Virus record (IMG/VR): IMGVR_UViG_2698536392_000023
Coordinates: 1 to 10,802 of that record
Direction: 5' to 3' (one strand)
Source of the DNA: a virus
Taxonomy: Duplodnaviria; Heunggongvirae; Uroviricota; Caudoviricetes
Length of the DNA: 10,802 nt
Shown here: positions 1 through 10,802 of the stretch, piece after piece
Layout: each line of letters opens with the position of its first letter
Position numbering within the stretch: position 1 is the stretch's first letter
Notes under the pieces: generated by a model
Database searches by the model: none
The model's input: only the letters and a program-made list of their open reading frames with translations
Told to the model about the DNA's origin: nothing
Made by a program: the position numbers and the translations under genes

Positions 1-258
1 CAGAACCACAACAAAGTAATACTCCGGGGCTCTGGTGGCGCTGATTACTGTGCCTTCTCCACCTGTCGGCTTCACCACAACAGGTGTGCTCACATCACCT
101 TCTGCGACAATCGCCTGAATAAGTGCTGCGCCATCATCCGTATACGAAGAAAACGGCCCACCGTATGGTTGCCATCCTTCACGAATTTTTTGCGCAAGTG
201 CATCAGCAAGGTCTGACGGCGATGCCGCCCTGACCACATCGTAGTGTTTAAATGCCAT
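1..258 (-). CDS. 5' part of a CDS whose N-terminus is in the window (86 codons, continues past position 1); DUF1737-like N-terminus as recalled for prophage NanS-p/YjhS-type esterases
   Basis: ATG at 258-256 (minus) preceded by GGAGGA 5 nt upstream; reverse-complement translation MAFKHYDVVRAASPSDLADALAQKIREGWQPYGGPFSSYTDDGAALIQAIVAEGDVSTPVVVKPTGGEGTVISATRAPEYYFVVVL with no stop before the window edge. Absent from the ORF track, which holds only ORFs with a stop in the window; the track ORF 90..356 is a different frame. Family assignment is from memory. Confidence 0.6.
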   Translation of the reverse strand, partial: MAFKHYDVVRAASPSDLADALAQKIREGWQPYGGPFSSYTDDGAALIQAIVAEGDVSTPVVVKPTGGEGTVISATRAPEYYFVVVL

Positions 259-451
259 GAATCCTCCCGGCCGGGATAATATTGTGAGTAAAATGAGGAG
301 CGGGCTGAAATCCGGAAGTTACAGGACAATGGCAGAAGAGAGACAACAGCCCGCAATACGAAAAAGGCCGCGCTATTGCGCAGAGTGATTACTGTCGGAT
401 ATTATTCGCCAGCTGAAATATTACTTCACGTTTTGTTGTTTATTCCTTGCC

Positions 452-480
452 GCCCGCGTCTCCCTGCGCGGGCTTTTTTT
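452..480 (+). terminator. Rho-independent terminator-like hairpin (GCCCGCG-N8-CGCGGGC followed by T7), plus-strand orientation
   Basis: 7-bp GC-rich stem 452-458/467-473, 8-nt loop, T-run 474-480. Confidence 0.5.
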
Positions 481-491
481 GTCCATAAGAA

Positions 492-511
492 AGCCCCTCC
501 GGAGAGGGGCT
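492..511. other. 8-bp perfect inverted repeat AGCCCCTC-CGGA-GAGGGGCT; with the 452-480 hairpin forms a back-to-back hairpin pair
   Basis: Arms 492-499 and 504-511 are exact reverse complements; on the minus strand it is followed by TTCTTAT. Confidence 0.45.
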
Positions 512-707
512 GGAGAGTGGCGCTATGTGCCATTGCATGGTGCCGGGTGCCTCCCGGTGAATTCAGTACCAGCACCTGAATCCGCGATTATCCCATATAC
601 CTACTCGCTGATTGCCCCTCCGCACAGGGGGATTCACCATGCCAGTTTCTTTTAACAAACTCCCCGCAAACCAGACAACAGTCAACCGCCTGAATTGTGA
701 GACATTT

Positions 708-733
708 AAAAAAAAGGCCCGCAAAAGCGAGCC
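708..733 (-). terminator. Rho-independent terminator immediately after the tRNA cluster
   Basis: Minus-strand read GGCTCGC-TTTT-GCGGGCC followed by T8 (plus A-run 708-715); 7-bp stem with one G-U pair. Confidence 0.75.
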
Positions 734-747
734 AGGGAAAATAAGTG

Positions 748-824
748 TGGCGCGTTGTACTGGATTCGAACCAGTGACCGATTGCTTAGAAGGCAATTGC
801 TCTGTCCGGCTGAGCTAACAACGC
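748..824 (-). tRNA. tRNA-Arg, anticodon UCU (reads AGA)
   Basis: Reverse complement GCGTTGTTAGCTCAGCCGGACAGAGCAATTGCCTTCTAAGCAATCGGTCACTGGTTCGAATCCAGTACAACGCGCCA folds as a cloverleaf: perfect 7-bp acceptor stem, GCTC/GAGC D-stem, anticodon loop CTTCTAA, T-loop TTCGAAT, encoded CCA. Confidence 0.85.
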
Positions 825-837
825 ATGATGCATATAA

Positions 838-914
838 TGGACCGCCATCGGGGACTTGAACCCCGCGCAGCCAGCTTCGAAGGCTGGCGCTCTTTCCTGA
901 TGAGCTAATGGCGG
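838..914 (-). tRNA. tRNA-Arg, anticodon UCG (reads CGA)
   Basis: Reverse complement CCGCCATTAGCTCATCAGGAAAGAGCGCCAGCCTTCGAAGCTGGCTGCGCGGGGTTCAAGTCCCCGATGGCGGTCCA: 7-bp acceptor stem CCGCCAT/ATGGCGG, anticodon loop CTTCGAA, T-loop TTCAAGT, encoded CCA. The 5' nucleotide is C, which is unusual. Confidence 0.75.
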
Positions 915-921
915 TATGTGA

Positions 922-997
922 TGGTGGACCTTGCTGGATTTGAACCAGCGGCCTGGCGATTATGAGTCGCTCGCTCTCACCACTGAGCTAAAGGGCC
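922..997 (-). tRNA. ileZ: tRNA with anticodon CAU; body resembles the Ile2 (lysidine, ileX/ileZ-type) class rather than Met
   Basis: Reverse complement GGCCCTTTAGCTCAGTGGTGAGAGCGAGCGACTCATAATCGCCAGGCCGCTGGTTCAAATCCAGCAAGGTCCACCA; anticodon loop CTCATAA, T-loop TTCAAAT, encoded CCA. Acceptor position 3-70 is a C/T mismatch. Ile2 versus Met isotype is from recalled similarity and phage context. Confidence 0.75.
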
Positions 998-1032
998 GGG
1001 AGCAGAATAATAACGGTCCGTAATTAATTCCG

Positions 1033-1060
1033 CAATAAAAAACCCGCTCGGCGGCGGGTT
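1033..1060 (-). terminator. tR'-like intrinsic terminator downstream of the late promoter
   Basis: Minus-strand AACCCGC-CGCCGA-GCGGGTT followed by TTTTATT; sits about 45 nt downstream of the candidate -10. Confidence 0.65.
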
Positions 1061-1107
1061 GTAGAAACTCTTCTAATGTCAGGCATAAAAAGCCCATCGT
1101 TATGACG

Positions 1108-1135
1108 AATTTACCACAGATTCCGGAAAAATCAA
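1108..1135 (-). promoter_or_regulatory. pR'-like late promoter (Q-modified), sigma70-type
   Basis: Minus-strand TTGATT (plus 1130-1135), 16-nt spacer, TAAATT (plus 1108-1113), immediately downstream of the Q-like stop codon at 1141. Confidence 0.55.
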
Positions 1136-1140
1136 CCTTG

Positions 1141-1962
1141 TTACCTAGTTACCTTTTTTAACTGCCGCTCAGCCCATGCTTCTTCAATATCAAACCGGGT
1201 CACCAGCGCATCATAGAATTTCTTAACTGTTTTTTCCCATGACGCGCGTGTTATCTGGTTTGTCACCTCGCATATAGCATTAAATGCCTCCGTTGATGGT
1301 AGTCTTTTATAGCCACGACCACCACAACGCTGGCAGTCTCTGATAACAGGCATACCACGTTTTACCGACTCTTCACGGTAAAGGGCGACACCACGCCCAC
1401 GGCAATCCTTACAGGCGGTGTAAACCTCACCCTTTCCGCCACACTCCGGACAGGCAACTTTTACCACCTCCCTGACTTTTTTCCATTCTTCCCAGTAAGA
1501 CGGATACACACCTTTCGTACACTTTGCCCATACCGGCGGCTTACCATCCGGATACTGGACCTTGTTTGTAAAAACTACGCTTTCAATAAATTTTTCCCCA
1601 TAGCAACAAGGGCACTGCTTTTTACTCGCTGCGCTGCGGGCATAATCCTCAAAAGCGTACGAAGCCATAATGCGCATCACTAACGGTTTTATTTCTGCCG
1701 GAAGTTTTCTCAACGCCGCCACACGATCGCACCGACTGAGTGCATAATCTGCCAGTAATTCTGTTGCCCGCGCCCTGTCATTCATACTGATGCCCATTTT
1801 CCCCAGGAACGCAGAAAACCCCATCTCAGCCCGATTCTGTGTCATGCTCTGCGCGGCCATCACATCAGTGATACTCAGCGCATCTTTTGACGTTGAGGCC
1901 GATGCATCGGTCAGGCAAGGGGATTTTGGGGAGTAGTATTTCGGTAAATCTTCCAGTTTCAT
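1141..1962 (-). CDS. Q-like late antiterminator (273 aa) with three CxxCxGxG zinc-finger motifs
   Basis: Complete ORF; position directly upstream of the pR'/tR'/tRNA block and downstream of rusA; motifs CPECGGKG, CKDCRGRG, CQRCGGRG; start ATG overlaps the rusA stop (ATGA). Confidence 0.65.
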   Translation of the reverse strand: MKLEDLPKYYSPKSPCLTDASASTSKDALSITDVMAAQSMTQNRAEMGFSAFLGKMGISMNDRARATELLADYALSRCDRVAALRKLPAEIKPLVMRIMASYAFEDYARSAASKKQCPCCYGEKFIESVVFTNKVQYPDGKPPVWAKCTKGVYPSYWEEWKKVREVVKVACPECGGKGEVYTACKDCRGRGVALYREESVKRGMPVIRDCQRCGGRGYKRLPSTEAFNAICEVTNQITRASWEKTVKKFYDALVTRFDIEEAWAERQLKKVTR

Positions 1963-2333
1963 TTTTTGACCTGCCCTTCAAGCATTATGGGGTAAATCTT
2001 CACCCCCAGACGTCCACCAGATACTGGCTGAGCACGAACGATATTGATTTCATCAAACTGCTCATCGTCCATTAGCAACCCCGCATGCGTCAGCGCATCC
2101 AGCGGCGCTTTCAGAATATTGTCCAGGTCACGGCGGCGCTTATCCGGTGGCTCGGCAATAATCTTTATCGCCAGCCTTCCGGACAGGTTTAATTTCAGCC
2201 GCTGCTGGCGAACAATAAGTGCCACATCCCGGCGATAACGCTCACCGGCTTTTGATACAAAATATGTGCTGCCACGACGTCGCCAGTAGGTGTTCACCGT
2301 CGGCGGGTAAGGCAAAACAAACTCTATACGCAT
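1959..2333 (-). CDS. rusA: RusA-family Holliday junction resolvase (124 aa)
   Basis: Typical size; N-terminus LPYPPTVNTYWRR and the DKRRRDLDN acidic motif resemble RusA; SD AAGAGG 6 nt upstream of ATG at 2333. Confidence 0.85.
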   Translation of the reverse strand: MRIEFVLPYPPTVNTYWRRRGSTYFVSKAGERYRRDVALIVRQQRLKLNLSGRLAIKIIAEPPDKRRRDLDNILKAPLDALTHAGLLMDDEQFDEINIVRAQPVSGGRLGVKIYPIMLEGQVKK

Positions 2334-2345
2334 CAGTAACCTCTT

Positions 2346-2873
2346 TTACCCGAGCACGCCGGTTGCAAAGGCGTGATCAAGAAAACGAAAAATTAAATCA
2401 ACCTGGGAACCATGCTTTTCTTCGAACGCCAGTGGATCCGCATGAAGCTCGTTGTGATGCTCCCGACACAGCGGTAGCGTGAAAATATCGTGGGATTTTG
2501 TTCCCATTCCGCCCTGACCATGACCAATCAGATGATGAGGATCGTCCGCTGGCTTACCACAACACGCACACGGCTGTGTCTTTACCCAGCGTGTGTATTT
2601 CTCATTTACCCAGCGGCGACGTTTAGGTCGTTTCATGAAGGATTCCGGAGACTCCGGATCAACGGCAATGCTGACCACCGTCTTTTCCTGTGGTGGGTTC
2701 TGTTGCTGGTGGGTGTGAGGTGGTAGCGCAATATTTTTTGTGCGCTGCTTCAGTATGCTGGTGGCGGTCTGTTCTCCCGGTATGATGTCGCTTTCACGGT
2801 ATACGGAGCGGATTTTTTCCGCCGGTAATCCCAGAGAACAACGCGCTACTGCCTCAGGTAGTGCATCCACCAC
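2346..2873 (-). CDS. HNH-like zinc-finger protein, DUF968/YdfU-like C-terminal region (175 aa as drawn; start uncertain, may be the 3' part of a frameshifted longer gene)
   Basis: Motif CACCGKPADDPHHLIGHGQGGMGTKSHDIFTLPLCREHHNELH. ORF begins with GTG and has no recognisable SD; the same frame stays open upstream to 2954; 28-nt overlap with the upstream ORF. Confidence 0.55.
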   Translation of the reverse strand: MVDALPEAVARCSLGLPAEKIRSVYRESDIIPGEQTATSILKQRTKNIALPPHTHQQQNPPQEKTVVSIAVDPESPESFMKRPKRRRWVNEKYTRWVKTQPCACCGKPADDPHHLIGHGQGGMGTKSHDIFTLPLCREHHNELHADPLAFEEKHGSQVDLIFRFLDHAFATGVLG

Positions 2874-3448
2874 CTGATTGCAGGCCGCCCACAGGATAAT
2901 TCGGCCAGCGATAACTCCCTCTCCTGCGTGCCGCTTATTGCGTGACGGATGACGTCAATCATCCAGGCAACCAGATTCTGCTGAGCAAGTTGATCGAGTG
3001 ATTCTGATGTCTGGTCGCGCAGCTGGTTGTCACAGTGCCAGCACAACACCATCGCGCCGGTACCGTAACGGTGAATGACTGTTTCGCTGTGATGATAATC
3101 GCCGTGTGGCCACTGGCAGGATTTCACGTGACGTAATAACCAGTCAGACAGTGCACCAGCGCCGCCAGCTGCACGAATCACCCGCTCATCGCTGAAAAAT
3201 GGCAGCAGTGATTTATCTTCCGCCAGCGGCTGGCGAACAGTAGGAACCGCTCCAGATGGCAGCGCCCGCATGTTTTTCGGTTCCGGCTCCACCAGTATTC
3301 TGCCGTTATGGAATGCTGACATTGATTCACGGCCTGGCTTAACGATAACCAGACCGAGTTCCGGTACCAGAACAGGTCGAAGTAATACCCGCACATTACC
3401 TCCAGACGCGCTGACGGTAGCAGGCATGTGTCCGTGGCAGATGTGCAC
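2846..3448 (-). CDS. HNH-like motif protein (about 200 aa as drawn; start codon uncertain)
   Basis: Motif CQWPHGDYHHSETVIHRYGTGAMVLCWHCDNQL. ORF-track start is a GTG; first ATG is at 3427; overlaps neighbouring ORFs at both ends. Confidence 0.5.
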   Translation of the reverse strand: MHICHGHMPATVSASGGNVRVLLRPVLVPELGLVIVKPGRESMSAFHNGRILVEPEPKNMRALPSGAVPTVRQPLAEDKSLLPFFSDERVIRAAGGAGALSDWLLRHVKSCQWPHGDYHHSETVIHRYGTGAMVLCWHCDNQLRDQTSESLDQLAQQNLVAWMIDVIRHAISGTQERELSLAELSCGRPAIRWWMHYLRQ

Positions 3449-3668
3449 GAACAGGAAGATATACAGAAACGGTCCAGGTCAGACGATCAGCGTTCAGACT
3501 CCGCTCCACACGGACACCGCGACGCAGATACGCCTCTTGAGGCATATCTGCCTCATCGATCGTACAGAACAGATAGTGAAACCAGCCATACTGAGGCGCA
3601 CGAAAACGCCTCCCCTGCTTAATTTCCAGGTCGGCTTCAGAATTGTGGGATTTTATGTGTTGTGTCAT
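3396..3668 (-). CDS. Hypothetical protein, 90 aa
   Basis: ATG at 3668 with GGAGAA SD 6 nt upstream; the C-terminal 18 codons overlap the next ORF in another frame. Confidence 0.5.
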   Translation of the reverse strand: MTQHIKSHNSEADLEIKQGRRFRAPQYGWFHYLFCTIDEADMPQEAYLRRGVRVERSLNADRLTWTVSVYLPVRAHLPRTHACYRQRVWR

Positions 3669-3717
3669 CGGATTCTCCGGTGACAGCAGGTGTCAGTTGT
3701 TCAGGCTGACTGCGCGA

Positions 3718-3746
3718 ATTGTAAGGCAATACGCCGGAATGTACAA
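3718..3746 (-). promoter_or_regulatory. Candidate sigma70 promoter for the downstream accessory operon
   Basis: Minus-strand TTGTAC (plus 3741-3746), 17-nt spacer, TACAAT (plus 3718-3723). Confidence 0.4.
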
Positions 3747-3771
3747 ACAGAAAACCCGTCAGTAAGACGGG
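3745..3771 (-). terminator. Intrinsic terminator of the YgiW-like moron
   Basis: Minus-strand CCCGTC-TTACT-GACGGG followed by TTTTCTGTTT, beginning 19 nt after the stop codon at 3790. Confidence 0.7.
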
Positions 3772-3789
3772 CTTAACAAGCAGGGGCGG

Positions 3790-4134
3790 TTACTTTAATA
3801 ATTTCAGTGCCTTTACATCAACTTCAACACTGCTCAGGTCTTTATCAATTTCACCCTCAATTCTTACTTTGTCTTTCGGAGAAACATTCTGCCCGGCCCA
3901 TACGCTGTCATCGATATCCGTGACAATTGTCCCGCTATTATCACGAAACTCATAACGTTCATCACCCACTTTTTTAACGATGCTCCCTTCAAGGATAACC
4001 CATGCATCATCCTTCAGTTCTTTTGCCTGCGCTACTGTTGAACGCTCTGCTTCAGGCCCTTGGAAACCGCCCTGCTGTGCAAAAACGCCAAAAGACACAC
4101 CGGAAATAAGTGCTGCAATCAATACCTTTTTCAT
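3790..4134 (-). CDS. YgiW/YdeI (BOF, bacterial OB-fold) family secreted protein with signal peptide (114 aa); prophage moron
   Basis: N-terminal signal peptide MKKVLIAALISGVSFGVFA; family-typical motifs QGGFQGP, DDAWV, SGTI, VSPKDKV, DKD..SVE.DVK; SD AGAGGG upstream; own terminator. Confidence 0.8.
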   Translation of the reverse strand: MKKVLIAALISGVSFGVFAQQGGFQGPEAERSTVAQAKELKDDAWVILEGSIVKKVGDERYEFRDNSGTIVTDIDDSVWAGQNVSPKDKVRIEGEIDKDLSSVEVDVKALKLLK

Positions 4135-4253
4135 TCATAGCCCTCTTTCAGAGATGAACATTCAAACAGCATTTTCAGTATGATAAAGCGCGGGTGCGTT
4201 GAGGATGCCTGACACATCAGAGGTGGCGAGGGATTTCTCCCCCGCCAGGTCTC

Positions 4254-4409
4254 TTACTCCTCAGGTTCGTAAGCTGTGAAGACAGCGACCTCCGTCTGGC
4301 CGGTTCGGATTCGTACCTCGCAGAGGTCTTTCCTCGTTACCAGTGCCGTCACTATGACGGTAATACAGATGACGATCAGGGCGATTAACATCGCCTTTTG
4401 CTGCTTCAT
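4254..4409 (-). CDS. hokD: Hok/Gef-family type I toxin (51 aa), closest in my memory to HokD/RelF
   Basis: MKQQKAMLIALIVICITVIVTALVTRKDLCEVRIRTGQTEVAVFTAYEPEE; SD AAGGAG upstream of ATG at 4409. The ORF-track entry 4254..4466 is the same frame extended to an upstream ATG. Confidence 0.85.
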   Translation of the reverse strand: MKQQKAMLIALIVICITVIVTALVTRKDLCEVRIRTGQTEVAVFTAYEPEE

Positions 4410-4422
4410 AGCCTGCTTCTCC

Positions 4423-4451
4423 TTGCCTTTCGGCGCGTAAGAGGCTAACCT
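4423..4451 (+). promoter_or_regulatory. Candidate promoter for a sok-like antisense RNA
   Basis: Plus-strand TTGCCT (4423-4428), 17-nt spacer, TAACCT (4446-4451); predicted transcript runs antisense across the upstream in-frame ATG (4466) and its GAGG SD. Confidence 0.35.
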
Positions 4452-4584
4452 ACATGTGTCTAGCATGAAATTGGCCTCAGATTAATGTTAGGCGTCTTGC
4501 AGGACGCGTAATGTTAACTGGGGCTTTTCTCTGTCTGCCTTACGGTGGCATGCCCGAGGCAGACAGCCTCAAGCACCCGCAGCA

Positions 4585-4612
4585 ATTCTACTTAACTCTC
4601 GCTTTACCGCAA
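4585..4612 (-). promoter_or_regulatory. Candidate promoter of the hok mRNA
   Basis: Minus-strand TTGCGG (plus 4607-4612), 16-nt spacer, TAGAAT (plus 4585-4590); gives a leader of about 170 nt, typical for hok mRNAs. Confidence 0.4.
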
Positions 4613-4624
4613 ACCGTTTTTACC

Positions 4625-4646
4625 CGATATGGGAATTCCCATATCG
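4625..4646. repeat. 22-bp perfect palindrome CGATATGGGAATTCCCATATCG
   Basis: Exact reverse-complement symmetry; lies between the stop of the 34-aa ORF (4655) and the candidate hok -35. Confidence 0.9.
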
Positions 4647-4654
4647 TAATGAAT

Positions 4655-4759
4655 TCAGTTCCCTAGTCGATCCATCAAAAACACAACCAGGCAGTAAACG
4701 CCCACAACAGCAATAACAGCCAGCGCACCTTCCATTGCCAGTGAAATATCATCCGACAT
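4655..4759 (-). CDS. Small hydrophobic protein, 34 aa (MSDDISLAMEGALAVIAVVGVYCLVVFLMDRLGN), predicted single transmembrane helix
   Basis: ATG at 4759 with strong SD AAAGGAGGG 4-5 nt upstream; absent from the ORF track because it is under 60 aa. Confidence 0.5.
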   Translation of the reverse strand: MSDDISLAMEGALAVIAVVGVYCLVVFLMDRLGN

Positions 4760-4794
4760 ATTCCCTCCTTTGGTGTTAATCCCGGCGAACGTTT

Positions 4795-4878
4795 TTACCC
4801 CCACCGACAAATAACATATACTAAAAAATCAATAGCTATAGCAACGCCTGTAATTGCAAAGGCTTCAGGCCAGATCAT
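4795..4878 (-). CDS. Small hydrophobic protein, 27 aa (MIWPEAFAITGVAIAIDFLVYVICRWG)
   Basis: ATG at 4878 overlaps the stop of the DUF551 ORF (ATGA); SD GGAGG 8-12 nt upstream. Confidence 0.45.
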   Translation of the reverse strand: MIWPEAFAITGVAIAIDFLVYVICRWG

Positions 4879-5460
4879 TGGCGCACCTCCTGCGGCGGTT
4901 CTGGTAGCGGCATCCAGTCGGTTACATTGCGGCTCTGTGTTTCGAAAAATTCATCACCATTACGGACTACATCAAAAAACTCACCGTCTCGATATTGCGC
5001 ATAAAGAACGAATGCGCCATCACATAAAATAATTACGTGCTGACCATCATCCGGCATTCGCTCACTACAGCTTATCCAATCATCCAGAGTTACCGGATAG
5101 TTGGTTGACGTTTCCGAGATTTCCCGAAAATTATTGGTTGACGAACCCTTTTTTTTCCCGAAAGTTTCCAGCCTGAAGCATGGCGGCGCTGTCTGGCGGG
5201 GCAGCATATAGCGGCACGTATATTTCCGGTTCCTTATCAGCACCGGGTTGCTCTTCCAGTGAGAATGTCTTTCCGGTAAATCGATTCATATAAAGCACGG
5301 GCTCTGCTTCCAGCGAAGCCTGAGCAACAAGGGCCAGTGCTAAATCCAACTCAATTGCCTCGAGAGAATTTTTGAATGCTGTCTGTTTTACTGCAAATTT
5401 CATCGCCTTTACATTTTCACTAACATGACTGATTAACTGCTCTTTTGTAAAAGTGGTCAT
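4875..5460 (-). pseudogene. DUF551-domain phage protein split into two frames at an A8 (plus-strand T8) tract
   Basis: Frame A 5460..5131 (ATG at 5460, SD AAGGAG) ends ...REKKGFVNQ; frame B 5243..4875 reads ...FGKKKGSS... and carries the DUF551-like C-terminus (DDWISCSERMPDDG...WMPLPEPP). The frames switch at the T8 run 5149-5156. Confidence 0.6.
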
Positions 5461-5516
5461 CTCATTCTCCTTTGATGCGAATGCCAGCGACAATTGAAGC
5501 CTGATAGCTAATTCAC

Positions 5517-5912
5517 TCACAATACCGCCTCCTGAAAATTGCCCTGATAGAACGCCAGTACACGCAGCATAACTTCACTCTTCCGGCACTCGCCACAGAT
5601 TATGTTCTGTTGTCTGTCGTAGCGGCGTATTTCTCCGTCTGGTAACTTTCGAATCAATGTCTGGTCGGTTGTTTTCTCCGCTGCCTTACGCCATACGCGA
5701 TACACCTGTTCTGATGTAAAAACACCGTATTTACCGGGCATGTATAAATCGCCGCAAGCCAGTACATCCACAAGGCAACGTCTGACTGAATGCCAGCCTG
5801 CTCCCGTCGCTCTCTCCAGTTGTGATATCGTCATGCGTTCATTTTTGCGTACCAGCCCGATAATTCGGGCCTTCAGTTCTTCACGCTGTTCGTGTGTAAA
5901 AGGTTTCGCCAT
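5517..5912 (-). CDS. Hypothetical phage protein, 131 aa, possible winged-helix fold
   Basis: ATG at 5912 with GGAGG SD 7 nt upstream; segment TISQLERATGAGWHSVRRCL looks HTH-like. Confidence 0.6.
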   Translation of the reverse strand: MAKPFTHEQREELKARIIGLVRKNERMTISQLERATGAGWHSVRRCLVDVLACGDLYMPGKYGVFTSEQVYRVWRKAAEKTTDQTLIRKLPDGEIRRYDRQQNIICGECRKSEVMLRVLAFYQGNFQEAVL

Positions 5913-5927
5913 AAGCGCCTCCGGCTA

Positions 5928-6653
5928 TCACTTTTCCGACACAATACGACCGGATGAATCGACAATCTGCCGAACAATATCCCAGTGCTTGTTCAGATCC
6001 CGCAGCGCGGCGCAGACTCGCTCCCACTTCTGAACCTGACCTTTTGCTCGGCGCAGCTCGCGGTTAGCCACATGCAGCGATGGTAGAATCAGGTCATCTG
6101 CTTTCGTTTCAGTGAACGATTGCTGCAACTTCACAATGTCCTCCACCGCTTCTGTTTTAATTTCTTCCTGTGCAGCCGTTTCCTGGACTGGTAACGCAAC
6201 ACCTGCTGGCTGAGGAAGGGCTTTACCCTCCGTTTCAGCTACGGATGCAGCTTTCTGCTCTGCCGGTAAATCAACGCCCGGTATGCAGTAACGAAATTTA
6301 CCATCCTGATTCACGCGAATCAGACGCCCTTTGCTGATTGCCATTGCCAGCGATGAATTCGCACGGCGGGAGGTAATTCCGAACATCAATGCCAGCTCAT
6401 CCGCCGTTTGTGGGCCATGATGTTCAATCGCCTCAGTCAGCATTTGCGCTGTCACTTTCGGTACCGGTGACACTGGTTCACTTTCACCAGTCTGAGTCAG
6501 CCACCACATCGACCCCTTGTTATCCGCTTCACCACGGCGCTTCAGTTTCCACAGTTCGTTGACAGCATCTTCGCGGCTGATTCCAAGGCGCGATGCCACT
6601 ACCTGTGAAGAGGCTTTTTTCAGTGCTTTCAGTGCGTCAAATACAGTTTCCAT
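5928..6653 (-). CDS. Phage protein with two tandem winged-helix-like domains and a C-terminal coiled-coil (241 aa), possibly DUF1627-like
   Basis: ATG at 6653 with GGAGGA SD; internal repeat of HTH-like segments ([22 protein letters not shown] and [26 protein letters not shown]). The ORF-track start at 6671 is a TTG. Confidence 0.65.
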
Positions 6654-6674
6654 TAAAACGTCCTCCAACAAAAA

Positions 6675-7421
6675 TTACTTCACAACCCTCTGATTGCTGA
6701 CATTTGGACGCCAGCTATCCCAGTTAAACGTCACCCATCGACCACCGCTCATGGTCATCCGGTCCATAATCCTCTCACCAAGAAGCGTGCTCATTGCGGC
6801 ATGATTCAGGTTTGTTAACATCCCGACACTGCACAGTGATGCTGTCCGGCGATCAATTATCTGGTGTAATACCACCTGCTCGTTTTTCGTCTCCCGCTGA
6901 ACGCCTATTTCATCCAGGACCAGCAAATCAACCCCGCAAAGCTCCTGTAAAAATTTTTCCCCGGATTTGCCGTTGTCGTAGCTGTCATGCAACACGCTCA
7001 TGACATCAGACACGGTGACGATAATCACGCTGCGCCCCTTCGCCATCAGCCGGTTACCCATCGCCGCTGCAAGGTGATTTTTCCCGGTGCCGGTTTTACC
7101 GCTGAACACAAAATTCGTGCACCCGGTCATCAGTTCGTCAGCTATGGATTTGGCCTGGCTCAGCGCGTATTTTTGCCCGTCGTTCTGCACCTGATAATTC
7201 GCAAACGAGCATTTGCTGTGCAGAGGCTGGATGCCCGAACGATTCAGGATTTTTTCCACCCGCAACTGGCGATTCTGGCGGTTAATCTCCTCGCTGCGTT
7301 TTCGTCCTTCAGCAAGTTGCCATTCCCGCCACTCCTCCACCGTCCGGTACGGTGGAACCGCCCCCTGTGGTGCAAGTCTGCGAATACGTTCAAGAACCCC
7401 AACTGCCGCAATGTTTTTCAT
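6675..7421 (-). CDS. DnaC-like replicative helicase loader (AAA+), 248 aa
   Basis: Walker A GKTGTGKNHLAAA, Walker B LLVLDEIG, and colinearity with E. coli DnaC (MKN..., NRSGI.PLH..CSF.NY); SD AGGGGGTGA upstream. Confidence 0.85.
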   Translation of the reverse strand: MKNIAAVGVLERIRRLAPQGAVPPYRTVEEWREWQLAEGRKRSEEINRQNRQLRVEKILNRSGIQPLHSKCSFANYQVQNDGQKYALSQAKSIADELMTGCTNFVFSGKTGTGKNHLAAAMGNRLMAKGRSVIIVTVSDVMSVLHDSYDNGKSGEKFLQELCGVDLLVLDEIGVQRETKNEQVVLHQIIDRRTASLCSVGMLTNLNHAAMSTLLGERIMDRMTMSGGRWVTFNWDSWRPNVSNQRVVK

Positions 7422-7427
7422 GACACG

Positions 7428-8498
7428 TCACCCCCTGAATCCCGGCGGTATTTCAGTGTCCGGTTCAGAAATGTGATTCACGCAACGCTGGTTGTTCGTG
7501 CCGCTTACCGGGAGCAACCAGGGGTTTTCAAAATTCCGGTCCGGCCCAAAAAACGTCGTCGCTCGCTGAACAAATTCCGTTCCCGCTTTCCCGGTCGCCG
7601 CCAGGTATCTCGCGTAACGCCTCACACCATCCAGCATGGTCTCTGGTGGCACCCCCTCGCGCAATCTGGCCTTCCAGGCACTGAATGCGGATTTCTTCGG
7701 GTTTGCTCCGGCACGCAACGGGTACTCCCGCCAGACCTGTTCGAACACATCCGGATAATCCACTCGTCCCACAGACTGCCCGGTGTTTTCCGGGACTACC
7801 CGATCGGCTTCCCGCTGAATGGCGGAATCGGCTTCGGGCTGCTGCAGTTGGTGTGATTGCTCCGGCCTTGCGGTCATCACCTGCTGCACAGCGCCCGAAT
7901 CGGCTTTCAGCGCATACGCTGAATCGGCTTCCGGTGTCGTGCCTACTGGCTGACCAGGATTGACGGTCTGAACATCCCCTGCCTGGTTCGTGGCGTTTTT
8001 TACGCCATGGACCATAGTGTTTTGATCTTCTTGATCTGTATCTTTATCTGTATCTTTATCTGTCGTGACTCGTCGTGACATGTGCGTGACATTTCGTGAC
8101 GCGCCGTGACAATCGCCATTTTGTTCCCGCTTTCTTTCCCTCTCTCGCTGCGCCCTCTTGCGCTCTGCAGGAGATTTTGCGGTTTGCGAAATATTGCCGT
8201 TGTCCTCTTTAAGCACCTGGCGTTTTTCCCATCCAGTGATTAAATCACCATCAAGTACCCGCCCCTGCATCGTCTGCAAAATTGAATCAATTACCTCTTC
8301 TGTCACGTCGAGCGCACTTGCCAAATCTTCTGTCGTGACATCAATGTGACCTCGCGTGACATTTCGTGACGCGCTCACCAGGAGGTGGATATACACTGCC
8401 ATCACTGTTGCAATTGGCTGCCCTGACACCCTGGCAATTGTTCGCCACTTAGGGTCATTTGGCATGTCATGCCATAATCTGAGCCAGGCGTTAGCCAT
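7428..8498 (-). CDS. O-like replication initiator (replisome organiser) carrying internal origin iterons, about 356 aa
   Basis: Sits upstream of the DnaC-like gene; iteron arrays lie inside the coding sequence as in lambda O. Probable start is ATG at 8498 with SD AGAGGTGA; the ORF track starts two codons earlier at a GTG. Confidence 0.7.
   Translation of the reverse strand: MANAWLRLWHDMPNDPKWRTIARVSGQPIATVMAVYIHLLVSASRNVTRGHIDVTTEDLASALDVTEEVIDSILQTMQGRVLDGDLITGWEKRQVLKEDNGNISQTAKSPAERKRAQRERERKREQNGDCHGASRNVTHMSRRVTTDKDTDKDTDQEDQNTMVHGVKNATNQAGDVQTVNPGQPVGTTPEADSAYALKADSGAVQQVMTARPEQSHQLQQPEADSAIQREADRVVPENTGQSVGRVDYPDVFEQVWREYPLRAGANPKKSAFSAWKARLREGVPPETMLDGVRRYARYLAATGKAGTEFVQRATTFFGPDRNFENPWLLPVSGTNNQRCVNHISEPDTEIPPGFRG
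8034..8063. repeat. Tandem 12-bp repeat (ATCTGTATCTTT x2.5) encoding a TDKD repeat in the initiator
   Basis: Exact copies at 8034-8045 and 8046-8057, partial at 8058-8063; moderately AT-rich, adjacent to iteron array A. Confidence 0.85.
8064..8110. repeat. Iteron array A: five CGTGAC repeats at 10/11/10/10-bp spacing (candidate replication origin)
   Basis: CGTGAC at 8064, 8074, 8085, 8095, 8105; helical-turn periodicity. Confidence 0.8.
8334..8374. repeat. Iteron array B: four (C)GTGAC repeats at 10-11 bp spacing; includes a 21-bp exact copy of part of array A
   Basis: Repeats at 8334, 8345, 8355, 8365; GCGTGACATTTCGTGACGCGC occurs at both 8084-8104 and 8354-8374. Confidence 0.8.
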
Positions 8499-8569
8499 AC
8501 TCACCTCTTCTGATACCGAATCTTTTTACTCACGAGTTGCCGGAAGCGATTCGATATGGCTATTATCAC

Positions 8570-8995
8570 TCAATGCACTGCCACAGCATTTCCTGCCGGG
8601 CCACCACGGTTCATCTGATTGAAACCGGCGATTGCCACCGCGACAAAATCATCAGCGTCTCTCACCAGTCGCTCCCGCGTCTCCACCAGCTCCCGAAAAT
8701 AAGCTGAACTGTGGCTGCGCATTCTGGCCACCAGCAAAGGTGGCATTGCCTTTTCGATCGCTGGTAACAACGCCTGAATTTTTTCAACTGCATCAGGGGT
8801 GTCTTTCTCTACCCAGCGGAAAATTTTCTGGGTATTGCGAGCCAGGGCTTCCGGATGGCTGTCGTCATACAGTTCCGGGAACGTCATACCCAACTCAAAA
8901 TAAGCCTGGGTTATTCCAGCTGCTGGAACTTTCTCACCATCAGGATATGCCCAGGCATTCATCGCCATGCGGATGTGCTCATGTTTGATTTTCAT
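8570..8995 (-). CDS. ydaT: YdaT-like protein (cII position; family reported as toxic in Rac prophage), 141 aa
   Basis: Size and position downstream of the Cro-like gene match Rac ydaT; N-terminus MKIKHEHI; SD AGAGG upstream; 17-nt overlap with the ydaS-like gene. Family call is from memory. Confidence 0.55.
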   Translation of the reverse strand: MKIKHEHIRMAMNAWAYPDGEKVPAAGITQAYFELGMTFPELYDDSHPEALARNTQKIFRWVEKDTPDAVEKIQALLPAIEKAMPPLLVARMRSHSSAYFRELVETRERLVRDADDFVAVAIAGFNQMNRGGPAGNAVAVH

Positions 8996-9302
8996 GAATC
9001 ATTTGCCTCTTGATGCTTCGGGTATGATCGTTTTCGTCATTTGGTTGCTTCATCGACATATTCTGCGAATAACATGACGAGCGTCGTAAGTATGTCCAAT
9101 CAACATCAGGACGAAGTTCTTCACACAGGACACCACCTTTTGTTGCTCGTTCAATCGCAGGACATCTCTCAGCAGGCAACTGACGTACACCTTTGATCCA
9201 TTGATTTACGCTTGGAGGAGATACACCTAAAAGCCTAGCCATTGCTGATTGCCCACCGACAACAGCACAAGCTCGTTTGAATGAATAGTTATCTTTTTTC
9301 AT
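8979..9302 (-). CDS. ydaS: YdaS-like Cro-type HTH protein, about 107 aa
   Basis: HTH segment QSAMARLLGVSPPSVNQWIKG; ATG at 9302 with GGAG SD (the ORF track begins at an upstream GTG, 9323); divergent from the repressor across an operator region. Confidence 0.65.
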   Translation of the reverse strand: MKKDNYSFKRACAVVGGQSAMARLLGVSPPSVNQWIKGVRQLPAERCPAIERATKGGVLCEELRPDVDWTYLRRSSCYSQNMSMKQPNDENDHTRSIKRQMIHENQT

Positions 9303-9329
9303 CGAATGAACTCCAAAAAACACACAATA

Positions 9330-9359
9330 ATATTAGGCTTAGCCTAATGTGATTATCAA
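9330..9359 (-). promoter_or_regulatory. PR-like promoter for the ydaS-ydaT-replication operon
   Basis: Minus-strand TTGATA (plus 9354-9359), 18-nt spacer, TAATAT (plus 9330-9335); spacer contains operator O1. Confidence 0.45.
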
Positions 9360-9398
9360 TAGGCTATGCCTAACGCTTCGAGAGTAGGGATTGCCTAA
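9333..9398. promoter_or_regulatory. OR-like operator cluster: three TTAGGC-N3-GCCTAA palindromes spaced 25-26 bp centre to centre
   Basis: O1 TTAGGCTTAGCCTAA 9333-9347 (perfect); O2 ATAGGCTATGCCTAA 9359-9373; O3 TAGGGATTGCCTAA 9385-9398 (one half-site imperfect). Confidence 0.7.
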
Positions 9399-9426
9399 CG
9401 CGATGCGCATAGGAGACTATTAAGCA

Positions 9427-9903
9427 ATGCTTAGTGGTAAAGACTTAGGCCGAGCGATAGAGCAGGCCATTAACAAAAAAATTGCATCAGGAGCCGTCAA
9501 ATCAAAGGCGGAAATCGCACGTCATTTCAAAGTCCAACCACCATCAATCCATGACTGGATTAAGAAAGGTTCGATAAGTAAAGACAAACTTCCAGAACTA
9601 TGGCGTTTCTTTTCTGATGTGGTTGGTCCAGAGCATTGGGGGCTTAACGAATACCCCATACCAACCCCATCCACTTCAGATACAAAAAGTGAACTTTTAG
9701 ACATAAACAGCCTTTATCAAGCCGCCTCTGATGAAAAAAGAGCAATTGTGGCTTTCCTCTTATCTGGAAATGCTACGGAGCCTAGTTGGGTTGATCATGA
9801 CGTTCGCGCCTACATTGCCGCAATGGAAATGAAGGTAGCTAACTATCTGAAAAATCAAGAATCAAAACGGAAAAGCCAGAACATCACCAAGACAGGAACT
9901 TAA
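9427..9903 (+). CDS. racR: RacR-like prophage repressor (cI-position HTH protein), 158 aa
   Basis: Divergent from the Cro-like gene across operators; HTH segment SKAEIARHFKVQPPSIHDWIKKG; AGGAG SD; size matches RacR. Family call is from memory. Confidence 0.65.
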   Translation: MLSGKDLGRAIEQAINKKIASGAVKSKAEIARHFKVQPPSIHDWIKKGSISKDKLPELWRFFSDVVGPEHWGLNEYPIPTPSTSDTKSELLDINSLYQAASDEKRAIVAFLLSGNATEPSWVDHDVRAYIAAMEMKVANYLKNQESKRKSQNITKTGT

Positions 9904-9997
9904 ACTTATATGGTCCGACGGGAAATTCCTAGTTCCCGTTAGTTAACTCCTACTACCTCTCCCACAAACCATCACCTATTAGGTCGCACCCAAACCA

Positions 9998-10036
9998 TTA
10001 GGCATAGCCTACTGACAAGCAATTAGGCATTTCCTA
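9998..10036. promoter_or_regulatory. OL-like operators: two further TTAGGC-N3-(G/T)CCTA palindromes downstream of the repressor gene
   Basis: TTAGGCATAGCCTA 9998-10011 and TTAGGCATTTCCTA 10023-10036; centres 25 bp apart. Confidence 0.6.
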
Positions 10037-10040
10037 TAGT
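10012..10040 (+). promoter_or_regulatory. PL-like sigma70 promoter overlapping the OL operators
   Basis: CTGACA (10012-10017), 17-nt spacer, TATAGT (10035-10040). Confidence 0.5.
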
Positions 10041-10244
10041 TTTCCCATACCAACCCATCCCGTCCCACACAATACAGGGCAATACCTAGAGTTACCCGGC
10101 AGTGGTCAGGGATTAAGTAGCCAGCCCGAGGCGTATGAACATGACGGCGGGAACACTTTGTATAACAGCGCAGCAGGTTTTTAGTTCCGCTACCCCAGCG
10201 TTAAGGGGAAATGAGGTCAGCATGGATACTATCGAGCTCCGATC

Positions 10245-10802
10245 CCTAAAGTAACCAGAGCCAGGCTCACCATGGAAGACTGGAAAAAAATTTACAATGC
10301 AACGCCTGAAAAACACTTTATCCGTAACGCAATGCTTCTTGCGATTGTTACTGGTCAGCGCCGTGATGACATTTGCCATATGCGTTTTTCAGATGTGTGG
10401 AACGAACACCTGCATATTACCCAGGGAAAAACTGGAATGCGTCTGGCGTTACCGCTGACGCTACGCTGTGATGCCATTGGGATATCGCTAAAAGAAGTGA
10501 TTGATGGATGCAGGGACAGAATATTGAGTCCATACCTGATTCATAGTCGGCACCAAAAACAACCAAAACCAATGAGTAAAGACAACCTGAGCGATTACTT
10601 TGCCAAAGCGCGGGAGCTGGCTGGAATAATTCCACCAGCAGGAAAAACTCCGCCAACATTTCATGAACAACGTTCTCTATCAGAACGGCTGTACCGTGCA
10701 CAGGGTATCGATACAAAAACATTACTGGGACATAAAGTCCAGGCAACCACCGATCGTTATAACGATACTCGTGGTCAGGAATGGGTTAAATTGGTTGTTT
10801 GA
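10245..10802 (+). pseudogene. Lambda-type tyrosine integrase, C-terminal catalytic domain only (N-terminal about 175 aa missing)
   Basis: Colinear with the lambda Int C-terminus (TGQRR, HEQRSLSERLY, LLGHK, DRYNDTRGQEW, stop at 10802); in-frame stop at 10212-10214 and no Int-like sequence upstream in any frame. Confidence 0.8.

Follow-up and report, generated by a model that had tools for sequence, protein, structure and literature searches.

The late region of Shiga toxin (Stx) phages has the flanking order Q, tR' and the tRNA genes ileZ-argN-argO on one side of stxAB and a DUF1737-containing nanS-p gene on the other. The same flanking order, without stxA and stxB, is found in the 10,802-nucleotide viral sequence analyzed here (IMG/VR record IMGVR_UViG_2698536392_000023, positions 1 to 10,802; referred to below as the window), and this raises the question of what the approximately 490 bp between argO and nanS-p represent. 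A preliminary description, made from the sequence alone, had taken positions 259-747 for an unoccupied toxin slot in either a stx-negative relative of Stx phages or a phage that lost the cassette. Our analysis indicates that the window very likely represents the region controlling the late genes of a lambdoid prophage that is stx-negative and in decay, and that the 490 bp hold a convergent pair of small RNA (sRNA) genes.

RESULTS

Source prophage and orientation

The window is 100% identical, as the reverse complement, to the chromosome of E. coli 2013C-4830 (NZ_CP027325), and late-gene transcription therefore proceeds on the minus strand of the window. The annotation of the source genome describes a lambdoid, Rac-like prophage with racR, a ydaT-like gene, replication genes, hokD, DUF968, RusA, Q, the tRNAs, a nanS-p-like gene, holin, lysozyme and terminase. 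Several of the prophage genes are broken, including a truncated integrase, frameshifted DUF551 and DUF968 genes, a partial YdfR gene and the nanS-p-like gene with its internal stop. Decay is also visible at approximately 2346-3395, where the open reading frame (ORF) of 175 aa at 2346-2873 represents no more than the C-terminal end of the frameshifted DUF968. Elsewhere in the window, the sok antisense RNA was detected at 4404-4578 on the minus strand (Rfam RF01794, 116.9 bits against a threshold of 59), adjoining the hokD gene annotated by PGAP and forming with it a type I toxin-antitoxin module.

Elements flanking and filling the 490-bp region

The elements identified in the late region are as follows, in the order of late transcription.

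1141..1962, minus strand: late antiterminator Q gene, 273 aa (PF03589 Antiterm, E 4e-52; PGAP "antitermination protein")
1035..1135, minus strand: pR'-like promoter and tR' terminator (terminator from scan, promoter by eye)
748..997, minus strand: tRNA cluster ileZ (CAT), argN (TCG), argO (TCT) (ARAGORN; Rfam tRNA; PGAP tRNA-Ile/Arg/Arg)
708..733, minus strand: intrinsic terminator after argO (scan; stem 716-733, 7-bp G+C, T8 at 708-715)
704..715, minus strand: insertion point of cargo (stx), unoccupied here (breakpoints against Stx2 prophages; breaks in the phage database)
481..671, minus strand: STnc100-family sRNA gene, EcOnc05 allele (Rfam RF02076, 138 bits against a threshold of 47)
411..480, plus strand: convergent partner sRNA of the EcOnc08/21/42 type, short form of ~70 nt (probe, Sakai Hfq peaks, terminator)
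376..405, plus strand: candidate promoter of the plus-strand sRNA, TTGCGC at 376-381, 18-nt spacer, TATTAT at 400-405 (read from the sequence)
361..383, minus strand: terminator-like hairpin 368-383 followed by CCUUUUUCG, in the nanS-p leader (terminator scan)
1..268, minus strand: start of the nanS-p-like esterase gene, with Shine-Dalgarno sequence GGGAGGAT at 261-268, ATG at 256-258 and the first 86 codons (PF08410 DUF1737, E 6.4e-13)

Most of the flanks named in the preliminary description were borne out. The Q-like gene proposed at 1141-1962 was recognized by its Pfam profile, the three tRNAs proposed within 748-997 were found by ARAGORN, Rfam and PGAP alike (922-997 with anticodon CAT, corresponding to Ile2, 838-914 with TCG and 748-824 with TCT, the positions being those of ARAGORN and Rfam), the strong terminator proposed at 708-733 was recovered by the terminator scan, and a profile search with the product of 258..1 returned DUF1737. 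In NanS-p sialate O-acetylesterases, a SASA esterase domain comes after the N-terminal DUF1737; the window covers the DUF1737 part, and the gene runs past the window edge. The source genome annotation, under the label DUF6645, gives it as a pseudogene of 1947 bp that is interrupted by an internal stop. The hairpin at 368-383 in its leader is conserved across all aligned loci, including prophage Sp5 of E. coli O157 Sakai.

For the pR'/tR'-like region proposed at 1033-1135, the terminator half was confirmed by the scan, with a stem at 1041-1060 and a T-run at 1035-1040. The promoter half (TTGATT at 1130-1135, a 16-nt spacer and TAAATT at 1108-1113) was recognized by eye and scored below the threshold of the promoter scan. 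The pR'-tR' interval (1035-1113, minus strand) is predicted to yield a terminated transcript of ~66 nt, which would be comparable to StxS of Stx phages, and it gave a weak, sub-threshold Rfam match to isrK (19.6 bits). The pR'-tR' sequence is specific to the 273-aa Q type; phages whose Q is of another type become homologous to the window only from 1037 on.

The stx insertion point is a single point next to argO

In tblastn searches with the A and B subunits of Stx1 and Stx2, nothing better than E 0.75 was found in the window, and no match at E<=1e-3 was found in the 20-kb source region. We could nevertheless locate the position that stx takes in related phages. The Stx2 prophage of strain RM10466 (L006), which has the same 273-aa Q type, aligned to the window at 2000..707 on its left flank and at 704..1 on its right flank; in Stx2 prophages of this Q type, the flanks are 88% (left) and 86% (right) identical to the window. 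The block between the two flanks in RM10466 comprises 1332 bp, namely, stx2A and stx2B preceded by 50 bp and followed by 41 bp. A second Stx2a phage, of another Q type, had the same two breakpoints and the same 1332 bp, and a 121-nt junction probe searched against the phage database gave matches that broke at window positions 710-712. The breakpoints at 704-707 and 710-712 thus define the stx slot as a point between the T-run of argO and the sRNA module, and not as a region of 490 bp.

The view of 259-747 as the vacant slot could accordingly not be upheld, since Stx2 phages also have nearly all of this region, as part of 704..1, after stxB. The alignment to the Stx2 prophages broke at one point only (704-707). 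The description of the window as a stx-negative relative of Stx phages was in contrast well founded, given that Stx2 prophages with the same Q align on both sides and differ by the 1332-bp stx2AB block. The argO terminator is kept in Stx2 phages as far as the T-run. In a Stx1 phage without the tRNAs, homology to the window starts ~108 nt past stx1B (window position 642), and the sRNA pair is likewise the right-hand border of the toxin operon.

A STnc100-family sRNA on the late strand

The gap had been described as free of ORFs equipped with a Shine-Dalgarno sequence and as holding, besides the strong terminator, only two hairpins. These hairpins are real and are facing terminators, at 492-511 (minus strand) and 452-473 (plus strand), and none of the six small ORFs checked in 259-747 had Pfam support, but the region also contains a full-length STnc100 gene and an RNA gene on the plus strand. 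The match to Rfam RF02076, a family first described in Salmonella prophages, lay above the gathering threshold and covered the full model (1-206), and the copy has its own terminator at 492-511, followed by UUUCUUAU. Its 5' end is probably near 697. The published northern probe for EcOnc05 of E. coli O157 Sakai matches the plus strand of the window exactly at 579-613, so that the RNA detected with it is the late-strand STnc100 copy. In Sakai, EcOnc05 was detected on northern blots at ~222 nt and has an Hfq peak (PMC4104026 supplement).

We analyzed the fold of the family in an alignment of 15 distinct STnc100 alleles, picked from the 27 distinct sequences recovered. RNAalifold yielded 34 pairs, nearly all of which were retained; two showed compensatory changes and most were invariant, and covariation support for the fold is thus modest. 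In this fold, a closing stem of 8 bp (GCAUGGUG/CACCAUGC) encloses three hairpins and is followed by ~25 nt of variable, single-stranded sequence and then by the terminator; the window copy takes the same fold (z = -2.2). Compared to the RF02076 consensus, the closing stem, the inner hairpins and the terminator are the same and the match is full length, whereas the central variable hairpin falls ~20 nt short of its length in the consensus and in most alleles. The sRNA is a mosaic in which three variable segments can be exchanged, as the 15 alleles show: the 5' leader, the central hairpin and the unpaired nucleotides that precede the terminator. In the window copy, a short, non-stx-type central hairpin occurs together with a pre-terminator stretch as in the Stx1 phage. 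We infer that this variable stretch is an exchangeable seed.

No sigma-70 promoter on the late strand passed the promoter scan, and the sRNA could therefore be processed from read-through transcripts. A candidate -10 box is TTAAAT at 704-709, which merges with the T-run of argO; this position is preferred and would fit the northern sizes of ~222-247 nt. Two other promoter candidates were rejected, a conserved TTGAC motif as part of a sigma-70 promoter on account of its wrong spacing to any -10-like hexamer, and a sigma-54 promoter (TGGCAT at the closing stem) because it is not conserved in other alleles.

STnc100 modules were also observed in tandem, ~468-483 nt apart, in seven IMG/VR contigs (L016, L024, L031, L043, L070, L079 and L108) and in one E. 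coli genome; the positions in L009 are 3407-4027 and 2600-3150. The sRNA pair can therefore be duplicated in series.

A convergent sRNA on the plus strand

The terminator of the plus-strand RNA (stem 452-473, T7 to position 480) abuts the end of the STnc100 gene at 481. The Sakai northern probe for EcOnc08/21/42 matches the window exactly at 372-406 on the minus strand, so the RNA detected is encoded on the plus strand. When the Sakai Hfq peaks were transferred by way of the alignment to prophage Sp4, they fell at 502-610 (minus strand), 406-478 (plus strand) and 315-400 (plus strand), assuming no coordinate shift between genome versions at Sp4, with which the probe positions agree. Assignment to the EcOnc08/21/42 type thus rests on probe identity and on the gap-free Sp4 alignment of 95.8% identity, which puts the peaks at 315-478 (plus strand).

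Together with the terminator at 480, the candidate promoter TTGCGC-18-TATTAT would give an RNA of ~70 nt (411-480). Longer plus-strand forms may start further upstream, as judged by the Hfq peak equivalent to 315-400 and a promoter-like site at 252-280 (plus strand), which would give an RNA of ~194 nt. The published northern size of EcOnc08/21/42, ~271 nt (PMC4104026 supplement), is larger than either of the forms derivable from these promoter-like sites.

The layout recalls that of AsxR and AgvB. The RNA is convergent to and abuts a STnc100-type RNA, lies between the moron site and nanS-p, and has a promoter-like site in the conserved leader. The AsxR promoter in Sp5 (TTGCGC-18-TAAAAT, upstream of the 5' end of the Rfam match) has the same -35 element and spacing as the candidate in the window. 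However, the AsxR and AgvB models (Rfam RF02703 and RF02702; 53-62 nt, with a conserved 3' region of ~42 nt) gave no match at E<=10 in window 250-520, and the plus-strand RNA is therefore a positional analogue and not a member of this family. The putative 70-nt form contains a G/U-rich run (GUUUUGUUGUUUAUU), its complement on the late strand being C/A-rich, and this run resembles the G/U-rich seed of GcvB. It is conceivable, if rather doubtful, that the RNA represents a third class of the prophage anti-sRNA slot, combining the promoter position of AsxR/AgvB with a different, G/U-rich body (GUUUUGUUGUUUAUU) that lacks an Rfam family.

Among 130 occurrences of the STnc100 core in IMG/VR, the terminator at this position was of the AsxR/AgvB type (GCCCGAACCCACUCGGGC) in 19, of the window type in 32 and of neither type in 73. 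E. coli AR_0017 (L007), for example, has the AsxR/AgvB-type terminator (GCCCGAACCCACUCGGGC) where the window has the plus-strand sRNA. This variation indicates that the antisense partner is itself a swappable cassette.

Known relatives of the sRNA pair

Tree et al. (2014; PMC4104026) described "convergent sRNAs" between the moron coding sequence and a conserved downstream ORF in eight Sakai prophages. EcOnc05, EcOnc08 and EcOnc21 were mapped in Sakai prophage Sp4, whose late region (ileZ1-argN1-argO1, EcOnc05, EcOnc08/21, ECs_1088) is collinear with window 1000..151 at 95.8% identity without gaps. It has the same toxin-free junction, and both northern probes designed on Sp4 match the window exactly. 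Sp4 differs in ~4% of bases and in carrying an AraC-family regulator before the tRNAs, where the window has the 273-aa Q directly upstream. The stx-negative phage Nil3 of E. coli O157:H7 (AM051322, partial) is 98% identical over window 1037..305 and has an identical junction and the same sRNA allele, but its Q gene is of the 144-aa type and the record stops before nanS-p.

Members of the STnc100 family also lie directly after stx1B in the Stx1 phage (L001, 3875-4084) and directly after stx2B in Stx2 phages (L002, 4034-4248; Sakai Sp5, 207.7 bits). The element after stxB is EcOnc27/sRNA103, an Hfq-bound RNA of ~235-247 nt (PMC4104026, PMC7873438, PMC12711010), which other STEC strains were reported to carry 75 nt past stx2 (PMC12370729). 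The EcOnc27 (sRNA103)/AsxR pair of the Stx2 phage Sp5/933W (PMC4104026) has the same tail-to-tail layout as the window pair, followed by the conserved nanS-p leader. Sp5 differs in the stx2AB genes inserted upstream, in its STnc100 allele, which is only ~70% identical to that of the window, and in the partner, which in Sp5 is the 53-nt AsxR (88 bits in Rfam) and in the window matches neither the AsxR nor the AgvB model. By the descriptions given in the respective papers, PasD1 and PasD2 of EPEC E2348/69 are further relatives of the window STnc100, too diverged for BLAST and with different seeds (PMC8550237; bioRxiv 10.64898/2026.05.13.724894).

These relatives bear on whether the 490 bp could be purely cis-acting, that is, a leader with stacked terminators which insulates nanS-p and the lysis genes and makes no trans-acting RNA. 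Such a function would agree with the presence of four terminator-like hairpins within 490 bp, with the high conservation of the leader (259-383) even in Sp5 and with the lack of a strong promoter for the late-strand RNA in the scan. In Sakai, however, the homologous RNAs are discrete on northern blots, Hfq-bound and partly Hfq-stabilised (PMC4104026 supplement), the related PasD1/D2 have many RIL-seq partners in EPEC (PMC8550237), and AsxR, the sister element at the same position, acts in trans (PMC4104026). The variable single-stranded stretch before the STnc100 terminator, with its likeness to an exchangeable seed, also speaks against an exclusively cis-acting region, which we consider improbable.

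The toxin-free junction is common and is one of several cargo states

Taking coverage of at least 80% of the 121-nt probe in one piece as the criterion, we counted 937 genomes with the uninterrupted junction among 5426 complete E. coli genomes; strains of O157:H7, O145:H28 and O111:H8 belong to this set. About one-sixth of complete E. coli genomes, the reference EHEC strain among them, thus have this exact toxin-free junction.

The cargo was further surveyed in 120 IMG/VR contigs with the conserved sRNA core (130 occurrences), which were classed by the spacing of the core to argO. The direct junction seen in the window was found 29 times and a junction with 29 extra bases 3 times; about 20 cases had an insert of ~650 nt with a 118-aa ORF, about 17 had an insert of ~700 nt, and 5 carried stx2AB. 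Other classes had a TerB-like ORF of 167 aa or a methylase-like ORF of 311 aa. Cargo found at the 704-715 point in other phages comprised stx2AB, TerB-like, DUF3927 and methylase-like genes, and the argO/sRNA junction is the moron site of Juhala et al., as that work is cited by Tree et al. (PMC4104026). Cargo was also present at two further positions, the tR'-tRNA interval (a methylase or HTH gene) and the interval between the sRNA and nanS-p (IraM).

In six loci (L006, L002, L019, L040, L071 and L120) with stx2AB, TerB-like or methylase-like cargo, a ATATCTGCGCC-like stretch, which the window does not have, directly follows the T-run of argO. The different cargo modules may thus have their left end in common.

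The empty junction is unlikely to reflect recent loss of stx

The preliminary description had left room for a phage that lost the cassette, and a recent deletion of stxAB could indeed have left such a slot. In the window, the T8 run at 708-715 merges with a TTTTAAAT motif that borders cargo elsewhere too, and the ~11 nt (ATATCTGCGCC-like) that follow the T-run in cargo-bearing versions, stx2 included, are missing; a deletion between T-runs could therefore have made the window junction. The decay of the prophage would also be in line with such a loss. Microhomology alone, however, gives no direction, and the remaining evidence does not point to a deletion. No stx remnant was detected by tblastn, and the junction is identical in Nil3, near-identical in Sakai Sp4 and present in the 937 genomes counted above. 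Should anything have been lost, the boundary on the right-hand side is more like the one bordering TerB-type cargo than the one bordering stx2. Moreover, the 224 nt of the adjoining sRNA module (window 704-481) are 100% identical in many contigs, all of them stx-free and with either the direct junction or the 650-nt cargo, whereas stx2-linked copies are only ~70% identical to the window allele, and recent loss of stx is therefore unlikely. With the empty state as widespread as it is, we regard it as quite improbable that this prophage recently gave up a toxin operon, and we favor the reading of a stx-negative lambdoid prophage with a convergent sRNA pair.

That the region instead codes for small proteins, such as the PGAP pseudo-CDS at 527-652 (plus strand) or "ORF b70" of the Stx1 phage record, is scarcely credible, because even though annotators placed hypothetical CDSs here and several ORFs of 43-77 aa are present, none of the six checked in 259-747 has a Pfam match reaching the threshold, PGAP flags its own CDS as partial, homologous copies differ by frame-breaking indels (e.g., a 20-nt gap), and the ORFs overlap a high-scoring structured RNA.

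DISCUSSION

Lambdoid prophages in pathogenic E. coli carry the convergent sRNA pair with the moron insertion site on one side and the esterase and lysis genes on the other. Published work already covers this architecture, the two sRNAs and their location beside stx (PMC4104026, PMC7873438, PMC12711010, PMC12370729, bioRxiv 10.64898/2026.05.13.724894), and the window adds a further copy of the pair found at the border of stx in Stx phages.

Both sRNAs would most likely be Hfq-dependent base-pairing regulators made in the lysogen; we infer that they have their own promoters, are expressed in this strain and function in trans. Four terminators, namely those of the two sRNAs, that of argO and the leader hairpin at 368-383, would prevent transcription of the tRNAs and sRNAs in the lysogen from running on into nanS-p and the lysis genes. 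After induction, Q-modified polymerase starting from pR' would presumably read through all four terminators. If the plus-strand RNA were indeed a third class at the AsxR/AgvB position, it could be a sponge or regulator of core-genome RNAs, and its longer form could, as an antisense RNA acting in cis, restrain nanS-p together with the lysis genes downstream.

For genome scanning, the locus illustrates that RNA genes can occupy a gap that has no ORFs and lies between familiar phage genes. Many lambdoid prophages of pathogenic E. coli normally have what looks like an empty toxin slot. Variants of the stx2-linked sRNA copy have recently been linked to clinical severity (PMC12711010). The point of interest at this locus is the function and the targets of the EcOnc05 and EcOnc08/21/42 alleles.

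Follow-up and report, generated by a model that had tools for sequence, protein, structure and literature searches.

The closest described counterpart of the locus analysed here is the tRNA cluster of the Stx phage 933W, for which all our comparisons are based on the GenBank record NC_000924. In that record, ileZ, argN and argO follow one another with the anticodons CAU, UCG and UCU, downstream of Q, pR' and terminators, with a putative tRNA promoter (pT) annotated before ileZ, a terminator annotated after argO, and stx further downstream. The description of the trio reportedly goes back to Plunkett et al. 1999, and a search for ileZ, argN and argO within the collection of papers covered found nothing relevant. 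Phages SfI, Sf6, ST64T and P21 carry tRNA genes in the same slot, just after Q, and the same role has been proposed for them, namely the supply of codons that are used more by the phage than by the host (PMC3636060). These genes encode other tRNA species (e.g., Asn-GUU and Thr-UGU), however, and are unrelated in sequence to ileZ-argN-argO. On the K-12 chromosome, two separate genes have anticodons in common with the cluster. The first, ileX (CAU; presumed codon AUA), shares the C4-G69 and C5-G68 pairs, A73, the anticodon loop and the T arm with ileZ but differs from it at at least 8 positions, while argU (UCU; presumed codons AGA/AGG) agrees with argO in A20, G73 and the anticodon loop but differs from it in every stem. 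Whereas ileX and argU are chromosomal, ileZ and argO are accessory and prophage-borne, and argN has no chromosomal counterpart.

We analysed a stretch of viral DNA of 10,802 nucleotides (hereafter, the window), for which an earlier note made from the sequence had claimed three tightly packed tRNA genes and had proposed to verify them with a tRNA predictor and against 933W. Both checks bore the claim out. In the 10.8-kb window, ARAGORN called three tRNA genes and no others, at the positions and with the anticodons given before, all of them on the minus strand, which the note had left unstated, and the comparison with 933W identified them as ileZ, argN and argO (Table 1). All three were likewise called by the Rfam tRNA family RF00005, with cmscan E-values of 1e-10 to 5e-14, scores above the gathering score of 29, and a cloverleaf. 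The spacers of 7 and 13 nt could be confirmed by reading the minus strand, as UCACAUA between ileZ and argN (921-915) and as UUAUAUGCAUCAU between argN and argO (837-825). Each gene encodes its 3' CCA and contains the universal nucleotides U8, A14, G18G19, U33, T54-T55-C56 and A58. Two open reading frames, 563-796 on the minus strand and 612-818 on the plus strand, were dismissed as spurious, given their overlap with tRNA and sRNA genes.

Table 1. Positions of the tRNA genes and the surrounding late-region elements in the window.
Feature	Position	Strand	Details and basis
Q-type late antiterminator gene	1141..1962	-	273 aa; PF03589 'Antitermination protein Q', 174.7 bits; PGAP 'antitermination protein'
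pR', lambda-like late promoter and pause element	1093..1135	-	-35 TTGATT 1135-1130, 16-nt spacer, TG-extended -10 TAAATT 1113-1108, AACGATGGG 1101-1093; alignment with lambda Q-to-orf-64 intergenic region
tR' intrinsic terminator	1034..1060	-	strong; stem 1060-1041, 7-bp, then TTTTATT; terminator scan
pT, putative tRNA promoter	1007..1035	-	TTGCGG 1035-1030, 17-nt spacer, TATTAT 1012-1007; homology to 933W feature
ileZ	922..997	-	anticodon CAU; ARAGORN; Rfam RF00005, 67.0 bits
argN	838..914	-	anticodon UCG; ARAGORN; Rfam RF00005, 58.0 bits
argO	748..824	-	anticodon UCU; ARAGORN; Rfam RF00005, 70.1 bits
Cassette terminator, intrinsic	708..733	-	GGCTCGC-TTTT-GCGGGCC then T8; terminator scan

Upon aligning the individual genes with those of 933W, we found identity at 74 of 76 bases for ileZ, 73 of 77 for argN and 76 of 77 for argO. 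The two differences in ileZ are U47C and G70U. The four in argN fall at positions 17 and 20a of the D-loop, which are A17 and A20a in the window, at position 57 and at position 63, where the T-stem has a G51-C63 pair in the window and G.U in 933W. The single difference in argO is A37 in the window versus G37 in 933W. The spacer between ileZ and argN measures 7 nt in the window and 9 in 933W, while that between argN and argO is 13 nt in both; Stx2a_F723 has the same anticodons (ARAGORN) and the same spacers, 7 and 13, as the window. Homology between the window and 933W starts at pT and stops just past the terminator, with unrelated flanks on the Q/pR'/tR' side and downstream. The window encodes a 273-aa Q followed by a lambda-like pR' and thus differs from 933W in its Q and pR'/tR' type, and in place of stx it has the sRNA STnc100 and a DUF6645 pseudogene with an internal stop (PGAP). 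Gene order and spacing, homology, and the location downstream of Q, pR' and terminators, with pT before ileZ and a terminator after argO, are nevertheless those of the 933W-type cassette; what is missing is stx immediately downstream, a typical but non-defining trait of Stx phages. The trio is one more copy of a familiar set of rare-codon tRNA genes, the ileZ-argN-argO cassette of Stx-type lambdoid phages, here located in a decayed E. coli prophage. This supports the reading of the earlier note, and as a finding the trio is real but already known and ordinary.

A peculiarity was seen on the side of 933W. Its argO (L003 in our locus numbering, 2296-2372) and those of related Stx2a phages carry G37, found in 9 of 103 full-length viral copies extracted with ARAGORN. 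This is odd for a tRNA reading codons that start with A, for which t6A37 is expected; the A37 of the window is the canonical base.

The prophage itself could be located in a sequenced host. Bases 400-1400 of the window are matched by the chromosome of E. coli 2013C-4830 at 100% identity (1,001 bases compared), within a Rac-like lambdoid prophage that adjoins potC in the PGAP-annotated locus. In gene order, racR is followed by replication genes, hokD, RusA and the antiterminator, after which come the three tRNAs, the DUF6645 pseudogene, and then holin, lysozyme, terminase and portal. The integrase is truncated, the DUF551, DUF968 and DUF6645 genes are frameshifted or interrupted (PGAP), and no stx genes were found in the examined stretch of this prophage. 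The source is a defective, stx-less lambdoid prophage, in which the Q gene provides the context that defines the late operon. The long (273 aa) Q protein also gave a sub-threshold match to a DnaJ-type CXXCXGXG zinc finger (29.9 bits vs a cut-off of 32.7) that overlaps the Antiterm domain. Elsewhere in the window, a hok/sok type I toxin-antitoxin module lies at 4254-4578 on the minus strand, where the sok RNA (RF01794, 116.9 bits, 4578-4404) overlaps a hokD-type ORF that PGAP names hokD.

Situated downstream of Q and the lambda-like pR', the cassette was found to occupy a slot that has tR' directly upstream and the late genes on its other side. Both promoters were identified by homology, pR' to lambda and pT to 933W. 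The window and the lambda Q-to-orf-64 intergenic region have GGTAAATT-N6-AACGATGGG in common; this lambda stretch, unannotated in the lambda record, we take to be pR' with its pause-inducing element. The putative promoter pT, homologous to the 933W feature 'pT; putative tRNA promoter', ends 9 nt before ileZ. Among 113 viral copies, 105 keep the -10 hexamer TATTAT in register and most have a TTGNNN -35, while the spacer sequence is variable. A sigma-70 promoter scan of 300-1300 called no promoter; as its threshold was 9 of 12 hexamer positions and pR' and pT each match 8/12, both were missed. At the other end, the terminator after argO is homologous to the one annotated upstream of stx in 933W and is conserved across viral copies. 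In pairwise alignments of 110 IMG/VR copies, the identity to the window rose from ~0.4-0.5 to 0.8-0.9 at ~1037 and stayed high through 733-708. In a Stx2a lysogen, a primary transcription start driving the ileZ-argN-argO tRNAs has been mapped (PMC7547250). The conservation from pT through the terminator, together with this mapped start, indicates that the cassette is likely an autonomous unit of ~330 bp, in which the three tRNA genes are enclosed by a weak putative sigma-70 promoter (pT) on one side and an intrinsic terminator on the other. The earlier note had assigned the trio to a Q-dependent late transcript. Its position downstream of Q, the lambda-like pR' and tR' agrees with that assignment, but given the promoter-like pT, the terminator and the start mapped in the lysogen, the tRNAs are probably expressed constitutively from pT, with Q raising the level, so that their expression would not depend purely on Q.

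The surroundings of the cassette are rich in short RNA elements. The terminator scan returned 8 terminator-like sites in 300-1300 versus 1.4 expected. Downstream, a full-length STnc100 sRNA (481-671, minus strand; RF02076, 138 bits) directly follows the tRNA cassette and, with its own terminator at 511-492, occupies the slot that stx has in Stx phages; additional strong intrinsic-terminator hairpins at 452-473 (plus strand) and 368-383 (minus strand) separate STnc100 from the DUF6645 pseudogene, which starts at 258 on the minus strand. Among the IMG/VR cassette copies, 45 are STnc100-like (stx-less, as in the window) and 43 are of other kinds. Upstream, the predicted leader RNA from pR' to tR' (1034-1101, minus strand; ~67 nt) is analogous to lambda 6S RNA or StxS and shows a weak, sub-threshold match (19.6 bits vs a gathering score of 50, E = 0.14) to isrK, an Hfq-binding sRNA from Salmonella prophages. 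The leader of Stx phages acts as the regulatory sRNA StxS (PMC7547250), and by analogy the one predicted here could be a regulatory sRNA too.

For the CAU tRNA, ARAGORN gave the label 'Met' from the anticodon alone. We rejected this label, as the gene aligns with K-12 ileX and not with metT, and PGAP annotates it as tRNA-Ile. It has the pairs C4-G69 and C5-G68, A73 and C29-G41, where metT instead has U4-A69 and A5-U68. Both acceptor pairs are required by E. coli TilS (PMC1635315), and tRNA-Ile2 determinants were also drawn from a second source (PMC9976931). We presume ileZ to be of the tRNA-Ile2 type, lysidine-modified and reading AUA. The C3/U70 acceptor mismatch on which the earlier note had remarked is present in the sequence and is also flagged in the cmscan alignment. 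The U70 allele occurs in 4 of 5,426 complete E. coli genomes, all with the same prophage region, and in 0 of 115 IMG/VR copies, every one of which carries G70; in Rfam, the window ileZ falls 5.5 bits short of the 933W allele (67.0 vs 72.5 bits). Hence, C3/U70 (G70U) is a rare private mutation of this prophage lineage and not a feature of the family, probably slightly harmful or neutral in a redundant copy. It may weaken the window ileZ and, being adjacent to the TilS determinants, could affect the binding of TilS or IleRS. A different alteration was encountered at another locus (L055), which has an ileZ-type tRNA with the anticodon CGU (A35G).

The UCG tRNA indeed begins with C1-G72, as had been claimed and as can be read directly from the sequence, and this pair, U73 and U15/G48 are the oddities of argN relative to K-12 Arg tRNAs. 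The cloverleaf, with all stems paired, is its fold of minimum energy (-35 kcal/mol, z = -2.85), and the identical allele is present in 117 E. coli records. Neither argN nor argO has a broken pair in the window, and both score slightly higher in Rfam than their 933W counterparts (58.0 vs 54.8 bits for argN, 70.1 vs 68.1 for argO); argO with A37 is the commonest allele of its family (52/107 copies). Both tRNAs have A20, which is invariant in the alignment with K-12 Arg tRNAs, as well as C35 and G36/U36, and A20, C35 and G36/U36 are the main ArgRS determinants (PMC9976931). The discriminator is G73 in argO and U73 in argN, whereas the chromosomal E. coli tRNA-Arg genes that we fetched have A73 or G73. 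Because U73 is listed among the bacterial Arg determinants in Table 1 of the same source (PMC9976931), U73 of argN seems compatible with arginylation. From their anticodons, argO is predicted to read AGA (and AGG), and argN to read CGA and probably CGG.

Quantifying variation across the family, we observed a clear gradient between the three genes. Among copies that are not independent, since many come from related prophages, diversity per site was 0.007 for ileZ, 0.023 for argO and 0.058 for argN (0.074 outside the 17 nt fixed by the search). Broken stem pairs were present in 0 of 76 copies of ileZ (beyond a family-wide A27/C43 mismatch), 20 of 99 of argO and 36 of 110 of argN, and A58G was found in 29 of 110 argN copies. 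Of the three genes, argN is by far the least conserved and the one under the weakest constraint. Its UCG anticodon is nonetheless kept in >120 copies vs 3 variants in the family; in scans for anticodon variants most matches were unrelated tRNAs, and the 3 family members that were altered (L150, L164 and L169) comprise two argN-type tRNAs with UUG and one with UCU. Furthermore, a sub-lineage of argN accounting for ~20% of copies (within L004-L123, e.g., L008, L012, L023 and L056) combines A6/A67 and A52/C62 mismatches with A58G and looks like a decaying allele, still accompanied by intact ileZ and argO. With an unusual body (C1-G72, U73, U15/G48) and rapid change beside a nearly frozen ileZ, argN might conceivably be more than a rare-codon helper, either as a nuclease-resistant substitute for host tRNA-Arg attacked by anticodon nucleases or colicin D, or, through constitutive expression from pT, as a rewirer of CGA/CGG decoding in ~1/4 of E. 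coli strains, a speculation to which we lend little credence. Such rewiring, if true, would change how strongly horizontally acquired genes are expressed, also in the absence of prophage induction.

The cassette proved to be widespread. In 5,426 complete E. coli genomes, argN-type sequences were found in 1,208 with a 77-nt query (1-5 places per genome) and in 1,424 with a 98-nt query (1-7 places), and ileZ-type sequences in 3,046 (1-12 places). A UCG tRNA-Arg is thus carried by ~22-26% of complete E. coli genomes, always through the ileZ-argN-argO family. The order CAU-UCG-UCU is kept in 104 of 121 argN-containing loci, and the spacer pair (7,13) is the commonest in IMG/VR (70 loci). The host 2013C-4830 has 4 argN-type and 7 ileZ-type places; the window copy is therefore redundant, with 3 other argN-type and 6 other ileZ-type places elsewhere on the chromosome. 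An argN pattern scan with one genome per species matched only two MAG contigs (L124 and L125, one binned as Collinsella), which we attribute to bins contaminated with E. coli prophage DNA; the scan argues against argN being core anywhere, while it is uninformative on taxonomic breadth. The K-12 Arg tRNAs that we fetched have the anticodons ACG, CCG and UCU, and K-12 presumably also has a CCU tRNA-Arg. From the K-12 anticodons, the species scan and the genome counts, we conclude that UCG is absent from the core genome and common as accessory prophage cargo. The claim that the host does not encode UCG holds for the K-12 Arg tRNAs fetched, and is to be amended for 2013C-4830 by its three further argN-type places.

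We then compared codon usage, in occurrences per 1,000 codons, between the prophage and its host (Table 2). Prophage genes overall are enriched 2-11-fold in AUA, AGA, AGG, CGA and CGG relative to 45 host core genes, a small set including several translation, fatty-acid-synthesis or flagellar genes, so that this and the following fold values are probably overstated. Early genes exceeded the host set 5.9-fold for AUA, 7.7-fold for AGA, 10-fold for AGG, 4.5-fold for CGA and 2.9-fold for CGG, each with a p of 1e-5 or lower. The late genes did so 8-fold for AGA, 11-fold for AGG, 4.7-fold for CGG and 2.3-fold for CGA, whereas AUA was not enriched in the late genes of this prophage relative to the same 45 genes; in stx2AB of 933W, AUA is 22-fold enriched. 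CGA enrichment is strongest in the early genes, and CGG, AGA and AGG dominate the late ones. The enrichment in AUA, AGA and CGA for which the earlier note had proposed to look thus exists in full in the early genes, and in the late genes for AGA and CGA but not for AUA. The bias fits rare-codon supplementation, including by argN on CGG and CGA, without proving it, and rare-codon enrichment is typical of horizontally acquired DNA in general.

Table 2. Codon usage (occurrences per 1,000 codons) in the host, the prophage and 933W; the late set comprises intact genes.
Gene set	AUA	AGA	AGG	CGA	CGG
45 host core genes	1.7	1.0	0.8	2.7	4.7
Prophage early genes	10.2	7.7	8.2	12.1	13.5
Prophage late genes (intact)	2.9	8.2	8.7	6.3	21.7
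933W stx2AB	36.8	14.7	4.9	4.9	7.4

The best explanation, to which we assign a probability of roughly 0.85, is that the locus is a 933W-type ileZ-argN-argO cassette in a defective, stx-less prophage that supplements rare-codon tRNAs. Gene identity, anatomy, conservation, distribution and codon bias were observed for the cassette, while transcription in this prophage, processing, modification, charging and any translational benefit of the tRNAs are inferred. In the lysogen, the trio would be transcribed at a basal level from pT, and after induction, Q-modified RNA polymerase starting at pR' would pass tR' and the cassette terminator and yield more tRNA. RNase P and 3' trimming would release three CCA-ending tRNAs. 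Of these, ileZ would be lysidinylated by the host TilS to read AUA, argO would read AGA/AGG, and argN, with a U34 that is found in no core E. coli tRNA-Arg, would pair with CGA in Watson-Crick fashion and with CGG by wobble. The trio as a whole would add to the tRNA supply for codons which E. coli seldom uses but prophage genes use often.

The state of the prophage raises the question of whether the cassette, or at least the ileZ with C3/U70, is a decaying relic that no longer aids translation and persists pending deletion. The truncated integrase and the broken DUF551, DUF968 and DUF6645 genes point in this direction, as do the ileZ U70 allele, which is private to 4 genomes, seen in 0/115 viral copies and 5.5 bits under the 933W allele, the 6 other ileZ-type and 3 other argN-type places in the host, and the many argN copies elsewhere with stem-breaking or A58G changes. 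We consider this unlikely, as argN and argO have no broken pairs, with argO represented by the family's commonest allele, the pT hexamers and the terminator are intact, and ileZ suffers from one acceptor-stem mismatch, with which a cloverleaf is still possible and C4-G69 and C5-G68 are untouched. Phage tRNAs can evade tRNA-targeting defences, and colicin D cuts tRNA-Arg. The trio might accordingly serve as counter-defence, replacing host tRNA-Arg or tRNA-Ile hit by anticodon nucleases (e.g., colicin D) or tRNA-targeting defences, with rare-codon supply secondary. Two of the three tRNAs are arginine acceptors, the body of argN is atypical (C1-G72, U73, U15/G48), and the rate at which argN evolves is ~8-10 times that of ileZ next to it, as might result from an arms race. 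Yet the anticodons coincide exactly with the rarest codons of E. coli, those over-used in prophage genes, much of the argN variation breaks stems or conserved positions and looks like relaxed constraint rather than adaptation, and no nuclease was identified in the window, all of which makes such a role improbable.

Two further explanations concern the position of the cassette. Wedged between a short pR'-tR' leader and STnc100 and the late genes, and with the leader of Stx phages being the regulatory sRNA StxS (PMC7547250), the tRNAs could serve chiefly as sites where RNase P / RNase E cuts the pR' leader from the downstream late and sRNA transcripts. A mere processing signal would need neither conserved anticodons nor conserved identity elements, however, and with its own putative promoter and terminator the cassette does not need the longer transcript, so that we judge this very improbable. 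A preprint (10.64898/2026.05.13.724894) interpreted tRNA hits near the prophage sRNAs Pas/STnc100 as integration hot spots, and tRNA genes are used as integration sites by many phages, from which the matches here could be remnants of chromosomal tRNA att sites and not phage cargo. But the trio is internal, between Q and the lysis and morphogenesis genes and far from both prophage ends, the genome record of 933W and those of numerous other phages contain it, a putative promoter and a terminator of its own flank it, and its genes differ from the chromosomal ileX, argU, argX and argQ. We rejected the att-remnant reading, which we regard as barely credible, on the grounds that the trio sits inside the prophage and inside complete phage genomes.

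Overall, the rare-codon cassette brings no new biology at this locus, its annotation dating back to the 933W genome and PGAP assigning the labels as a matter of routine. The refinements lie in its autonomous promoter-terminator layout, the private ileZ mismatch, its redundancy in the host, and the relaxed constraint on argN. The cassette is also a useful landmark, showing where the late region of a lambdoid prophage begins and which slot stx or sRNAs such as STnc100 are inserted into. Since the tRNAs beside STnc100 in the window are phage cargo, the hot-spot inference of the preprint may need revisiting, and tRNAs beside prophage sRNAs would be read as cargo rather than as integration scars. 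ACG-anticodon tRNAs are inosine-modified. The UCG tRNA-Arg, carried by ~1/4 of complete genomes, would offer E. coli its only route to CGA without inosine wobble.

Follow-up and report, generated by a model that had tools for sequence, protein, structure and literature searches.

The prophage ygiW gene as the distal gene of a hok/sok cassette in Escherichia coli

Closest described systems

Lambdoid prophages accommodate small accessory genes in variable slots, as exemplified by the lambda morons bor and lom. In the sense of Hendrix, a moron is found in certain phage genomes and missing from others that are otherwise collinear, ends at its own terminator and is transcribed autonomously from the repressed prophage through its own promoter. 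The rem gene of Qin-type prophages is likewise a small accessory gene in a variable slot, located between hok and a DUF968 gene. The gene considered here, ygiW, lies in a window of 10,802 nucleotides (the whole stretch of DNA that was analysed, from IMG/VR virus record IMGVR_UViG_2698536392_000023), and had been put forward from the sequence alone as a self-contained moron encoding a secreted protein of the YgiW/YdeI (BOF) family.

Among the chromosomal members of this family, Salmonella VisP (YgiW) is a periplasmic protein that binds peptidoglycan, inhibits the lipid A hydroxylase LpxO and contributes to resistance to polymyxin and to intramacrophage stress, and YdeI/OmdA (Salmonella, E. coli), which belongs to the same BOF superfamily as the prophage YgiW, is a periplasmic protein that interacts with the porin OmpD and guards against antimicrobial peptides (PMC5636140 and references therein). 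E. coli has no LpxO (PMC5636140), and the VisP-LpxO mechanism is for this reason not transferable to this species. As for the genes next to ygiW, canonical hok/sok loci (plasmid R1 parB, prophage hokD-type) have the promoter, tac, mok/hok, sok and fbi in common with the cassette described below. In the accepted model, pairing of tac at the 5' end with the fold-back inhibition element (fbi) at the 3' end locks the full-length hok mRNA, which becomes translatable upon slow maturation of its 3' end (PMC9841398, from which our definition of the fbi element is taken).

The gene itself is already known and, as a discovery, ordinary: it was annotated in 1999 as L0136 of phage 933W, it is present in RefSeq, and "protein ygiW precursor" is its label in many Stx-phage records. 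In the 933W record, L0136 is described as "similar to hypothetical YgiW and YdeI proteins" and adjoins mokW/hokW/sokW, and its product, like those of VT2-Sakai/Sp5 and other Stx phages, is the same protein as that of the window (98% identical, two amino acid differences). [quoted passage not shown] A gene for an exported protein between hok fbi and the terminator is mentioned neither in that study nor in a census of Hok loci (bioRxiv 10.1101/2025.08.07.668861). Our literature search found no paper testing the prophage copy of ygiW, and neither its nested place within the unit transcribed with hok nor its constant association with hok in three genomic contexts appears to have been described in the literature searched.

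The prophage YgiW protein and its predicted export

The interval first flagged (3745-4134) comprises the ygiW open reading frame and its downstream terminator (Table 1). The product (window 3790-4134, minus strand) reads MKKVLIAALISGVSFGVFAQQGGFQGPEAERSTVAQAKELKDDAWVILEGSIVKKVGDERYEFRDNSGTIVTDIDDSVWAGQNVSPKDKVRIEGEIDKDLSSVEVDVKALKLLK and is represented by RefSeq protein WP_032206337.1 in a genome that is 100% identical. Profile searches confirmed the proposed family, with scores above the cutoffs for all three models, i.e., Pfam BOF PF04076 (E 2.3e-33, 114.7 bits for a cutoff of 25.8, profile positions 10-102 of 103), NCBIfam NF033674 "NirD/YgiW/YdeI stress tolerance" (E 4e-40, 136.4 bits for a cutoff of 35) and NCBIfam TIGR00156 (111.9 bits, just over the curated cutoff of 108.15). 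In a phmmer search of the PDB, the sole solved relative was 1NNX (E. coli YgiW), matched with an E value of 3.6e-29 over residues 18-111, and alignment with chromosomal YgiW proteins revealed that the family-invariant residues are kept. Judged by its sequence, the prophage YgiW is a member of the BOF/YgiW-YdeI family with a predicted OB-fold core. In the PHROGs, it has a full-length match to phrog_1230, a family without an assigned function.

Table 1. Features of the hok/sok-ygiW locus (positions in the window)
Feature	Positions	Strand	Details
Mobile hok/sok-ygiW cassette, 880 bp	3743-4622	minus	hok promoter, mok/hok/sok, ygiW and terminator; common to different genomic contexts
Inferred hok promoter	4585-4612	minus	-35 TTGCGG (4607-4612), 16-nt spacer, -10 TAGAAT (4585-4590); placed by eye
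hok mRNA 5' end / tac element GCGGGUGCUUGAGG	4568-4581	minus	predicted to pair with fbi; exact 5' end inferred
sok antisense RNA	4458-4528	plus	coordinates transferred by alignment from the 933W misc_RNA sokW
mok, 70 aa, with overlapping hok	4254-4466	minus	PHROG 251 "MokW-like host killing"
hok toxin CDS, 51 aa	4254-4409	minus	Pfam HOK_GEF PF01848, E 2.4e-23; RefSeq hokD
hok fbi (fold-back inhibition) element CCUCAACGCACCCGC	4190-4204	minus	pairs with 5' tac in the predicted fold
ygiW-specific leader, 51 nt	4135-4185	minus	separates the hok mRNA body from the start of ygiW
Shine-Dalgarno sequence GAGGG	4141-4145	minus	6 nt before the ygiW ATG; read from the sequence
ygiW CDS, stop codon included	3790-4134	minus	ATG-to-TAA ORF, 114 aa, YgiW/BOF-family OB-fold protein
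Predicted Sec signal peptide MKKVLIAALISGVSFGVFA	4078-4134	minus	codons 1-19; rule-based n/h/c analysis
Intrinsic terminator hairpin	3752-3774	minus	AAGCCCGTC-TTACT-GACGGGTTT, then T-tract TCTGTTTGT to ~3743

Chromosomal E. coli YgiW (1NNX) and Salmonella VisP share with the prophage YgiW the BOF OB-fold and the core residues, as well as a signal peptide, which in the prophage protein is predicted. The identity between prophage and chromosomal YgiW is nevertheless 50-60%, and the prophage protein is shorter (114 versus 127-134 amino acids), without the ~15-residue linker that the chromosomal orthologues have after the signal peptide. Owing to this missing linker and this level of identity, the partners of the prophage YgiW may differ from those of its chromosomal relatives. 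Orthology with the qseBC-linked YgiW was rejected on the basis of the 50-60% identity and of the neighbours, which are hok and prophage genes, and orthology with YdeI was rejected as the NCBIfam NF007471 equivalog scored 64.5 bits for a cutoff of 179. When the species representatives of GTDB were scanned with YgiW, the matches listed were only distant chromosomal orthologues with 44-51% identity (Rahnella, Ewingella, and others).

The signal peptide proposed from the sequence holds by rule-based criteria, which were hand-made and used in place of SignalP: an MKK n-region is followed by a 14-residue hydrophobic core (mean Kyte-Doolittle hydropathy of 2.4), and V-F-A|QQ fits the -3/-1 rule, with predicted cleavage after A19 and before QQGGF. 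The 1NNX chain opens with EQGGFSGP, with which the predicted mature end QQGGFQGP aligns, all ygiW alleles examined retain the predicted signal peptide, and the absence of Cys, hence of a lipobox, indicates that YgiW is not a lipoprotein. Mature YgiW would be an acidic protein of 95 amino acids (~10.5 kDa), with predicted export to the periplasm. Of the two outcomes set to refute the sequence-only reading, the lack of a family match and the lack of a predicted signal peptide, neither was encountered.

Its own translation and termination signals, also announced by the sequence-only reading, are both present. Regarding the Shine-Dalgarno sequence, AAGAGG is preserved in four of four aligned ygiW alleles. 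As for the terminator, the scan placed a G+C-rich hairpin of 9 pairs, followed by the T-tract, 15 nt past the ygiW stop, and its CCCGTC/GACGGG stem is also found after ygiW in the divergent alleles of loci L007 and L009. This terminator is, in addition, the sole terminator of the hok unit.

Organization and distribution of the hok/sok-ygiW cassette

As predicted, ygiW is located between hok, upstream, and nin-like genes, downstream, according to the annotation; the genes that follow it are a 90-aa ORF, DUF968, RusA and Q. We found on its hok side a Hok ORF with overlapping mok, a sok antisense region and a predicted tac-fbi pairing, which are features of hok/sok, and the Rfam model RF01794 "sok" matched positions 4404-4578 with 117 bits. 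The putative hok promoter went unflagged by the promoter scan because its -35 matches at only 3 of 6 positions; it lies at the distance from the predicted 5' end that would be anticipated. Folding of 4186-4582 (minus strand) by minimum free energy yields the tac-fbi closure, with a z-score of -7.8 versus shuffles, and the ygiW-specific sequence begins ~5 nt past fbi. When the 838-nt RNA from 4582 to 3745 was folded, the hok domain was predicted to stay closed (tac-fbi kept), with ygiW as a separate domain and the terminal hairpin formed. The ygiW insertion is, in these modelled folds, structurally compatible with the hok fold.

Canonical and ygiW-less hok/sok loci end right after fbi, whereas in this cassette an ORF of 345 nt lies between fbi and the terminator. 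In ygiW-less prophages, the terminator AACCCGCTTCGGCGGGTT+TTGTTTTT directly follows fbi, and the prophages of PCN033 and CREC-629 are collinear, with the hok, 90-aa ORF and DUF968 neighbours present and ygiW absent. The position of the terminator of hok-only cassettes is occupied by the 51-nt leader and ygiW, the sole terminator being found after ygiW. A transcript end just after fbi, which in the canonical system allows activation by 3' trimming, is accordingly not predicted here, the next terminator being at 3774-3752. Between hok and ygiW, no terminator was found, either in the window allele or in an allele ~84% identical in nucleotides, and no sigma-70-like sense promoter was found in the 119-nt hok-ygiW spacer of two alleles ~84% identical to each other, by a scan for consensus sigma-70 sites only, which a weak or activator-dependent promoter in 4135-4200 could escape. 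By eye, no PhoP- or PmrA-type box and no -10/-35 element that was convincing or conserved between alleles was seen in 4135-4200. With no terminator in between, hok transcripts should run into ygiW unless something else stops the polymerase. The post-ygiW and hok-only terminators are alike (A.AAACA.AAAACCCG...CGGG.TTAA), a resemblance too short and too stereotyped to prove homology.

The cassette is ~95% identical to L0136-hokW-sokW of 933W, and in the alignment the homology stops abruptly at both 3743, the end of the terminator T-tract, and 4622, ~10 nt before the putative hok -35 is reached. In 933W, it lies past the tail-fibre genes near attR, in the orientation opposite to the late genes, whereas that of the window is in the nin region. 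We counted 551 E. coli records with ygiW and 553 in which 80% or more of the 880-bp cassette is present. Linkage was examined in 52 loci from IMG/VR and assemblies, 51 of which include upstream sequence, and all of these 51 show a distance of 50-53 nt from the end of the hok module to the start of ygiW. Three contexts were represented among them: a nin-type flank (36 loci), a 933W-type flank (11 loci) and a chromosomal site (4 loci), in which the cassette, with no phage genes nearby, is flanked on one side by a cytochrome c peroxidase gene and on the other by mrp-metG and carries a ygiW allele 82% identical at the protein level. Among the E. coli records and loci examined, across these three contexts and with dS up to 0.6, ygiW was never found without hok. 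Conversely, hok modules without ygiW are far commoner (~4,700 genomes match, their homology to the window beginning at 4186).

An empty site corresponding to the chromosomal cassette of locus L009 was sought among complete E. coli genomes and none was obtained, the listed matches being the cassette itself at ~87%. With this locus as a query, the best match of most records fell within a 60-80% band, which was taken to represent the flanks, no flank match being listed. Since complete E. coli genomes appear to share only weak similarity with the flanks, the host may be an atypical E. coli, and we suspect that the "E. coli" TPA assemblies bearing the chromosomal cassette are not typical of the species.

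These observations depart from the idea of a self-contained ygiW, as the gene is always accompanied by hok (51 of 51 loci), the block that moves is 3743-4622, and the hok-ygiW spacer holds neither a terminator nor a detectable sigma-70-like sense promoter. Comparison with ygiW-less prophages, suggested earlier as a means to delimit the moron, gave a mixed outcome: the presence/absence polymorphism is real and, as for a moron in the sense of Hendrix, ygiW is missing from the collinear prophages of PCN033 and CREC-629 and is followed by its own terminator (3774-3752), but the unit so delimited is hok/sok plus ygiW. Given the absence of a terminator or detectable promoter between hok and ygiW and the common movement of the block, the moron with the size of a transcription unit is hok/sok together with ygiW. 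Thus, ygiW is the distal gene of a hok/sok-ygiW cassette and not a stand-alone insert.

An autonomous ygiW could still be imagined as a moron with its own promoter that inserted past hok by deleting or replacing the hok terminator, and whose control would be independent of hok, e.g., by an envelope-stress regulator. Its own Shine-Dalgarno sequence and terminator would suit such a gene, and the slot beside hok takes other cargo, namely rem in Qin-like prophages; an activator-dependent promoter is plausible inasmuch as the chromosomal relatives are under two-component systems (QseBC; VC1638/39 in Vibrio; PMC5636140). Moreover, the divergent alleles carry in the spacer TGTTAATTT, a possible extended -10. 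At that place, however, the window allele has TGTTCATCT, so this candidate is not conserved between alleles, and the scan of two alleles found no sense promoter-like site; ygiW is never apart from hok in three contexts and with dS up to 0.6, and without a terminator in between hok transcripts enter ygiW unless otherwise stopped. The comparison with rem also argues against autonomy: in the Qin-like prophage TO217, the hok terminator is retained and rem follows it as a separate unit, whereas ygiW lies upstream of the sole terminator. We hold an autonomous ygiW to be unlikely, though it is the most probable of the rival explanations.

E. coli strain 90-3040 carries the region on its chromosome with 100% identity, and three further CDC STEC isolates match it at 99.9-100%. 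In 90-3040, it belongs to a lambdoid prophage with racR/ydaS/ydaT-type (Rac-type) immunity, inserted beside potCD. The replication module through Q, hok and ygiW are all on the minus strand of the window, ygiW being co-oriented with the early phage genes. According to RefSeq, the DUF968 gene (2346-3448), the DUF551 gene and the integrase are frameshifted or partial, and hok and ygiW are intact; the prophage is decaying while these two genes stay intact. At a threshold of at least 95% identity, the ygiW CDS was found in 548 of 5,426 complete E. coli genomes (~10%), at 649 places. Among the ygiW matches listed, nearly all were O157, O26, O103, O111, O121 and O145 STEC, and the complete E. coli genomes carrying ygiW appear to be mostly STEC.

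Selection, expression and possible role

Seven ygiW alleles were compared in pairs (Nei-Gojobori). The dN/dS ratio was 0.11-0.25 (~0.1-0.25) for every pair with synonymous differences, with dS reaching 0.60, and none of the alleles examined has lost the reading frame or a family-invariant residue. Purifying selection acts on ygiW. In the same cassette, hok displays a much lower synonymous divergence (dS of 0.01-0.10), as expected if almost all positions are constrained by the structure of the hok RNA, or if recombination has taken place between the two halves. A ygiW without any function of its own, locked as a neutral hitch-hiker to the addictive hok/sok, would agree with its perfect linkage to a toxin-antitoxin system and with the lack of a demonstrated phenotype in the literature searched. 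This explanation is hardly credible in view of dN/dS values of 0.11-0.25 across alleles whose dS is 0.33-0.60, and of the frame, signal peptide and family-invariant residues intact in each allele examined. The maintenance of an intact gene under purifying selection in a decayed prophage fits instead with cargo of benefit to the host.

We propose a model in which ygiW is expressed by read-through from hok and benefits the lysogen under envelope stress. The hok promoter would drive a weak constitutive transcript that reads through into a mok/hok-ygiW mRNA of ~830 nt, from which YgiW would be translated thanks to its own Shine-Dalgarno sequence, and in the nin context early rightward phage transcription could add to ygiW expression during induction. 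The protein would then be exported through its cleavable Sec signal peptide to the periplasm, where, by analogy with chromosomal YgiW/VisP and YdeI/OmdA, it could increase the tolerance of the lysogen to envelope stress, and the linked hok/sok toxin-antitoxin system would help to hold the cassette in place. We infer the co-transcription of hok and ygiW, the periplasmic location and the physiological role, and we consider this reading as a whole to be fairly probable. The sequence-only reading had also envisaged cargo for lysogenic conversion, with a link to envelope stress or virulence; this is an extrapolation from the chromosomal paralogues.

Alternatively, YgiW could serve the phage, either through superinfection exclusion in the periplasm, where it would attach to an outer-membrane porin or to peptidoglycan and keep out the DNA of competing phages, or as an aid to Hok-assisted lysis and release. 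The binding of YdeI/OmdA to OmpD and of VisP to peptidoglycan (PMC5636140), the lysis and doubled Sp5 release due to the adjacent hokW-sokW (PMC8621323) and the co-orientation of ygiW with early phage transcription in the window are compatible with such functions. However, none of YgiW, Mok/Hok, the 90-aa ORF and a 34-aa ORF matched a defence system in PADLOC, phrog_1230 has no assigned function, and the cassette persists in a chromosomal site outside prophages and in a decayed prophage, where a role in release would be useless. A function for the phage is in our opinion improbable.

Another alternative would make ygiW a third working component of a hok/sok variant, as a 3' cistron whose synthesis depends on, and reports, hok transcription. 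The 3' maturation that arms Hok would then pass through ygiW, thereby retuning the timing of post-segregational or induction-triggered killing, and YgiW may modulate the membrane damage caused by Hok or the integrity of the envelope. We regard this third-part role as rather doubtful.

Against the favored read-through model, one could object that a 3' extension of ~440 nt might disturb the 3'-end maturation by which the hok mRNA is activated, and yet hokW-sokW behaves as a functional toxin-antitoxin system (PMC8621323). If hok and ygiW are co-transcribed, the published hokW-sokW deletions and constructs may have altered the expression of ygiW as well, and the 3'-processing model of hok activation would need to be checked for the ygiW variant.

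In an Irish case-control genome-wide association study (GWAS) of HUS, the accessory genes "ygiW_2" and "group_5720" (mokC-like) showed an association with HUS only in combination, with an adjusted odds ratio of 5.5, and the "dependency or synergy" between the two was left unexplained (PMC11950266). In 933W-type Stx2 phages, ygiW and mok are adjacent within one 880-bp cassette, and the signal most probably marks the content in Stx2a phages or prophages instead of a virulence interaction between two genes. Were ygiW a third part of the hok/sok variant, this would also explain an association seen only jointly.

The same study also retrieved ydfU variants, ybcQ variants and stx2B (PMC11950266). 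The GWAS hits are neighbours on the prophages described here.

Cargo slot downstream of hok

Between hok and the 90-aa ORF/DUF968 genes lies a slot whose cargo varies. In place of ygiW, the Qin-like prophage TO217 carries rem, downstream of an intact hok terminator, and the slot is empty in the prophages PCN033 and CREC-629. The conserved 90-aa ORF is found in all nin-type contexts, with or without ygiW; it matches phrog_1212, a family of unknown function, and has no match in Pfam or NCBIfam. On the other side of the cassette, a hydrophobic 34-aa ORF travels with hok-ygiW at nin-type loci as well as at the chromosomal cassette (L009, located between the cytochrome c peroxidase gene and mrp-metG), and it does not do so in the Stx phage 933W. 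No match to this ORF was found in Pfam, PHROG or PADLOC.

Coordinates of the features discussed (L004, TO217 prophage; L001, locus with the integrase gene of the prophage)
Feature	Position	Strand	Remark
STnc100 sRNA; three tRNA genes	window 481-671; 751-997	-	Rfam STnc100, 138 bits; RefSeq tRNAs Ile, Arg, Arg
DUF968 (ydfU-like) gene; DUF551 gene	window 2346-3448; 4875-5520	-	both frameshifted
90-aa ORF	window 3396-3668	-	between ygiW and DUF968
ygiW	window 3790-4134	-
Promoter-like site TGAACA-18-TATGAT	window 4155-4184	+	hok-ygiW spacer, antisense to hok/ygiW
hok	window 4254-4409	-
34-aa ORF MSDDISLAMEGALAVIAVVGVYCLVVFLMDRLGN	window 4655-4759	-	WP_001278450.1 (RefSeq); just upstream of hok promoter
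hok, chromosomal cassette	L009 2728-2883
Promoter-like counterpart TTAACA-18-CATGAT	L009 2981-2952
rem slot of TO217	L004 1975-2226
Partial integrase gene	L001 15934-16503

Unequal divergence of hok and ygiW

Within the same cassette, dS between alleles is far higher for ygiW (0.33-0.60) than for hok (0.01-0.10). Compared with most ygiW-bearing loci, the window is 98% identical in ygiW and just ~92-93% identical in the hok half. This unequal dS and identity suggests that hok is constrained at the RNA level or that the cassette has recombined internally. In the chromosomal cassette, Hok reads KDLGEV, with Gly replacing the Cys of KDLCEV, a change that may inactivate the toxin, and ygiW is intact.

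The spacer between both genes also contains an antisense promoter-like site that is retained in the chromosomal allele (84% nucleotide identity), with about 1 to 2 matches this good being expected by chance per region. RNA from this site would start at ~4191, directly opposite the fbi (fold-back inhibition) element of the hok mRNA.

Stx-phage-like layout and prophage decay

Downstream of the Q antiterminator lie the STnc100 sRNA and three tRNA genes, an sRNA/tRNA layout typical of Stx phages, and no stx genes are present between Q and the lysis genes of the matching genome (E. coli strain 90-3040). The prophage is defective, as indicated by the frameshifted DUF968 and DUF551 genes and the partial integrase gene, and within it both hok and ygiW are intact.

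Follow-up and report, generated by a model that had tools for sequence, protein, structure and literature searches.

Shiga-toxin phage 933W carries the closest described relative of the locus studied here, hokW-sokW, in an annotation reportedly made by Plunkett et al. in 1999. Its GenBank record (AF125520) lists mokW, hokW and the antisense gene sokW, and over a stretch of 551 bases that includes hok it agrees with our locus at 92.8% identity. Takada et al. (2021, PMC8621323) studied the corresponding locus in Sakai prophage Sp5. They reported that HokW is toxic and that cells are protected by sokW when it is transcribed from its own promoter, that a mutation of the sokW -10 abolishes this protection, that sokW RNA vanishes and HokW appears when Sp5 is induced, and that phage release falls by half once the locus is deleted. 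In the hok/sok system of plasmid R1, a terminal stem-loop shields the truncated hok mRNA from 3' exonucleases, and mutations in it destabilise the RNA (PMC9841398). The native chromosomal copies hokA, hokB and hokC were tested earlier and gave no post-segregational killing; the HokD coding sequence was toxic when expressed as a control, and the enrichment of Hok in prophages has been documented (bioRxiv 10.1101/2025.08.07.668861).

We analysed a stretch of viral DNA of 10,802 nucleotides (IMGVR_UViG_2698536392_000023:1-10802), referred to below as the window. Positions 4612-4192 of the window very probably hold a complete hok/mok/sok type I toxin-antitoxin cassette with an R1-type mechanism. 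By sequence, the cassette combines a HokD-type toxin with a regulatory region of the hokW-sokW type. The locus is a routine allele of an already known system, annotated in 933W and characterised in 2021. The cassette may be functional, given its homology to the tested hokW-sokW; its transcription, the instability of Sok, its toxicity and its biological role we infer from the same analogy. Table 1 lists the features of the cassette and of its downstream flank.

Table 1. Features of the cassette and its downstream flank, in window coordinates (promoters and RNA elements are predicted)
Feature	Position	Strand	Details
hok/mok promoter	4612-4585	-	-35 TTGCGG (4612-4607), 16-nt spacer, -10 TAGAAT (4590-4585)
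tac (translational activator element)	4567-4578	-	GGGTGCTTGAGG; 5' end of the hok mRNA; RF01794 position 1 at 4578
5' leader hairpin	4531-4566	-	predicted folds and compensatory changes
ucb / anti-SD	4520-4527	-	AAAGCCCC; pairs predicted by folding
mok leader ORF	4466-4254	-	70 aa; in frame with hok, common stop codon
dcb	4441-4445	-	GCCTC; pairs with mok RBS GAGGC; Sok-target hairpin 4478-4441 in the open form
hok toxin gene	4409-4254	-	51 aa, HokD type; RBS AGGAG at 4423-4419
3' stem-loop	4246-4225	-	GGCGGGGGA-GAAA-TCCCTCGCC; 9 pairs including one G.U
fbi (fold-back inhibitory element)	4204-4192	-	CCTCAACGCACCC; complementary to tac, one bulged C
Sok promoter	4423-4451	+	-35 TTGCCT (4423-4428), 17-nt spacer, -10 TAACCT (4446-4451)
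Sok RNA gene	4458-4528	+	71 nt; 933W sokW annotation mapped onto the window
YgiW/YdeI-family (BOF) gene, bof	4134-3790	-	Pfam BOF, E-value 2.3e-33
Terminator-like hairpin	3774-3752	-	first one after hok, behind bof

For comparison, we scanned one genome per species and found 60 related loci (in Escherichia, Shigella, Kluyvera, Photorhabdus, Pantoea, Citrobacter and others). The MAFFT alignment comprises 42 distinct full-length loci. Among them are the window, 933W and a locus from an IncF plasmid whose Hok is identical to that of R1, and R1 was compared through this IncF locus. When a 551-nt query across the locus was compared with 5426 complete E. coli genomes, 806 carried most of it.

Toxin gene, leader and promoters

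The Hok protein of the window matches the whole profile of Pfam PF01848 (HOK_GEF; 83.2 bits, E-value 9.7e-24), and PGAP labels the gene hokD in genome copies that are 100% identical. The hexamer TACGAA at the Tyr47 codon of hok (window 4266-4271) is invariant in 42/42 loci. The initial annotation had pointed to an in-frame upstream ATG with a Shine-Dalgarno sequence at 4466; this start is present, and it coincides with the mokW annotation of 933W mapped onto the window. Its RBS (GAGGC, 4478-4474) lies 8 nt upstream of the ATG, 19 mok codons come ahead of the hok ATG and the frame is open through to the hok stop; Mok in the window is Hok with an N-terminal extension. The mok ATG is nearly invariant (at least 90% conserved in the 42 aligned loci). 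The frame of mok relative to hok varies: most of the 42 loci have it in frame, about nine at +1 and four at +2, and the four +2 ORFs stop near the hok start. This variation rules out Mok as a conserved protein, and it fits a role in which translation of mok matters and the Mok protein does not; only mok translation up to the hok start is expected to matter (PMC9841398).

The leader measures 169 nt from 4578 to the hok ATG, in line with the roughly 170 nt described initially. Rfam RF01794 (the 'sok' family, whose model represents the hok leader in the sense orientation; gathering score 59) matches 4578-4404 over the whole model (positions 1-157 of 157) with 116.9 bits and an E-value of 1e-26.

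G4578 is the likely start of the hok mRNA, and lies 6 nt from the -10 hexamer. In essentially all 42 loci, a -10-like hexamer (TAGAAT, TATAAT, TATATT or TACAAT) is found at a fixed distance from a conserved GGGYGCTT, while the DNA farther upstream varies between groups. Since the spacing is fixed despite the diverging upstream DNA, it supports both the hok promoter and a start at 4578, and the minus-strand promoter candidate first noted at 4585-4612 occupies the same place as its counterparts in the 42 related loci. Its -35 is weak and shows no conservation across loci. A consensus scan for promoters and terminators (4000-4800 and 3300-4260) reported neither the hok nor the Sok promoter because both fall under its threshold of 9/12: their hexamers score 8/12 and 7/12, values that alone are not beyond chance. 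The support for the two promoters therefore rests on the comparative position data.

Close to the hok promoter, on its upstream side, the minus strand has two tiny hydrophobic ORFs, one at 4655-4759 (34 aa, MSDDISLAMEGALAVIAVVGVYCLVVFLMDRLGN; annotated as hypothetical, with no Pfam match) and one at 4795-4878 (27 aa, MIWPEAFAITGVAIAIDFLVYVICRWG).

On the opposite strand, the mapped sokW annotation places the Sok start at G4458, 6 nt after the -10, which agrees with the earlier proposal of an antisense RNA that begins near 4458 and covers the upstream start. The antisense promoter proposed at 4423-4451 has the same hexamers as sokW, and the mutagenic primer used against the sokW -10 alters exactly the TAACCT that the window has in common with sokW (PMC8621323). 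The Sok -35 overlaps the hok RBS on the other strand, and the pair TTG(A)CC...TA(A/T)(T/C)CT is conserved across the 42 loci. According to the predicted fold (-34.3 kcal/mol, z -6.2 versus shuffles), about 15 nt at the 5' end of Sok form a single-stranded tail, which is complementary to the mok start and the target loop. A long hairpin comes next, then a U-run (ending in GGGGCUUUU). The Sok segment is more stable as antisense than as sense RNA in 42/42 loci (means of -23.2 versus -13.2 kcal/mol).

In a small sample of 11 closely related loci, window 4455-4475 (hok mRNA 104-124, comprising the mok start and the Sok 5' tail) has a mean pairwise difference of about 0.32 and is among the most variable parts of the locus, both of its flanks being nearly invariant. 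This variability would fit a divergence of Sok-target specificity between copies.

Predicted pairings of the hok mRNA

The initial annotation had called for structure prediction of the tac/fbi pairing. The two elements pair in the minimum-energy fold of the full-length mRNA (4578-4188; z -7.0 versus shuffles), where positions 1-12 lie on fbi with 12 pairs and ucb pairs with the mok RBS (closed form); the tac-fbi duplex is predicted at -21.5 to -24.3 kcal/mol. When the mRNA is cut after the 3' hairpin (to 4221; z -6.0), tac shifts onto ucb. The fold of the first 140 nt contains the mok RBS/dcb target hairpin, and in the fold of a 40-nt nascent RNA tac pairs with the 5' arm region in a local metastable hairpin. 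The predicted folds appear to reproduce the nascent, the closed full-length and the open truncated states described for R1 (PMC9841398).

The tac-fbi pairing also covaries in the 42 loci. Position 4 of tac and its fbi partner are U and A in 28 loci and C and G in 12, further tac-fbi pairs vary on both sides, and pairing extends to 91.6% of the tac-fbi cells. When the partner columns are shifted by 1-3 positions, whole-structure pairing in the 42 loci falls from 87.5% to 39-49%. A fixed register for the distal half of fbi was rejected: MAFFT misaligns the E. coli and Photorhabdus types there, and the per-sequence duplex predictions are better evidence. In the 5' hairpin, the pair G15-C46 of the window is A-U in 933W, and helix 2 has four pairs changed on both sides. 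The ucb columns and the core tac-ucb pairs are invariant across the 42 loci; the core pairs of the RBS/dcb helix are kept in 40-42 of the 42, with an outer stem that varies on both sides. The ucb-RBS, tac-ucb and RBS/dcb pairings are all predicted by folding, and because their core pairs never vary, covariation is uninformative for tac-ucb and for the core of RBS/dcb.

The 3' hairpin with its GAAA loop is found in all folds, with 96.2% of its cells paired and three pairs changed on both sides in the 42 loci. This 9-bp GNRA stem (4225-4246) had been likened initially to the 3' fold-back element. The stem is there, but the fold-back element is another segment: in every related locus the best complement of tac corresponds to 4204-4192, 21 nt downstream of the GAAA hairpin, which rules out the hairpin as fbi. 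The GAAA hairpin corresponds instead to the terminal stem-loop of R1 and would, by analogy, close the 3' end of the hok mRNA after processing (truncated form).

Put together on the R1 model, the cassette would work as follows. The weak promoter (-10 TAGAAT) would give a stable mRNA starting at 4578, in which tac would be held first by the local hairpin of the nascent RNA and then by fbi in the full-length RNA, with ucb covering the mok RBS; neither translation nor Sok binding would take place in this state. Slow trimming of the 3' end back to the 4246-4225 hairpin would let tac pair with ucb, and the mok RBS would then move into the target hairpin with dcb. The open mRNA would be bound by the unstable 71-nt Sok and destroyed; once Sok is exhausted, it would be translated through mok into hok, and the 51-aa Hok peptide would damage the inner membrane. 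As for the biological role, it is most likely the one indicated by Sp5, in which the loss of Sok on induction would let Hok assist lysis, with prophage retention or phage exclusion as possible alternatives.

The bof gene and the prophage setting

The bof gene starts 57 nt after fbi, both in the window and in 933W. From fbi to the bof ATG, the scan found no terminator-like or promoter-like site on the minus strand, and the first terminator-like hairpin after hok lies at 3774-3752. In K-12 hokD and most of the other loci that we looked at, a terminator-like hairpin plus a T-run follows within about 45 nt of fbi. One reading of this difference is that the BOF gene has replaced the terminator in a partly disabled variant, which would make no discrete mRNA ending at fbi, would have lost the fold-back lock and would be left with control by Sok only or with none. 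We give this reading hardly any credence, since fbi is fully conserved, has kept its complementarity to tac and can pair with tac from an internal position as well. Moreover, the 933W/Sp5 locus is equally terminator-less, yet it works and shorter hokW RNAs are seen, and the hok-bof junction is stably maintained (in 550 of the 5426 complete E. coli genomes).

The window and 933W have in common an 880-bp block (4622-3743, 94.9% identity). Its upstream edge (4622) lies 10 nt upstream of the hok -35, and its downstream edge (3743) lies just past the 3774-3752 hairpin. In view of these edges, and of the lack of a signal between fbi and the bof ATG, hok and bof may form one mobile transcription unit. 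The block is co-oriented with an early operon in both phages: in the window with the genes running from replication to Q, and in 933W with what would be the pL/int operon once the genome is circularised. There is a suggestion here of read-through on induction interfering with Sok transcription. In a fuller version, which we consider unlikely, the block would be a single promoter-to-terminator unit with fbi internal, activation of the toxin mRNA would be tied to cleavage or decay of the hok-bof transcript, and read-through on induction would meet the Sok promoter head-on and shut it off. If true, the head-on read-through would account for the disappearance of sokW that Sp5 is reported to show on induction.

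The hok-bof spacer contains a promoter-like site on the plus strand (4155-4184; TGAACA, 18 nt, TATGAT, 9/12) that points toward the 3' end of hok and is probably a chance match. The gene that follows bof (3668-3396) was tried as a homologue of K-12 rem, as a test of same-slot orthology with Qin, and rejected, with no similarity found (E-value 18).

Window positions 4150-4700 (the region searched) are 100% identical to the chromosomes of E. coli 90-3040, 2013C-3492 and 2012C-4227, and the window is a lambda-like prophage of a Shiga-toxin-type E. coli. Along the minus strand of the window, the annotated copy has the repressor region, replication genes, DUF1627/DUF977/DUF551, hokD, the YgiW/YdeI-family gene, DUF968, rusA, the antiterminator and three tRNAs, which places the cassette between the replication genes and the Q antiterminator.

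Downstream of the Q-like antiterminator come first the three tRNA genes (window 751-997, minus strand; Ile, Arg and Arg according to the identical genome copy) and then a match to the STnc100 prophage sRNA family over its full length (RF02076; 138 bits, window 481-671, minus strand). A tRNA trio at such a place is typical for Shiga-toxin-type lambda-like phages.

The DUF968 (YdfU-like) and DUF551 genes (window 2346-3448 and 4875-5520, minus strand) carry frameshifts in the identical genome copy, and the integrase of that copy is partial. With several genes frameshifted, the prophage is probably decaying or defective, and the induction-linked role of hok/sok may for this reason be moot in this strain. 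The state of the prophage also bears on whether the cassette is intact but silent, with a promoter too weak, mRNA processing too limited or a peptide too inactive for killing, and would then persist only as a hitch-hiker in a decaying prophage. For example, full Hok toxicity might need A-to-I editing by TadA that converts the Tyr47 codon to Cys, and the TACG motif at Tyr47 is invariant; the weak hok -35 points in the same direction as the frameshifted genes and the partial integrase. Even so, we find a silent cassette quite improbable. None of the regulatory elements has changed in comparison with hokW-sokW, which is functional, and the compensatory substitutions in the helices indicate that selection still acts on the RNA structure. 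Expression of the HokD coding sequence is toxic (bioRxiv 10.1101/2025.08.07.668861), and endogenous HokW is made from a single-copy prophage and affects lysis (PMC8621323).

Comparison with K-12 hokD, plasmid R1 and 933W

The hokD gene of K-12 (relF, in the cryptic prophage Qin) encodes a toxin that differs from that of the window at 1 of 51 residues. The DNA homology between the two is confined to window 4423-4186 (97.9%), from the hok RBS to just past fbi. In K-12, relB-relE replace the promoter, tac, ucb, the mok start and the Sok gene, and relE abuts the hok RBS directly upstream; this bears out the remark in the initial annotation that the K-12 copy lacks such regulatory elements. K-12 hokD retains fbi and a terminator after it, and has no BOF gene. 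A truncated remnant of the hokD/relF type is ruled out for the window, where the promoter, tac, ucb, the mok start and the Sok gene are all kept. The prophage neighbourhood is the same: downstream in the window there is a DUF968 protein 84% identical to K-12 YdfU, followed by a Q-like gene. Based on this likeness, the window represents the intact form of the same prophage slot as in Qin. Genome pipelines annotate the toxin as 'hokD' but nothing of mok, Sok or the RNA switch, so the label here hides a complete cassette, unlike that of the truncated K-12 namesake. The common full-length copies are the ones to use for studying the role of prophage hok/sok in lysis timing, retention or exclusion.

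Alignment with R1 hok/sok and with chromosomal hok loci, as proposed at the outset, shows that the window keeps both the elements and their order. R1 and the window have, in the same order, the -10, tac, the 5' hairpin, ucb, the Sok terminator hairpin, the mok RBS and ATG, dcb, the Sok promoter over the hok RBS, hok, the 3' hairpin and fbi. In both, 19 mok codons precede hok, and the predicted closed and open folds of the window match the R1 model. More widely, the leader elements are conserved in the 42-locus alignment and the hok frame of the window is intact (a 51-aa ORF). The proteins are only distantly similar to those of R1 (HokW versus Hok, 44%; PMC8621323). The Sok hairpin is longer in the window (71 versus about 54 nt in R1 over the aligned segment), and tac reads GGGUGCUU in the window versus GGCGCUU in R1, with matching changes in fbi. 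The R1 locus is on a plasmid and has a terminator after fbi, whereas the window locus is in a prophage and has none. With bof directly behind fbi and no terminator in between, the locus would depart slightly from the plasmid R1 model.

The 933W locus is closer. Over 4622-4135 its alignment with the window has no gaps but for two indels of one base each, both in the 5' hairpin loop, which allows a direct transfer of the 933W annotation. The two differ by 31 substitutions in 390 nt, none of which (0/31) falls in tac, ucb, the mok and hok RBSs, dcb, fbi or the -35 and -10 of Sok. Six of the 31 differences fall in the Sok 5' tail and target loop, and because of these changes in the recognition segment the specificity of Sok may differ from that of sokW. 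The C-terminus of Hok is of the HokD type in the window (…FTAYEPEE) versus …FVDYESEK in HokW, and residue 16 is Ile versus Leu. The positions in the phage differ as well, with the window locus between the replication genes and Q, and the 933W locus beyond the tail genes, next to attR. In both the window and 933W, mok is in frame with hok, Sok is 71 nt long and fbi is followed by no terminator.

Follow-up and report, generated by a model that had tools for sequence, protein, structure and literature searches.

Gene context of the palindrome

The window (the whole 10,802 nt stretch of phage DNA analysed here) matches a Rac/lambdoid-type prophage of Shiga-toxigenic E. coli at 100% identity. Its early genes all lie on the minus strand, in the order ydaS/ydaT, replisome organiser, DnaC-like ATPase, DUF1627, DUF977, DUF551, two micro-ORFs, hokD, ygiW, rusA, Q and tRNAs. 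DUF968 (2346-3448, minus strand) and DUF551 (4875-5520, minus strand) are frameshifted pseudogenes in RefSeq, each corresponding to two overlapping ORFs in the window. Downstream of the Q antiterminator, as in the late regions of Stx phages, are a homologue of the STnc100 sRNA (481-671, minus strand, 138 bits) and three tRNA genes (Arg, Arg and Ile; 751-997, minus strand); an stx gene is absent from the window.

The hokD toxin gene occupies 4254-4409 (minus strand), with an overlapping mok frame that reaches 4466. The hok mRNA leader and sok region (4404-4578, minus strand) matches Rfam family RF01794 with 116.9 bits, placing the 5' end of the mRNA at 4578. Anchored on this end, a hok promoter was read from the sequence at 4585-4612 (minus strand; -35 TTGCGG at 4612-4607, -10 TAGAAT at 4590-4585), and we treat it as putative because a consensus promoter scan of the window did not call it. 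Beyond the promoter lie micro-ORF2 (34 aa, 4655-4759, minus strand; RefSeq WP_001278450.1) and micro-ORF1 (27 aa, MIWPEAF..., 4795-4878, minus strand), the 933W homologue of the latter directly abutting the hok promoter.

Between micro-ORF2 and the hok promoter is a perfect 22-bp palindrome, CGATATGGGAATTCCCATATCG (4625-4646, assigned to neither strand), whose 11+11 nt arms are exactly complementary and meet without a spacer. A first-pass annotation of the window had described it as such, as improbable by chance, as lacking a U-run and so less likely to be an intrinsic terminator, and as lying 13-34 bp upstream of the candidate hok -35; these observations were all borne out. Counted from the Rfam 5' end (4578), and with the -10 and -35 read as above, the palindrome occupies positions -47 to -68. 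A Rho-independent terminator would have a G+C-rich stem followed by a U-run, and no T-run follows 4625-4646 on either strand, nor did a terminator scan of the window return an entry there. Rfam covariance models gave zero matches over 4579-4720 even at E <= 10, and a known RNA family was accordingly rejected as the identity of the palindrome.

By a simple estimate (4^-11 x 10.8 kb) the chance of such a palindrome in a single window is about 0.003, and 3 of 300 first-order Markov simulations contained some hairpin whose arms reach 11 nt or more and whose loop does not exceed 4 nt. The palindrome is thus unlikely yet possible in one window, its improbability there is not decisive alone, and the case for its significance therefore rests on comparison with other sequences.

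Relation to the hok system

The palindrome is not part of the hok system. It shares with the known cis elements of hok/sok (promoters, tac/fbi/ucb structures and the Sok target) its physical adjacency, lying 12 nt upstream of the putative hok -35. It differs from them in lying outside the hok transcript, since the Rfam model stops at 4578, and in not being conserved with the hok promoter: hokW of 933W and most other hok loci share the promoter and lack the palindrome, which leaves the link to hok proposed in the first-pass annotation unsupported. Among E. coli genomes, 4899 match the hok region versus 852 that match the palindrome region.

The specific form of that proposal, in which the product of a nearby gene binds the palindrome as a hok operator, fits both the position of the palindrome (-47 to -68 relative to the hok start) and its perfect dyad symmetry, which is typical of operators. 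We nevertheless regard it as highly improbable. Most hok loci with this promoter lack the palindrome, and the identical sequence occurs in contexts that lack hok (KilA-N genes, Dhillonviruses, other phyla). The nearby helix-turn-helix proteins put forward as partners (5517-5912 and 5928-6653) are DUF977 and DUF1627, which look restricted to enterobacterial prophages, whereas the palindrome is also found in lytic Dhillonviruses and in distant phyla, at loci seemingly unrelated to the window prophage. A KilA-N domain protein is a likelier partner. What does stand is the more general part of the earlier suggestion, that a protein-binding site is likelier than a terminator: as set out below, the element is most plausibly a DNA site to which a protein binds.

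The region between micro-ORF1 and hok is variable. 933W has the same hok promoter, but its homology to the window stops at about 4622 and the micro-ORF1 homologue comes directly next. Relative to this arrangement, the window has an additional 175-bp cassette made up of the palindrome and micro-ORF2. A string search showed that the cassette, missing from 933W-type loci, is bracketed by an 11-bp direct repeat, CGTTTTTACCC (plus strand, left copy at 4615-4625 and right copy at 4790-4800); direct repeats of at least 11 bp were found beside 9 of 1230 random positions. Many of the viral contigs retrieved by the hok-promoter pattern lack the palindrome, and those carrying it differ in their distal flanks, so that upstream of hok there are at least four junction types; a variant of the palindrome with 1 nt deleted is found in 13 hok loci. 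Depending on the prophage, the slot between micro-ORF1 and hok contains nothing, micro-ORF2, the paa region, an ORF6N gene or a KilA-N gene. It can be considered an insertion hotspot, because the KilA-N/BstA-like cassette of a sister prophage (described below) replaces the hok -35 region at this place.

Distribution of the palindrome

A search for further copies found the exact 22-mer at 63 loci in contigs representing one genome per species, from about nine phyla (about 0.03 loci expected, as calculated for 596 Gb), and in more than 119 viral contigs. This recurrence rules out a chance palindrome. The genomes concerned range from 29 to 70% GC and belong to Cyanobacteria, Bacteroidota, Bacillota, Chloroflexota, Spirochaetota, Armatimonadota, Saccharibacteria and Alpha-, Beta- and Gammaproteobacteria. 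Contamination or a vector artefact was rejected, since the flanks are diverse and match the composition of their hosts. Each genome has the 22-mer in 1-6 places, essentially all of them on phage DNA.

More than half of these loci (36/63) have the exact 22-mer within a gene for a KilA-N domain protein (Pfam E-values of 1e-19 to 1e-27), in Cyanobacteria, Alpha-, Beta- and Gammaproteobacteria, Bacillota, Chloroflexota, Spirochaetota, Armatimonadota and Bacteroidota. The first-pass annotation had named membership of a known repetitive element as a finding that would tell against its reading. In spirit that is what emerged, the palindrome belonging to a widespread family of conserved elements, but the family is not one that we found described: literature searches with the 22-mer sequence, or with KilA-N combined with palindrome or inverted repeat, returned nothing relevant.

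The 22-mer is also present, in the frame that reads DMGIPIS, within long ORFs that do not encode KilA-N (L004 929, L032 3681, L065 6321, L129 2172 and L181 1382). One example lies in a phage AAA_24 ATPase, in its C-terminal linker, and another in a GC-rich Azospirillum, in an ORF of 1988 aa.

Selection on the palindrome inside KilA-N genes

Within KilA-N genes the palindrome has a constant position, between the ...FL.ELS helix and the KGG...QGTWVHP motif of the domain. At 30 loci the 22-mer is translated as D-M-G-I-P-I-S. In six Bacteroidota species (L003, L008, L020, L040, L044 and L062) the same 22-mer is read one base out of this frame, as R-Y-G-N-S-H-I, and the palindrome of Bacteroidota KilA-N genes is lengthened to 26-32 bp.

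To assess the constraint on this site, two samples of KilA-N genes were drawn without reference to the nucleotides of the palindrome. The first, based on the degenerate peptide pattern M-G-I-P-I ... G-T-W-V, contains 18 non-redundant genes (less than 80% flank identity). Within the palindrome, these genes use the codons GAT (15/15), CCC (18/18), ATA (18/18) and TCG (11/11); equally conserved residues outside it use every synonymous codon. The synonymous sites within the palindrome are frozen. The second sample, based on the downstream motif [QGR]GTW[VLM][HD][PE], contains 41 distinct genes, which were aligned with MAFFT. Over a 12-pair dyad, 90.7% of cells are paired in this alignment, compared with 76.8 ± 1.0 after shuffling and 27-50% when the partners are slid. 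Both sides have changed in 10 of the 12 pairs, and compensatory cells number 54 against 12.6 expected.

Other perfect palindromes of 22-24 bp occupy the same place in homologues (GGTCCATGGGAATTCCCATGGACC, CCGATATCGGAATTCCGATATCGG, TCGAAACGGGAATTCCCGTTTCGA and CGGAAACGGGATATCCCGTTTCCG), as does the variant CCGTCGTGC-ATATTC-GCACGACGG, in which the GIP peptide is lost; variant types include ATATCGG, AAACGGG and TCCATGGG. Homologues thus have amino acids altered on both sides of the dyad with the symmetry retained. Together with the frozen synonymous sites and the alternative reading frame, this covariation led us to reject conservation of the peptide DMGIPIS as the cause.

Symmetry of this kind could also be kept by a hairpin in RNA. 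In the window, such a hairpin would form in a minus-strand transcript at the end of the micro-ORF message, where it could stabilise or process the upstream transcript or insulate hok from read-through. The predicted fold is stable (9-bp stem, AAUU loop, -12.9 kcal/mol alone, z = -4.3) and begins 8 nt past the stop codon of micro-ORF2; other orphan copies likewise sit just past stop codons (of helicase-primase and ORF6N genes, and before a terminator at L057 and L183), and in one Dhillonvirus record the matched region includes an annotated 'terminator'. We judge this explanation improbable all the same. Apart from the missing U-run, hok loci of the 933W type manage without the palindrome, and the symmetry runs through what would be the loop, up to 26-32 bp in Bacteroidota. 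The covariation among gene copies is moreover strictly Watson-Crick, with no excess of G·U on the sense strand: non-Watson-Crick cells comprise 13 G·T versus 15 A·C, whereas an RNA hairpin should tolerate G·U above A·C on the transcribed strand. Compensatory changes without an RNA-type wobble bias therefore make a protein-binding DNA site most plausible, and the constraint in KilA-N genes points to symmetry at the DNA level rather than to an mRNA hairpin.

By sequence, the members of this family are two-fold symmetric over 22-24 bp with a GGAATTCC-type core, and the 22-mer of the window is the commonest variant in genes. The window copy does not lie inside KilA-N coding sequence. As no KilA-N gene is encoded in the window (gene and domain content checked) and only 36 nt align to one, it is an orphan copy. 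Taken together, these comparisons establish the window palindrome as an orphan member of a DNA element that is under strong structure-preserving selection inside KilA-N genes.

The palindrome accompanies the KilA-N domain regardless of the C-terminal domain joined to it, and is also found on giant-virus contigs. KilA-N genes with family palindromes are present on the giant-virus MAG contigs L193, L226, L234 and L243, and L234 has tandem KilA-N paralogues with different variants, ATATCGGGATCCCGATA and ATATGGGGATTCCCATAT (at 1383 and 1794). In a distant KilA-N homologue of Klebsiella phage 2b LV-2017 (L351, 33% identity), the perfect palindrome TAAAGGTGGGA-TTT-TCCCACCTTTA is unrelated and lies some codons further along. 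Short palindromes occur in orf11 of phage D3 (CCTCG-GATT-CGAGG) and in Synechococcus phage S-SRP02 (GCCGG-AATC-CCGGC). Among relatives with a solved DNA-bound structure, only yeast Mbp1 was found, at E ~0.3.

A KilA-N/BstA-like gene in a sister prophage

A related prophage of E. coli AR_0372 (L267) carries the exact 22-mer inside a gene of 257 aa, which is oriented oppositely and placed between hok and micro-ORF1. The product of this gene combines a canonical KilA-N domain with a BstA C-terminal domain: it matches PHROG 6287 'BstA abortive infection' (E 3e-89), and the PADLOC BstA model over the C-terminal domain (E 3e-21), and is 32% identical to BstA of phage BTP1 in the C-terminal half only. 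WP_000200358.1 is an E. coli KilA-N protein of this BstA-like type, with its KilA-N domain at residues 1 to about 115. The entire cassette (L267 3490-4645) has its own promoter region and terminator and stands in place of the hok -35 region; the promoter of the KilA-N gene contains no additional copies of the site in L267.

The window shares more than the palindrome with this gene. A stretch of 36 nt (4622-4657, plus strand), consisting of the palindrome with 3 nt and 11 nt of flank, aligns to L267 4001-4036 at 32/36 positions (89%), the window flank TAATGAATTCA corresponding to GAGTTAATTCA, which encodes ...S-E-L-I-Q in the KilA-N/BstA-like gene. The stop codon of micro-ORF2 (TGA, 4655-4657) lies inside this conserved flank. 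Descent from such a gene is therefore the best account of the window copy, which retains just the palindrome and a few bases on its flanks. Among E. coli genomes, 137 have the cognate KilA-N gene and 732 an orphan copy, a rarity of the gene that counts against the reading preferred below.

BstA blocks phage DNA replication, and a prophage escapes its own BstA through aba, an element in the bstA locus that acts as DNA and not as RNA or peptide (Owen et al. 2021, PMC8585504). The element acts on replicating or high-copy DNA and is homologue-specific; in BTP1 it is 63 bp long, covers the gene start from -29 to +34 and requires its CCCGCC direct repeats (PMC8585504). The KilA-N palindrome resembles it in being a short DNA element (neither RNA nor peptide) inside a KilA-N(-like)/BstA locus, and would also be homologue-specific and act on replicating DNA; like bstA, the palindrome-bearing E. 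coli gene encodes a BstA C-terminal domain. As is the case for aba, the site differs between homologues, which bear different perfect palindromes, even as two paralogues on one contig. The palindrome differs from aba in lying in the middle of the domain and in being tied to canonical KilA-N domains with any C-terminus. The two are not identical: the BTP1 element is unrelated in sequence (63 bp with terminal CCCGCC direct repeats, and not palindromic), and a search of BTP1 bstA found no palindrome of the KilA-N family. The location of aba is inside a bstA locus, and bstA is missing from the window; the parent copy of L267 does lie in a gene with a BstA C-terminal domain. Since the BTP1 aba sequence is different and the N-terminal domain of BTP1 BstA is divergent (only the C-terminal domain being common to the E. 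coli protein), the parallel is one of principle and not of membership.

The reading that we prefer, tentatively and at somewhat less than an even chance, is that the palindrome of the window serves as an orphan recognition site for KilA-N and confers immunity in the manner of aba, the anti-BstA element. A dimeric protein would recognise the element, the most plausible candidate being the KilA-N domain whose coding sequence surrounds it, so that the KilA-N gene would hold its own 'self' mark. In abortive-infection proteins that join KilA-N to a BstA C-terminus, the site could be the functional counterpart of aba, switching BstA off on the replicating prophage. In the window, which lacks the cognate gene, the small cassette that separates micro-ORF1 from the hok promoter would retain the site and about 14 nt from the flank of the gene. 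Once the phage DNA replicates, the site would bind or titrate KilA-N/BstA-like proteins of other prophages, which would make the phage immune, the site serving as a DNA decoy; any effect on hok transcription would be incidental. As the palindrome goes with KilA-N whatever the C-terminus, even in giant viruses, its primary role need not be defence.

Orphan copies in other phages

Upstream of hok, further orphan copies lie beside the paa region and directly after two ORF6N genes with different C-termini. In a Xenorhabdus locus, a similar fragment of KilA-N gene is kept beside the palindrome. Lytic Dhillonviruses, in which a KilA-N gene is not detectable, have the 22-mer about 20 nt past the stop codon of the helicase-primase gene and beside GCGGGACA iterons, which are probably their origin of replication. 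Here the site is part of a polymorphic 54-bp indel composed of the exact 22-mer and a 32-bp duplicated unit. The site is present in phages KarlBarth (L433 2478-2760), JLBYU37 and SD276, absent from HK578 (L435), SO-1 (L436), TheodorHerzl and jat, and inserted as two tandem copies in PNS1 (L434). In seven Dhillonviruses picked by flank similarity, three copies are exact, three have 2-7 changes and one is deleted, which resembles the divergence of the flanks. Purifying selection on orphan copies is thus not visible in these comparisons.

Other orphans occur as non-coding arrays of 2-5 different family palindromes (xxxxGGGAATTCCCxxxx with differing arms) spaced by about 40 bp (L016 2527-2705, L041 7830-7975, L052 4447-4497, L119 13855-13915, and L142 12386 and 12721). 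The large ORFs beside the L016 array and a neighbouring gene in L142 had no Pfam matches. L142 is an AT-rich phage contig in which the stretch between two family palindromes (12480-12720) is apparently non-coding and looks structured; the adjoining gene resembles, by eye only, a T5orf172/GIY-YIG gene.

Beside 36 other orphan loci, genes of phage replication and of the nin region predominate, with AAA_24, AAA_25, DnaB and Rep_O enriched. This enrichment, the Dhillonvirus copies between the helicase-primase gene and the GCGGGACA iterons, and the position of the window copy about 2 kb downstream of replication genes would all suit an element of phage DNA replication, such as an accessory site of the origin or a priming signal. 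Such a role is nonetheless very improbable: the site is dispensable, being absent from HK578, SO-1 and many other Dhillonviruses as well as from 933W-type prophages, and its location inside KilA-N coding sequence would be left unexplained.

Flanking direct repeats were seen in three settings only: the window, where they measure 11 bp, the Dhillonviruses, where they measure 25-32 bp, and one further locus. Because of this restriction, a transposon-like target duplication was rejected as a general explanation. The combination of many copies per genome and a constant target-site duplication that marks MITE- or REP-like elements was not found. Orphan copies look acquired rather than random, judging from the junction types upstream of hok, the copies after ORF6N genes, the Dhillonvirus insertion, the arrays and the replication and nin genes beside them, and this favours the preferred reading.

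They could, on the other hand, be neutral scars. The palindrome would then matter only in KilA-N genes, and the window copy would be a functionless hitch-hiker with the hok/micro-ORF2 cassette. By extruding or folding, it would be a hotspot of breakage and of illegitimate or short-homology recombination that leaves trimmed fragments at module junctions. Several observations agree with this: the palindrome is exactly at the mosaic boundary where 933W homology ends (about 4622), copies of an 11-bp direct repeat stand on either side of the cassette, KilA-N gene flank persists beside the palindrome both in the window (about 14 nt) and, as a similar fragment, in Xenorhabdus, the decay of orphan copies roughly keeps pace with that of their flanks, and presence or absence varies among otherwise similar phages. 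Scars would, however, hardly explain the non-coding arrays of 2-5 different family palindromes or the tandem duplication in PNS1, nor why placement beside replication genes recurs in unrelated phages. Two of the junction types upstream of hok (T1 and T2) also have 0/22 differences in the palindrome versus about 15% in the flanks, although this evidence is weak (calculated P ~0.03). We consider a neutral origin rather unlikely, but it is the main rival of the preferred reading.

The preferred reading of the window copy as a captured recognition site can be extended to the family as a whole, in a form that we find speculative and on balance doubtful. KilA-N genes of bacteria, phages and giant viruses would each hold a palindromic 'self' site that covaries among homologues and is recognised by the encoded protein. 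Phages, lytic ones included, would capture single, tandem or mixed-array copies as DNA decoys against abortive infection by KilA-N proteins (such as relatives of BstA), the copy upstream of hok being one such captured key.

Comparison with other DNA elements and significance

The parS sites are chromosomal centromere sites near the origin that are bound by ParB, and one of them is inside the B. subtilis spo0J/parB gene. Like parS, the KilA-N palindrome is a palindrome whose nucleotides are conserved across phyla and that can sit in the gene of its binding protein (putatively KilA-N in our case). It differs in its sequence and in the protein family concerned (ParB for parS), and a role in spreading or partition is not implied for it.

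REP/BIME elements, MITEs and the Rickettsia palindromic elements are small palindromic repeats that colonise genomes, some of them in frame within genes. The KilA-N palindrome resembles these as a short palindrome that is found both intergenically and in frame in unrelated ORFs, sometimes flanked by direct repeats. Unlike the REP/MITE type of repeat, it is only 22 bp long, has one to few copies per genome (essentially all on phage DNA), lacks a constant target duplication and has a home, a conserved position in one gene family. It also lies at a junction of exchangeable modules in the nin region, as do lambdoid morons and mosaic-boundary sequences, but to our knowledge such boundary sequences are not conserved across phyla or under compensatory selection inside a gene.

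We found no description of the KilA-N palindrome in the searchable literature. For BstA-type defence and its DNA-based self-immunity, only a single aba element has been mapped. A palindrome in KilA-N genes that is cross-phylum, independent of reading frame and evolving by compensation provides a specific candidate for what this little-understood DNA-binding domain binds. If the proposed role is true, orphan phage copies would represent a new type of anti-defence that is free of protein. Irrespective of function, the palindrome is a striking case of selection at the DNA level overriding codon choice, across genomes of 29-70% GC. Natural phages already differ by the site, KarlBarth and JLBYU37 being with it and HK578 and TheodorHerzl without.

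What the first reader, a model, noticed from the sequence alone, without database searches (positions are those of the whole stretch)
4655..4878. Two tandem micro-ORFs for single-helix hydrophobic peptides next to hok
Neither is in the ORF track because of size, yet both have strong Shine-Dalgarno sequences. The 27-aa ORF is translationally coupled (ATGA) to the DUF551 gene and the 34-aa ORF has AAAGGAGGG at ideal spacing. Both products are dominated by a hydrophobic helix, like type I toxins or small membrane regulators. With hok directly downstream this forms a cluster of three small membrane peptides. I cannot assign them to a known family from memory, which makes this my best candidate for uncharacterised function in the window.
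Basis: inference. Interest (0 to 1): 0.6.

Follow-up and report, generated by a model that had tools for sequence, protein, structure and literature searches.

The report
Two conserved prophage membrane micro-genes beside hok
Two tiny genes (27 and 34 codons) next to the hok toxin gene of an E. coli prophage are real, conserved genes for single-helix membrane peptides; the 27-codon one was annotated as a gene in none of the 13 records inspected and lies in about 30% of complete E. coli genomes, but neither has a known function.

Summary
Both micro-ORFs exist as described on the minus strand of a Rac-like lambdoid prophage of Shiga-toxigenic E. coli. They sit between a frameshifted DUF551/Ea22-like gene and hokD.

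ORF-A (4878..4795, 27 aa) belongs to a family seen in 168 fetched loci.
- It is nearly always 27 codons long, and its ATG always overlaps the upstream stop codon (ATGA).
- It follows at least six different upstream gene ends and precedes at least 15 downstream contexts.
- Hosts include Stx phages, P1-like phage-plasmids and a lytic phage.
- pN/pS is 0.24 in frame against about 1-1.9 in the other forward frames.
- It was a separate annotated gene in none of the 13 records inspected.
- The window's own copy lies in a sublineage with relaxed constraint.

ORF-B (4759..4655, 34 aa) is RefSeq hypothetical protein WP_001278450.1.
- It is XECs145 in a published Sakai RIBOseq study.
- A 29-aa sister form has a retapamulin initiation signal in BL21.
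- In 157 of 162 instances it lies at a fixed distance upstream of the hok mRNA leader.

Neither ORF matches Pfam, PHROGs, NCBIfam, PADLOC or PDB entries. Neither shows type I toxin architecture. The best reading is that they are accessory single-pass inner-membrane microproteins. Their molecular function remains inferred.

The parts
4795..4878 (-). ORF-A: 27-codon micro-gene (MIWPEAFAITGVAIAIDFLVYVICRWG) for a predicted single-pass membrane peptide.
   Evidence: Searches show the ORF. The family has 168 instances of constant length. pN/pS is 0.24 in frame. The hydropathy of the best 19-residue window is 2.3.
4875..4878 (-). ATGA junction: the ORF-A start codon overlaps the TGA stop of the upstream DUF551-frame ORF.
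   Evidence: One search shows the overlap. It is conserved in 168 of 168 family members behind at least six different upstream gene ends. The second codon is always ANC or ACT.
4886..4891 (-). Shine-Dalgarno AGGAGG for ORF-A, 7 nt from the ATG, lying inside the last codons of the upstream gene.
   Evidence: A GGAGG-like motif at this position is kept in most, though not all, junction classes.
4655..4759 (-). ORF-B: 34-codon micro-gene (MSDDISLAMEGALAVIAVVGVYCLVVFLMDRLGN), identical to RefSeq WP_001278450.1 and to XECs145.
   Evidence: Sequence. PGAP CDS. Family members. pN/pS is 0.21. RIBOseq data from PMC5597208. AF2 models a single helix.
4763..4770 (-). Shine-Dalgarno AAGGAGGG for ORF-B.
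   Evidence: It is conserved in all 73 copies of the 34-aa type, five of which use a GTG start.
4790..4800 (-). Left copy of the 11-nt direct repeat GGGTAAAAACG. It overlaps the last codon and stop of ORF-A.
   Evidence: two matches in the window against 0.01 expected by chance.
4615..4625 (-). Right copy of the direct repeat GGGTAAAAACG. With the left copy it brackets a 175-bp ORF-B cassette that 933W-type loci lack.
   Evidence: together with the comparison to 933W.
4625..4646 (.). Perfect 22-bp palindrome CGATATGGGAATTCCCATATCG between the ORF-B stop and the hok promoter.
   Evidence: One search finds the palindrome. It folds as a 9-bp hairpin. It is not followed by a T-run, so it is not a canonical terminator.
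4585..4612 (-). Inferred hok promoter: -35 TTGCGG at about 4612-4607 and -10 TAGAAT at 4590-4585.
   Evidence: Read from the sequence and by analogy with the 5' end of the R1 hok mRNA (own knowledge). The same motif follows ORF-A directly in 933W.
4404..4578 (-). hok mRNA leader and sok region.
   Evidence: Rfam RF01794, 116.9 bits, E = 8e-28.
4254..4466 (-). mok (70 aa) overlapping hokD (4409..4254, 51 aa).
   Evidence: One search lists the ORF. PGAP annotates hokD in the identical locus L001.
4875..5520 (-). Upstream DUF551/Ea22-like gene, frameshifted at an A8 run (5156..5149).
   Evidence: The gene is split into two ORFs. PGAP flags it as 'frameshifted'. Relatives carry A7. DUF551 (PF04448) is present in intact homologues.

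Best explanation
Both ORFs are genuine protein-coding micro-genes of the accessory (nin/ea-type) region of lambdoid phages. Each encodes a single-pass inner-membrane microprotein.

ORF-A is a portable 84-nt gene unit. It always sits at the 3' end of a member of the mosaic Ea22/EaA/DUF551 gene family, with its ATG overlapping that gene's TGA. It is probably translated by ribosomes that terminate and re-initiate at the ATGA, helped by a Shine-Dalgarno motif inside the last upstream codons. The conserved ends (MxWPEAF...G...VYxICRWG) suggest an N-out/C-in helix that binds a specific membrane partner.

ORF-B is a separate family with 34-aa and 29-aa forms. It has its own strong Shine-Dalgarno site and travels as an add-on immediately upstream of the hokD-type promoter.

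Both are expressed as part of the early-right operon, and ORF-B is also translated in lysogen cultures. They most likely act as small accessory membrane modulators that are not strongly toxic, rather than as type I toxins.

What is shown: the ORFs exist, are conserved, are under purifying selection, keep their synteny and are hydrophobic. ORF-B also has published translation signals. What is inferred: membrane insertion, topology, the coupling mechanism, and the modulator function.
For: ORF-A:
- There are 168 instances, 160 of them 27 codons long (seven carry a TGG-to-TGA change giving 25 aa; the eighth is the doubtful 65-aa L089 ORF). All have the ATGA overlap behind at least six distinct upstream 3' ends and ahead of at least 15 downstream contexts.
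- There are 39 DNA alleles. Variable sites by codon position are 12/11/24. pN/pS is 0.24 in frame against 0.95 and 1.88 in the other forward frames.
- One peptide allele is encoded by 24 different DNA sequences.
- The first base of the second codon is fixed, while the middle base takes all four values.
- Of five copies inspected from a DNA-based 'spread' sample of E. coli genomes, four are intact and one is a deletion remnant.
- The family is found in 1634 of 5426 complete E. coli genomes, in 180 plasmids, mostly ~90-100 kb and non-mobilizable, and in the lytic phage Av-05.

ORF-B:
- Within-subfamily pN/pS is 0.21 and 0.30, and dN/dS between subfamilies is 0.34.
- The Shine-Dalgarno site and start codon are conserved in both subfamilies.
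- RIBOseq in Sakai gave RCV 4.35 and coverage 0.99 in LB (PMC5597208).
- Retapamulin profiling in BL21 gave 13 initiation-site counts for the 29-aa form (PMC11188072).

Both ORFs:
- Hydropathy of the best 19-residue window is 2.1-2.7.
- AlphaFold2 models ORF-B as a single helix.
- There is no unusual RNA structure (z = -0.32) and no Rfam family over the ORFs.
Against: - There is no direct protein detection, localisation or phenotype for either peptide.
- ORF-A has no translation data. The Sakai study only tested ORFs of at least 30 aa.
- The ORF-A and ORF-B loci were retrieved by peptide patterns and ranked by protein similarity, which biases dN downward.
- The RIBOseq signal for XECs145 comes from a multi-copy prophage region and from an ORF model with an upstream alternative start.
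- The BL21 initiation-site count is low (13).
- The window's own ORF-A allele has Asp17 in mid-helix. Its sublineage shows pN/pS 0.66 and includes nonsense and C-terminal variants. Its upstream partner gene is frameshifted, so coupling cannot operate normally here.
- No minus-strand promoter was found near the ORFs.
Confidence: 0.6

Rival explanations
1. ORF-B is a functional accessory of the prophage hokD locus. It could be a membrane peptide that modulates Hok (neutralising or assisting it). Alternatively, its translation and hairpin could condition read-through transcripts that enter hok from the early operon.
For: - In 157 of 162 ORF-B instances of both subfamilies, the hok leader motif follows at a fixed distance: 46 nt for the 29-aa type and 80 nt for the 34-aa type.
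- The linkage has survived about 35% DNA divergence of ORF-B.
- The same arrangement is seen in Tritos, mEp460, HannyBb and BL21.
- ORF-B has no relatives outside this context.
Against: - Identical Hok alleles occur with the 34-aa form, with the 29-aa form and with no ORF-B, so there is no covariation.
- Many hok loci lack ORF-B, including 933W, R1 and the K-12 chromosome.
- hok has its own promoter downstream of ORF-B.
- The linkage could simply reflect recombination anchored in the highly conserved hok module.
Confidence: 0.12
2. One or both peptides are type I-toxin-like membrane poisons. They would be kept silent by an antisense RNA or by mRNA structure.
For: They are small hydrophobic single-helix peptides in a prophage next to a bona fide type I toxin. 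Two weak antisense promoter-like sites lie on the + strand at 4735-4762 and 4794-4822.
Against: - There is no Hok_Gef or other toxin family match.
- Rfam finds an RNA only over hok/sok.
- The antisense sites score 9 of 12 and fall in sequence that the 29-aa subfamily lacks.
- The Shine-Dalgarno sites are strong and unpaired, and the folding energy is ordinary.
- ORF-B is ribosome-covered in growing lysogen cultures (PMC5597208) and is present in up to 7 copies per genome. That argues against strong toxicity.
Confidence: 0.08
3. In this particular window the ORFs, especially ORF-A, are decaying remnants with no present function, carried along in a defective prophage.
For: - The upstream DUF551 gene and the DUF968 gene are frameshifted.
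- The window's ORF-A allele carries N2I, M14I and A17D against 2 synonymous changes.
- Its sublineage has pN/pS 0.66, with variable sites spread evenly over the three codon positions and with a nonsense allele.
Against: - The ORF-A reading frame, start codon, Shine-Dalgarno site and stop codon are intact here.
- The same allele is present in 33 loci.
- The 34-aa ORF-B subfamily still shows pN/pS 0.21 and is translated in Sakai.
Confidence: 0.12
4. ORF-A is not a separate protein. It would be a transmembrane tail added to a fraction of the upstream Ea22/DUF551 protein by -1 ribosomal frameshifting near the stop codon.
For: ORF-A lies in the -1 frame of the upstream gene, and that frame is open for about 16-18 codons upstream in some alleles (P0017, P0019). 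A Shine-Dalgarno-like motif lies just upstream of the stop codon.
Against: - There is no slippery heptamer at the junction.
- An ATG with a well-spaced Shine-Dalgarno site is conserved in every member.
- The junction sequence differs between upstream gene classes.
Confidence: 0.02

Closest known systems
XECs145 (Hucker et al. 2017, PMC5597208) / RefSeq WP_001278450.1 / cluster Escherichia_98807 (Fesenko et al. 2024, PMC11188072)
   Same: These entries are ORF-B itself. XECs145 is a 54-aa model with an upstream start, and WP_001278450.1 is the 34-aa form. Escherichia_98807 is the 29-aa sister form. All are predicted inner-membrane peptides with ribosome-profiling signals.
   Different: They are catalogue entries only. 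No function is given, no start site was defined in Sakai, and the strict synteny with hok is not mentioned in the passages and tables read here.
Hok/Gef type I toxins (Pfam Hok_Gef), the immediate neighbour
   Same: Small, prophage-borne, with one N-terminal transmembrane helix and a Cys in the helix.
   Different: ORF-A and ORF-B show no sequence or profile match. They lack the periplasmic domain and have no mok-like leader ORF, sok antisense RNA or fold-back mRNA. Their Shine-Dalgarno sites are exposed.
Small single-pass regulatory membrane proteins of E. coli (for example MgrB, AcrZ, MgtS, PmrR, KdpF, CydX; own knowledge)
   Same: They are 25-50 aa with one helix and conserved interface residues, were missed by gene callers, and act by binding larger membrane proteins. 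This is the best working analogy for mechanism.
   Different: Those are chromosomal genes with identified partners. ORF-A and ORF-B are phage-borne, have no detectable homology to them, and have no known partner.
Translationally coupled gene pairs with ATGA overlap (termination-reinitiation; Huber et al. 2019, cited within PMC11188072)
   Same: ORF-A shows the canonical 4-nt stop/start overlap in every copy.
   Different: Here the downstream partner is a 27-codon gene that stays constant while the upstream gene is exchanged. Coupling itself was not tested.
Ea22 / exo-xis accessory proteins of lambda and Stx phages (PMC10834534)
   Same: ORF-A's upstream partners belong to this mosaic family (Ead_Ea22 and DUF551 domains), which is reported to be pro-lysogenic.
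   Different: Phage lambda itself has no ORF-A after ea22. The passages of the Ea22 paper retrieved here mention no membrane component (the word 'membrane' does not occur in it).

Membership tests
Type I toxin (Hok/Gef-like) | Sequence or profile membership in a known toxin family | tested here: not met
   Pfam, NCBIfam, PHROGs and PADLOC gave no significant hit for either peptide.
Type I toxin (Hok/Gef-like) | A cis-encoded antisense RNA antitoxin overlapping the toxin mRNA | tested here: not met
   Rfam hits only the hok/sok region at 4578..4404. The antisense promoter-like sites are weak (9 of 12) and lie in sequence absent from the 29-aa subfamily. Transcriptome data were not examined.
Type I toxin (Hok/Gef-like) | Translation masked by mRNA structure or a leader ORF | tested here: not met
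   Folding of 4640-4900 is ordinary (z = -0.32), and the ORF-B Shine-Dalgarno site is largely unpaired.
Type I toxin (Hok/Gef-like) | Toxicity and membrane depolarisation on expression | not testable with these tools
   This needs inducible expression. Indirect evidence against strong toxicity: ORF-B is ribosome-covered in growing Sakai cultures.
Bona fide small membrane protein gene | Intact ORF with a start codon and Shine-Dalgarno site conserved among relatives | tested here: met
   ORF-A. ORF-B.
Bona fide small membrane protein gene | Purifying selection in the proposed frame but not in the others | tested here: met
   ORF-A gives 0.24 in frame against 0.95 and 1.88. ORF-B gives 0.21 and 0.30. 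Caveats: the loci were retrieved by peptide pattern, and the window's ORF-A sublineage gives 0.66.
Bona fide small membrane protein gene | A hydrophobic segment long enough to span the membrane | tested here: met
   The best 19-residue window has mean Kyte-Doolittle hydropathy of 2.1-2.7. AF2 models ORF-B as a single helix.
Bona fide small membrane protein gene | Experimental evidence of translation | tested here: inconclusive
   ORF-B has a published RIBOseq signal (RCV 4.35), and its 29-aa form has 13 retapamulin initiation-site counts. No data were found for ORF-A.
Termination-reinitiation coupled pair | Overlapping stop and start codons (ATGA) | tested here: met
   168 of 168 instances. 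The second codon is always ANC or ACT.
Termination-reinitiation coupled pair | Downstream translation depends on upstream translation | not testable with these tools
   This needs reporter fusions with the upstream stop moved or upstream translation abolished. In this window the upstream gene is frameshifted.
hok/sok locus component | Constant presence within hok loci | tested here: not met
   ORF-B nearly always has hok downstream (157 of 162). However, hok loci exist without ORF-B (933W, K-12), and Hok alleles do not covary with it.

The most novel reading that the evidence does not exclude
The two peptides would be the membrane arms of known prophage modules.

ORF-B would be a dedicated third protein component of prophage hokD-type loci, modulating Hok in the membrane or gating its expression during induction.

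ORF-A would be the conserved membrane partner of the pro-lysogenic Ea22/DUF551 protein family. That would link these early proteins to an envelope target and so to the lysis-lysogeny decision of Shiga-toxin phages.
Probability: 0.12. Interest if true: 0.75.

Novelty: new member of a known kind. Interest (0 to 1): 0.45.

Why it matters
ORF-A lies in about 30% of complete E. coli genomes, and 933W and the other Stx-converting phages inspected carry it. It is also in P1-like phage-plasmids. It was a separate annotated gene in none of the 13 records inspected here. At 84 nt it is below the usual 90-nt minimum of gene callers (own knowledge of Prodigal defaults). It always accompanies the Ea22/DUF551 family, whose pro-lysogenic mechanism is unknown, so it is a concrete and cheap candidate for a missing partner.

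ORF-B shows that prophage hok loci commonly carry a second conserved membrane peptide. This had been catalogued, but I found no discussion of it. Both ORFs are directly testable by tagging and deletion in Stx phage models.

Tried and rejected
- Family searches: Pfam, PHROGs, NCBIfam, PADLOC and PDB sequence searches gave nothing significant for either peptide.
- Remote homology: an HMMER profile search of 1.84 billion representative proteins with ORF-B found only 22 members of the same narrow family.
It was rerun with stop-to-stop extensions.
- K-12 orthologues: local tblastn against the Qin and Rac prophages found none. CPS-53 yfdS-yfdT has no ORF-A. Phage lambda ea22 has none either.
- Literature: searches for the peptide strings and the RefSeq accession gave nothing. 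The EDL933 translatome supplements had no hit. One preprint could not be opened.
- Structured RNA element: considered and rejected.
- Conserved antisense promoter: considered and rejected.
- Palindrome as an intrinsic terminator: rejected because there is no T-run.
- Hok/ORF-B covariation: uninformative, because Hok is nearly invariant.
- ORF-B as a Hok paralogue: by-eye alignment gives only generic transmembrane similarity. It was not pursued.

Full report
**Observation**

On the minus strand, ORF-A runs 4878..4795 and encodes MIWPEAFAITGVAIAIDFLVYVICRWG. ORF-B runs 4759..4655 and encodes MSDDISLAMEGALAVIAVVGVYCLVVFLMDRLGN. The ORF-A ATG overlaps the TGA of the upstream reading frame (ATGA at 4878-4875). 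AGGAGG lies 7 nt upstream of that ATG. ORF-B is preceded by AAGGAGGG with a 4-nt spacer.

The window is 100% identical over this stretch to a Rac-like lambdoid prophage of STEC strain 90-3040. Gene order there is racR, ydaS/ydaT-like genes, replication genes, DUF1627, DUF977, DUF551 (frameshifted), a 34-aa hypothetical protein, hokD, a YgiW-like gene, DUF968 (frameshifted), rusA, Q and tRNAs. So ORF-B is annotated by PGAP as WP_001278450.1, and ORF-A is not. The Rfam sok/hok model places the hok locus at 4578..4404.

**ORF-A is a real, conserved and unannotated micro-gene**

tblastn against phage genomes found homologues at 52-63% identity in 92 records. In every case inspected, the annotated upstream CDS ends exactly 4 nt into the homologue. 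These cases were 933W, Stx2a_WGPS2, the lytic Vequintavirinae phage Av-05, the P1-like phage vB_EcoM-813R1, Stx2 II and PhiR12_1. No separate gene is annotated in any of them.

Pattern-based retrieval from viral and genome collections gave 168 instances. The findings were:
- 160 are 27 codons long. Seven carry a TGG-to-TGA change that gives 25 aa; the eighth is the doubtful 65-aa L089 ORF.
- All 168 have the ATGA overlap.
- The upstream gene end falls into at least six classes: ...PEPPQEV[RN]Q*, ...EDVLR*, ...IEQKVNQ*, ...KKKGMNQ* and others.
- What follows the stop codon falls into at least 15 classes. These include the ORF-B cassette, the hok promoter directly, hairpin-plus-T-run terminators, and other genes.
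- Homology therefore begins at the Shine-Dalgarno site and ends at the stop codon.

Selection tests gave these results:
- Among 39 DNA alleles, variable sites by codon position are 12/11/24.
- pN/pS is 0.24 in frame against 0.95 and 1.88 in the other forward frames.
- One peptide allele is encoded by 24 different DNA sequences.
- The second residue is T, I, N or S, encoded by ANC or ACT. The first base is fixed by the upstream TGA, while the middle base takes all four values.

Five copies inspected from a DNA-based 'spread' sample of E. coli genomes gave four intact copies and one deletion remnant. The family occurs in 1634 of 5426 complete E. coli genomes. It also occurs in 180 plasmids of E. 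coli, Salmonella and Klebsiella, mostly about 90-100 kb and non-mobilizable.

The upstream partners are members of the mosaic Ea22/EaA/DUF551 family. Invariant residues in the five-sequence alignment A1 are W3, P4, A6, F7, G11, V20, C24, R25 and W26; alleles fetched later vary at F7, V20, R25 and W26. The charge distribution (MxWPE- ... -CRW+) suggests an N-out/C-in orientation (inference).

**A caveat for this window's ORF-A copy**

The local ORF-A allele differs from its nearest relatives by N2I, M14I and A17D, plus two synonymous changes. The sublineage that lies next to the ORF-B cassette has pN/pS 0.66. It includes W26stop, CRCG and CRWE alleles. All other alleles together give 0.14.

The upstream gene is also frameshifted here, at an A8 run where relatives have A7. 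The family is therefore under selection, but this particular copy may be drifting.

**ORF-B is a narrow family, already catalogued and tied to hok**

An exhaustive HMMER search of 1.84 billion representatives returned only 22. There are two subfamilies:
- a 34-aa form, MSDDISLAMEGALAV...;
- a 29-aa form, MLVLKCALAIAAVMAIYCLAVVLMDRLSD, which uses a GTG start with GGAGG 5 nt upstream.

An intermediate sequence (P0077) links the two. pN/pS is 0.21 and 0.30 within the subfamilies, and dN/dS between them is 0.34.

In 157 of 162 instances the hok mRNA leader motif follows the stop codon at a fixed distance. This is 46 nt for the 29-aa type and 80 nt for the 34-aa type. The arrangement holds in phages Tritos, mEp460 and HannyBb and in BL21(DE3). 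The reverse does not hold. In 933W, ORF-A abuts the hok promoter directly, and identical Hok alleles occur with either ORF-B type or with none.

In the window, ORF-B lies in a 175-bp cassette bracketed by the 11-nt direct repeat GGGTAAAAACG. The cassette ends in a perfect 22-bp palindrome. Relative to 933W-type loci it looks like an insertion between ORF-A's stop codon and the hok -35 region.

**Published expression evidence**

Hucker et al. 2017 (PMC5597208) list XECs145 at Sakai 1550761-1550922. It contains ORF-B and was classed as 'real' and inner membrane. Values in LB were RNA RPKM 79.1, RIBOseq RPKM 346.1, RCV 4.35 and coverage 0.99. RCV was 1.14 in BHI.

Fesenko et al. 2024 (PMC11188072, Table S4) list the 29-aa form in BL21 with 13 retapamulin initiation-site counts, 38 ribosome-protected-fragment counts and a cluster dN/dS of 0.46.

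ORF-A was below the 30-aa cut-off of the Sakai study. It was not found in any text searched.

**What the ORFs are not**

- Neither peptide gave a significant hit in Pfam, PHROGs, NCBIfam, PADLOC or PDB.
- The RNA across both ORFs folds no better than shuffled sequence (z = -0.32), and the ORF-B Shine-Dalgarno site is open.
- No Rfam RNA overlaps the ORFs.
- The only antisense promoter-like sites are weak and not conserved.
- The palindrome lacks a T-run.

The type I toxin reading is therefore unsupported. Toxicity itself could not be tested.

**Mechanism**

The best-supported reading is that both ORFs encode single-pass inner-membrane microproteins expressed from the early-right operon. ORF-A would be translated by termination-reinitiation at the ATGA. 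ORF-B would be translated from its own strong Shine-Dalgarno site. Both would act by binding a membrane partner, as chromosomal small membrane proteins do (analogy from own knowledge).

The coding status is well supported: about 0.85-0.9 for the families and lower for this window's ORF-A copy. The function is inference. Rival readings are: a functional link between ORF-B and Hok (0.12), toxin-like peptides (0.08), local decay (0.12), and a frameshift fusion of ORF-A to the upstream protein (0.02).

**Novelty**

ORF-B is already in RefSeq and in two high-throughput catalogues, without a function and with no mention of the hok synteny in the parts read here. ORF-A appears to be unreported, and it was not annotated as a gene in any record inspected here. 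Both are new members of a known kind, namely phage and prophage small membrane proteins. They are not a new kind of system.

Noticed in passing
window 5149-5156 (minus strand), within 4875-5520: The DUF551/Ea22-like gene upstream of ORF-A is split by an A8 run where relatives have A7. This could be a simple frameshift mutation or a slippage-prone tract.
   Followed up: partly
window 2346-3448 (minus strand): The DUF968 gene is also split into two overlapping ORFs, and PGAP flags it as 'frameshifted' in the identical locus. This is a second sign that the prophage is decaying.
   Followed up: no
window 4625-4646: A perfect 22-bp palindrome, CGATATGGGAATTCCCATATCG with a central EcoRI site, lies directly after the ORF-B stop codon. 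It has no T-run, and its role is unknown. It could be a recombination scar, a protein-binding site or an RNA hairpin.
   Followed up: partly
window 4790-4800 and 4615-4625: The 11-nt direct repeat GGGTAAAAACG brackets a 175-bp ORF-B cassette that is absent from 933W-type loci. The arrangement looks like an insertion with duplicated junction sequence.
   Followed up: partly
L089 1501-1698 (Pseudobdellovibrionaceae MAG CAZFPB010000007.1): A 65-aa ORF begins MTWPEAFAIVGVAF, matching E. coli ORF-A alleles at 13 of 14 residues. It also overlaps an upstream ORF by ATGA and lies in a high-GC, prophage-like early region. Whether it is a distant relative or a chance match is unresolved.
   Followed up: partly
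L088 (NZ_JPLE01000323.1, 431-bp contig labelled Xanthomonas pisi): The contig carries a 933W-type ORF-A plus the hok leader. It is probably E. coli phage contamination in that assembly.
   Followed up: no
PP818812.1 (Actinobacillus phage vB_Apl-pPE4), 12687-13610: A record labelled as an Actinobacillus phage holds a region 94% identical to this E. coli lambdoid hok neighbourhood. Its host assignment looks doubtful.
   Followed up: no
L256 (BL21(DE3) NC_012971.2 1591437-1591524): The 29-aa ORF-B form overlaps the 3' end of the annotated DUF977 gene by about 40 nt and is not annotated in BL21.
   Followed up: partly
L260 5512-6179 (K-12 CPS-53 yfdS-yfdT): The YfdT N-terminus (MTTFTNKELIKEIKERISSLEVRDDIERRAYEIAL) is the same module as the N-termini of ORF-A's upstream partners. 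It follows the DUF551 protein YfdS, but no ORF-A is present there.
   Followed up: partly
window 748-997 (minus strand): A tRNA cluster lies downstream of the Q antiterminator gene: one tRNA with a CAT anticodon (called Met by ARAGORN, Ile by PGAP) and two tRNA-Arg genes. This is typical of Stx-type lambdoid prophages.
   Followed up: no

Follow-up and report, generated by a model that had tools for sequence, protein, structure and literature searches.

An apparently inherited A7 to A8 insertion interrupts a DUF551-family gene in the Rac-like prophage of Escherichia coli CC119

Background

A DUF551-type gene that is divided between two reading frames at a run of adenines raises the question whether it carries a plain mutation, a reversible switch, a recoding signal or an error of assembly. 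Such a gene was analysed in a stretch of 10,802 nt of viral DNA, referred to as the window. The minus-strand open reading frames 5131..5520 and 4875..5243 (the latter of 122 aa with the DUF551 domain) overlap at 5131-5243, and both traverse one homopolymer of eight bases, which is T8 on the plus strand at 5149-5156 and A8 on the coding strand and is the sole 8-base run in the gene. The initial annotation had let both halves cross an A8 tract together with a T8 tract; the crossing holds, but the two tracts are one run read on opposite strands. It had further regarded the locus as a single interrupted gene, with a frame offset consistent with a one-base deletion from A9, and had considered transcriptional slippage or phase variation as possible.

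The window is 100% identical to positions 1756477-1767278 (reverse complement) of NZ_CP013029.1, the genome of E. coli 2012C-4227. This strain is an O165:H25 Shiga-toxin-producing isolate, the genome of which was assembled with HGAP3 from PacBio RS II reads only (PMC4683243). The RefSeq/PGAP annotation of the record lists 4875-5460 as 'DUF551 domain-containing protein, frameshifted', so the frameshifted state of this gene is already known.

Methodology

The alleles of the tract were counted in two censuses. For the genome census, 5,426 complete E. coli genomes were searched using probes of 85-88 nt differing in tract length only, with exact flanks of 39/40 nt. For the protein census, the exact allele products were looked up in a set of about 15 billion predicted proteins. 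Related loci were collected from IMG/VR, of which 80 were kept, and 68 of these retain the linker that holds the tract. The effect of tract lengths from 5 to 11 on the reading frame was simulated.

Results

The intact orthologue of the gene is WP_000206793.1 (EDL933_RS12280) in a prophage of E. coli O157:H7 EDL933, which is a single open reading frame of 585 nt coding for 194 aa. The alignment of the window with EDL933 revealed one differing column in 616 aligned nt, A8 in the window versus A7 in EDL933. The gene length in the window is 586 nt, and 586 mod 3 is 1. In the simulation the frame was open with A7 or A10 only, and A9 led to a stop at codon 124. As the orthologue has A7 and only A7 and A10 are open, the lesion is a 1-nt insertion, A7→A8. 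An ancestral length of A9 was ruled out by the frame arithmetic and the homologues, and the deletion from A9 proposed earlier has to be replaced by an insertion, A9 being out of frame and the intact orthologue having A7. The other parts of that proposal are in accordance with the present data: the locus is a single DUF551-type gene interrupted by a 1-nt homopolymer indel, its downstream half is +1 relative to the upstream half by frame translation, and the homologues are single 194-aa ORFs, neither two separate genes nor, where intact, A8.

From the ATG at 5460 the A8 tract is read as GAA AAA AAA GGG TTC GTC AAC CAA TAA. The resulting 109-aa product agrees with the intact protein in residues 1-104 and ends in five residues read out of frame, GFVNQ. 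The translation of 4875..5148 matches the EDL933 protein without a difference over residues 105-194. The junction in the full-length protein is ...REKKGSSTNNFR.... The DUF551 domain in the window lies in the +1 frame, 3' of the premature TAA (5131-5133), and the gene does not form an uninterrupted ORF; the sole in-frame ATG 3' of this stop sits within the DUF551 domain. The features of the locus are summarized in Table 1.

Table 1. Features of the DUF551-family locus in the window
Feature	Position	Strand	Basis
DUF551-family gene, pseudogene by +1-nt frameshift	4875..5460	-	586 nt; RefSeq/PGAP and EDL933 comparison
A8 homopolymer (T8 on plus strand), A7→A8 insertion site	5149..5156	-	sequence; sole gapped column versus EDL933
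Upstream frame, 109-aa product, ATG at 5460 to premature TAA 5131-5133	5131..5460	-	
Downstream gene part, +1 frame, GSSTNNFREI...PPQEVRQ*	4875..5148	-	frame-1 translation
DUF551 (PF04448) coding segment	4890..5078	-	derived from Pfam match, residues 56-118 of 122-aa ORF
Shine-Dalgarno-like AAGGAG, 6 nt 5' of ATG 5460 (putative function)	5467..5472	-	sequence reading
Linker from N-terminal module to DUF551, with imperfect 33-nt tandem duplication, in frame	5100..5166	-	direct comparison of units

The domain content of both gene parts was analysed. PF04448 matched the downstream ORF with 74.9 bits (E = 9e-21; gathering cut-off 22), confirming the DUF551 assignment made earlier, and residues 128-190 of the intact orthologue with 73.8 bits. 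The N-terminal module, which spans about residues 1-100, gave no Pfam match, including Ead/Ea22; its only matches, phrog_660, phrog_60 and phrog_5117, are PHROG families without a known function. As a portable domain, DUF551 is joined to various N-terminal modules, as in Ea22 variant V2 of Stx phages, EaA-like proteins and YfdS of CPS-53 (PMC10834534). Megablast against the phage collection returned partial matches to Stx-converting and P22-like phages (Ea22, EaA, DUF551) covering at most 33% of the query, and no full-length copy in the isolated phage records. The 109-aa fragment keeps a good Shine-Dalgarno sequence and the whole N-terminal module, and judged by these it may be a working protein rather than debris.

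The linker of the intact allele consists of two units, NFREKKGSSTN and NFREISETSTN, which are identical at 24 of 33 nt, the A-tract being in the first unit. Tandem Repeats Finder returned nothing on the DUF551 gene, thereby missing this 33-nt duplication. A phmmer search against PDB sequences gave polyubiquitin matches at residues 50-111 of the intact protein (window about 5128-5311, minus strand), with E = 2e-5 for tetra-ubiquitin. No single stretch of the polyubiquitin matches was significant and BLASTP against mono-ubiquitin found nothing; given the BLASTP null, a relationship to ubiquitin was rejected as an artefact of weak matches summed over repeats. The sequence search found no solved structure of a DUF551 relative.

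The surroundings of the gene, as annotated in RefSeq, contain the genes of a Rac-like lambdoid prophage, which are racR, an HTH gene, a YdaT-family gene, a replisome organiser and an ATPase. The next genes of the same prophage are DUF1627, DUF977, the DUF551 pseudogene, hokD, a YgiW-like gene, DUF968, rusA, an antiterminator and three tRNA genes. The pseudogene lies to the right of the replication genes, in the early-right part of this defective Rac-like element, which also has ydaS/ydaT-like genes. The racR/HTH/YdaT-family module at 8570-9903 is the repressor and toxin region of the Rac prophage, and hokD (4254-4409, minus strand) is a type I toxin gene. The three tRNA genes (Arg, Arg, Ile; 748-997, minus strand) lie 3' of the antiterminator gene, as they also do in the related EDL933 prophage region.

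Other lesions are present in the same prophage. The tyrosine integrase gene at 10233-10802 (plus strand) is annotated in RefSeq as truncated, its N-terminus missing, and the DUF6645 gene at 1-258 (minus strand) as having an internal stop. The DUF968 gene (2346-3394, minus strand) is also frameshifted: near 2885-2901, GG is reduced to a single G. This 1-nt deletion changes CCTGGTGGG to CCTGTGGG in comparison with the intact 1050-nt orthologues of EDL933 and 2014C-3011, and no long homopolymer is present there. The Rac-like prophage is defective and decaying, and with the truncated integrase, the DUF968 frameshift and the DUF6645 stop alongside it, the DUF551 lesion is part of ordinary prophage decay.

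The genome census gave exact-match records for A6 in one, A7 in 294 and A8 in four of the 5,426 complete genomes, and none for A9; A7 is therefore the allele of 294 of the 299 genomes with exact flanks. The A8 genomes are 2012C-4227, 2013C-4830, 2013C-3492 and 90-3040. These four are also the only complete E. coli genomes in which the 10.8-kb prophage segment is present with at least 99.8% identity. They belong to O165:H25 or O172:H25, which form the clonal complex CC119 (PMC10132054; PMC7946995). No complete genome was found in which flanks of the CC119 type are combined with A7. Among the 5,426 genomes, the A8 allele is thus confined to one clonal lineage, and it is stable in the CC119 genomes recovered.

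The protein census agreed with these counts. The exact A7 product (194 aa) was present on at least 1000 contigs, the A8 product (109 aa) on 14 and the A6 product (122 aa) on 12, while the A5, A9, A10 and A11 products were found nowhere among the roughly 15 billion predicted proteins. The A6 allele, a 1-nt deletion, is located at 2527341-2527425 of NZ_CP038414.1, O157:H7 strain 17B6-2, and all 12 contigs with its product are from O157:H7 strains. This allele, seen in a few O157:H7 assemblies, may be a real mutation or a sequencing error.

The tract in the related viral loci was compared at the slot of seven nucleotides. Among the 68 loci with the linker, AAAATAA was found in 38, AAAAGAA in 19 and AAAAAAA in eight, and the remaining three have other interrupted forms, so that 60 of the 68 carry an interrupted run. 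None of the 68 has eight bases in the slot, and one row (L077) shows six bases beside a changed anchor. A paralogue in 2014C-3011 has AAAATAA. Like the pure run, AAAAGAA encodes EKK, and its change to A7 would be synonymous. As for the window itself, it contains seven runs of at least 7 A/T where 3.5 would be expected, and seven are also reached in 24 of 200 shuffles. A run of this length is therefore unremarkable in the window, and its significance rests on the comparison of homologues, not on the run.

Discussion

The results are best explained by an inherited frameshift pseudogene, in which one A was added, in the CC119 lineage, to an A7 run that lies in the linker region of a prophage gene for a 194-aa protein (probability about 0.9). 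The path would start from an interrupted AAAAGAA or AAAATAA, pass apparently by one substitution to pure A7, which is one of several variants and forms a tract prone to slippage, and end with the gain of a base, once in the CC119 prophage lineage. The uninterrupted A7 run most likely gained its A through strand slippage in DNA replication. The insertion would have arisen in the prophage of the common ancestor of CC119 (O165:H25 and O172:H25), or before the prophage was acquired. Ribosomes starting from the ATG at 5460 would stop after 109 residues, the DUF551 domain would not be made and its function would presumably be lost. The A8 allele would then have been passed on vertically and unchanged.

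Homopolymer indels are a familiar residual error in PacBio-only assemblies, and the extra A might be a miscall of this kind in a gene that is really intact with A7. The 2012C-4227 assembly comes from RS II reads and HGAP3 alone (PMC4683243), and two frameshifted genes occur inside 10.8 kb. Yet A8 is common to all four RefSeq genomes with this prophage, and A8 was present in every locus fetched for the 109-aa product. This product is also called in closed genomes, namely four BDQ-series proteins and CP027675 (strain 88-3510); the strain of one BDQ-series protein has a JNE name like those of the CC119 study, from which it probably derives. It was found as well in Logan assemblies made from other public sequencing runs, SRR11180055, DRR401579 (8 samples), SRR13450308 (14 samples), SRR3574299 and DRR401586. 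The occurrence of the same product in other closed genomes and in Logan assemblies makes an error of this one assembly unlikely. Moreover, 2017C-4109, 2011C-4251 and 2013C-4974, which are also CDC-designated genomes, have A7 in their copy, and the second frameshift, in DUF968, is away from any long homopolymer. With A8 and the exact truncated product recurring in the assemblies of other groups, the PacBio artefact was rejected as hardly credible. A real indel within a homopolymer of seven to eight bases, with both the +1 (A8) and the -1 (A6) variant among public sequences, would also be expected of a phase-variable locus, in which frequent replication slippage switches DUF551 on (A7/A10) and off (A8/A9). 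The tract length, however, is essentially fixed per lineage, with A8 throughout the CC119 genomes recovered, A7 in nearly all other genomes of the census, and A9 and A10 never found. In most homologues a T or G interrupts the run, contrary to what selection for a mutable tract would produce. Genes that vary in phase are typically surface and restriction genes, whereas the DUF551 gene belongs to a prophage and has no known function. Phase variation was rejected on the tract census and the interrupted runs, which leave it a minimal chance, and this part of the initial annotation is not upheld.

Transcriptional slippage or ribosomal frameshifting, programmed or adventitious, might still let the A8 allele yield full-length protein, the locus then being a 'pseudo-pseudogene'. 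Runs of A support slippage of RNA polymerase, and some IS elements seem to use eight As, while selection against such runs is evident from about 9 nt in many bacteria (PMC1088944). Rescue by transcription, also suggested in the initial annotation, requires an mRNA that is one A shorter or two As longer, but the transcriptome-wide data for E. coli show mainly single-base insertion at A/T runs, homopolymer deletions being rare (PMC5574713), and a transcript with one more nucleotide (A9) stops at codon 124. The suggestion of transcriptional slippage is accordingly not sustained. On the ribosome, the wild-type ...EKKGSST... would be restored if tRNA-Lys slipped by +1 within AAA-AAA-GGG, moving from AAA to AAG; there is no sign that such a slip is stimulated. 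Frameshift suppression that is not programmed is documented to reach the per-cent level in E. coli (PMC10861913). The common -1 slip on A_AAA_AAA, on the other hand, enters a frame with a stop after 21 codons (KKRVRQ...TIR*) and misses DUF551; rescue by -1 frameshifting was ruled out, as DUF551 is in the +1 frame. The predicted fold 3' of the tract (overall z = -2.8) has a 4-bp hairpin directly after the tract and a single 8-bp stem, which starts at a distance of about 18 nt, with no hairpin at the usual spacing of 5-9 nt. The two-ORF layout is not conserved either, the homologues being single ORFs with the run mostly interrupted. Rescue of the full-length protein by any of these routes is thus very unlikely, and programmed recoding of the A8 allele is not supported. 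Full-length protein may be made from A8 at a low level, by the +1 slip of tRNA-Lys before the less common GGG or from rare A7/A10 transcripts. The intact A7 allele has a strong E. coli -1 slippery heptamer in the zero frame, A_AAA_AAG (EDL933, locus L002, 5397-5420; window 5140-5164). A simulated -1 shift at this heptamer, with the stop five codons later, gave a product identical to the 109 aa made from A8, and A_AAA_AAG gives more than 1% frameshifting in E. coli genes (PMC10861913). From such sequence relations it could be proposed that wild-type prophages naturally make a full-length protein and a 109-aa isoform, and that A8 in CC119 would be the hard-wired short isoform, with traces of full-length protein by the +1 slip. 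The heptamer is present in only eight of the 68 related viral loci, and since it is missing from most homologues, -1 frameshifting on the A7 allele is taken as adventitious; a natural pair of isoforms is highly improbable.

The reading as an inherited frameshift pseudogene corrects the direction of the mutation, which is an insertion into A7. It also indicates that the frameshift seen in an assembly from PacBio reads alone is real and inherited and marks the Rac-like prophage of the CC119 lineage. As the function of DUF551 is unknown, no phenotype can be predicted from the loss of the domain. The finding is otherwise of little consequence, the gene being an ordinary pseudogene, neither a switch nor a recoding signal.

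The locus was compared with known systems. The EDL933 gene for WP_000206793.1 has the same neighbours (DUF1627, DUF977, DUF551, a small hypothetical gene and hokD) and the same order of module, linker and DUF551, but it has A7 with uninterrupted 194 aa and lies in another prophage background, prophages of the O157 type matching the window only in part. The Ea22 V2 proteins, the P22 EaA-like proteins and YfdS of CPS-53 likewise have a C-terminal DUF551 on variable N-terminal modules; in contrast to Ea22/EaA proteins, the N-terminal module here is without an Ead/Ea22 match and the locus is not in the exo-xis region.

In dnaX of Thermus thermophilus (A9) and in IS elements (A8/A9), as here, a run of A on the sense strand is found where two frames overlap (PMC1088944). 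In those transcriptional-slippage genes both the run and the two-frame layout are conserved (PMC1088944), whereas the homologues of the present gene consist of single ORFs, mostly with an interrupted run, and the RNA polymerase of E. coli does not favour the change of frame that is needed (-1 or +2 nt). The -1 site of the dnaX type, A_AAA_AAG, is shared by the intact A7 allele and not by the window; neither a Shine-Dalgarno-like element upstream nor a well-spaced stimulator downstream was found at the locus. The closest likeness is to the homopolymer frameshift pseudogenes of cryptic E. coli prophages, with which it shares an indel of one base, clonal inheritance and other inactivating lesions alongside. 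There is no difference of substance from these pseudogenes, and the present gene is a typical example of them.

Follow-up and report, generated by a model that had tools for sequence, protein, structure and literature searches.

The window analysed here is a stretch of 10,802 nucleotides from a Caudoviricetes record (IMG/VR IMGVR_UViG_2698536392_000023, positions 1 to 10,802), in which a sequence-only reading had drawn attention to two neighbouring open reading frames, here called genes A and B. ORF calling on the window recovered both on the minus strand at exactly the positions given by this reading, and PGAP predicts the same two coding sequences in the 100%-identical chromosome NZ_CP027459. 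The genes and spacers that make up the locus are as follows:

9427-9903, plus strand: RacR-type repressor, in the central window
6675..8504, minus strand: replication module directly upstream of A, delimited from ORFs, Pfam and PGAP
7428-8504, minus strand: replisome organiser, within the replication module
6675-7421, minus strand: IstB/DnaC-like loader, within the replication module and next to A
6654..6674, minus strand: spacer of 21 nt from the stop of the DnaC-like loader to the start of A, with the GGAGG Shine-Dalgarno sequence of A
5928..6653 (6653→5928), minus strand: gene A, 241 aa, ATG at 6653, identical to WP_032206335.1
5913..5927, minus strand: spacer of exactly 15 nt between A and B, with the GGAGG Shine-Dalgarno sequence of B
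5517..5912 (5912→5517), minus strand: gene B, 131 aa, identical to WP_001118161.1
4875..5460, minus strand: frameshifted DUF551 pseudogene downstream of B, start ATG at 5460

The GGAGG sequence of gene A lies 8 nt before ATG 6653; a TTG at 6671 would extend the protein by six residues, but it is ATG 6653 that the GGAGG precedes. For gene B the GGAGG lies 5 nt before the ATG, and the 15-nt gap previously read between the two genes (5913-5927) is exact. By contrast, the claim that the stop of B overlaps the next gene did not hold, as it rests on a mechanically called GTG at 5520, whereas PGAP and intact homologues start at ATG 5460, which is preceded by AGGAG 6 nt upstream and lies 56 nt after the stop of B. 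The frame called from GTG 5520 is in fact part of DUF551, being the N-terminal half of the frameshifted gene. An intact DUF551 homologue of 195 aa was found in another locus (L024).

From high to low coordinates, the order is RacR-type repressor, ydaS-/ydaT-like genes, replisome organiser, IstB/DnaC-like loader, A, B and DUF551, followed by hokD/sok, a YgiW-type OB-fold gene, DUF968, RusA, the Q antiterminator and three tRNAs. Apart from the repressor, every gene of the central window is encoded on the minus strand, and A and B occupy the usual accessory-gene position of lambdoid phages, as the earlier reading had recognised. Over 2.7 kb the window matches chromosomes of several STEC strains with 100% identity, and in strain 90-3040 PGAP annotates the products as 'DUF1627 domain-containing protein' (A, WP_032206335.1) and 'DUF977 family protein' (B, WP_001118161.1). 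Relatives of the 1.1-kb A+B segment are present in 2,769 of 5,426 complete E. coli genomes (51%), at up to nine places per genome. The prophage copy is decayed, with a truncated integrase and frameshifted DUF551 and DUF968 genes in the PGAP annotation. A and B are ordinary delayed-early genes of a defective Rac-type lambdoid E. coli prophage.

On the minus strand between 4700 and 7000 we found no sigma-70-like promoter and no intrinsic terminator. With neither element between the loader gene and DUF551, A and B, which have the same orientation as the replication genes, are most likely transcribed with them. Repeat families and repeated operator-like sequences were sought in and beside A and B (5517-6653), and none were detected. 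Binding of A to iterons near its own gene was considered and rejected, since iteron-like repeats are confined to GTGAC arrays within the organiser gene.

The sequence-only reading could not place either protein in a characterised family. Both belong to Pfam families, A to DUF1627/YdaW and B to DUF977/'LygF', and no failure of these assignments was seen in reciprocal profile searches. Gene A matches Pfam DUF1627 (PF07789) with 268.8 bits (E 1.6e-80; gathering threshold 28.1 bits), aligning the entire profile (1-155 of 155) with residues 76-230, and it matches phrog_630 at 1.2e-114 over residues 1-237. The Pfam model thus misses the first of two winged-helix (wH) domains, which phrog_630 includes. 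A is 56% identical to YdaW of the K-12 Rac prophage over residues 1-139, beyond which the K-12 protein is truncated, and 63-76% identical over its full length to YdaW of intact Rac-like phages. By these alignments, A represents in full length what K-12 Rac YdaW retains in truncated form. Searches returned 2,200 database clusters at E ≤ 1e-3, an exhaustive HMMER search for the family of A only 145 clusters among 1.84 billion cluster representatives, and a pattern search with a 10-sequence alignment of A eight loci; as far as sampled, the family is small and enterobacterial. Neither protein has a significant match in NCBIfam or PADLOC (best PADLOC E values 0.0028 and 0.0066, both partial), nor a sequence relative in the PDB below E 0.5.

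The architecture that had been read from the sequence of A, two tandem winged helices and a coiled-coil tail, agrees with the AlphaFold2 model (mean pLDDT 81), which in turn agrees on the domain layout with an alignment of 36 diverse homologues (20-77% identity, aligning end to end, with L34, W50 and R201 invariant). The domains of A map to the window as follows:

6495..6653, minus strand: winged helix 1 (wH1), residues 1-53, order H-E-H-H-E-E, pLDDT 93-97, with invariant L34 and W50
6279..6461, minus strand: winged helix 2 (wH2), residues 65-125, pLDDT 94-97
6084..6278, minus strand: Pro/Glu-rich linker, residues 126-190, predicted disordered, pLDDT 50-55
5931..6083, minus strand: C-terminal module, residues 191-241, motif 'IPxFTExRxDDLIxPS' followed by a long basic amphipathic helix

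Throughout the family these parts differ in charge. wH1, slightly acidic with a median net charge of -2, is joined by a short variable linker to the basic wH2 (median +3). The linker at 126-190 varies in length and sequence in the alignment and is acidic (median -6), and the C-terminal module, with the invariant R201 and the consensus REIRRTKxxLxxLExLRxA, has a median net charge of +7. The helix spans residues 193-239 with an a/d hydrophobic stripe and exceeds pLDDT 90 at residues 200-230.

Foldseek searches against the PDB (for A and B) and BFVD (for A) returned generic winged-helix and tandem-wH folds only, at TM about 0.2-0.4. For A, the best PDB matches were tandem-wH proteins (ScpB, ESCRT-II, SelB and AlkZ/YcaQ; TM about 0.2, E 4e-5 to 3e-3), and those in BFVD were uncharacterised viral wH proteins; for B, the matches were N-terminal wHTH domains of the IclR/GntR type and minimal wH domains. 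Z-alpha domains also occur among the Foldseek matches of both proteins. The Z-alpha signature combines N-x-x-x-Y in the recognition helix with P-P-x-W in the wing. A Z-DNA-binding identity for A was rejected, as the A-family consensus reads N-M-L-R/W at this place, conserves neither the Tyr nor the Pro-Pro and keeps only the tryptophan of the wing (W50).

Gene B matches the whole of Pfam DUF977 (PF06163; profile 1-134 of 134) with 241.3 bits and E 3.2e-72, against a gathering threshold of 22.1 bits. It is 47-52% identical to DUF977/'LygF' proteins of isolated phages, the majority of which are annotated LygF, and up to 92% identical to other database members, and 531 database clusters were found at E ≤ 1e-3. 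Phage records name the family either LygF or Ren-like exclusion protein; in the literature we found no functional study behind the name 'LygF', which is carried in phage and Salmonella records. The second name leads to phage lambda. B matches phrog_142, 'Ren-like exclusion protein', at 1.7e-43 and lambda Ren matches the same group at 1.6e-41; BLASTP aligns B with lambda Ren over 87 residues at 29% identity (E 2e-6), and profile comparison by hhalign of 23 DUF977 proteins with 16 Ren proteins covers 90 columns and Ren residues 4-93 with a probability of 96.8% (E 2.8e-10). In the joint alignment of both families 11-12 residues are invariant (among them K14, W74, N103, E108, C109, S112, M115, R117, L119, Y122 and G124), concentrated in a C-terminal motif. 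Lambda Ren does not match the Pfam DUF977 model, so that the connection is invisible to Pfam-based annotation, and a word-based search from Ren did not reach the DUF977 proteins, so that profile methods were needed to make the link. B is, on these comparisons, a longer homologue of lambda Ren. To our knowledge, Ren has been characterised by genetics only.

The AlphaFold2 model of B (mean pLDDT 76) bears out the earlier description of this protein as HTH-like, with an N-terminal winged helix at residues 7-66. Two regions stand out:

5715..5894, minus strand: N-terminal winged helix of B, residues 7-66, pLDDT 90-95
5541..5645, minus strand: C-terminal motif of B shared with Ren, residues 90-124, LPDGEIRRYDRxxNIICxECRxSxxMxRVLAFYxG

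The C-terminal motif is the most conserved region of B, yet its pLDDT is low to moderate, and high conservation combined with poor definition in the model suggests a region that folds on a partner. A and B were also considered as paralogues. This was rejected, since BLASTP finds nothing between them and hhalign detects only generic wH similarity over 45 columns at 13% identity; the weak profile similarity concerns wH2 of A and the winged helix of B/Ren (hhalign 90%, E 1.6e-6).

In pairwise comparison with homologues, dN/dS ranges from 0.24 to 0.62 in A and from 0.07 to 0.48 in B, values by which both are under purifying selection. On the basis of the Pfam scores (269 and 241 bits), the thousands of homologues and the dN/dS ratios, A and B are real genes and not chance ORFs.

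To determine if A and B form a unit, as the term 'two-gene cassette' in the sequence-only reading implied, we used 80 IMG/VR loci with close homologues of A, of which 76 extend far enough downstream to be informative. In 20 of the 76, B comes after A with the same short gap; it is displaced in two and absent from 54, where another gene follows A. A itself invariably comes directly after the last replication gene, whatever the type of that gene: it is IstB/DnaC-like in the window, of the lambda P type (PF06992) in L024 and no more than an HTH initiator in L093. Genomes of Escherichia, Serratia and Enterobacter show this placement too, while the genes downstream of A are unrelated. The last ~10 codons of A exist in two versions that match the downstream gene perfectly. 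One (ending in 14 residues not printed here) goes with B, and the other, ending in DILRDITATREQQR, is paired with a small HTH gene (phrog_323) overlapping A at its end. The label of phrog_323 is 'transcriptional regulator'. Read from these alignments, the last ~10 codons of A are a classic mosaic junction.

Phage records tell a similar story. A occurs in 24 of 50,697, about half of which also have B directly after A, and 11 records of PPompW / Stx2a-converting phages have A without B. B occurs in 25 records, about half of them (about 12) without A and with B directly after a replication gene, as in mEp460. The arrangement A-B is itself not new, since it is already in RefSeq (e.g. gp17/gp18 of Shigella phage 75/02 Stx). 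The cassette therefore did not survive as a unit: as the distribution and junction sequences show, the adjacency of A and B results from mosaic recombination and does not reflect one machine.

What might the two genes do? Loss of ren makes lambda sensitive to RexAB exclusion. In the phage, ren is a delayed-early gene transcribed from pR with O and P, and Ren and O both interacted with Rex proteins in a bacterial two-hybrid assay (bioRxiv 10.1101/2021.04.19.439022). These genetics and the two-hybrid interactions of Ren and O with Rex led us to propose that B shields lytic development from a Rex-type system. B would work like Ren, being non-essential, made early in lytic growth and letting the phage escape Rex-type abortive infection. 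It would contact protein partners through the conserved C-terminal NIIxxECRxSxxMxRVLAxY motif, the winged helix offering a second binding surface. By analogy with Ren, B is probably an escape factor against Rex-like exclusion; the window holds no rex-like genes. The earlier suggestion that the pair is a candidate for an undescribed regulatory or exclusion function stands in part: for B an exclusion-type role is plausible, but B is homologous to Ren (hhalign 96.8%, phrog_142), a result named in advance by the sequence-only reading as one that would refute it.

Four features of A point towards an adaptor that works as a dimer: its position is constant, one winged helix is acidic and the other basic, its C-terminal helix probably dimerises, and most lambdoid phages lack it. 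A would dimerise through its C-terminal helix, with the basic wH2 and basic helix binding nucleic acid and the acidic wH1 a protein partner, and may act as a modular add-on to the replication module in an accessory or counter-defence capacity, not in essential replication. We regard A as probably a winged-helix adaptor linked to the replication module and possibly a counter-defence protein. Over-expressed K-12 ydaW was scored as a candidate blocker of the retron-Sen2 toxin RcaT (bioRxiv 10.1101/2020.06.22.160242), a result weakly compatible with a counter-defence role of A. This retron result comes from a screen with over-expression of the truncated protein, which comprises wH1 and wH2 only. 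Our literature search on DUF1627, DUF977, LygF, YdaW and Ren returned no functional study beyond the lambda Ren genetics and this screen. Taken jointly, the best explanation is that A and B are two independent delayed-early genes, B of the Ren type and A an accessory or counter-defence add-on to the replication module, an account to which we give an even chance of being correct.

Could A and B instead be conventional winged-helix transcription factors, with operators in the prophage or host, that tune delayed-early, late or host genes? Both contain confidently predicted wHTH domains, Pfam and PHROG give weak matches to regulators of the MarR/TrmB/IclR type, YdaW figures among the E. coli proteins predicted to be transcription factors with function unknown (PMC9308461) and, when B is absent, its slot is taken by the small HTH protein of phrog_323. 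On the other hand, none of the family-specific signatures of regulators scores above threshold, conservation in B peaks in the C-terminal motif and not in the winged helix, wH1 of A is acidic across the family, and the search for repeated operator-like sequences in and beside the genes came back empty. Moreover, the tandem-wH structural neighbours of A include protein-binding adaptors (ScpB, ESCRT-II) besides nucleic-acid binders. We consider transcription factors unlikely on balance, if worth keeping in mind.

Much the same holds for an accessory role in replication, in which A and B would act on the organiser, the loader or the origin to stabilise or localise the initiation complex. Winged helices are often used by plasmid and phage initiators, and A comes invariably right after the last replication gene across genera and loader types; yet its presence beside unrelated loaders argues against a specific loader partner, and most lambdoid phages with the same kinds of replication genes do without A, as its scarcity among phage records (24 of 50,697) attests. 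Ren has been described as 'likely involved in DNA replication', and its interaction with Rex proteins is one that O shares. Against this, ren is non-essential and, together with the whole nin region, dispensable for plaque formation (PMC10695390), and Ren is unnecessary for P-lethality or replicative killing (PMC3640518). An accessory replication function is accordingly about as improbable, in our view, as transcriptional control.

A bolder form of the counter-defence idea is that Rac-type phages keep a swappable slot for counter-defence where the replication module ends, in which full-length YdaW/DUF1627 acts against abortive-infection toxins and DUF977/Ren against Rex-like sensors. DUF1627 proteins would directly neutralise toxins such as RcaT, either via the acidic wH1 and linker or via the basic C-terminal helix, and DUF977/Ren would neutralise Rex-like sensors triggered by phage replication complexes. 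We hold this generalisation to be doubtful, somewhat more so than the two preceding readings; if true, both DUF families would be anti-defence proteins whose targets could be found by simple co-expression assays.

A two-component toxin-antitoxin or superinfection-exclusion pair that protects the lysogen from other phages is suggested by a weak match to an AbiEi-antitoxin-like winged helix (PF13338, E 0.024) and by the PHROG label of the family of B, 'Ren-like exclusion protein', but Ren guards its own phage against exclusion and does not exclude others. As the two genes are not obligately linked (adjacent in 20 of 76 loci), neither the AlphaFold2 models nor Pfam reveal a toxin-like fold or enzymatic domain, PADLOC gives no significant match, and the genes lie in a repressed lytic operon without a promoter of their own and not in a lysogenically expressed moron slot, we deem such a pair very improbable. 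Equally improbable is that A and B are silent passengers, currently functionless in this strain: the integrase, DUF551 and DUF968 lesions in the same prophage and an operon thought to be controlled by the RacR-type repressor, which may keep the genes silent in the lysogen, would fit, but both ORFs are intact and identical in several strains, and family-wide dN/dS below 1 means that the families are functional even if the copy in the window is idle.

The preferred account, two independent delayed-early genes of which B is Ren-like, concerns proteins that are already known: the exact sequences are in RefSeq, both families are very common and have entries in Pfam and PHROG, and the gene order is present in RefSeq phages. 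The window itself adds nothing new toward the function of either family. What it brings into view is a tie of the second gene to lambda Ren, which is among the last early genes of lambda to lack a mechanism, and the constant presence of DUF1627 proteins as an appendage to replication modules that have otherwise nothing in common. Both genes are widespread among prophages of STEC, and functional work on them would fill a real annotation gap. Ciprofloxacin strongly induces a Ren gene carried by an EHEC prophage (PMC11125564).

Among known systems, ScpB, ESCRT-II subunits, the C-terminus of SelB and AlkZ/YcaQ resemble A in having two consecutive wH domains, but with TM about 0.2, 14-21% identity and no common sequence signature, and none of them has the acidic linker and basic C-terminal helix of A; this likeness is an architectural analogy, not evidence for a common function. 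Closer by far is YdaW of the K-12 Rac prophage (b1361), of the same family as A and at the same place after the DnaC-like ydaV. In contrast to A, it was cut after wH2 by the Rac deletion, and it lacks the linker and C-terminal helix. The whole arrangement recurs in Shigella phage 75/02 Stx (gp17-gp18), POCJ13, Rac-SA53 and phiSTEC1589-Stx1c, with a DnaC-like loader, DUF1627 and DUF977/Ren-like gene in succession at gaps of 14-20 nt, and in the annotation of phage 75/02 Stx the three appear as DnaC-like, DUF1627 and 'Ren-like exclusion protein'. Protein identity to the window is 44-64% for A and about 50% for B, and these four phages are intact and inducible, whereas the prophage of the window is defective.

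Within the DUF977 'LygF' proteins of Salmonella and Rac-like phages, a family previously noted as winged helix (PMC2686095), B is a plain member with no notable difference. Its relation to lambda Ren (NP_040633.1, 96 aa) extends over nearly the whole length of Ren. Both proteins combine an N-terminal winged helix with the C-terminal motif N-[IL]-[IV]-x-x-E-C-R-x-S-x-x-M-x-R-V-L-A-x-Y-G, and both genes stand at the end of the replication genes in a pR-type operon, ren following P in lambda. B is the longer of the two (131 versus 96 aa), with a ~13-residue N-terminal extension and a ~30-residue insertion that contains LPDGEIRRYDR, and a CxxC takes the place of the single Cys of Ren. Finally, ren abuts the helicase-loader gene, whereas here B is separated from the loader by A.

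Among the IMG/VR loci with close homologues of the 241-aa protein (L005-L084), the variant of the C-terminal tail of the DUF1627 protein, encoded by the last ~30 nt of its gene, was a perfect predictor of the gene downstream. One tail variant (14 residues) pairs with DUF977, and the other, ending in ...DILRDITATREQQR, pairs with an overlapping HTH gene (~85 aa, phrog_323). The tail variants place a recombination junction within the final ~10 codons of the DUF1627 gene.

Other neighbours were found at further loci with a DUF1627 homologue. In two Serratia prophages (L091 and L092), the lambda-P-type gene is separated from the DUF1627 homologue by an additional winged-helix ORF, 3528-4001 (+), which has a weak, below-threshold match to an Lpa-like late promoter activator (PF25716). 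In Enterobacter mori and 'Bacterium BS0013' (L093 and L094), a small ORF rich in Cys (CPxCG ... C ... C; ~4590-4856, +) lies downstream of the homologue; its product may resemble Lar-type restriction-alleviation proteins.

From the DUF551 gene to the late end, the window holds the following features:

4875-5460 (-), DUF551 gene, a frameshifted pseudogene
4404-4578 (-), sok antitoxin RNA, paired with hokD (Rfam match, 117 bits)
4254-4466 (-), hokD type I toxin gene (coordinates from the ORF list; 156 nt as called by PGAP)
2346-3448 (-), DUF968 gene, split into two ORFs, 2846-3448 and 2346-2873, which overlap
748-997 (-), three tRNA genes carried by the phage (Arg-tct, Arg-tcg and one with the anticodon CAT)
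481-671 (-), sRNA STnc100 (full-length Rfam match, 138 bits)

The DUF551 region comprises two ORFs in differing frames, 5131-5460 (MTTFTKEQ...) and 4875-5243 (with the DUF551 domain), which overlap around a run of A at ~5150-5160, and a locus with a lambda-P-type replication gene (L024, 6528-7115) carries an intact version of 195 aa. PGAP likewise marks this frameshift and also calls DUF968 frameshifted. The CAT-anticodon tRNA was assigned to Met by ARAGORN, whereas PGAP assigned it to Ile; such a trio is typical of Stx-type late regions. The three tRNA genes stand downstream of the Q antiterminator, and the STnc100 match lies just past them.

At the opposite end, two genes directly adjoin:

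9427-9903 (+), racR-type repressor
10272-10802 (+), truncated tyrosine integrase

This direct juxtaposition indicates that the left arm is missing and, together with the frameshifts, shows that the prophage is defective. In the STEC strain 90-3040 its insertion site is near potC.

Finally, two clusters of four closely spaced GTGAC repeats each (8072-8110 and 8332-8370) fall within the replisome-organiser gene and look like putative origin iterons, a placement similar to that of ori-lambda, which lies within gene O.

Follow-up and report, generated by a model that had tools for sequence, protein, structure and literature searches.

A probable replication origin with two iteron arrays inside the initiator gene of a Rac-type prophage

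Positions 7984-8370 of the window, by which we mean the whole 10,802-nucleotide stretch of DNA analysed, probably form the vegetative replication origin of a lambdoid prophage with a Rac-type replication module, located inside the gene for its own initiator; this assessment covers the full mechanism proposed below, including looping by the second repeat array. A very common Escherichia coli prophage most likely has its replication origin where these short repeats lie. The best reading of the sequence is that a core origin would consist of a set of direct repeats (array A), an adjoining AT-rich tract and a hairpin, with a second set of repeats (array B) as an auxiliary initiator-binding array. 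Four features of the DNA carry this reading: the repeats themselves, selection on them at the DNA level, their co-variation across the family and a lambda-like order of elements. Our literature search returned no description of this origin and no binding, unwinding or origin-activity experiments in the family; subscription journals were thinly covered, so earlier work is possible.

The gene that contains the repeats lies on the minus strand (7428-8498) and encodes a protein of 356 aa, named "phage replisome organizer" by NCBI/PGAP, which matches phrog_3729, "replication initiation protein", with an E-value of 3e-256. The protein comprises an N-terminal domain (residues 1-93), a basic helix (residues 110-127), a disordered linker, encoded by the origin-bearing stretch of the gene, and a C-terminal domain with a DnaT/YdaU-like tail ending in IPPGFRG. 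Its structure was taken from an AF2 model, in which the N-terminal domain is predicted to be a winged helix-turn-helix. A Foldseek search of this domain model against the PDB gave no significant match, and the winged-helix regulators at the top of the list fit the topology of the model. Sequence matches to replisome organizers were distant: PHROG families of that name matched the N-terminal domain at 5e-6 to 2e-4, and TIGR01714, the model for the N-terminal region of organizers of the SPP1 G38P type, aligned over its whole length but scored 15.4 bits, below its curated cut-off of 49.8 (E 0.016). A search of PDB sequences matched the DnaT tail only. The first-pass annotation had described the open reading frame as O-like, which holds for role and position; the idea of a lambda O homologue was rejected, the protein having no Pfam family at E<=0.01 and no detectable similarity to lambda O. 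Some phage records do carry the annotation "DNA replication protein O" for this protein, by role only.

Directly downstream of the initiator gene lies a gene for a DnaC/IstB-like AAA+ helicase loader (6675-7421, minus strand; PF01695, E 2.7e-19), which is 80% identical to Rac YdaV and probably works together with the initiator. Just upstream are YdaS- and YdaT-like genes. The Rac-type module suggested in the first-pass annotation is thus borne out by the neighbourhood, but not by the initiator, which resembles YdaU in its last 19 residues only. A search for the DnaA box TTATCCACA with at most 1 mismatch found none in 7400-8600, the sole match in the window being at 6064.

Array A (8064-8110, minus strand) consists of five direct iterons with the sense-strand unit nnGTCACGnn at 10/11-bp spacing. 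On the plus strand, CGTGAC starts at 8064, 8074, 8085, 8095 and 8105, in steps of 10, 11, 10 and 10. The array corresponds to nt 389-435 of the gene (codons 130-145) and encodes the peptide CHGASRNVTHMSRRVTT. Array B (8334-8370, minus strand) consists of four direct iterons with the same core: on the plus strand CGTGAC starts at 8334, 8355 and 8365 and TGTGAC at 8345, giving steps of 11, 10 and 10. It corresponds to nt 129-165 of the gene (codons 43-55) and, according to the structural model, codes for the end of helix 3 and the loop directly before the helix-turn-helix of the DNA-binding domain. Both arrays lie within the minus-strand open reading frame 7428-8498, offset by 270 bp on the plus strand and separated by a gap of 223 bp. 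The nine copies, their helical-turn spacing and their division into two arrays had all been noted at first pass, and every coordinate was confirmed, as was the 21-bp exact duplicate GCGTGACATTTCGTGACGCGC at 8084-8104 and 8354-8374. A tenth copy of the core had been overlooked: it is inverted (8302-8306; GTCAC on the plus strand, GTGAC on the sense strand) and, read in the direction of the gene, follows array B after 28 nt.

Of the 25 GTGAC/GTCAC sites in the 10.8-kb window, 10 fall in 8065-8370. GTCAC/GTGAC is absent from the intergenic immunity region of the window and from all of 8371-10802. As a chance control, the window was shuffled 300 times with dinucleotide frequencies preserved, and each shuffle was scored for how long a 10/11-spaced chain any 5-mer formed. 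The longest chain was 2 in 288 shuffles and 3 in 12, against the observed chains of 5 and 4 of one 5-mer; the repeat search found no chain of at least 3 in the window other than arrays A and B. Owing to the 10/11-bp period the core occurs in all three reading frames, and the peptide fragment SRNVT is encoded in both arrays. A promoter scan found no convincing promoter near array B; on the antisense strand, array A contains one weak match, which had a chance-level score and was discarded as evidence. No Rfam family was found over the region.

We then compared 82 homologous loci from many Proteobacteria, their diversity coming from a scan of genome contigs with the N-terminal domain. Direct repeats of a 5-mer, in phase with the DNA helix as they are here, were present at the position of array A in 73 of the 82 loci. 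The same 5-mer was also arrayed at the position of array B in 40 of these 73 and elsewhere in none of them, about 2.4 kb of flank being scanned. The core differs by clade (GTCACG, CGAACGC, GCAACG, GTAACG, GTGACG or CTACG), and the two arrays switch jointly. Aeromonas, Pseudomonas and Bordetella homologues, among many others, keep both arrays, and in a DNA alignment of Escherichia, Aeromonas and Pseudomonas sequences the cores are invariant, the spacers vary and whole 10/11-bp units have been gained or lost. Phage Tritos, a relative with a complete 46-kb genome, has only these two clusters genome-wide and no third. The arrays accompany the initiator N-terminal domain across varied neighbourhoods, in which the partner may be DnaC-like, DnaB or P-like and the repressors differ. 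This conservation and joint switching of cores support the earlier proposal that the arrays are iterons marking a candidate origin in the initiator gene, and no homologous initiator gene that lacks the repeats yet replicates came to light among the homologues.

Evidence for the level of selection came from synonymous sites in 23 homologues with 65-79% protein identity. In array B, third-codon-position entropy was 0.13 bits inside the cores and 1.32 bits outside (p=1.3e-4). At the inverted copy, the valine codon GTG was invariant in 20 of the 20 sequences that retain valine. Because the core is present in three frames and synonymous sites are frozen, these comparisons show that the repeats are selected at the DNA level and not at the protein level; the alternative raised at first pass, a protein-level repeat with no DNA conservation, does not describe them.

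A search for residues that follow the iteron class, confounded by shared ancestry, ranked highest the loop encoded by array B, which is trivial, and residues 100-108, which precede the basic helix; the signal in the recognition helix was only moderate. No specificity-determining residues outside the array B-encoded loop were identified in this comparison of iteron classes. The helical phasing between the arrays had a mean phase of about 0 at periods of 10.0 and 10.4 bp, as a broad and weak signal; its p of about 0.03 (unique distances, period scan) is confounded by shared ancestry and by the gain and loss of repeat units.

Next to array A lies an AT-rich tract (8020-8063, minus strand), a putative DNA-unwinding element that is purine-rich on the sense strand with a period of 6/12 nt. 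Its sense strand reads as three copies of GATAAAGATACA followed by GATCAAGAAGATCAAAA and encodes DKDTDKDTDQEDQ. The AT-rich tandem that the first-pass annotation had placed against array A is a 12-bp unit, TCTTTATCTGTA, repeated 2.9 times (8029-8063) where GC drops to 0.37-0.38. The composition of the tract is shared by most of the loci analysed: over the 42 nt past array A in 70 loci, GC was 0.36 vs 0.58, GC3 was 0.23 vs 0.62 and the purine fraction was 0.74 vs 0.54 (p about 1e-13). With GC3 depressed to this extent, and with the bias persisting in GC-rich hosts, the tract too is under selection as DNA. When viral contigs were scanned with the N-domain alignment, only copies identical over the 103-residue query were recovered, and these were used to look at polymorphism; the copy number of the tract unit varies from 2 to 5 among E. 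coli prophages.

Directly past the tract, an imperfect 13-pair inverted repeat (7984-8014) could form a hairpin or cruciform, with a DNA folding energy of -8.7 kcal/mol (z -2.7). In 40 of 70 loci a perfect stem, 6 bp or longer, starts 10-70 nt after array A, compared with 8-15 of 70 in five control windows. The stems are GC-rich and vary in sequence between loci; frequent loops are TGAC, TAAC and TATC. The hairpin had gone unmarked at first pass, as had two GATC sites within the tract, at 8024 and 8033. The conserved tract and hairpin adjoin array A only, array B having neither, and several distant homologues have array A but lack array B. By these sequence comparisons the two arrays are not equivalent, and array B cannot be essential to the basic mechanism, being absent from homologues of this kind.

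In the mechanism that we propose, the winged-helix N-terminal domain of the initiator would bind the nGTCACGn repeats along one face of the helix, with one protein per repeat probable, as in iteron plasmids. Loading of array A would distort the DNA, and the adjacent tract (8020-8063) would open. The inverted repeat at 7984-8014 may bound the opened region or act as a structural or priming element, and the C-terminal part of the initiator, with its IPPGFRG tail, would bring in the DnaC-like loader together with host DnaB. At a distance of 223 bp upstream, array B and its one inverted copy would offer the initiator a second group of sites, most likely joining the same complex by looping and so raising initiator occupancy at array A.

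Other explanations of the repeats were weighed against this mechanism. They might be a by-product of coding (a protein repeat or biased codon use), the outcome of a recent duplication, or accidental: the 21-bp exact duplicate might be a trace of recent gene conversion, and SRNVT is found in both arrays. However, the core occurs in three frames with frozen synonymous sites, both arrays are conserved from Escherichia to Pseudomonas while other clades have different cores, and the shuffles never match the observed chains. With the shuffles, the homologue survey and the synonymous-site entropy all against it, we consider this explanation refuted and give it next to no weight. It is very improbable, too, that the repeats serve another phage regulator (Cro/YdaS-like, YdaT-like or a repressor) or a host factor in something other than replication. 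YdaS- and YdaT-like genes do lie just upstream, but the core is missing from the immunity region and from 8371-10802, the arrays track the initiator N-terminal domain into phages with quite different regulators and partners, and the layout of array, tract and hairpin matches that of the verified lambda origin.

Two further rivals were considered. That the arrays are the halves of a bidirectional origin, loading one helicase each, or two alternative origins, would agree with their similar size, identical core and orientation, and with the somewhat AT-richer DNA between them (GC 0.43-0.47 at 8200-8290, below the flanks). We think this unlikely: the conserved tract and hairpin occur at array A only, array B is lacking in part of the family, and in lambda, whose core layout is the same, a single array suffices for bidirectional firing. 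A distinct, though lesser, possibility is that array B exerts negative control, by titrating the initiator, by "handcuffing" with array A on the same or a sister molecule, or by autorepression, serving as an operator or roadblock. P1 (incA) and F (incC) have additional iteron arrays that act as such negative controls. The repeats here are short, direct and helically phased in the style of plasmid iterons (PMC5043065). Array B also has no tract or hairpin of its own, is dispensable in distant homologues and often carries a copy that is inverted or palindromic (20 of 41 loci; for array A, 1 of 41). The inverted copy, however, is largely limited to one clade, mostly that with GTCAC; array B lies 129 nt into the coding region, away from a promoter, with no convincing one found nearby; and a lytic phage origin has no obvious need of copy-number control. 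An auxiliary array that assists array A by looping is the reading that we prefer.

The prophage in question is common. The full-length initiator gene is present in 1,647 of 5,426 complete E. coli genomes, and viable isolated phages carry it with 97-98% DNA identity; the N-domain family comprises about 2,000 clusters at 50% identity and is Proteobacteria-wide. The comparative pattern gives a ready origin annotation for these prophages, among them several inducible phages. With it comes a naturally occurring set of iteron specificities, at least five or six in number and with a common ACG end, in which to follow the co-evolution of initiator and origin, and a simple test bed for the role of a second in-gene iteron array. 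With low confidence, we put forward that the origin of the family is a looped, two-array origin with one array in the codons of its initiator's DNA-binding domain, so that a switch of specificity would need a concerted change of two arrays and of the encoded loop, and that the tract is possibly a register for single-strand binding. Beyond melting easily, the 6-nt-periodic purine tract could be such a register for the DnaT-like C-terminal part of the initiator and, by analogy, the equivalent in phages of the "DnaA box plus DnaA-trio" with which bacteria unwind DNA.

One of the closest known arrangements is that of lambda. In both cases iterons, a purine-rich AT tract and a short palindrome follow one another in the direction of transcription (PMC3349717), and we checked this order directly in the lambda ori sequence. 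The lambda iterons occupy nt 349-433 of gene O and array A nt 389-435 of its gene, both in the part coding for the inter-domain linker; the lambda palindrome, with 12-bp arms and a 4-nt loop, has the same place as the hairpin here. A helicase-loader gene follows the initiator gene in both, P in lambda and a DnaC-like gene here. By sequence, the organisation (an in-gene array, an AT tract and an inverted repeat) matches a lambda-type origin within an initiator gene. The sites themselves differ: in lambda, O dimers bind at four 18-bp palindromes, 20-24 bp apart, whereas the repeats here are 10/11-bp direct repeats with an asymmetric 6-7-bp core. The first-pass likeness to a lambda ori with split iterons can be restated: array A, tract and hairpin follow the lambda order, and the second array is extra. 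The lambda O gene has no such array, and this upstream array, a candidate auxiliary element, is what the sequence adds to the lambda-style in-gene origin.

Iteron plasmids offer a parallel for the second array. In these plasmids, as here, the repeats are direct and helically phased and an AT-rich opening region lies beside one array (PMC5043065). In P1 (incC/incA) and F (ori2/incC), a second array of the same repeat lies a few hundred bp off, across or within the initiator gene; the second array found here has the same core and lies 223 bp from array A. The plasmid arrays flank the rep gene, whereas here the arrays are codons of the initiator gene, and plasmid origins usually use DnaA boxes, of which there are none near the arrays here. 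Inverted copies in iteron plasmids are dimer-binding operator sites. The auxiliary plasmid arrays are copy-number controls; array B is, by its sequence, a candidate auxiliary array. Short, direct, helically phased repeats are the style of plasmid iterons that bind monomers (PMC5043065).

The initiator shares the class name "replisome organizer" with G38P of phage SPP1, and a BLASTP comparison of the two proteins was not significant, so that only the layout can be compared. At nt 360-450, SPP1 gene 38 (oriL) has repeats together with an AT-rich repeat of short period, in the same relative place as array A and its tract. The second G38P-binding region of SPP1, oriR, is about 32 kb away, unlike the second array here, which is 223 bp off and inside the same gene.

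The Rac prophage of E. coli K-12, reported to have an active origin, oriJ (PMC3945230), shares the module order of ydaS, ydaT, initiator and ydaV-like loader. Its initiator is another protein: identity of our initiator with YdaU was rejected, YdaU being a DUF1376 protein with an unrelated N-terminal domain and our initiator having no DUF1376 match. A C-terminal tail is common to both (13 of 19 residues, E 7e-6) and nothing else aligns. Even so, ydaU contains TGTTCAA-type repeats followed by a nearly identical AAAGATACAGATAAAGATCTAAAA tract and a C-run/G-run palindrome. The ydaU repeats are irregularly spaced, with only single copies upstream (gene nt 147 and 232) and no phased array. The lambda order of elements in the linker-coding region thus recurs with unrelated initiators, Rac YdaU being one case, and because it does so, the middle "origin cassette" may be, as these comparisons suggest, a conserved or exchangeable module.

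The candidate origin is well supported by the sequence, and we regard it as real. It lies within a minus-strand ORF (7428-8498, ATG at 8498; the early genes of the window are on this strand) predicted to encode a replication initiator of 356 aa, and this ORF holds all the elements of the first-pass annotation. As the first-pass annotation had claimed, nine phased repeats form two arrays in this gene. In plus-strand reading, CGTGAC starts at 8064, 8074, 8085, 8095 and 8105 in array A (8064-8110; spacings 10, 11, 10 and 10 bp) and at 8334, 8355 and 8365, with TGTGAC at 8345, in array B (8334-8370; spacings 11, 10 and 10 bp). The helical-turn spacings (10/11 bp) were borne out, as were the exact 21-bp duplicate GCGTGACATTTCGTGACGCGC (8084-8104 and 8354-8374) and the AT-rich 12-bp tandem TCTTTATCTGTA adjoining array A (2.9 copies, local GC down to 0.37-0.38). 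An inverted copy of the repeat core (8302-8306), a 13-pair inverted repeat (7984-8014) just past the AT-rich tract (8020-8063) and two GATC sites within this tract had been missed. The 306 bp spanning both arrays contain 10 of the 25 GTGAC/GTCAC sites of the window. In 300 dinucleotide-preserving shuffles, the longest chain of any one 5-mer at 10/11 spacing had 2 or 3 members, compared with the observed 5 and 4, and arrays A and B were the sole such chains across the window.

Repeats of this kind could reflect a repeat at the protein level, as the first-pass annotation had pointed out. Read in the sense of the gene, array A is TGT CAC GGC GCG TCA CGA AAT GTC ACG CAC ATG TCA CGA CGA GTC ACG ACA, coding for CHGASRNVTHMSRRVTT, and its GTCAC core occupies all three reading frames; a peptide repeat as the source of the arrays is therefore ruled out. 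Synonymous positions were assessed over the first 95 codons in 23 homologues (65-79% protein identity, gap-free alignment), using amino-acid-conserved codons only. Third-position entropy was 0.13 bits in the four array B cores (n=6) compared to 1.32 bits elsewhere (n=39; Mann-Whitney p=1.3e-4), and in the same alignment the base following each array B core was invariant, as was the inverted copy. These frozen positions indicate that array B is under selection as DNA, beyond its coding role.

Both arrays are kept at unchanged gene positions in Aeromonas phage pAEv1818 and Pseudomonas phage phi1, whose initiator N-terminal regions show ~70% identity. Array B has 4 copies in these phages, and array A has 3 or 4; relative to the window, the cores are invariant, the spacers variable, and array A gains or loses whole units. 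Remoter homologues show the two-array layout with other cores, GAACGC in an uncultured phage and GCAACG in Ralstonia phage Hennie. A one-genome-per-species scan yielded 80 loci, 35-99% identical, mainly in gamma-, beta- and alpha-proteobacteria, with a few in other taxa. For 82 analysed loci, the best phased 5-mer was derived solely from the array A region and its chains were sought over the rest of the locus. A chain of at least 3 was present at position A in 73/82 loci; the array A 5-mer formed chains of at least 3 at position B in 40 of these 73 (at least 2 in 50/73), and chains of at least 3 over the other ~2.4 kb of the locus in none of them. In near-identical phage Tritos, the core formed no clusters besides arrays A and B anywhere in the complete 46-kb genome. 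The cores observed were GTCACG, CGAACGC, GCAACG, GTAACG, GTGACG and CTACG; every core ends in ACG across clades, clade specificity apparently residing in the 5' two or three core bases only. The core differs between clades and is always common to both arrays of one genome, which argues that a single specificity determinant most likely reads both. As the arrays accompany the initiator N-terminal region in phages that differ in repressor and in helicase partner, this determinant would most simply be the initiator itself. Several distant members have array A without array B, indicating that array B is widespread but accessory.

In most analysed loci, array A is directly followed by an AT-rich tract whose sense strand is rich in purines and which consists of 6-nt units of the types (GATAAA)n, (GATACA)n, (GAGAAG)n and (GAAGCA)n. 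The 42 nt that follow array A were compared, for 70 loci, with the rest of the gene (Wilcoxon p about 1e-13): GC was 0.36 vs 0.58, GC3 0.23 vs 0.62 and purine content 0.74 vs 0.54. Even in 28 GC-rich genes, tract GC3 was 0.32 vs 0.72. The AT-richness is thus selected against host codon usage, which argues for a role of the tract as DNA, a putative unwinding element, besides coding for a D/K/T/E-rich linker. The arrays hardly varied among 80 copies from E. coli prophages, and the tract had 2 to 5 units; its 12-bp unit in the window, GATAAAGATACA (8020-8063), occurs in 2-5 copies among otherwise near-identical E. coli prophages with fixed iterons. In enterobacterial versions, GATC (Dam) sites are a recurrent feature of the tract or of the sequence just after it. 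A perfect hairpin (stem of at least 6 bp, starting 10-70 nt past array A) was found in 40/70 loci, and in 8-15/70 for each of five control windows of equal size. The stems are wholly different in sequence between loci, and 4-nt loops are common (e.g. TGAC, TAAC, TATC). The window hairpin folded as DNA with -8.7 kcal/mol (z = -2.7).

The initiator has no Pfam family, and nothing significant emerged from a fold search. Its match to PHROG 3729 'replication initiation protein' is full-length, and that to TIGR01714 (replisome organizer N-terminus) is below cut-off; the NCBI name of the protein is 'phage replisome organizer'. In an AlphaFold2 model (mean pLDDT 73; residues 12-95 mostly >85), the N-terminal domain is a predicted winged helix, comprising three helices, a loop with a beta-bridge (46-55), a helix-turn-helix (56-63, 67-77) and a beta-hairpin wing (78-88), followed by a basic helix (110-127) and then disorder. 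On this model, array B corresponds to codons 43-55, the end of helix 3 and the loop preceding the helix-turn-helix, and array A to codons 130-145 in the disordered linker. Relatives join the N-terminal domain to differing C-terminal domains (PF17948, DnaT-like, and PF09524). The last 24 residues of the initiator match the DnaT tail; this C-terminus (window 7428-7500) ends in ..EPDTEIPPGFRG, a tail common to Rac YdaU, an Aeromonas homologue (PPGF) and E. coli DnaT, with 13/19 residues shared with YdaU (gene region 3918-3974 of the K-12 Rac locus). Each of the tail-bearing genes precedes a DnaC-like gene, suggesting that the tail is conserved for loader docking. The C-terminal half of the gene (window 7428-7906; plus-strand query positions 3-479) shows ~82% DNA identity to genes with a different 5' half, named 'primosomal protein I / replication protein O', in the Stx phages POCJ13, 75/02 Stx and phiSTEC1589; this marks a mosaic joint near the origin region. 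Mosaic joints are known for lambdoid O genes.

Upstream of the initiator gene are YdaT- and YdaS-like genes, and downstream is a DnaC/IstB-like gene, 80% identical to Rac YdaV. In phage Tritos (3536-5069 of its locus), the gene after the near-identical initiator gene is a hypothetical one of 140 aa, not a DnaC-like loader; in Hennie, dnaB follows the initiator gene, and in phi1 a 'replication protein P' gene does. These differing downstream genes indicate that the initiator N-terminal domain and origin combine with several helicase-delivery partners. Elsewhere on the minus strand, Rfam identified three tRNA genes (751-824, 841-914 and 925-997) and the sRNA STnc100 (481-671). At 4404-4578 (minus strand), the sok antitoxin RNA is matched over its full length (116.9 bits), which implies that the prophage carries a hok/sok-type toxin-antitoxin locus; in Tritos, a HokD toxin is annotated in the equivalent region.

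The best-supported model involves array A, the tract and the hairpin. Initiator monomers would bind the phased repeats of array A, and this binding would open the adjoining AT tract, with the hairpin serving as a boundary or as a structural or priming element; recruitment of the DnaC-like loader and DnaB would then fall to the initiator's C-terminal part. Array B would be bound by the same initiator. It has neither tract nor hairpin, is dispensable in distant members and often includes an inverted or palindromic copy (20/41 loci, mostly of one clade, vs 1/41 at array A), which points to a role distinct from that of array A. Array B might restrain the origin by handcuffing, titration or autoregulation, and the sequence data are compatible with helping or restraining. 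Our preferred reading is that array B helps array A, via a loop or as an enhancer. Inter-array distances cluster near multiples of ~10-10.4 bp in a weak, confounded test.

Origins that combine iterons with an AT-rich tract within the initiator gene are an already known type. In the accessible literature, we found no description of a family-wide second array in DNA-binding-domain codons, of plasmid-style phased direct repeats for such an origin, or of joint between-clade switching of both arrays. A full-length copy of the initiator gene is present in 30% of complete E. coli genomes, and the N-terminal domain family comprises ~2,000 clusters at 50% identity.

The first-pass annotation had likened the region to lambda ori with its iterons split in two. 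Ori-lambda lies within O and combines four 18-bp iterons with an adjoining AT-rich sequence of 38 bp (PMC3349717). The four annotated iterons were checked on the sequence of gene O (nt 349-433); they are followed by a purine-rich AT tract, ACACAAAAGACACTATTACAAAAGAAAAAAGAAAAG, and then a palindrome (12-bp arms, 4-nt loop), and no additional iteron copies were found in lambda O. The likeness holds for the order of array A, tract and hairpin and, nearly, for their position within the gene, but not for the protein, which is unrelated to O. The window gene also differs by its second array and by repeats that are short, direct and one helical turn apart, whereas those of lambda are dimer-binding palindromes. 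In this respect the phased direct repeats resemble iteron plasmids, short, direct, helical-turn-spaced repeats being the style of monomer-binding plasmid iterons (PMC5043065).

The suggested comparison with Rac-type modules was borne out for the neighbouring genes and the ydaU layout but not for the body of the initiator, which resembles YdaU solely in the terminal ..IPPGFRG tail. Rac ydaU of E. coli K-12 (locus 3120-3977) encodes a DUF1376 initiator with an N-terminal domain unrelated to that of the window initiator. The gene carries (G/A)TGTTCAA repeats at nt 147, 232, 391, 424 and 436 and an inverted copy at 452, then AATAAAGATACAGATAAAGATCTAAAA, then a CCCCCCC..GGGGG palindrome. These TGTTCAA-type repeats, near-identical GATACAGATAAAGATC tract and C-run/G-run palindrome reproduce the origin layout of the window, indicating that this layout recurs with an unrelated N-terminal domain. 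An active origin, oriJ, has been reported for Rac (PMC3945230), and the repeats, tract and palindrome of ydaU are probably its sequence basis.

Follow-up and report, generated by a model that had tools for sequence, protein, structure and literature searches.

In Rac, a prophage carried by Escherichia coli K-12, the repressor gene racR could not be deleted unless ydaS-ydaT were also removed (PMC5700373), and silencing of racR led to filamentation and death (PMC5700377), as was also reported in a 2026 preprint. K-12 from which the whole Rac prophage had been removed (delta-rac) was viable and unharmed (PMC5700373). A second laboratory found that only YdaT was toxic and that YdaS promotes excision of Rac, and proposed that excision rescues the K-12 cells (PMC11014345). 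The toxicity of YdaS was not reproduced there and is disputed between the laboratories (PMC5700373 versus PMC11014345), while that of K-12 YdaT acts through the host rcsA promoter (PMC11014345, PMC11879457). For the CP-933P subtype of YdaT no toxicity was detected (PMC8630535). CP-933P YdaT, a tetramer with a POU-like helix-turn-helix (HTH) domain (PDB 8bt1; PMC9986795), could not switch on the rcsA promoter, but it turned on a Rac promoter that depends on the YdaT-box as well as Rac YdaT did (PMC11879457). K-12 YdaT also bound the region between racR and ydaS; CP-933P YdaT did not bind its own equivalent (PMC11879457). YdaS and YdaT have been treated as analogues of Cro and CII and not as toxins, including in a published critique (PMC5917428, PMC8630535, PMC9986795).

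The window, by which we mean the whole 10,802 nt stretch that was analysed, contains a gene pair of this kind (Table 1). Positions 8400–10000 match the chromosome of strain 2013C-4830 of E. coli (NZ_CP027325.1) with 100 % identity, and the RefSeq annotation of that chromosome has exactly these two coding sequences. The gene order is that of a lambdoid immunity region, with the pair in the cro/cII position, flanked by the repressor gene on one side and the replication genes on the other. We consider it very probable that the two genes encode YdaS, the Cro analogue, and YdaT, the CII analogue, as parts of the immunity switch in a defective lambdoid prophage with Rac immunity located at potB/potC. 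The earlier note had described a Cro-like gene and a gene in the cII position that overlap by 17 nt and lie directly under an operator-controlled promoter. Both observations were confirmed, as the two minus-strand ORFs share positions 8979–8995 and a promoter-like site with TAGGC-n3-GCCTA repeats is found upstream of ydaS.

Table 1. Features of the racR-ydaS-ydaT region, with positions in the window
Feature	Position	Strand	Basis
ydaS, Cro-analogue HTH regulator, 107 aa (ORF 9302..8979), Rac-type allele	8979..9302	-	Pfam, PHROG, K-12 identity; RefSeq WP_000711018.1
ydaT, CII-analogue transcription activator, 141 aa (ORF 8995..8570), CP-933P/3C4R subtype	8570..8995	-	Pfam, PHROG, PDB matches
Conserved ~30 nt module joint, YdaT-box plus ydaT codons 1–8	8972..9003	-	Megablast breakpoints and junction survey
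YdaT-box ATGATTCATGAAAATCAA, inverted repeat over the ydaT start codon	8985..9002	-	Pattern search
Putative PracR4 equivalent (pRE analogue) inside ydaS, -35 CTGACG at 9180–9185, -10 TACGCT at 9207–9212	9180..9212	+	Sequence identity to K-12 (alignment A2)
PydaST (PR analogue), -35 TTGATA, 18 nt spacer, -10 TAATAT	9330..9359	-	Promoter scan
RacR operator cluster (OR analogue), TAGGC-n3-GCCTA at 9334–9346, 9360–9372 and 9385–9397	9334..9433	.	Pattern and K-12 alignment
racR, CI-analogue repressor, 158 aa	9427..9903	+	NCBIfam equivalog and K-12 identity
Replisome organiser (8498..7428) and DnaC-like helicase loader (7421..6675), downstream of ydaT on the same strand	6675..8498	-	PHROG, NCBIfam, Pfam, RefSeq

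The YdaS of the window matched the Pfam family YdaS_toxin (PF15943) over residues 9–71 with 103.9 bits (cutoff 30; E 3.8e-30), the family P22_Cro with 35.3 bits (cutoff 30.2; 1e-8) and PHROG 35, a transcriptional repressor group, with 6.1e-34. Solved Cro proteins resemble it. Its gene is the first of the rightward operon, with the ATG at 9302, and is divergent from racR. An alternative GTG start at 9323 would lengthen the ORF; it is possible but unsupported. Identity to K-12 Rac YdaS was 85 % over 94 residues (E 2e-63), with a different C-terminal tail. The TGA stop codon of K-12 ydaS is replaced by CGA in the window (9020..9018), there is a 12 nt deletion just upstream of it (alignment A2), and the C-terminus runs 13 codons past the position of the K-12 stop. 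The homologues recovered in a protein search had variable C-terminal tails and ranged from 59 to 122 aa in length. The 107 aa form was present in all four of the hybrid loci sampled (the window and three others).

YdaT matched YdaT_toxin (PF06254) with 39.6 bits (cutoff 21; E 7.5e-10), PHROG 163, a group of CII-like transcriptional activators, with 7.7e-45, and two solved structures over their full length, PDB 3c4r (E 4e-89) and PDB 8bt1 (E 2.2e-79). The closest solved structure is 3C4R from E. coli O6, which is approximately 96 % identical to the window protein over 140 residues. Identity to CP-933P YdaT (8BT1) was 84 %, but identity to K-12 YdaT (P76064) was 33–35 % (35 % in alignment A3), so that the close relationship expected of the K-12 Rac subtype is lacking. 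Solved structures at 84–96 % identity were used in place of structure prediction. The full-length structure matches, together with R60 and W61, the Arg-Trp of the recognition helix that is invariant across alignment A3, point to a POU-like HTH followed by a C-terminal tetramerisation helix, with the oligomeric state a prediction. The earlier note had presented the pair as homologous to YdaS/YdaT of Rac, to be checked by alignment to the K-12 proteins. That alignment upheld the homology at the family level for both proteins and closely for YdaS, but YdaT, at only 33 %, is not the ortholog of the K-12 protein. Because YdaT is 33–35 % identical to the K-12 protein but 84 % identical to that of CP-933P and ~96 % to 3C4R, we read the locus as a natural hybrid in which a Rac-type racR, operators and ydaS are joined to a CP-933P-type ydaT.

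The repressor side of the locus resembles Rac throughout. RacR matched the NCBIfam RacR equivalog NF049929 with 246.8 bits (cutoff 200) and is 92 % identical to K-12 RacR, with a dN/dS of 0.10 in that comparison. The window PydaST aligns with the mapped K-12 promoter (TTGACA-18-TAATAT; PMC11879457). The consensus for the RacR operator, (T/A)TAGGC-n3-GCCTA(T/A), was derived from footprints in K-12 (PMC9638921), and matches to it in the window were confined to two clusters, at 9334–9433 and 9999–10036. Between racR and ydaS the window has 92 % identity to the footprinted K-12 sequence, and all operator sites are conserved in the alignment, including a fourth, degenerate repeat (9421–9433) that covers the racR ATG. 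The divergent intergenic region next to this RacR equivalog thus contains RacR-type operators, which overlap what appears to be a strong PR-like promoter, with ydaS, ydaT and then the replication genes following on the same strand.

An inverted repeat of the form (T/A)TGATT-N6-AATCAA is found at the ydaS/ydaT junction. It was the only match in the window with no more than one mismatch to TTGATT-N6-AATCAA, against 0.04 expected. It is letter-for-letter the YdaT-box that was DNase-footprinted in K-12 (PMC11879457) and is one base off the CP-933P OM operator consensus (PMC9986795). The sequence corresponding to the K-12 promoter PracR4 lies inside ydaS, and its distance from the YdaT-box is 178 nt as against ~190 nt in K-12; the two agree once the 12 nt indel is counted. 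Its activity in the window element is uncertain because the -35 box is CTGACG (TTGACG in K-12) and the spacer between the -35 and -10 boxes, at 21 nt, is unusual. As CP-933P YdaT works on the YdaT-box promoter of Rac, the wiring of the hybrid is experimentally plausible.

By analogy with the experiments on K-12 and CP-933P, binding of RacR would hold the ydaS-ydaT transcript silent. When the level of RacR falls, YdaS would act as a Cro-like regulator, and YdaT, as a tetramer, would bind the inverted repeat over its own start codon. Bound YdaT would turn on the leftward pRE-analogue promoter inside ydaS, re-supplying the racR transcript and allowing the switch to return to the repressed state. 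Since CP-933P YdaT is active on the Rac YdaT-box promoter but not on rcsA, the regulatory role should transfer to the hybrid, with experimental backing, and the toxicity should not.

The 17 nt overlap was examined in relation to the boundary between the two parts of the hybrid. A cross-species survey by search of genome contigs yielded nine loci, which serve to describe the junction geometry and are too few for statistics. The joint was common to all immunity and ydaT types and nearly invariant across the sampled loci, which came from E. coli, Shigella and E. albertii and from two contigs labelled metagenome-assembled genomes. The cro-like genes upstream of it were unrelated and fell into seven or more types, whose partner repressors were RacR, LexA-family, PaaR2-like and others. 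The joint carries TGA at -6, +1 and +14 relative to the ydaT ATG, that is, in all three frames, and the upstream gene ends with either a 4 nt overlap (protein ending ...DS) or a 17 nt overlap (...IHENQ[T/A]). The 4 and 17 nt overlaps recur with unrelated cro-type genes because the 5′ end of ydaT carries these out-of-frame TGA codons. In the window, ydaS reads into ydaT because the K-12 TGA is CGA here, and its stop is the TGA formed by ydaT codons 5 and 6 (CAT GAG). K-12 has a gap of 22 nt and no overlap. The CP-933P geometry was taken from a CP-933P-like locus (L022) in a strain other than EDL933 or Sakai. The YdaT encoded there matches the published CP-933P protein with 100 % identity, and the overlap is 4 nt. 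Seen across these loci, the 17 nt overlap is a recurrent by-product of the conserved joint and neither a matter of chance nor a distinguishing mark of the window locus.

Megablast comparisons placed mosaic breakpoints on either side of the joint, at ~9000–9003 for other cro types and phages or at 8972 for the K-12-type ydaT. The full hybrid was found in 530 of 5,426 complete E. coli genomes (~10 %), and matches of any class were present in ~3,460 E. coli genomes. In K-12-like loci among the same genomes the match stops at 8972, and many E. coli loci with other cro genes match the window only from ~9000–9003 onward. The phages Evi, Tritos and vB_EcoS-640R1 have ydaT and the replisome organiser in common with the window up to 9000/9001, and phage vB_EcoS-683R6 has racR-ydaS in common with it from 8972. 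In three of three other hybrid loci that were fetched, the same hybrid was accompanied by the 107 aa YdaS and the 17 nt overlap. These results mark out a sharp boundary between modules, which accounts for the repeated occurrence of the 4 and 17 nt overlaps.

Selection on ydaT was assessed by comparison with all other loci carrying the same type of ydaT, which gave dN/dS values of 0.04–0.16. Among the hybrid loci themselves the ydaT genes differ (dS 0.58–0.77, dN/dS 0.11–0.16), whereas racR and ydaS are almost identical (0–2 differences). Low dN/dS, together with divergent ydaT genes beside near-identical racR and ydaS, marks ydaT as a conserved, functional and often exchanged gene under strong purifying selection. 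Translational coupling of ydaT to ydaS across the overlap is plausible. The predicted mRNA fold around the joint was no more stable than that of shuffled sequence (z -0.07), so the fold gives no backing to a mechanism of coupling, and mRNA structure at the overlap was rejected as a coupling device. An antisense RNA of the OOP kind, directed at the 3′ end of ydaT and made up of a plus-strand promoter-like site (8537–8566) and a terminator-like hairpin (8727–8744) at the place that OOP takes in lambda, was likewise considered and rejected. Promoter-like and terminator-like elements were present at chance level, in most related loci the hairpin stem is disrupted with no compensating change, and the hairpin with its T-run is merely the antisense of conserved codons for AIEKAMPPLLVA. 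There was no Rfam match in this region.

That the ~30 nt segment is a dedicated exchange joint, and that the essentiality of racR is uncoupled in the hybrid from the YdaT-rcsA toxicity, is an idea that we put forward as possible but rather unlikely. If it were true, any immunity cassette of a repressor with its cro type could be recombined onto the ydaT-replication module with CII-type feedback kept. The hybrid, if uncoupled from YdaT-rcsA toxicity, would also be a natural test, showing whether RacR 'addiction' belongs to the module or to the K-12 allele only.

The wider element is a defective Rac-immunity lambdoid prophage in E. coli, ~42 kb long and located between potC and potB in strain 2013C-4830. 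The replisome organiser matched PHROG 3729 (replication initiation protein; 3e-256) and its gene contains an iteron-like array, while the DnaC-like loader matched NCBIfam PRK12377 (506 bits) and Pfam IstB_IS21. The prophage also carries hokD, which is adjoined by a full-length Rfam sok match (116.9 bits), genes for RusA and a Q-type antiterminator, three tRNAs, genes for a holin, a lysozyme and a lysis protein, terminase, head and tail genes, Lom and, at the far end, the type III effector gene espK. One of the tail genes is interrupted by an IS3 insertion and there are several pseudogenes. A prophage at the same site in O157:H7 has int and xis intact. Relative to it, a clean 2.1 kb deletion in the window element joins 10238 to 10239 and has taken the genes of the left arm together with xis and the N-terminal half of int. 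Excision would not be expected, because the integrase is truncated and xis is absent.

The earlier note had stated that the Rac pair is reported to be toxic when the repressor is lost, and had suggested that this may explain why a decayed element is retained. Such reports exist (PMC5700373, PMC5700377), and in K-12 racR is deletable only together with removal of ydaS-ydaT. As an explanation of retention, toxicity is weakly supported; it is possible, but weakened for the window allele because the CP-933P subtype is reported to be non-toxic and unable to activate rcsA. Moreover, the viability of delta-rac K-12 means that a silent pair cannot prevent loss of the whole element. At most, it would disfavour deletions that take racR alone.

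Both the dependence on the repressor and the retention of the element could instead come from other parts of the prophage and not from ydaS and ydaT. Once the rightward operon is derepressed, in-situ replication (through the O-like and DnaC-like genes) and possibly Q-dependent lysis would set in, and the element would be kept for its useful cargo (EspK, tRNAs, Lom) and the hok/sok killer locus. We hold this reading tentatively, as a real possibility that falls short of being probable. It is in keeping with the replication genes and iteron-like array directly downstream of ydaT, the intact genes for a Q-type antiterminator, a holin, a lysozyme and a lysis protein, the truncated integrase without an excisionase, the presence of espK and the sok match beside hokD. 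However, the left arm and with it any N-type antiterminator has been deleted, so that transcription may stop short of Q. Several genes of the prophage are pseudogenes, and the function of both the origin and the lysis cassette is putative. In K-12, removal of ydaST alone was enough to make racR deletable (PMC5700373), which also argues against it.

Repressor addiction, in which YdaS and/or YdaT are toxic on loss of RacR, making racR effectively essential and stabilising the decayed prophage, appears unlikely for the window element. The K-12 experiments on deletion (PMC5700373) and silencing (PMC5700377; 2026 preprint) favour it, as does the 85 % identity of the two YdaS proteins. With the integrase truncated and xis absent, the escape route proposed for K-12, excision (PMC11014345), would be closed, and the left-arm deletion ends 335 nt beyond racR, which is consistent with racR having been kept. 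Set against this, the window YdaT belongs to the CP-933P subtype (84 % identity as against 33–35 % to K-12), for which no toxicity was shown (PMC8630535) and which cannot activate the rcsA promoter behind the toxicity of K-12 YdaT (PMC11879457), and the toxicity of YdaS was not reproduced by the second laboratory (PMC11014345). Deletion of the whole of Rac does no harm, so that a pair kept silent cannot select against losing the element as a whole, and other prophage cargo can explain its retention.

A genuine type II toxin-antitoxin pair is very improbable. It is suggested only by database names (YdaS_toxin, YdaT_toxin and the RefSeq products), by the layout of two overlapping genes in an operon and by an early computer prediction, as cited in PMC5917428. 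Profile matches and solved homologues alike make the two proteins HTH DNA-binding regulators: YdaT is ~96 % identical to a DNA-binding protein of known structure with an HTH/POU-like fold, and YdaS has the Cro fold. The pair occupies the place of cro and cII in a lambdoid immunity region, with repressor and replication genes on either side, and experiments revealed no toxin-antitoxin behaviour (PMC5700373, PMC8630535), those of Christensen-Dalsgaard 2010, as PMC5917428 cites them, also being negative. The 'toxin' labels in RefSeq and Pfam and the essentiality of racR in K-12 are not automatically transferable to the window locus, because its YdaT is of the subtype reported to be non-toxic. The practical value of the locus is small. 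It is nevertheless a common natural hybrid in which the question of toxins versus Cro/CII-type regulators is cleanly testable.

The preferred reading, a Cro/CII-type immunity switch, can be set beside several known systems. Lambda cI-cro-cII with pRE has the same order and logic, with a divergent repressor, operators over PR, cro, a tetrameric activator and a leftward repressor promoter (PMC5917428, PMC9986795, PMC11879457), but there is no detectable sequence similarity. YdaT reads an inverted repeat where CII reads a direct repeat (PMC9986795), and the YdaT-box is ~180–190 bp from the promoter that YdaT activates (PMC11879457). PDB 3C4R, a structural genomics entry without functional data, is an uncharacterised prophage protein of E. 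coli O6.

K-12 Rac racR-ydaS-ydaT (PMC5700373, PMC9638921, PMC11014345, PMC11879457) shares with the window RacR (92 %), the intergenic region (92 %), YdaS (85 %), an identical YdaT-box over the ydaT ATG and the same gene order, followed by replication genes. It differs in YdaT (33 % identity) and in the junction, where the window has CGA for the TGA stop, the 12 nt deletion and the 17 nt overlap in place of the 22 nt gap. Differences were also found in the -35 boxes of PydaST (TTGATA in the window, TTGACA in K-12) and PracR4 (CTGACG versus TTGACG) and in the insertion site, as the window prophage is at potB/potC and Rac is at ttcA. The window element also lacks the whole left arm (kilR, recET, xis and half of int). 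The CP-933P system of E. coli O157:H7, paaR2-ydaS-ydaT (PMC8630535, PMC9986795; PDB 8bt1), shares YdaT, with 84 % identity overall and seven differences in the 96-residue DNA-binding domain. It also has the operator at the ydaS/ydaT junction (TTGATT-N6-AATCAA, from which the window sequence differs by one base) and the same logic of a leftward promoter activated by YdaT. Neither its repressor (PaaR2, with the paaA2-parE2 toxin-antitoxin system) nor its Cro-like gene is related to RacR or Rac YdaS, and the overlap in the CP-933P-like locus is 4 nt rather than 17 nt. The window system is therefore a Cro-CII-type switch of the Rac/CP-933P sort that has already been described, and all of it falls within known kinds.

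RacR-type operators were also found in a second cluster, 100-130 nt 3' of racR (9999-10040, + strand), where they accompany a promoter-like site. When the whole window was searched for the operator pattern, all six matches fell either in the OR cluster between racR and ydaS or in this second cluster (9999-10036), which looks like an analogue of OL/PL. Comparison with the prophage of O157:H7 strain F8798, which occupies the same potC site, revealed a deletion scar at 10238/10239. The approximately 2.1 kb that is absent included DUF1391, a hypothetical gene, an exonuclease fragment, xis and the N-terminal half of int. The only target that appears to remain for the OL/PL-like promoter is a 16-nt stub of the DUF1391 gene fused to the integrase fragment.

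Features of the prophage by position in the window
Feature	Position	Strand	Remarks
STnc100 sRNA	481-671	-	Rfam match, 138 bits
Three tRNA genes (Ile, Arg, Arg)	751-997	-	RefSeq
Q-type antiterminator gene	1141-1962		STnc100 match and three tRNA genes downstream of it
DUF968 gene	2346-3448	-	Split into two ORFs; RefSeq: frameshifted pseudogene
hok/sok type I toxin-antitoxin locus	4254-4578	-	hokD ORF (RefSeq hokD) and Rfam sok match
DUF551 gene	4875-5520	-	Split into two ORFs; RefSeq: frameshifted pseudogene
Iteron-like array	8062-8111 and 8333-8370		Inside replisome-organiser gene
RacR-type operator TAGGCATAGCCTA	9999-10011	+	
Promoter-like site CTGACA-17-TATAGT	10012-10040	+	Bracketed by operators TAGGCATAGCCTA and TAGGCATTTCCTA
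RacR-type operator TAGGCATTTCCTA	10024-10036	+	
Integrase C-terminal fragment	10239-10802	+	564 nt; remnant left by deletion

In the three other sampled loci with the hybrid arrangement (L012-L014), racR and ydaS were virtually identical to those of the window, whereas ydaT (8570-8995) had diverged, with dS of 0.58-0.77. Over its initial ~150 nt, however, ydaT matched at ~97%, which implies a further recombination point within this gene. A ydaT module was also found on a 262-kb plasmid record rather than a chromosome (pE300082_261, 246758-247410); the repressor there belongs to the LexA family, and the cro-like gene is frameshifted.

The frameshifted DUF968 and DUF551 pseudogenes are evidence that the nin-like region is decaying. 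The prophage that carries ydaS/ydaT also houses a classical killer system, hok/sok, with a full-length Rfam match to the sok antitoxin RNA (116.9 bits; gathering score 59). At the far end of the prophage, espK (NZ_CP027325.1, 3197431-3198792), which encodes a type III secretion effector, adjoins potB and is flanked by an IS3 element; another IS3 disrupts a tail gene.

The iteron-like array consists of about five tandem units of ~10 nt (GTCGTGACAC) plus a second cluster. All five exact copies of TCGTGAC in the window lie within it, against 1.22 expected, and five copies were reached in only one of 200 shuffled sequences. The array is probably the prophage replication origin, located within the O-like gene, as the origin of lambda is likewise found inside O. 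At the other end of the window, the Q-type antiterminator gene followed by tRNAs and STnc100 is the layout typical of Stx-like lambdoid prophages.

Follow-up and report, generated by a model that had tools for sequence, protein, structure and literature searches.

The region around racR in the window, i.e. the whole stretch of 10,802 nucleotides analysed here, is with a probability of roughly 80% the immunity region of a Rac-like lambdoid prophage that is wired like lambda, in which RacR would occupy the palindromes of two operator clusters, one on each side of its own gene. The right cluster, between racR and the divergent ydaS-like gene, is already published for the Escherichia coli K-12 prophage Rac on the basis of gel shift and DNase I footprint, while the left cluster, beyond the 3' end of racR, would be an addition to the Rac model with a layout that is ordinary for lambda-like phages. 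E. coli K-12 has few essential transcription factors, of which RacR is one, and three or four laboratories currently study it. Models of RacR action have so far dealt with the racR-ydaS intergenic sites only, which leaves the control of kilR, recET, xisR and intR unexplained. Two conserved RacR operators placed over a near-consensus promoter immediately beyond racR would provide a direct mechanism for the control of the left arm, and with the left cluster the RacR octamer can be read in another way. The gain would be a refinement of a known lambda-type circuit and not a new principle.

The repressor and its palindromes

The chromosome of E. coli 2013C-4830 matches positions 8900-10802 of the window with 100% identity, and the matching region constitutes there the left end of a lambdoid prophage of about 41 kb that lies between potB and potC and carries the effector gene espK. 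The sequence-only reading of a RacR-type repressor beside a divergent ydaS is borne out by the gene products. Indeed, the window RacR scores 246.8 bits against the NCBIfam RacR equivalog NF049929, for a cutoff of 200, and shares 92% of identity with K-12 RacR, and the divergent gene encodes a protein with matches to the YdaS_toxin and P22_Cro families (Table 1); this ydaS-like gene is the first of the rightward early operon (ydaS-ydaT-replication genes). RacR is composed of an N-terminal helix-turn-helix domain (approximately residues 1-73) followed by an oligomerisation domain that is not of the Peptidase_S24 type. No Pfam match to Peptidase_S24, the domain of the LexA/CI-type self-cleaving repressors, was found in the window RacR, and RecA-assisted cleavage of a repressor devoid of this domain is not expected.

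The window was scanned for the pattern TTAGGC-N3-GCCTAA with up to two or up to three mismatches. At up to two mismatches, the scan returns exactly the five copies proposed from the sequence alone, namely right operators 1, 2 and 3 and left operators 2 and 1 (Table 1), for an expectation of 0.32 sites in shuffled sequence and with at least five sites in 0 of 200 shuffles. Their start-to-start spacings are 26 and 25 bp in the right cluster and 25 bp in the left one, and the clusters are 639-690 bp apart, in agreement with the 25-26 bp and approximately 650 bp claimed beforehand. At up to three mismatches, eight matches are found in the window, every one inside 9333-10037; the additional ones are right operator 4, a weak third left site and 9445-9459, which is really a TTAGGC half-site only. 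The proposed count of three right and two left sites stands at up to two mismatches, but a better count is four right sites and a half-site, with two to three left sites. Furthermore, within the prophage the palindrome is exclusive to this region, since no other site with up to two mismatches was found in 49 kb comprising the whole prophage and its flanks; none was found either in 25 kb around K-12 Rac.

Table 1. Features of the racR region. Coordinates refer to the window; mismatches are counted against TTAGGC-N3-GCCTAA.
Feature	Position	Strand	Sequence or evidence	Remarks
ydaT-like gene	8570-8995	-		
ydaS-like gene, Cro-type helix-turn-helix protein	8979-9302	-	Pfam YdaS_toxin 4.6e-30, P22_Cro 1.2e-8	
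PR-type ydaS-ydaT promoter	9330-9359	-	TTGATA-18-TAATAT	promoter scan
Right operator 1	9333-9347		TTAGGCTTAGCCTAA	perfect palindrome; overlaps first 3 bases of ydaS promoter -10 box
Right operator 2	9359-9373		ATAGGCTATGCCTAA	1 mismatch; abuts/overlaps ydaS promoter -35 box
Right operator 3	9384-9398		GTAGGGATTGCCTAA	2 mismatches; racR promoter region
Right operator 4	9420-9434		TTAAGCAATGCTTAG	3 mismatches; spans racR start codon and leaderless racR promoter
racR, 158-aa repressor	9427-9903	+	NCBIfam RacR equivalog	PGAP name racR
Hairpin	9917-9940	+	ACGGGAA-8 nt-TTCCCGT	weak T-containing tail; just past racR stop; centroid fold -10.9 kcal/mol
Weak third left site (OL3-like)	9979-9993		TTAGGTCGCACCCAA	3 mismatches; 19 bp from left operator 2
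Left operator 2 (first left site)	9998-10012		TTAGGCATAGCCTAC	1 mismatch; last base is first base of -35 box
PL-type early-left promoter	10012-10040	+	CTGACA-17-TATAGT	promoter scan; predicted start near 10047
Left operator 1 (second left site)	10023-10037		TTAGGCATTTCCTAT	2 mismatches; fills promoter spacer, overlaps first 3 bases of -10
Early-left transcript leader	10046-10222	+		about 175 nt, C-rich 5' part; common to heteroimmune lambdoid phages
Integrase gene 3' fragment, pseudogene	10233-10802	+	PGAP: incomplete tyrosine recombinase; Pfam Phage_integrase 6.4e-19	now fused downstream of left promoter
Deletion junction	10238-10239		pairwise comparison with E. coli O103 RM8385	

That the left matches arose by chance, or are a functionless duplicate of the ydaS promoter, is hardly credible. 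The two promoters are near copies of each other, as duplication would give, and right operator 2, read on the opposite strand, differs from left operator 2 at a single base of 15, the window-specific T-to-C at 10012, the two being identical in most related loci, E. coli O103 RM8385 (L002) included. However, with uniform base frequencies only 0.027 sites (0.03 when rounded) with up to two mismatches are expected per 705 bp, which corresponds to a Poisson probability of about 1e-10 for at least five sites, and this probability stays below 1e-6 when every 705-bp window of a 5-Mb genome is allowed for. Moreover, chance and relic duplication are both rejected by the conservation of the sites from Escherichia to Achromobacter in DNA that is otherwise unalignable, with variation only in the central 3 bases.

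Known and predicted operators over the two outward promoters

A promoter scan of 9200-10300 yields only two sigma-70-like promoters, both overlapped by palindromes. racR is divergent from the cro-like ydaS, with multiple operators over PR- and PRM-type promoters, and a second cluster with the same operator sequence lies over an outward early-left promoter beyond racR. The lambda OL/OR geometry that had been put forward is recovered: an outward promoter of the same direction follows the repressor gene, which is flanked at its other end by a divergent cro-like gene.

The right cluster has been characterized in K-12. Three variant GCCTAA/TTAGGC repeats were described in the 123-bp racR-ydaS intergenic region, on which RacR forms three gel-shift complexes and is enriched in ChIP-qPCR (Krishnamurthi et al. 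2017, PMC5700373). The position of the ydaS promoter (TTGACA / TAATAT) is known from primer extension and mutagenesis (Wisniewska et al. 2022, PMC9638921), and the same study mapped three racR promoters, obtained a DNase I footprint of RacR with the operator consensus (T/A)TAGGC-n3-GCCTA(T/A) and located a further TTAGGC half-site inside the racR coding sequence; four inverted repeats were given in later work of the same group (PMC11014345). The window carries repeats of this consensus together with the divergent ydaS-ydaT operon, and its right cluster matches the published layout base for base, with sites at 0, 1, 2 and 3 mismatches and the half-site. Right operator 1 is the counterpart of K-12 Rac O1, which is protected from DNase I at the lowest RacR concentration, and right operator 4 is the published operator whose spacer overlaps the racR ATG (PMC9638921). 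Right operator 3 is an extra site of Escherichia-type loci only, the distant homologues having three right sites and not four. Right operator 4, on the other hand, is present in every distant homologue, 7 bp upstream of the racR start and with one or two mismatches.

The near-consensus promoter CTGACA-N17-TATAGT that the left pair had been said to overlap is indeed found by the promoter scan, and it reads away from racR on the same strand as this gene. Both outward promoters are built in the same register. On the minus strand, the ydaS promoter reads TTAGGCATAGCCTAT/TGATAA-n5-TTAGGCTAAGCCTAA/TATTAT, with the last base of one operator within the -35 box and the next operator filling the spacer and reaching three bases into the -10 box. 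The register of the left module, TTAGGCATAGCCTAC/TGACAA-n4-TTAGGCATTTCCTAT/AGT (also written TTAGGCnnnGCCTAT/TGACA-n5-TTAGGCnnnGCCTAA/TAT), is equal to that of the ydaS promoter.

Conservation of the left pair was examined at loci of RacR homologues, 12 of which were collected with a single genome for each species and 80 in IMG/VR, identities being those of the repressor to the window RacR and distances being measured start to start from the first right site to the first site of the left pair. The pair occurs at 664-667 bp in Escherichia-type loci, including E. ruysiae (91-100% identity), at 639 bp in Mixta (L008, 64%), at 648 bp in a Pseudomonadota metagenome bin (L009, 58%), at 654 bp in Proteus mirabilis (L010, 61%), and at 1,917 and 2,602 bp in Achromobacter (L014 and L012; 77-78% over the DNA-binding domain only). 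The loci of Klebsiella (L011), Nitrosomonas (L013) and Aeromonas (L015), whose repressors are 63-69% identical over the matched part, showed no left pair within 3 kb. Every Escherichia locus long enough to reach the region has the pair at 25-bp spacing, the racR 3' end together with the left module is present in 489 of 5,426 complete E. coli genomes, and the phage record vB_EcoS-683R6 displays the complete four-plus-three site layout. In K-12 Rac, too, the three left sites are found together with TTGACA-17-TATAGT, at about 170 nt upstream of ydaG. The K-12 module lies at about 1419620-1419700 of NC_000913.3, and its transcript is predicted to start some 7 nt past TATAGT, near 1,419,619 on the minus strand. 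An alignment of the loci anchored at the first left site brings together the operators, TTGACA and a TAnnnT -10 box only, the flanks being unrelated; in Achromobacter L012 the left promoter is TTGACA-17-TAATAT.

Within the operators, it is the half-sites that are retained. The half-sites of left operator 2 are invariant across loci and its central 3 bases vary (ATA, GCA, GTA, AAA, GTC, AAC), and the centre of right operator 1 varies too (e.g. TTA, GAC, TGC, CTA, ATA, TTG, GGC) between fixed half-sites, as expected of a dimer that contacts the half-sites only. Left operator 1 has no more than one mismatch in Mixta, the L009 metagenome bin, Proteus and Achromobacter L012. The weak third left site, with two mismatches in most E. 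coli copies, belongs to Escherichia-type loci only and is absent from the Mixta, Proteus and Achromobacter loci, and its role as an operator is uncertain. The DNA-binding domain of RacR is strongly conserved, with residues 39-56 invariant across nine homologues, which fits the identical half-sites found across loci. A search for specificity co-variation, i.e. for a homologue in which a changed right half-site could be compared with the left one, found the DNA-binding domain and the half-sites identical in every informative locus, the Aeromonas locus being too degenerate. In the Achromobacter homologues (362-366 aa), the RacR-like DNA-binding domain is joined to a Peptidase_S24 domain (2.4e-14 and 6.7e-15), so that one operator code serves two repressor architectures.

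The left operators also coincide with a boundary of homology. A search of phage records found positions 10046-10238 in many lambdoid phages devoid of racR (e.g. Tritos, Evi and mEp460), and the homology with these heteroimmune phages begins at 10046-10056, immediately past the -10 box of the left promoter. Tritos has AGTAC-type repeats in the equivalent left positions and also between its own CI and Cro genes. The position of this edge and the different repeats of Tritos indicate that the left operators and promoter travel with racR, operators and repressor gene forming, as judged by sequence comparison, one immunity cassette.

The K-12 RacR papers that we found describe sites between and just inside racR and ydaS, and none mentions sites downstream of racR. 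Apart from the older kil/sbcA papers, which were outside the literature covered, no published description of the RacR left cluster and left promoter was found. In Rac, recET is derepressed by the classical sbcA mutations, and a left promoter under repressor control may already figure in older work on this prophage.

Proposed repression of both arms and possible looping

In the mechanism that we propose, RacR dimers would recognise the 15-bp TTAGGC-N3-GCCTAA palindrome via the conserved N-terminal helix-turn-helix domain. Bound to right sites 1 and 2, RacR would lie over the ydaS promoter at its -10 and -35 boxes and keep ydaS, ydaT and the replication genes off, and the weaker right sites 3 and 4, placed over the racR promoters and start codon, would allow autoregulation. 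Left sites 2 and 1 would be used in the same register over the second strong promoter, which reads away from racR and in intact relatives would drive DUF1391/ydaG-ydaF, dicB or kilR, a recET-type exonuclease, xis and int; RacR bound to these left sites would block RNA polymerase directly. The architecture shared with the ydaS promoter, the conservation across genera and the cassette edge suggest that RacR, through left operators 2 and 1, most likely represses the early-left promoter directly.

The left arm of K-12 Rac comprises, on the strand of the left promoter, ydaG, ydaF, kilS, kilR, ydaE, racC, recE, recT, ralR, xisR and intR. When RacR is lowered in K-12, ydaF, ydaG, ydaE and racC are upregulated about 40-fold and ydaC, kilR and ralA more than 70-fold (PMC6765115), and xisR and intR, both called 'far away' from the repressor in one paper, about 100-fold (PMC11014345 for the fold change). 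The same gene set rises upon CRISPRi silencing of racR (bioRxiv 10.64898/2026.09.06.749655). The responsible promoter and operators are not named in these three reports, and the induction of the left arm when RacR falls fits direct repression at the left promoter. In principle, this induction might also come about indirectly, via YdaS or YdaT.

Alternatively, the main user of the left sites would be YdaS, the Cro-like protein, and not RacR, which we regard as improbable. In favor of this alternative, PaaR2 and YdaS both regulate the left promoter of CP-933P (PMC8630535), and RacR and YdaS have been described as competitors for the intergenic operators (PMC11014345). However, the left half-sites equal those footprinted by RacR (PMC9638921), and across genera and two repressor architectures the half-sites track the invariant DNA-binding domain of RacR. 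Furthermore, both proteins are likely users of these sites, so that binding by YdaS is not an exclusive alternative to repression by RacR.

Whether the two clusters communicate bears on how the RacR octamer is understood. Purified K-12 RacR behaves as an octamer in size-exclusion chromatography, with 151 kDa versus 148 kDa predicted for the octamer, and its discoverers placed this octamer on the four right sites, which lie side by side, rather than in a loop (PMC11014345). The ability of K-12 RacR to form octamers makes looping plausible, and by analogy with lambda we tentatively consider, at somewhat less than even odds, a loop bridging the clusters over approximately 0.65 kb. Neither the helical phase nor a fixed distance between clusters gave a common signal across the loci (639-667 bp, 1.9 kb, 2.6 kb), and the varying right-left distance neither supports nor excludes looping. 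It is a nearly even prospect that the left sites are instead purely local operators, the octamer sitting entirely on the four adjacent right sites without any communication between clusters. The lack of a conserved phase or distance speaks for such a local arrangement, as does the fact that the distant homologues have only three right and two left sites. Yet there are analogies in favor of a loop: octamer-forming repressors with two operator clusters do loop, as is classically seen with lambda CI, the PaaR2 protein of CP-933P likewise forms octamers and possesses two clusters (PMC8630535), and the weak sites nearest racR on both sides may be likened to the loop-dependent OR3 and OL3 of lambda.

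A broader reading would have RacR both shut the early-left promoter and loop with the right cluster through its unrelated non-S24 oligomerisation domain, the same DNA-binding domain and operator code being reused on the S24 repressors of Achromobacter with loop-sized gaps of 1.9-2.6 kb. This combination is less likely than not. If RacR does form a loop, the published model of an octamer on four adjacent sites would be wrong, and a different protein scaffold would have acquired long-range cooperative repression independently.

The likeness to lambda CI lies in a repressor gene between two operator clusters, in sites 1 and 2 placed over the -10 and -35 boxes of the outward lytic promoters, in weaker sites nearest the repressor gene, in a leaderless repressor mRNA and in an octameric repressor. 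The Rac-type system differs by its 15-bp operator with 6-bp half-sites and 25-26 bp spacing, by a cluster distance of 0.65 kb versus 2.3 kb in lambda and by the absence of a Peptidase_S24 domain in RacR; the lambda loop is made by a CI octamer, whereas that of RacR is our inference. PaaR2/YdaS of CP-933P (PR933P, PRM933P, PL933P, OL1-3) resembles the present system in its ydaS-ydaT right arm, its octameric repressor and the -35 and -10 boxes of its left promoter, which are copies of those of the right promoter, with left regulation seen in reporter assays (PMC8630535). Its operators, on the other hand, are 18-bp palindromes with the consensus GTTTAGTAA, unlike the RacR sites, and its repressor, unlike racR, is co-transcribed with a toxin-antitoxin pair located between repressor and left promoter (PMC8630535).

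The left arm in the window and in intact relatives

In the intact relative RM8385, the genes that come after the left promoter are DUF1391, dicB, ydfD, one for an exonuclease, xis and int. Compared with this locus, the window lacks 4,356 bp, which contain dicB, ydfD, the exonuclease gene and xis together with the remainder of the DUF1391 gene and the 5' part of int, and the junction at 10238/10239 joins a point five codons into the DUF1391 gene, the first of the left operon, to the middle of int. With xis and half of int lost, excision of the prophage by its own machinery is probably impossible. Furthermore, the first base of the -35 box is changed from T to C in the window (CTGACA), whereas TTGACA is found in 16 of the 16 other Escherichia-type variants, and the left-promoter allele of the window is present in 4 of 5,426 genomes. 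The left promoter is thus, from its sequence, vestigial in this copy, which combines an apparent -35 down-mutation with the deletion of 4.4 kb of its operon. Given the two mismatches of left operator 1 and the missing operon, its regulatory output in the window should be minimal.

It is an open bet, with even chances on both sides, whether the left cluster of the window is a non-functional relic that regulates nothing of consequence. The deletion beginning five codons inside the first left-operon gene and the rare -35 allele, unique to the window among these variants, are in favor of a relic, and several further genes of the prophage are pseudogenes. However, the half-sites are intact save for the outermost base of left operator 2, and the left sites would still matter if looping aids the repression of ydaS. 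In addition, decay of this kind concerns the window copy only and not the left module in general, for which direct repression by RacR is the preferred reading.

The prophage shares with K-12 Rac the RacR family, the right sites, their consensus, the architecture of the ydaS promoter and the left sites, which in K-12 face ydaG; it differs by its location at potB/potC and by the dicB-type left arm of its intact relatives, in place of a kilR-type one, this arm being lost in the window. The DicA/DicC system of Qin (dicCp, dicBp) is similar in having a short repressor devoid of a cleavage domain, followed immediately by the repressed promoter of a DUF1391-dicF-dicB-ydfD operon (bioRxiv 10.1101/2023.04.14.536235), and the last approximately 50 nt of the Qin leader are the same as in the window. 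DicA, however, belongs to a different repressor family and its operator sequence is different from that of RacR.

Two elements flanking the left module were considered as RNA structures. A structured RNA in the leader at 10046-10222 was rejected, since Rfam yields no matching family, either at its gathering threshold or with E up to 5, shuffled sequence folds more strongly than the leader (z = +1.77) and the alignment fold, for which some alignment coordinates were off, has almost no covariation. The hairpin just past racR does not pass the terminator scan, and the assignment of the end of the racR transcript to it is therefore only tentative; its K-12 counterpart, ACGGAA/TTCCGT, has one pair fewer.

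RacR-type operators in distant loci

The repressors of two Achromobacter loci (L012 and L014), 362-366 aa long, carry the RacR DNA-binding domain fused to a Peptidase_S24 domain of the LexA/CI type, the DNA-binding part being 77-78% identical to that of RacR. Predicted TTAGGC-N3-GCCTAA operators, the same as at the racR loci, make up both clusters here, and the 1.9-2.6 kb that separate the clusters hold additional genes. An S24-like GESM motif is likewise present in the Aeromonas protein (L015; 65% identical).

Operator number varies across loci. Right sites number three in the distant homologues (L008-L014; positions -67, -42 and -7 from the start codon) and four in Escherichia-type loci (-94, -68, -43 and -7); one right operator unit has therefore been gained or lost between them. 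In the same comparison, the third left site is found only in Escherichia.

The left transcript and a deletion in its operon

Directly 3' of the racR stop codon stands a hairpin that is kept in K-12 with one pair fewer and at which the racR transcript may end, ahead of the left promoter. The left-transcript leader is strongly conserved and common to the heteroimmune phages Tritos, Evi and mEp460, and partly to Qin. It is C-rich and G-poor over its first ~35 nt and could act as a Rho-loading or antitermination site; neither an unusual structure nor an Rfam family was found for this segment.

Comparison with the intact relative L002 (E. coli O103 RM8385) indicates that 4,356 bp, corresponding to L002 7340-11695, are absent at window positions 10238-10239. 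This deletion removed most of the early-left operon, namely DUF1391 apart from its start, together with dicB, ydfD, the exonuclease gene and xis as well as the 5' portion of int, and joined the 3' part of int to the left promoter and leader. Without xis and a complete int, the prophage is therefore probably unable to excise by its own machinery. Position 10012 belongs both to the -35 box, as its first base, and to left operator 2, as its outermost one; it is C in the window versus T in 16/16 other Escherichia-type variants. Among 5,426 genomes, just 4 combine this C with the deletion, and relaxed selection may lie behind the combination.

Coordinates of features (window unless a locus is named)
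Feature	Position	Remark
Hairpin	9917-9940
Left-transcript leader	10046-10222	~175 nt
YdaT box match	8985-9002	- strand
S24-fused repressor gene, Achromobacter L012	3001-4101
S24-fused repressor gene, Achromobacter L014	3001-4089

Other elements of the window

At the ydaT start codon, ATGATTCATGAAAATCAA matches the published YdaT box, ATGATT-n6-AATCAA (PMC11879457). Rfam hits place the sok antitoxin RNA adjoining hokD at 4404-4578 (116.9 bits), the sRNA STnc100 at 481-671 (138 bits) and, at 751-997, three tRNA genes that follow the Q-type antiterminator gene.

Follow-up and report, generated by a model that had tools for sequence, protein, structure and literature searches.

The left end of the prophage examined here is most probably the product of one event. 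The explanation that we favor, with a probability of about 0.85, is that a single illegitimate deletion of ca 4.4 kb joined the RacR-controlled early-left region to the back half of the integrase gene int, thereby stranding the prophage. One endpoint would be codon 6 of the DUF1391 gene, with which the early-left arm opens, and the other codon 186 of int. What would be left over is the PL/OL region, the leader, a stub ORF of 10 codons, and a promoter-proximal int remnant, called int', with the catalytic domain only. In the following, "the window" denotes the whole stretch of DNA that was analyzed, with a length of 10,802 nucleotides.

The prophage and its attachment site

The window covers the early and regulatory region of a 42.7-kb lambdoid prophage that is located between potB and potC according to the RefSeq annotation and the flanks. 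An insertion of phages at potC is already known (PMC8065619, PMC11052207). The hosts belong to the STEC clonal complex 119 (CC119; PMC10132054), with serotype O165:H25 and ST119 in clade A and O172:H25 and ST660 in clade H. In our collection, clade A is represented by 2013C-4830 and 2012C-4227 and clade H by 2013C-3492 and 90-3040, these being all the CC119 genomes that it contains (n=4). Over positions 9300-10802, the chromosomes of the two clade A strains agree with the window at every base (100% identity), and those of the two clade H strains agree with it at 99.7-99.8%. The whole window equals the 2013C-4830 sequence, apart from one indel in a C-run at 4238-4242.

Remnants of the att site were looked for at the two ends. 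A 12-bp core, TGAATAA(G/A)AAGG, has a copy at each end of the prophage and a single copy in the empty K-12 site, such that both cores survive and only one pair is found around the 42.7-kb element. Compared to its intact relatives, the prophage has lost xis and int codons 1-185, all of which fall inside the 4356-bp gap described below. By these sequence-level criteria, i.e. att core repeats at a known attachment site and the loss of its own excision genes, the element classifies as a grounded prophage with Rac-type immunity. It has the effector gene espK aboard, and there is also other decay, with IS3-family insertions in a tail gene and beside espK, and frameshifted DUF968, DUF551 and DUF6645 genes. 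The features of the region are collected in Table 1.

Table 1. Coordinates of the features discussed in the text (window numbering, except where another sequence is named).
Feature	Position	Strand	Description
OR-type operator cluster	9333-9398		racR / ydaS-like intergenic region; TTAGGCTTAGCCTAA 9333-9347, ATAGGCTATGCCTAA 9359-9373, GTAGGGATTGCCTAA 9384-9398
Weaker OR-side operator	9420-9434		TTAAGCAATGCTTAG; spans the racR ATG
racR	9427-9903	+	CI-like repressor, 158 aa; 91.8% identity to K-12 RacR
OL-type operators	9979-10037		TTAGGCATAGCCTAC 9998-10012, TTAGGCATTTCCTAT 10023-10037; weak third TTAGGTCGCACCCAA 9979-9993
Candidate PL-equivalent sigma-70 promoter	10012-10040	+	-35 CTGACA 10012-10017, 17-bp spacer, -10 TATAGT 10035-10040
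Native untranslated leader of the early-left operon	10041-10221	+	intact; 100% identity to O103 RM8385 here
Stub ORF	10222-10254	+	MDTIELRSLK*; 17 nt from the start of the DUF1391 gene (10222-10238), then int sequence in another frame
Deletion junction	10238 / 10239		DUF1391 codon 6 to int codon 186; equals 12939 / 17296 of the O103 RM8385 locus (L002)
int' pseudogene	10239-10802	+	codons 186-372 and stop of a lambda-type integrase; corresponds to lambda Int ~171-356
Catalytic codons (from alignment)	R226 10359-61, K249 10428-30, H327 10662-64, R330 10671-73, H350 10731-33, Y359 10758-60	+	
att cores	42,676 bp apart		TGAATAAGAAGG potB side, TGAATAAAAAGG potC side; one copy in the K-12 empty site

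The immunity region and the candidate leftward promoter

The RacR protein encoded here (WP_000948454.1) is identical in O103 RM8385, O157 TR01 and all four CC119 genomes. The product of the divergent ydaS-like gene is 88% identical to K-12 YdaS, and the YdaT-like protein only 35% identical to its K-12 counterpart. For the palindrome TTAGGC-n3-GCCTAA, five matches with at most two mismatches are found in the window, compared to 0.32 expected (0/200 shuffles). All five are confined to two clusters, three of them between racR and the ydaS-like gene (starting at 9333, 9359 and 9384) and two downstream of racR (9998 and 10023). The palindrome corresponds to the published RacR operator consensus, (T/A)TAGGC-n3-GCCTA(T/A), which was derived from footprints in K-12 (PMC9638921).

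The two sites downstream of racR each match 11 of the 12 positions of the RacR consensus, and their spacing of 25 bp is the same as in the OR cluster. The original prediction had placed a PL-like promoter here, pointing at int, and a site of this kind is indeed present, with a predicted transcription start at ~10047. It lies beyond the repressor gene and reads away from the immunity region, and it is recognized as a putative sigma-70 promoter by consensus and conservation. Multiple operators of the OR class overlap it: the one at 9998-10012 abuts the -35 element and shares its first base, and the one at 10023-10037 sits in the spacer and covers the first three bases of the -10 element.

With 10 of 12 consensus positions matched, the promoter is among the two best in the window. 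It is important to point out that sigma-70 consensus matches as such are not above chance, there being 12 sites in the window compared to 11.3 expected. The credibility of the promoter comes instead from the operator overlap, from the conservation of the block, and from the derepression published for K-12. The promoter and both operators are kept in K-12 Rac, O103 RM8385 and O157 TR01 (as TTGACA-17-TATAGT), while the flanks diverge. The -35 element is TTGACA in these three, CTGACA in clade A and CTGGCA in clade H, and PL is thus possibly weak in the CC119 lineage, where this element has mutated from TTGACA. Upon RacR depletion in K-12, ydaG, ydaF, kilR and others go up 40- to 70-fold, and xisR and intR ~100-fold (PMC11014345; bioRxiv 10.64898/2026.09.06.749655). 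In Qin, the dicBF operon, whose products are toxic, is driven from dicBp, a repressor-controlled promoter located before the DUF1391 gene ydfA (PMC10448788). No mapping of RacR sites downstream of racR was found in the published literature that was searched. On the basis of the sequence comparisons, candidate PL/OL equivalent is a fair name for the block, which would be a positional and functional analogue of dicBp; the RacR-type operators and the conservation both back the name. Transcription of int' from this repressor-controlled promoter is plausible.

One may ask whether the promoter and operators are there by chance, or whether the junction discussed below is an assembly error. The chance-level frequency of promoter matches in the window would agree with the former. 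However, the operators are ~15-fold over expectation and occur only in the two places expected for a CI-like repressor, the block is conserved in K-12 Rac, and the identical junction is found in four complete genomes, which were assembled independently and belong to two serotypes. We consider the probability of an artefact or of a chance arrangement to be close to negligible.

The deletion junction and the lost genes

Comparison by blastn with the O103 RM8385 locus shows that window positions 6541-10238 correspond to 9242-12939 of that locus, with 98.5% identity, and that positions 10239-10802 correspond to 17296-17859. The window is thus missing 4356 bp relative to O103 RM8385, and relative to EC11 the missing part is ~4.9 kb. 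In O103 RM8385, the early-left arm consists of the DUF1391 gene (12923-13075), DicF (13339-13390), dicB, ydfD, a frameshifted exonuclease-domain gene, xis, and int (16741-17859), and downstream of int come a DUF2335 gene, a small hypothetical gene, and potC. The block that is lost accordingly covers most of the DUF1391 gene, DicF, dicB, ydfD, the exonuclease pseudogene, xis, and int codons 1-185. The exonuclease gene is already frameshifted in both relatives, O103 RM8385 and EC11.

These alignments to intact relatives at potB/potC place a full arm between the racR-side promoter and int, and the window is without exactly that block, which supports the suggestion that the whole early-left arm has been deleted. 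The genes that had been thought to be lost, namely N, kil, recombination and xis, make up a list that is only roughly right: xis has indeed gone, while an N-like gene is not present in the relatives either. The alternative that the window ends in a different adjacent element does not hold, as int' occupies the place that int has in the relatives with respect to the DUF2335 gene, the hypothetical gene, potC and the att core.

The bases on either side of both breakpoints differ, which means that there is zero microhomology at the junction, and no IS remnant is found there. An origin of the junction based on microhomology or on an IS element was therefore rejected.

Upstream of the junction, the native Shine-Dalgarno sequence and the ATG of the DUF1391 gene (ydaF/ydfA-type) are also kept; the DUF1391 protein of a relative matches PF07151 with E=9e-29. 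What had been described as ~230 bp of non-coding sequence is actually the native PL leader followed by the 17-nt DUF1391 stub. The stub ORF ends with TAA at 10252-10254, 17 nt ahead of the ATG of int Met197. The fold of the leader RNA is not more stable than those of shuffled sequences (z=+1.76), and no convincing terminator on the + strand is found between PL and the end of the window, nor onward to potC. A structured RNA or terminator in the leader was rejected; the sole terminator candidate on the + strand is a weak 5-bp stem at 10328-10343, in native int. An Rfam scan of the window gave neither DicF nor any other sRNA in 9900-10802, and DicF turned up only in the relative, within the part that is missing here.

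The same junction is present in four of 5426 genomes, namely 2013C-4830, 2012C-4227, 2013C-3492 and 90-3040. Since it is shared by both clades, it predates the split between A and H. Judging from this distribution, the deletion is old and has been inherited vertically since.

It is important to note that the identity to the relatives is mosaic. The left flank is nearest to O103-type prophages (99.6%), and the int remnant is 93.4% identical to the int of O103 RM8385 and 99.3% identical to that of EC11, which has the same site and architecture and a different repressor. Exactly how large the deleted block was and what it contained, we infer from these mosaic relatives rather than from a direct parent.

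This mosaicism could also indicate a history with two elements. An older potC prophage would have left behind int', the DUF2335 gene, the hypothetical gene and att, and illegitimate recombination, or recombination between prophages, would have joined this remnant to a racR-bearing phage. Identity to O103/O111-type prophages is 99.3-99.6% on the racR side, and the int side has its closest match in an EC11-type prophage, both of which would fit such a history. In addition, there are ~20 prophages per CC119 genome, and inter-prophage recombination takes place (PMC10132054). On the other hand, the 42.7-kb element has a single pair of att cores around it, and the gene order (repressor, DUF1391, ..., xis, int) is the same in every relative examined at potB/potC. 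Because the relatives at the site share this order, the mosaic identity is explained by ordinary lambdoid mosaicism. The junction is, moreover, without the homology that would mediate an exchange between prophages. We therefore find the two-element history improbable, and if it were true, the end state and its consequences would be unchanged.

The integrase remnant

The part of int that remains amounts to 187 of the 372 codons, i.e. 50% of the gene and not the last two-thirds as first estimated. An in-frame stop at 10212 had been noted, with homology beginning near 10245; the TGA at 10212-10214 is real, while the homology begins at 10239. On the 187-aa remnant, the Pfam Phage_integrase domain (PF00589) is found at residues 9-178 with E=1e-19. 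Full-length relatives have PF09003 (residues 1-64) together with PF00589, whereas the remnant has PF00589 alone. In the alignment to lambda Int (1z1b, E=9e-55), residue 186 corresponds to lambda ~171, and the crystallized catalytic fragment of lambda (1ae9) begins at query residue 192.

All six residues of the R-K-H-R-H-Y set are present in this alignment, with R226, K249, H327, R330, H350 and Y359 corresponding to lambda R212, K235, H308, R311, H333 and Y342. The catalytic residues are thus intact, as had been proposed, and the arm- and core-binding domains are absent, also as proposed, with PF09003 missing and the remnant starting at lambda ~171. The N-terminal part of Int could conceivably have been located upstream in another frame. 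A tblastn search with residues 1-185 of a full-length relative was negative in this respect, as it gave nothing in any frame of the window or the surrounding 25 kb (best E=2). Nor is there a second close DNA copy of int in the same chromosomes (one place per record). In terms of what constitutes a lambda-type tyrosine integrase, the catalytic domain is thus in place, and the arm-type domain, the core-binding domain (lambda ~75-175) and a complete ORF are not. From its sequence, int' is to be regarded as a remnant of a member of the family and not as a functional lambda-type integrase. The family is active elsewhere, because induced phages in GenBank carry full-length versions of int, with 94.5% identity.

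The first in-frame start is the ATG at 10272 (Met197), which would give a product of 176 aa, and there is no earlier start codon. That this ATG arose as a start after the deletion was considered and rejected, as the exact 34-mer containing it is found inside the full-length int of 1212 genomes, where it encodes a common internal Met. EC11, which has the closest full-length allele, has CTG at the position of Met197.

Another option considered was that int' is a working gene with a selected role, such as a nicking or topoisomerase activity or interference with related integrases. The Met197-to-end product would then be translated from PL transcripts, possibly through re-initiation downstream of the stub. 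The ORF at 10272-10802 is open, its six catalytic residues are intact, and the breakpoint coincides, to within one or two residues, with the boundary of the catalytic domain of lambda Int. The isolated lambda C170 fragment is reported to keep topoisomerase activity (Tirumalai et al. 1997). As regards translation, the stub ORF is preceded by a good Shine-Dalgarno sequence and stops close to the ATG, but only a weak AGG precedes the ATG itself, and Met197 is not new to the gene. The remnant is 100% identical in 4/4 genomes, which would be consistent with a function; this identity is, however, uninformative, since the background rate predicts zero SNPs in 564 bp. The promoter that would drive it is predicted to be repressed in lysogens and has lost consensus bases, and PGAP calls int' a pseudogene ("incomplete; missing N-terminus"). 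All in all, a working int' is very unlikely, and int' is better seen as a leftover of the deletion.

Probable consequences of the deletion

In the lysogen, RacR would keep PL shut. If RacR were lost, PL would transcribe the stub ORF and int', and the transcription could run on towards potCD. On the grounds of established lambda biology, we infer that the prophage has no self-driven excision: with no Xis and no Int able to bind the arm and core sites, excision by its own means would be impossible. The original prediction of an excision-defective prophage is sound in this sense, the more so as xis is gone too. The loss of DicF, DicB and YdfD would also remove products that are toxic when derepressed.

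Defective EHEC prophages are said to be mobilized in trans sometimes, a finding ascribed to Asadulghani et al. 2009 in PMC10132054.

The effector-carrying prophages are reported to have persisted stably from the CC119 common ancestor onward (PMC10132054), and the deletion could provide a concrete molecular reason for this persistence. It would represent permanent residence reached in one step, in which the excision machinery and the host-toxic early genes are lost and the immunity module and the espK cargo are kept. By itself the event matters little, as it is ordinary prophage decay with one more route documented. RefSeq already flags the truncated int, and no description of the extent and content of the deletion was found in the literature searched; we regard it as a new instance of a well-known type of decay. 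The locus is also a natural test case for the lethality of the RacR/YdaS/YdaT module in a situation where excision is impossible.

Comparison with known systems

The closest parallel to the layout is Qin, with which the prophage family shares a repressor-controlled leftward promoter before the DUF1391 gene and, in the relatives, the order DicF, dicB, ydfD, exonuclease-type gene and int. The Qin operon is ydfA(DUF1391)-ydfB-ydfC-dicF-dicB-ydfD-ydfE, with a dicA/dicC switch, and ends at intQ. The intQ gene is defective as well, and both prophages would be stranded with a defective integrase. The repressor is RacR in the present case and DicA in Qin. Furthermore, the body of the operon is kept in Qin, whereas here it is deleted, and the same deletion halves the integrase.

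With K-12 Rac, the prophage shares RacR (92%), the YdaS-like protein (88%), the operator consensus, and the promoter/OL block except for three substitutions (-35 position 1 and two spacer bases). K-12 Rac has a racR-ydaS-ydaT switch and the arm ydaG-ydaF...kilR...recET...xisR-intR. It thus has a complete early-left arm and a working Xis/Int pair, is located at the ttcA site, and can excise. The present prophage, on the other hand, is located at potB/potC, its lambda-type Int is unrelated, and xis and half of int are gone.

The remnant covers the same part of the protein as lambda Int C170 (PDB 1AE9), i.e. ~171-356 with the six catalytic equivalents. C170 is a laboratory construct, whereas int' is a natural deletion product without translation signals of its own, known from sequence.

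The potC prophages of O157:H7 TR01 and O103 RM8385 have the attachment site, the Int family, the identical RacR and the PL block in common with the CC119 prophage. They keep xis and a full-length int, which are lost only in the CC119 version. In O157:H7 TR01, an independent and smaller loss has taken place in the same arm (DicF, dicB and most of the exonuclease gene), with xis and int kept. This separate loss shows that the early-left arm is prone to deletion in this prophage family.

Changes in the switch DNA

As a side observation, all four CC119 genomes have a C at 10012, which is both position 1 of the -35 element and the outermost base of the adjoining operator, while K-12, O103 and O157 have T. 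We have also considered that this T-to-C change is private to two genomes, but the direct comparison shows that all four carry C. Clade H has a further A-to-G change at 10015, which results in CTGGCA.

Over the 25.5 kb compared, clades A and H differ by 29 SNPs. Outside a cluster of SNPs in the DUF6645 gene, there are 12 SNPs in 11.5 kb of the prophage, and four of these (9350, 9377, 9400 and 10015) are found in ~165 bp of operator/promoter DNA. In racR, the leader and int', the number of SNPs between the clades is zero, and in the chromosomal backbone it is four in 11 kb. The binomial P for the clustering in the switch DNA is ~2e-5, a post hoc value from four genomes. Selection acting on the switch, in a prophage that would no longer be able to escape by excision, may lie behind the clustering, or else a local mutational hot spot.

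A more specific scenario is that the switch has been under selection after the grounding, with the PL -35 element hit twice in succession (in the CC119 ancestor and then in clade H), the SNPs clustering, and racR-ydaS-ydaT serving as an addiction-like lock on a prophage that carries an effector. In K-12, loss of RacR frees the toxic YdaS/YdaT, and excision of Rac rescues the cells; this exit would be gone in the CC119 prophage. Selection would in that case adjust the switch and shut down PL, whose only remaining output would be a free Int catalytic domain and the read-through towards potCD. We put this scenario forward tentatively and think it unlikely. If the repeated hits in the -35 element and the clustering of SNPs in the switch DNA hold across the ~200 sequenced CC119 genomes, they would make a small, clean case of regulatory evolution in a domesticated prophage.

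We now turn our attention to the sequence differences between the two clades of clonal complex 119 (CC119), clade A (2013C-4830 and 2012C-4227) and clade H (2013C-3492 and 90-3040). In a post hoc comparison of these four genomes over 11.5 kb of prophage, with the DUF6645-gene cluster left out, 4 of the 12 SNPs that separate the clades fall in the operator and promoter DNA of the switch (ca 165 bp), i.e. they cluster there. The −35 hexamer of the leftward promoter PL has changed twice, from TTGACA to CTGACA and then to CTGGCA. No SNPs between the clades were found in racR, the leader or the truncated integrase gene int' in the same comparison.

It is also of interest to consider the early-left arm in other prophages at the potC site. 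The prophage of O157:H7 TR01 has independently lost part of this arm. Here, DUF1391 is followed by an opposite-strand ORF of 171 aa and then by an exonuclease gene truncated at its N-terminus; dicB is absent from the annotation of this segment, and xis and int are intact. In the EC11 prophage dicB is present, and the Rfam scan of this locus (L003) gave no DicF match at the gathering score. The corresponding scan of the O103 RM8385 prophage gave a DicF match of 76.7 bits.

Between int and the att core, the CC119, O103 and EC11 prophages carry a DUF2335 gene and a gene for a 67-aa hypothetical protein. The O157:H7 TR01 prophage is without both genes, and potC begins there at most 167 bp after int. 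The gene pair has the appearance of cargo that was inserted between int and attP. The integration splits the potABCD operon, such that 42.7 kb now lie between the potA promoter and potCD, and in the lysogen the native end of PotB (...KKVELE) is replaced by a new C-terminus of phage origin (...KKATEIDN). The integrase family of the CC119 prophage is found in 1635 of the 5426 E. coli genomes of the collection (ca 30%).

The 13-nt sequence CCCATACCAACCC forms an exact direct repeat, with one copy in racR and the other at the predicted PL transcription start. Since the PL copy is not kept exactly in K-12 Rac, the repeat is probably due to chance.

The replisome-organizer (O-like) gene contains an antisense hairpin with a 13-bp stem followed by a T-run, and also an internal repeat of ca 46 bp with copies 270 bp apart. 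Possible readings of these elements are iterons of the origin or an antisense terminator of the oop type. In 2013C-3492 this gene has an indel.

Downstream of the Q-like antiterminator gene there is a phage tRNA cluster, consisting of Arg-TCT, Arg-TCG and one member with a CAT anticodon (tRNA-Ile in the RefSeq annotation). The match to the STnc100 sRNA scores 138 bits. The window differs from 2013C-4830 at a single place, a run of C residues (C5/C4, 4238-4242) that lies just downstream of hokD.

Coordinates of the features discussed in the text
Feature	Position	Strand	Remarks
tRNA cluster; STnc100 sRNA match	window 748-997; 481-671	−	
hokD/sok type I toxin-antitoxin locus	window 4254-4578		sok match 117 bits
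Hairpin in O-like gene	window 7984-8014	+	
Internal repeat in O-like gene	window 8059-8104, 8329-8374		
Variable positions in switch DNA	window 9350, 9377, 9400, 10012, 10015		compared with L007, L008, L010, L002 (O103 RM8385) and L009 (O157:H7 TR01)
13-nt direct repeat	window 9655-9667, 10044-10056		
DUF2335 and 67-aa hypothetical genes	L001 (CC119 chromosome) 13580-14228, past window end	opposite	compared with L009
Split of potABCD	L001 14229-14537		potB/potC in L005/L001
Partial arm, O157:H7 TR01	L009 5202-6506		
Arm segment, EC11	L003 4060-5240
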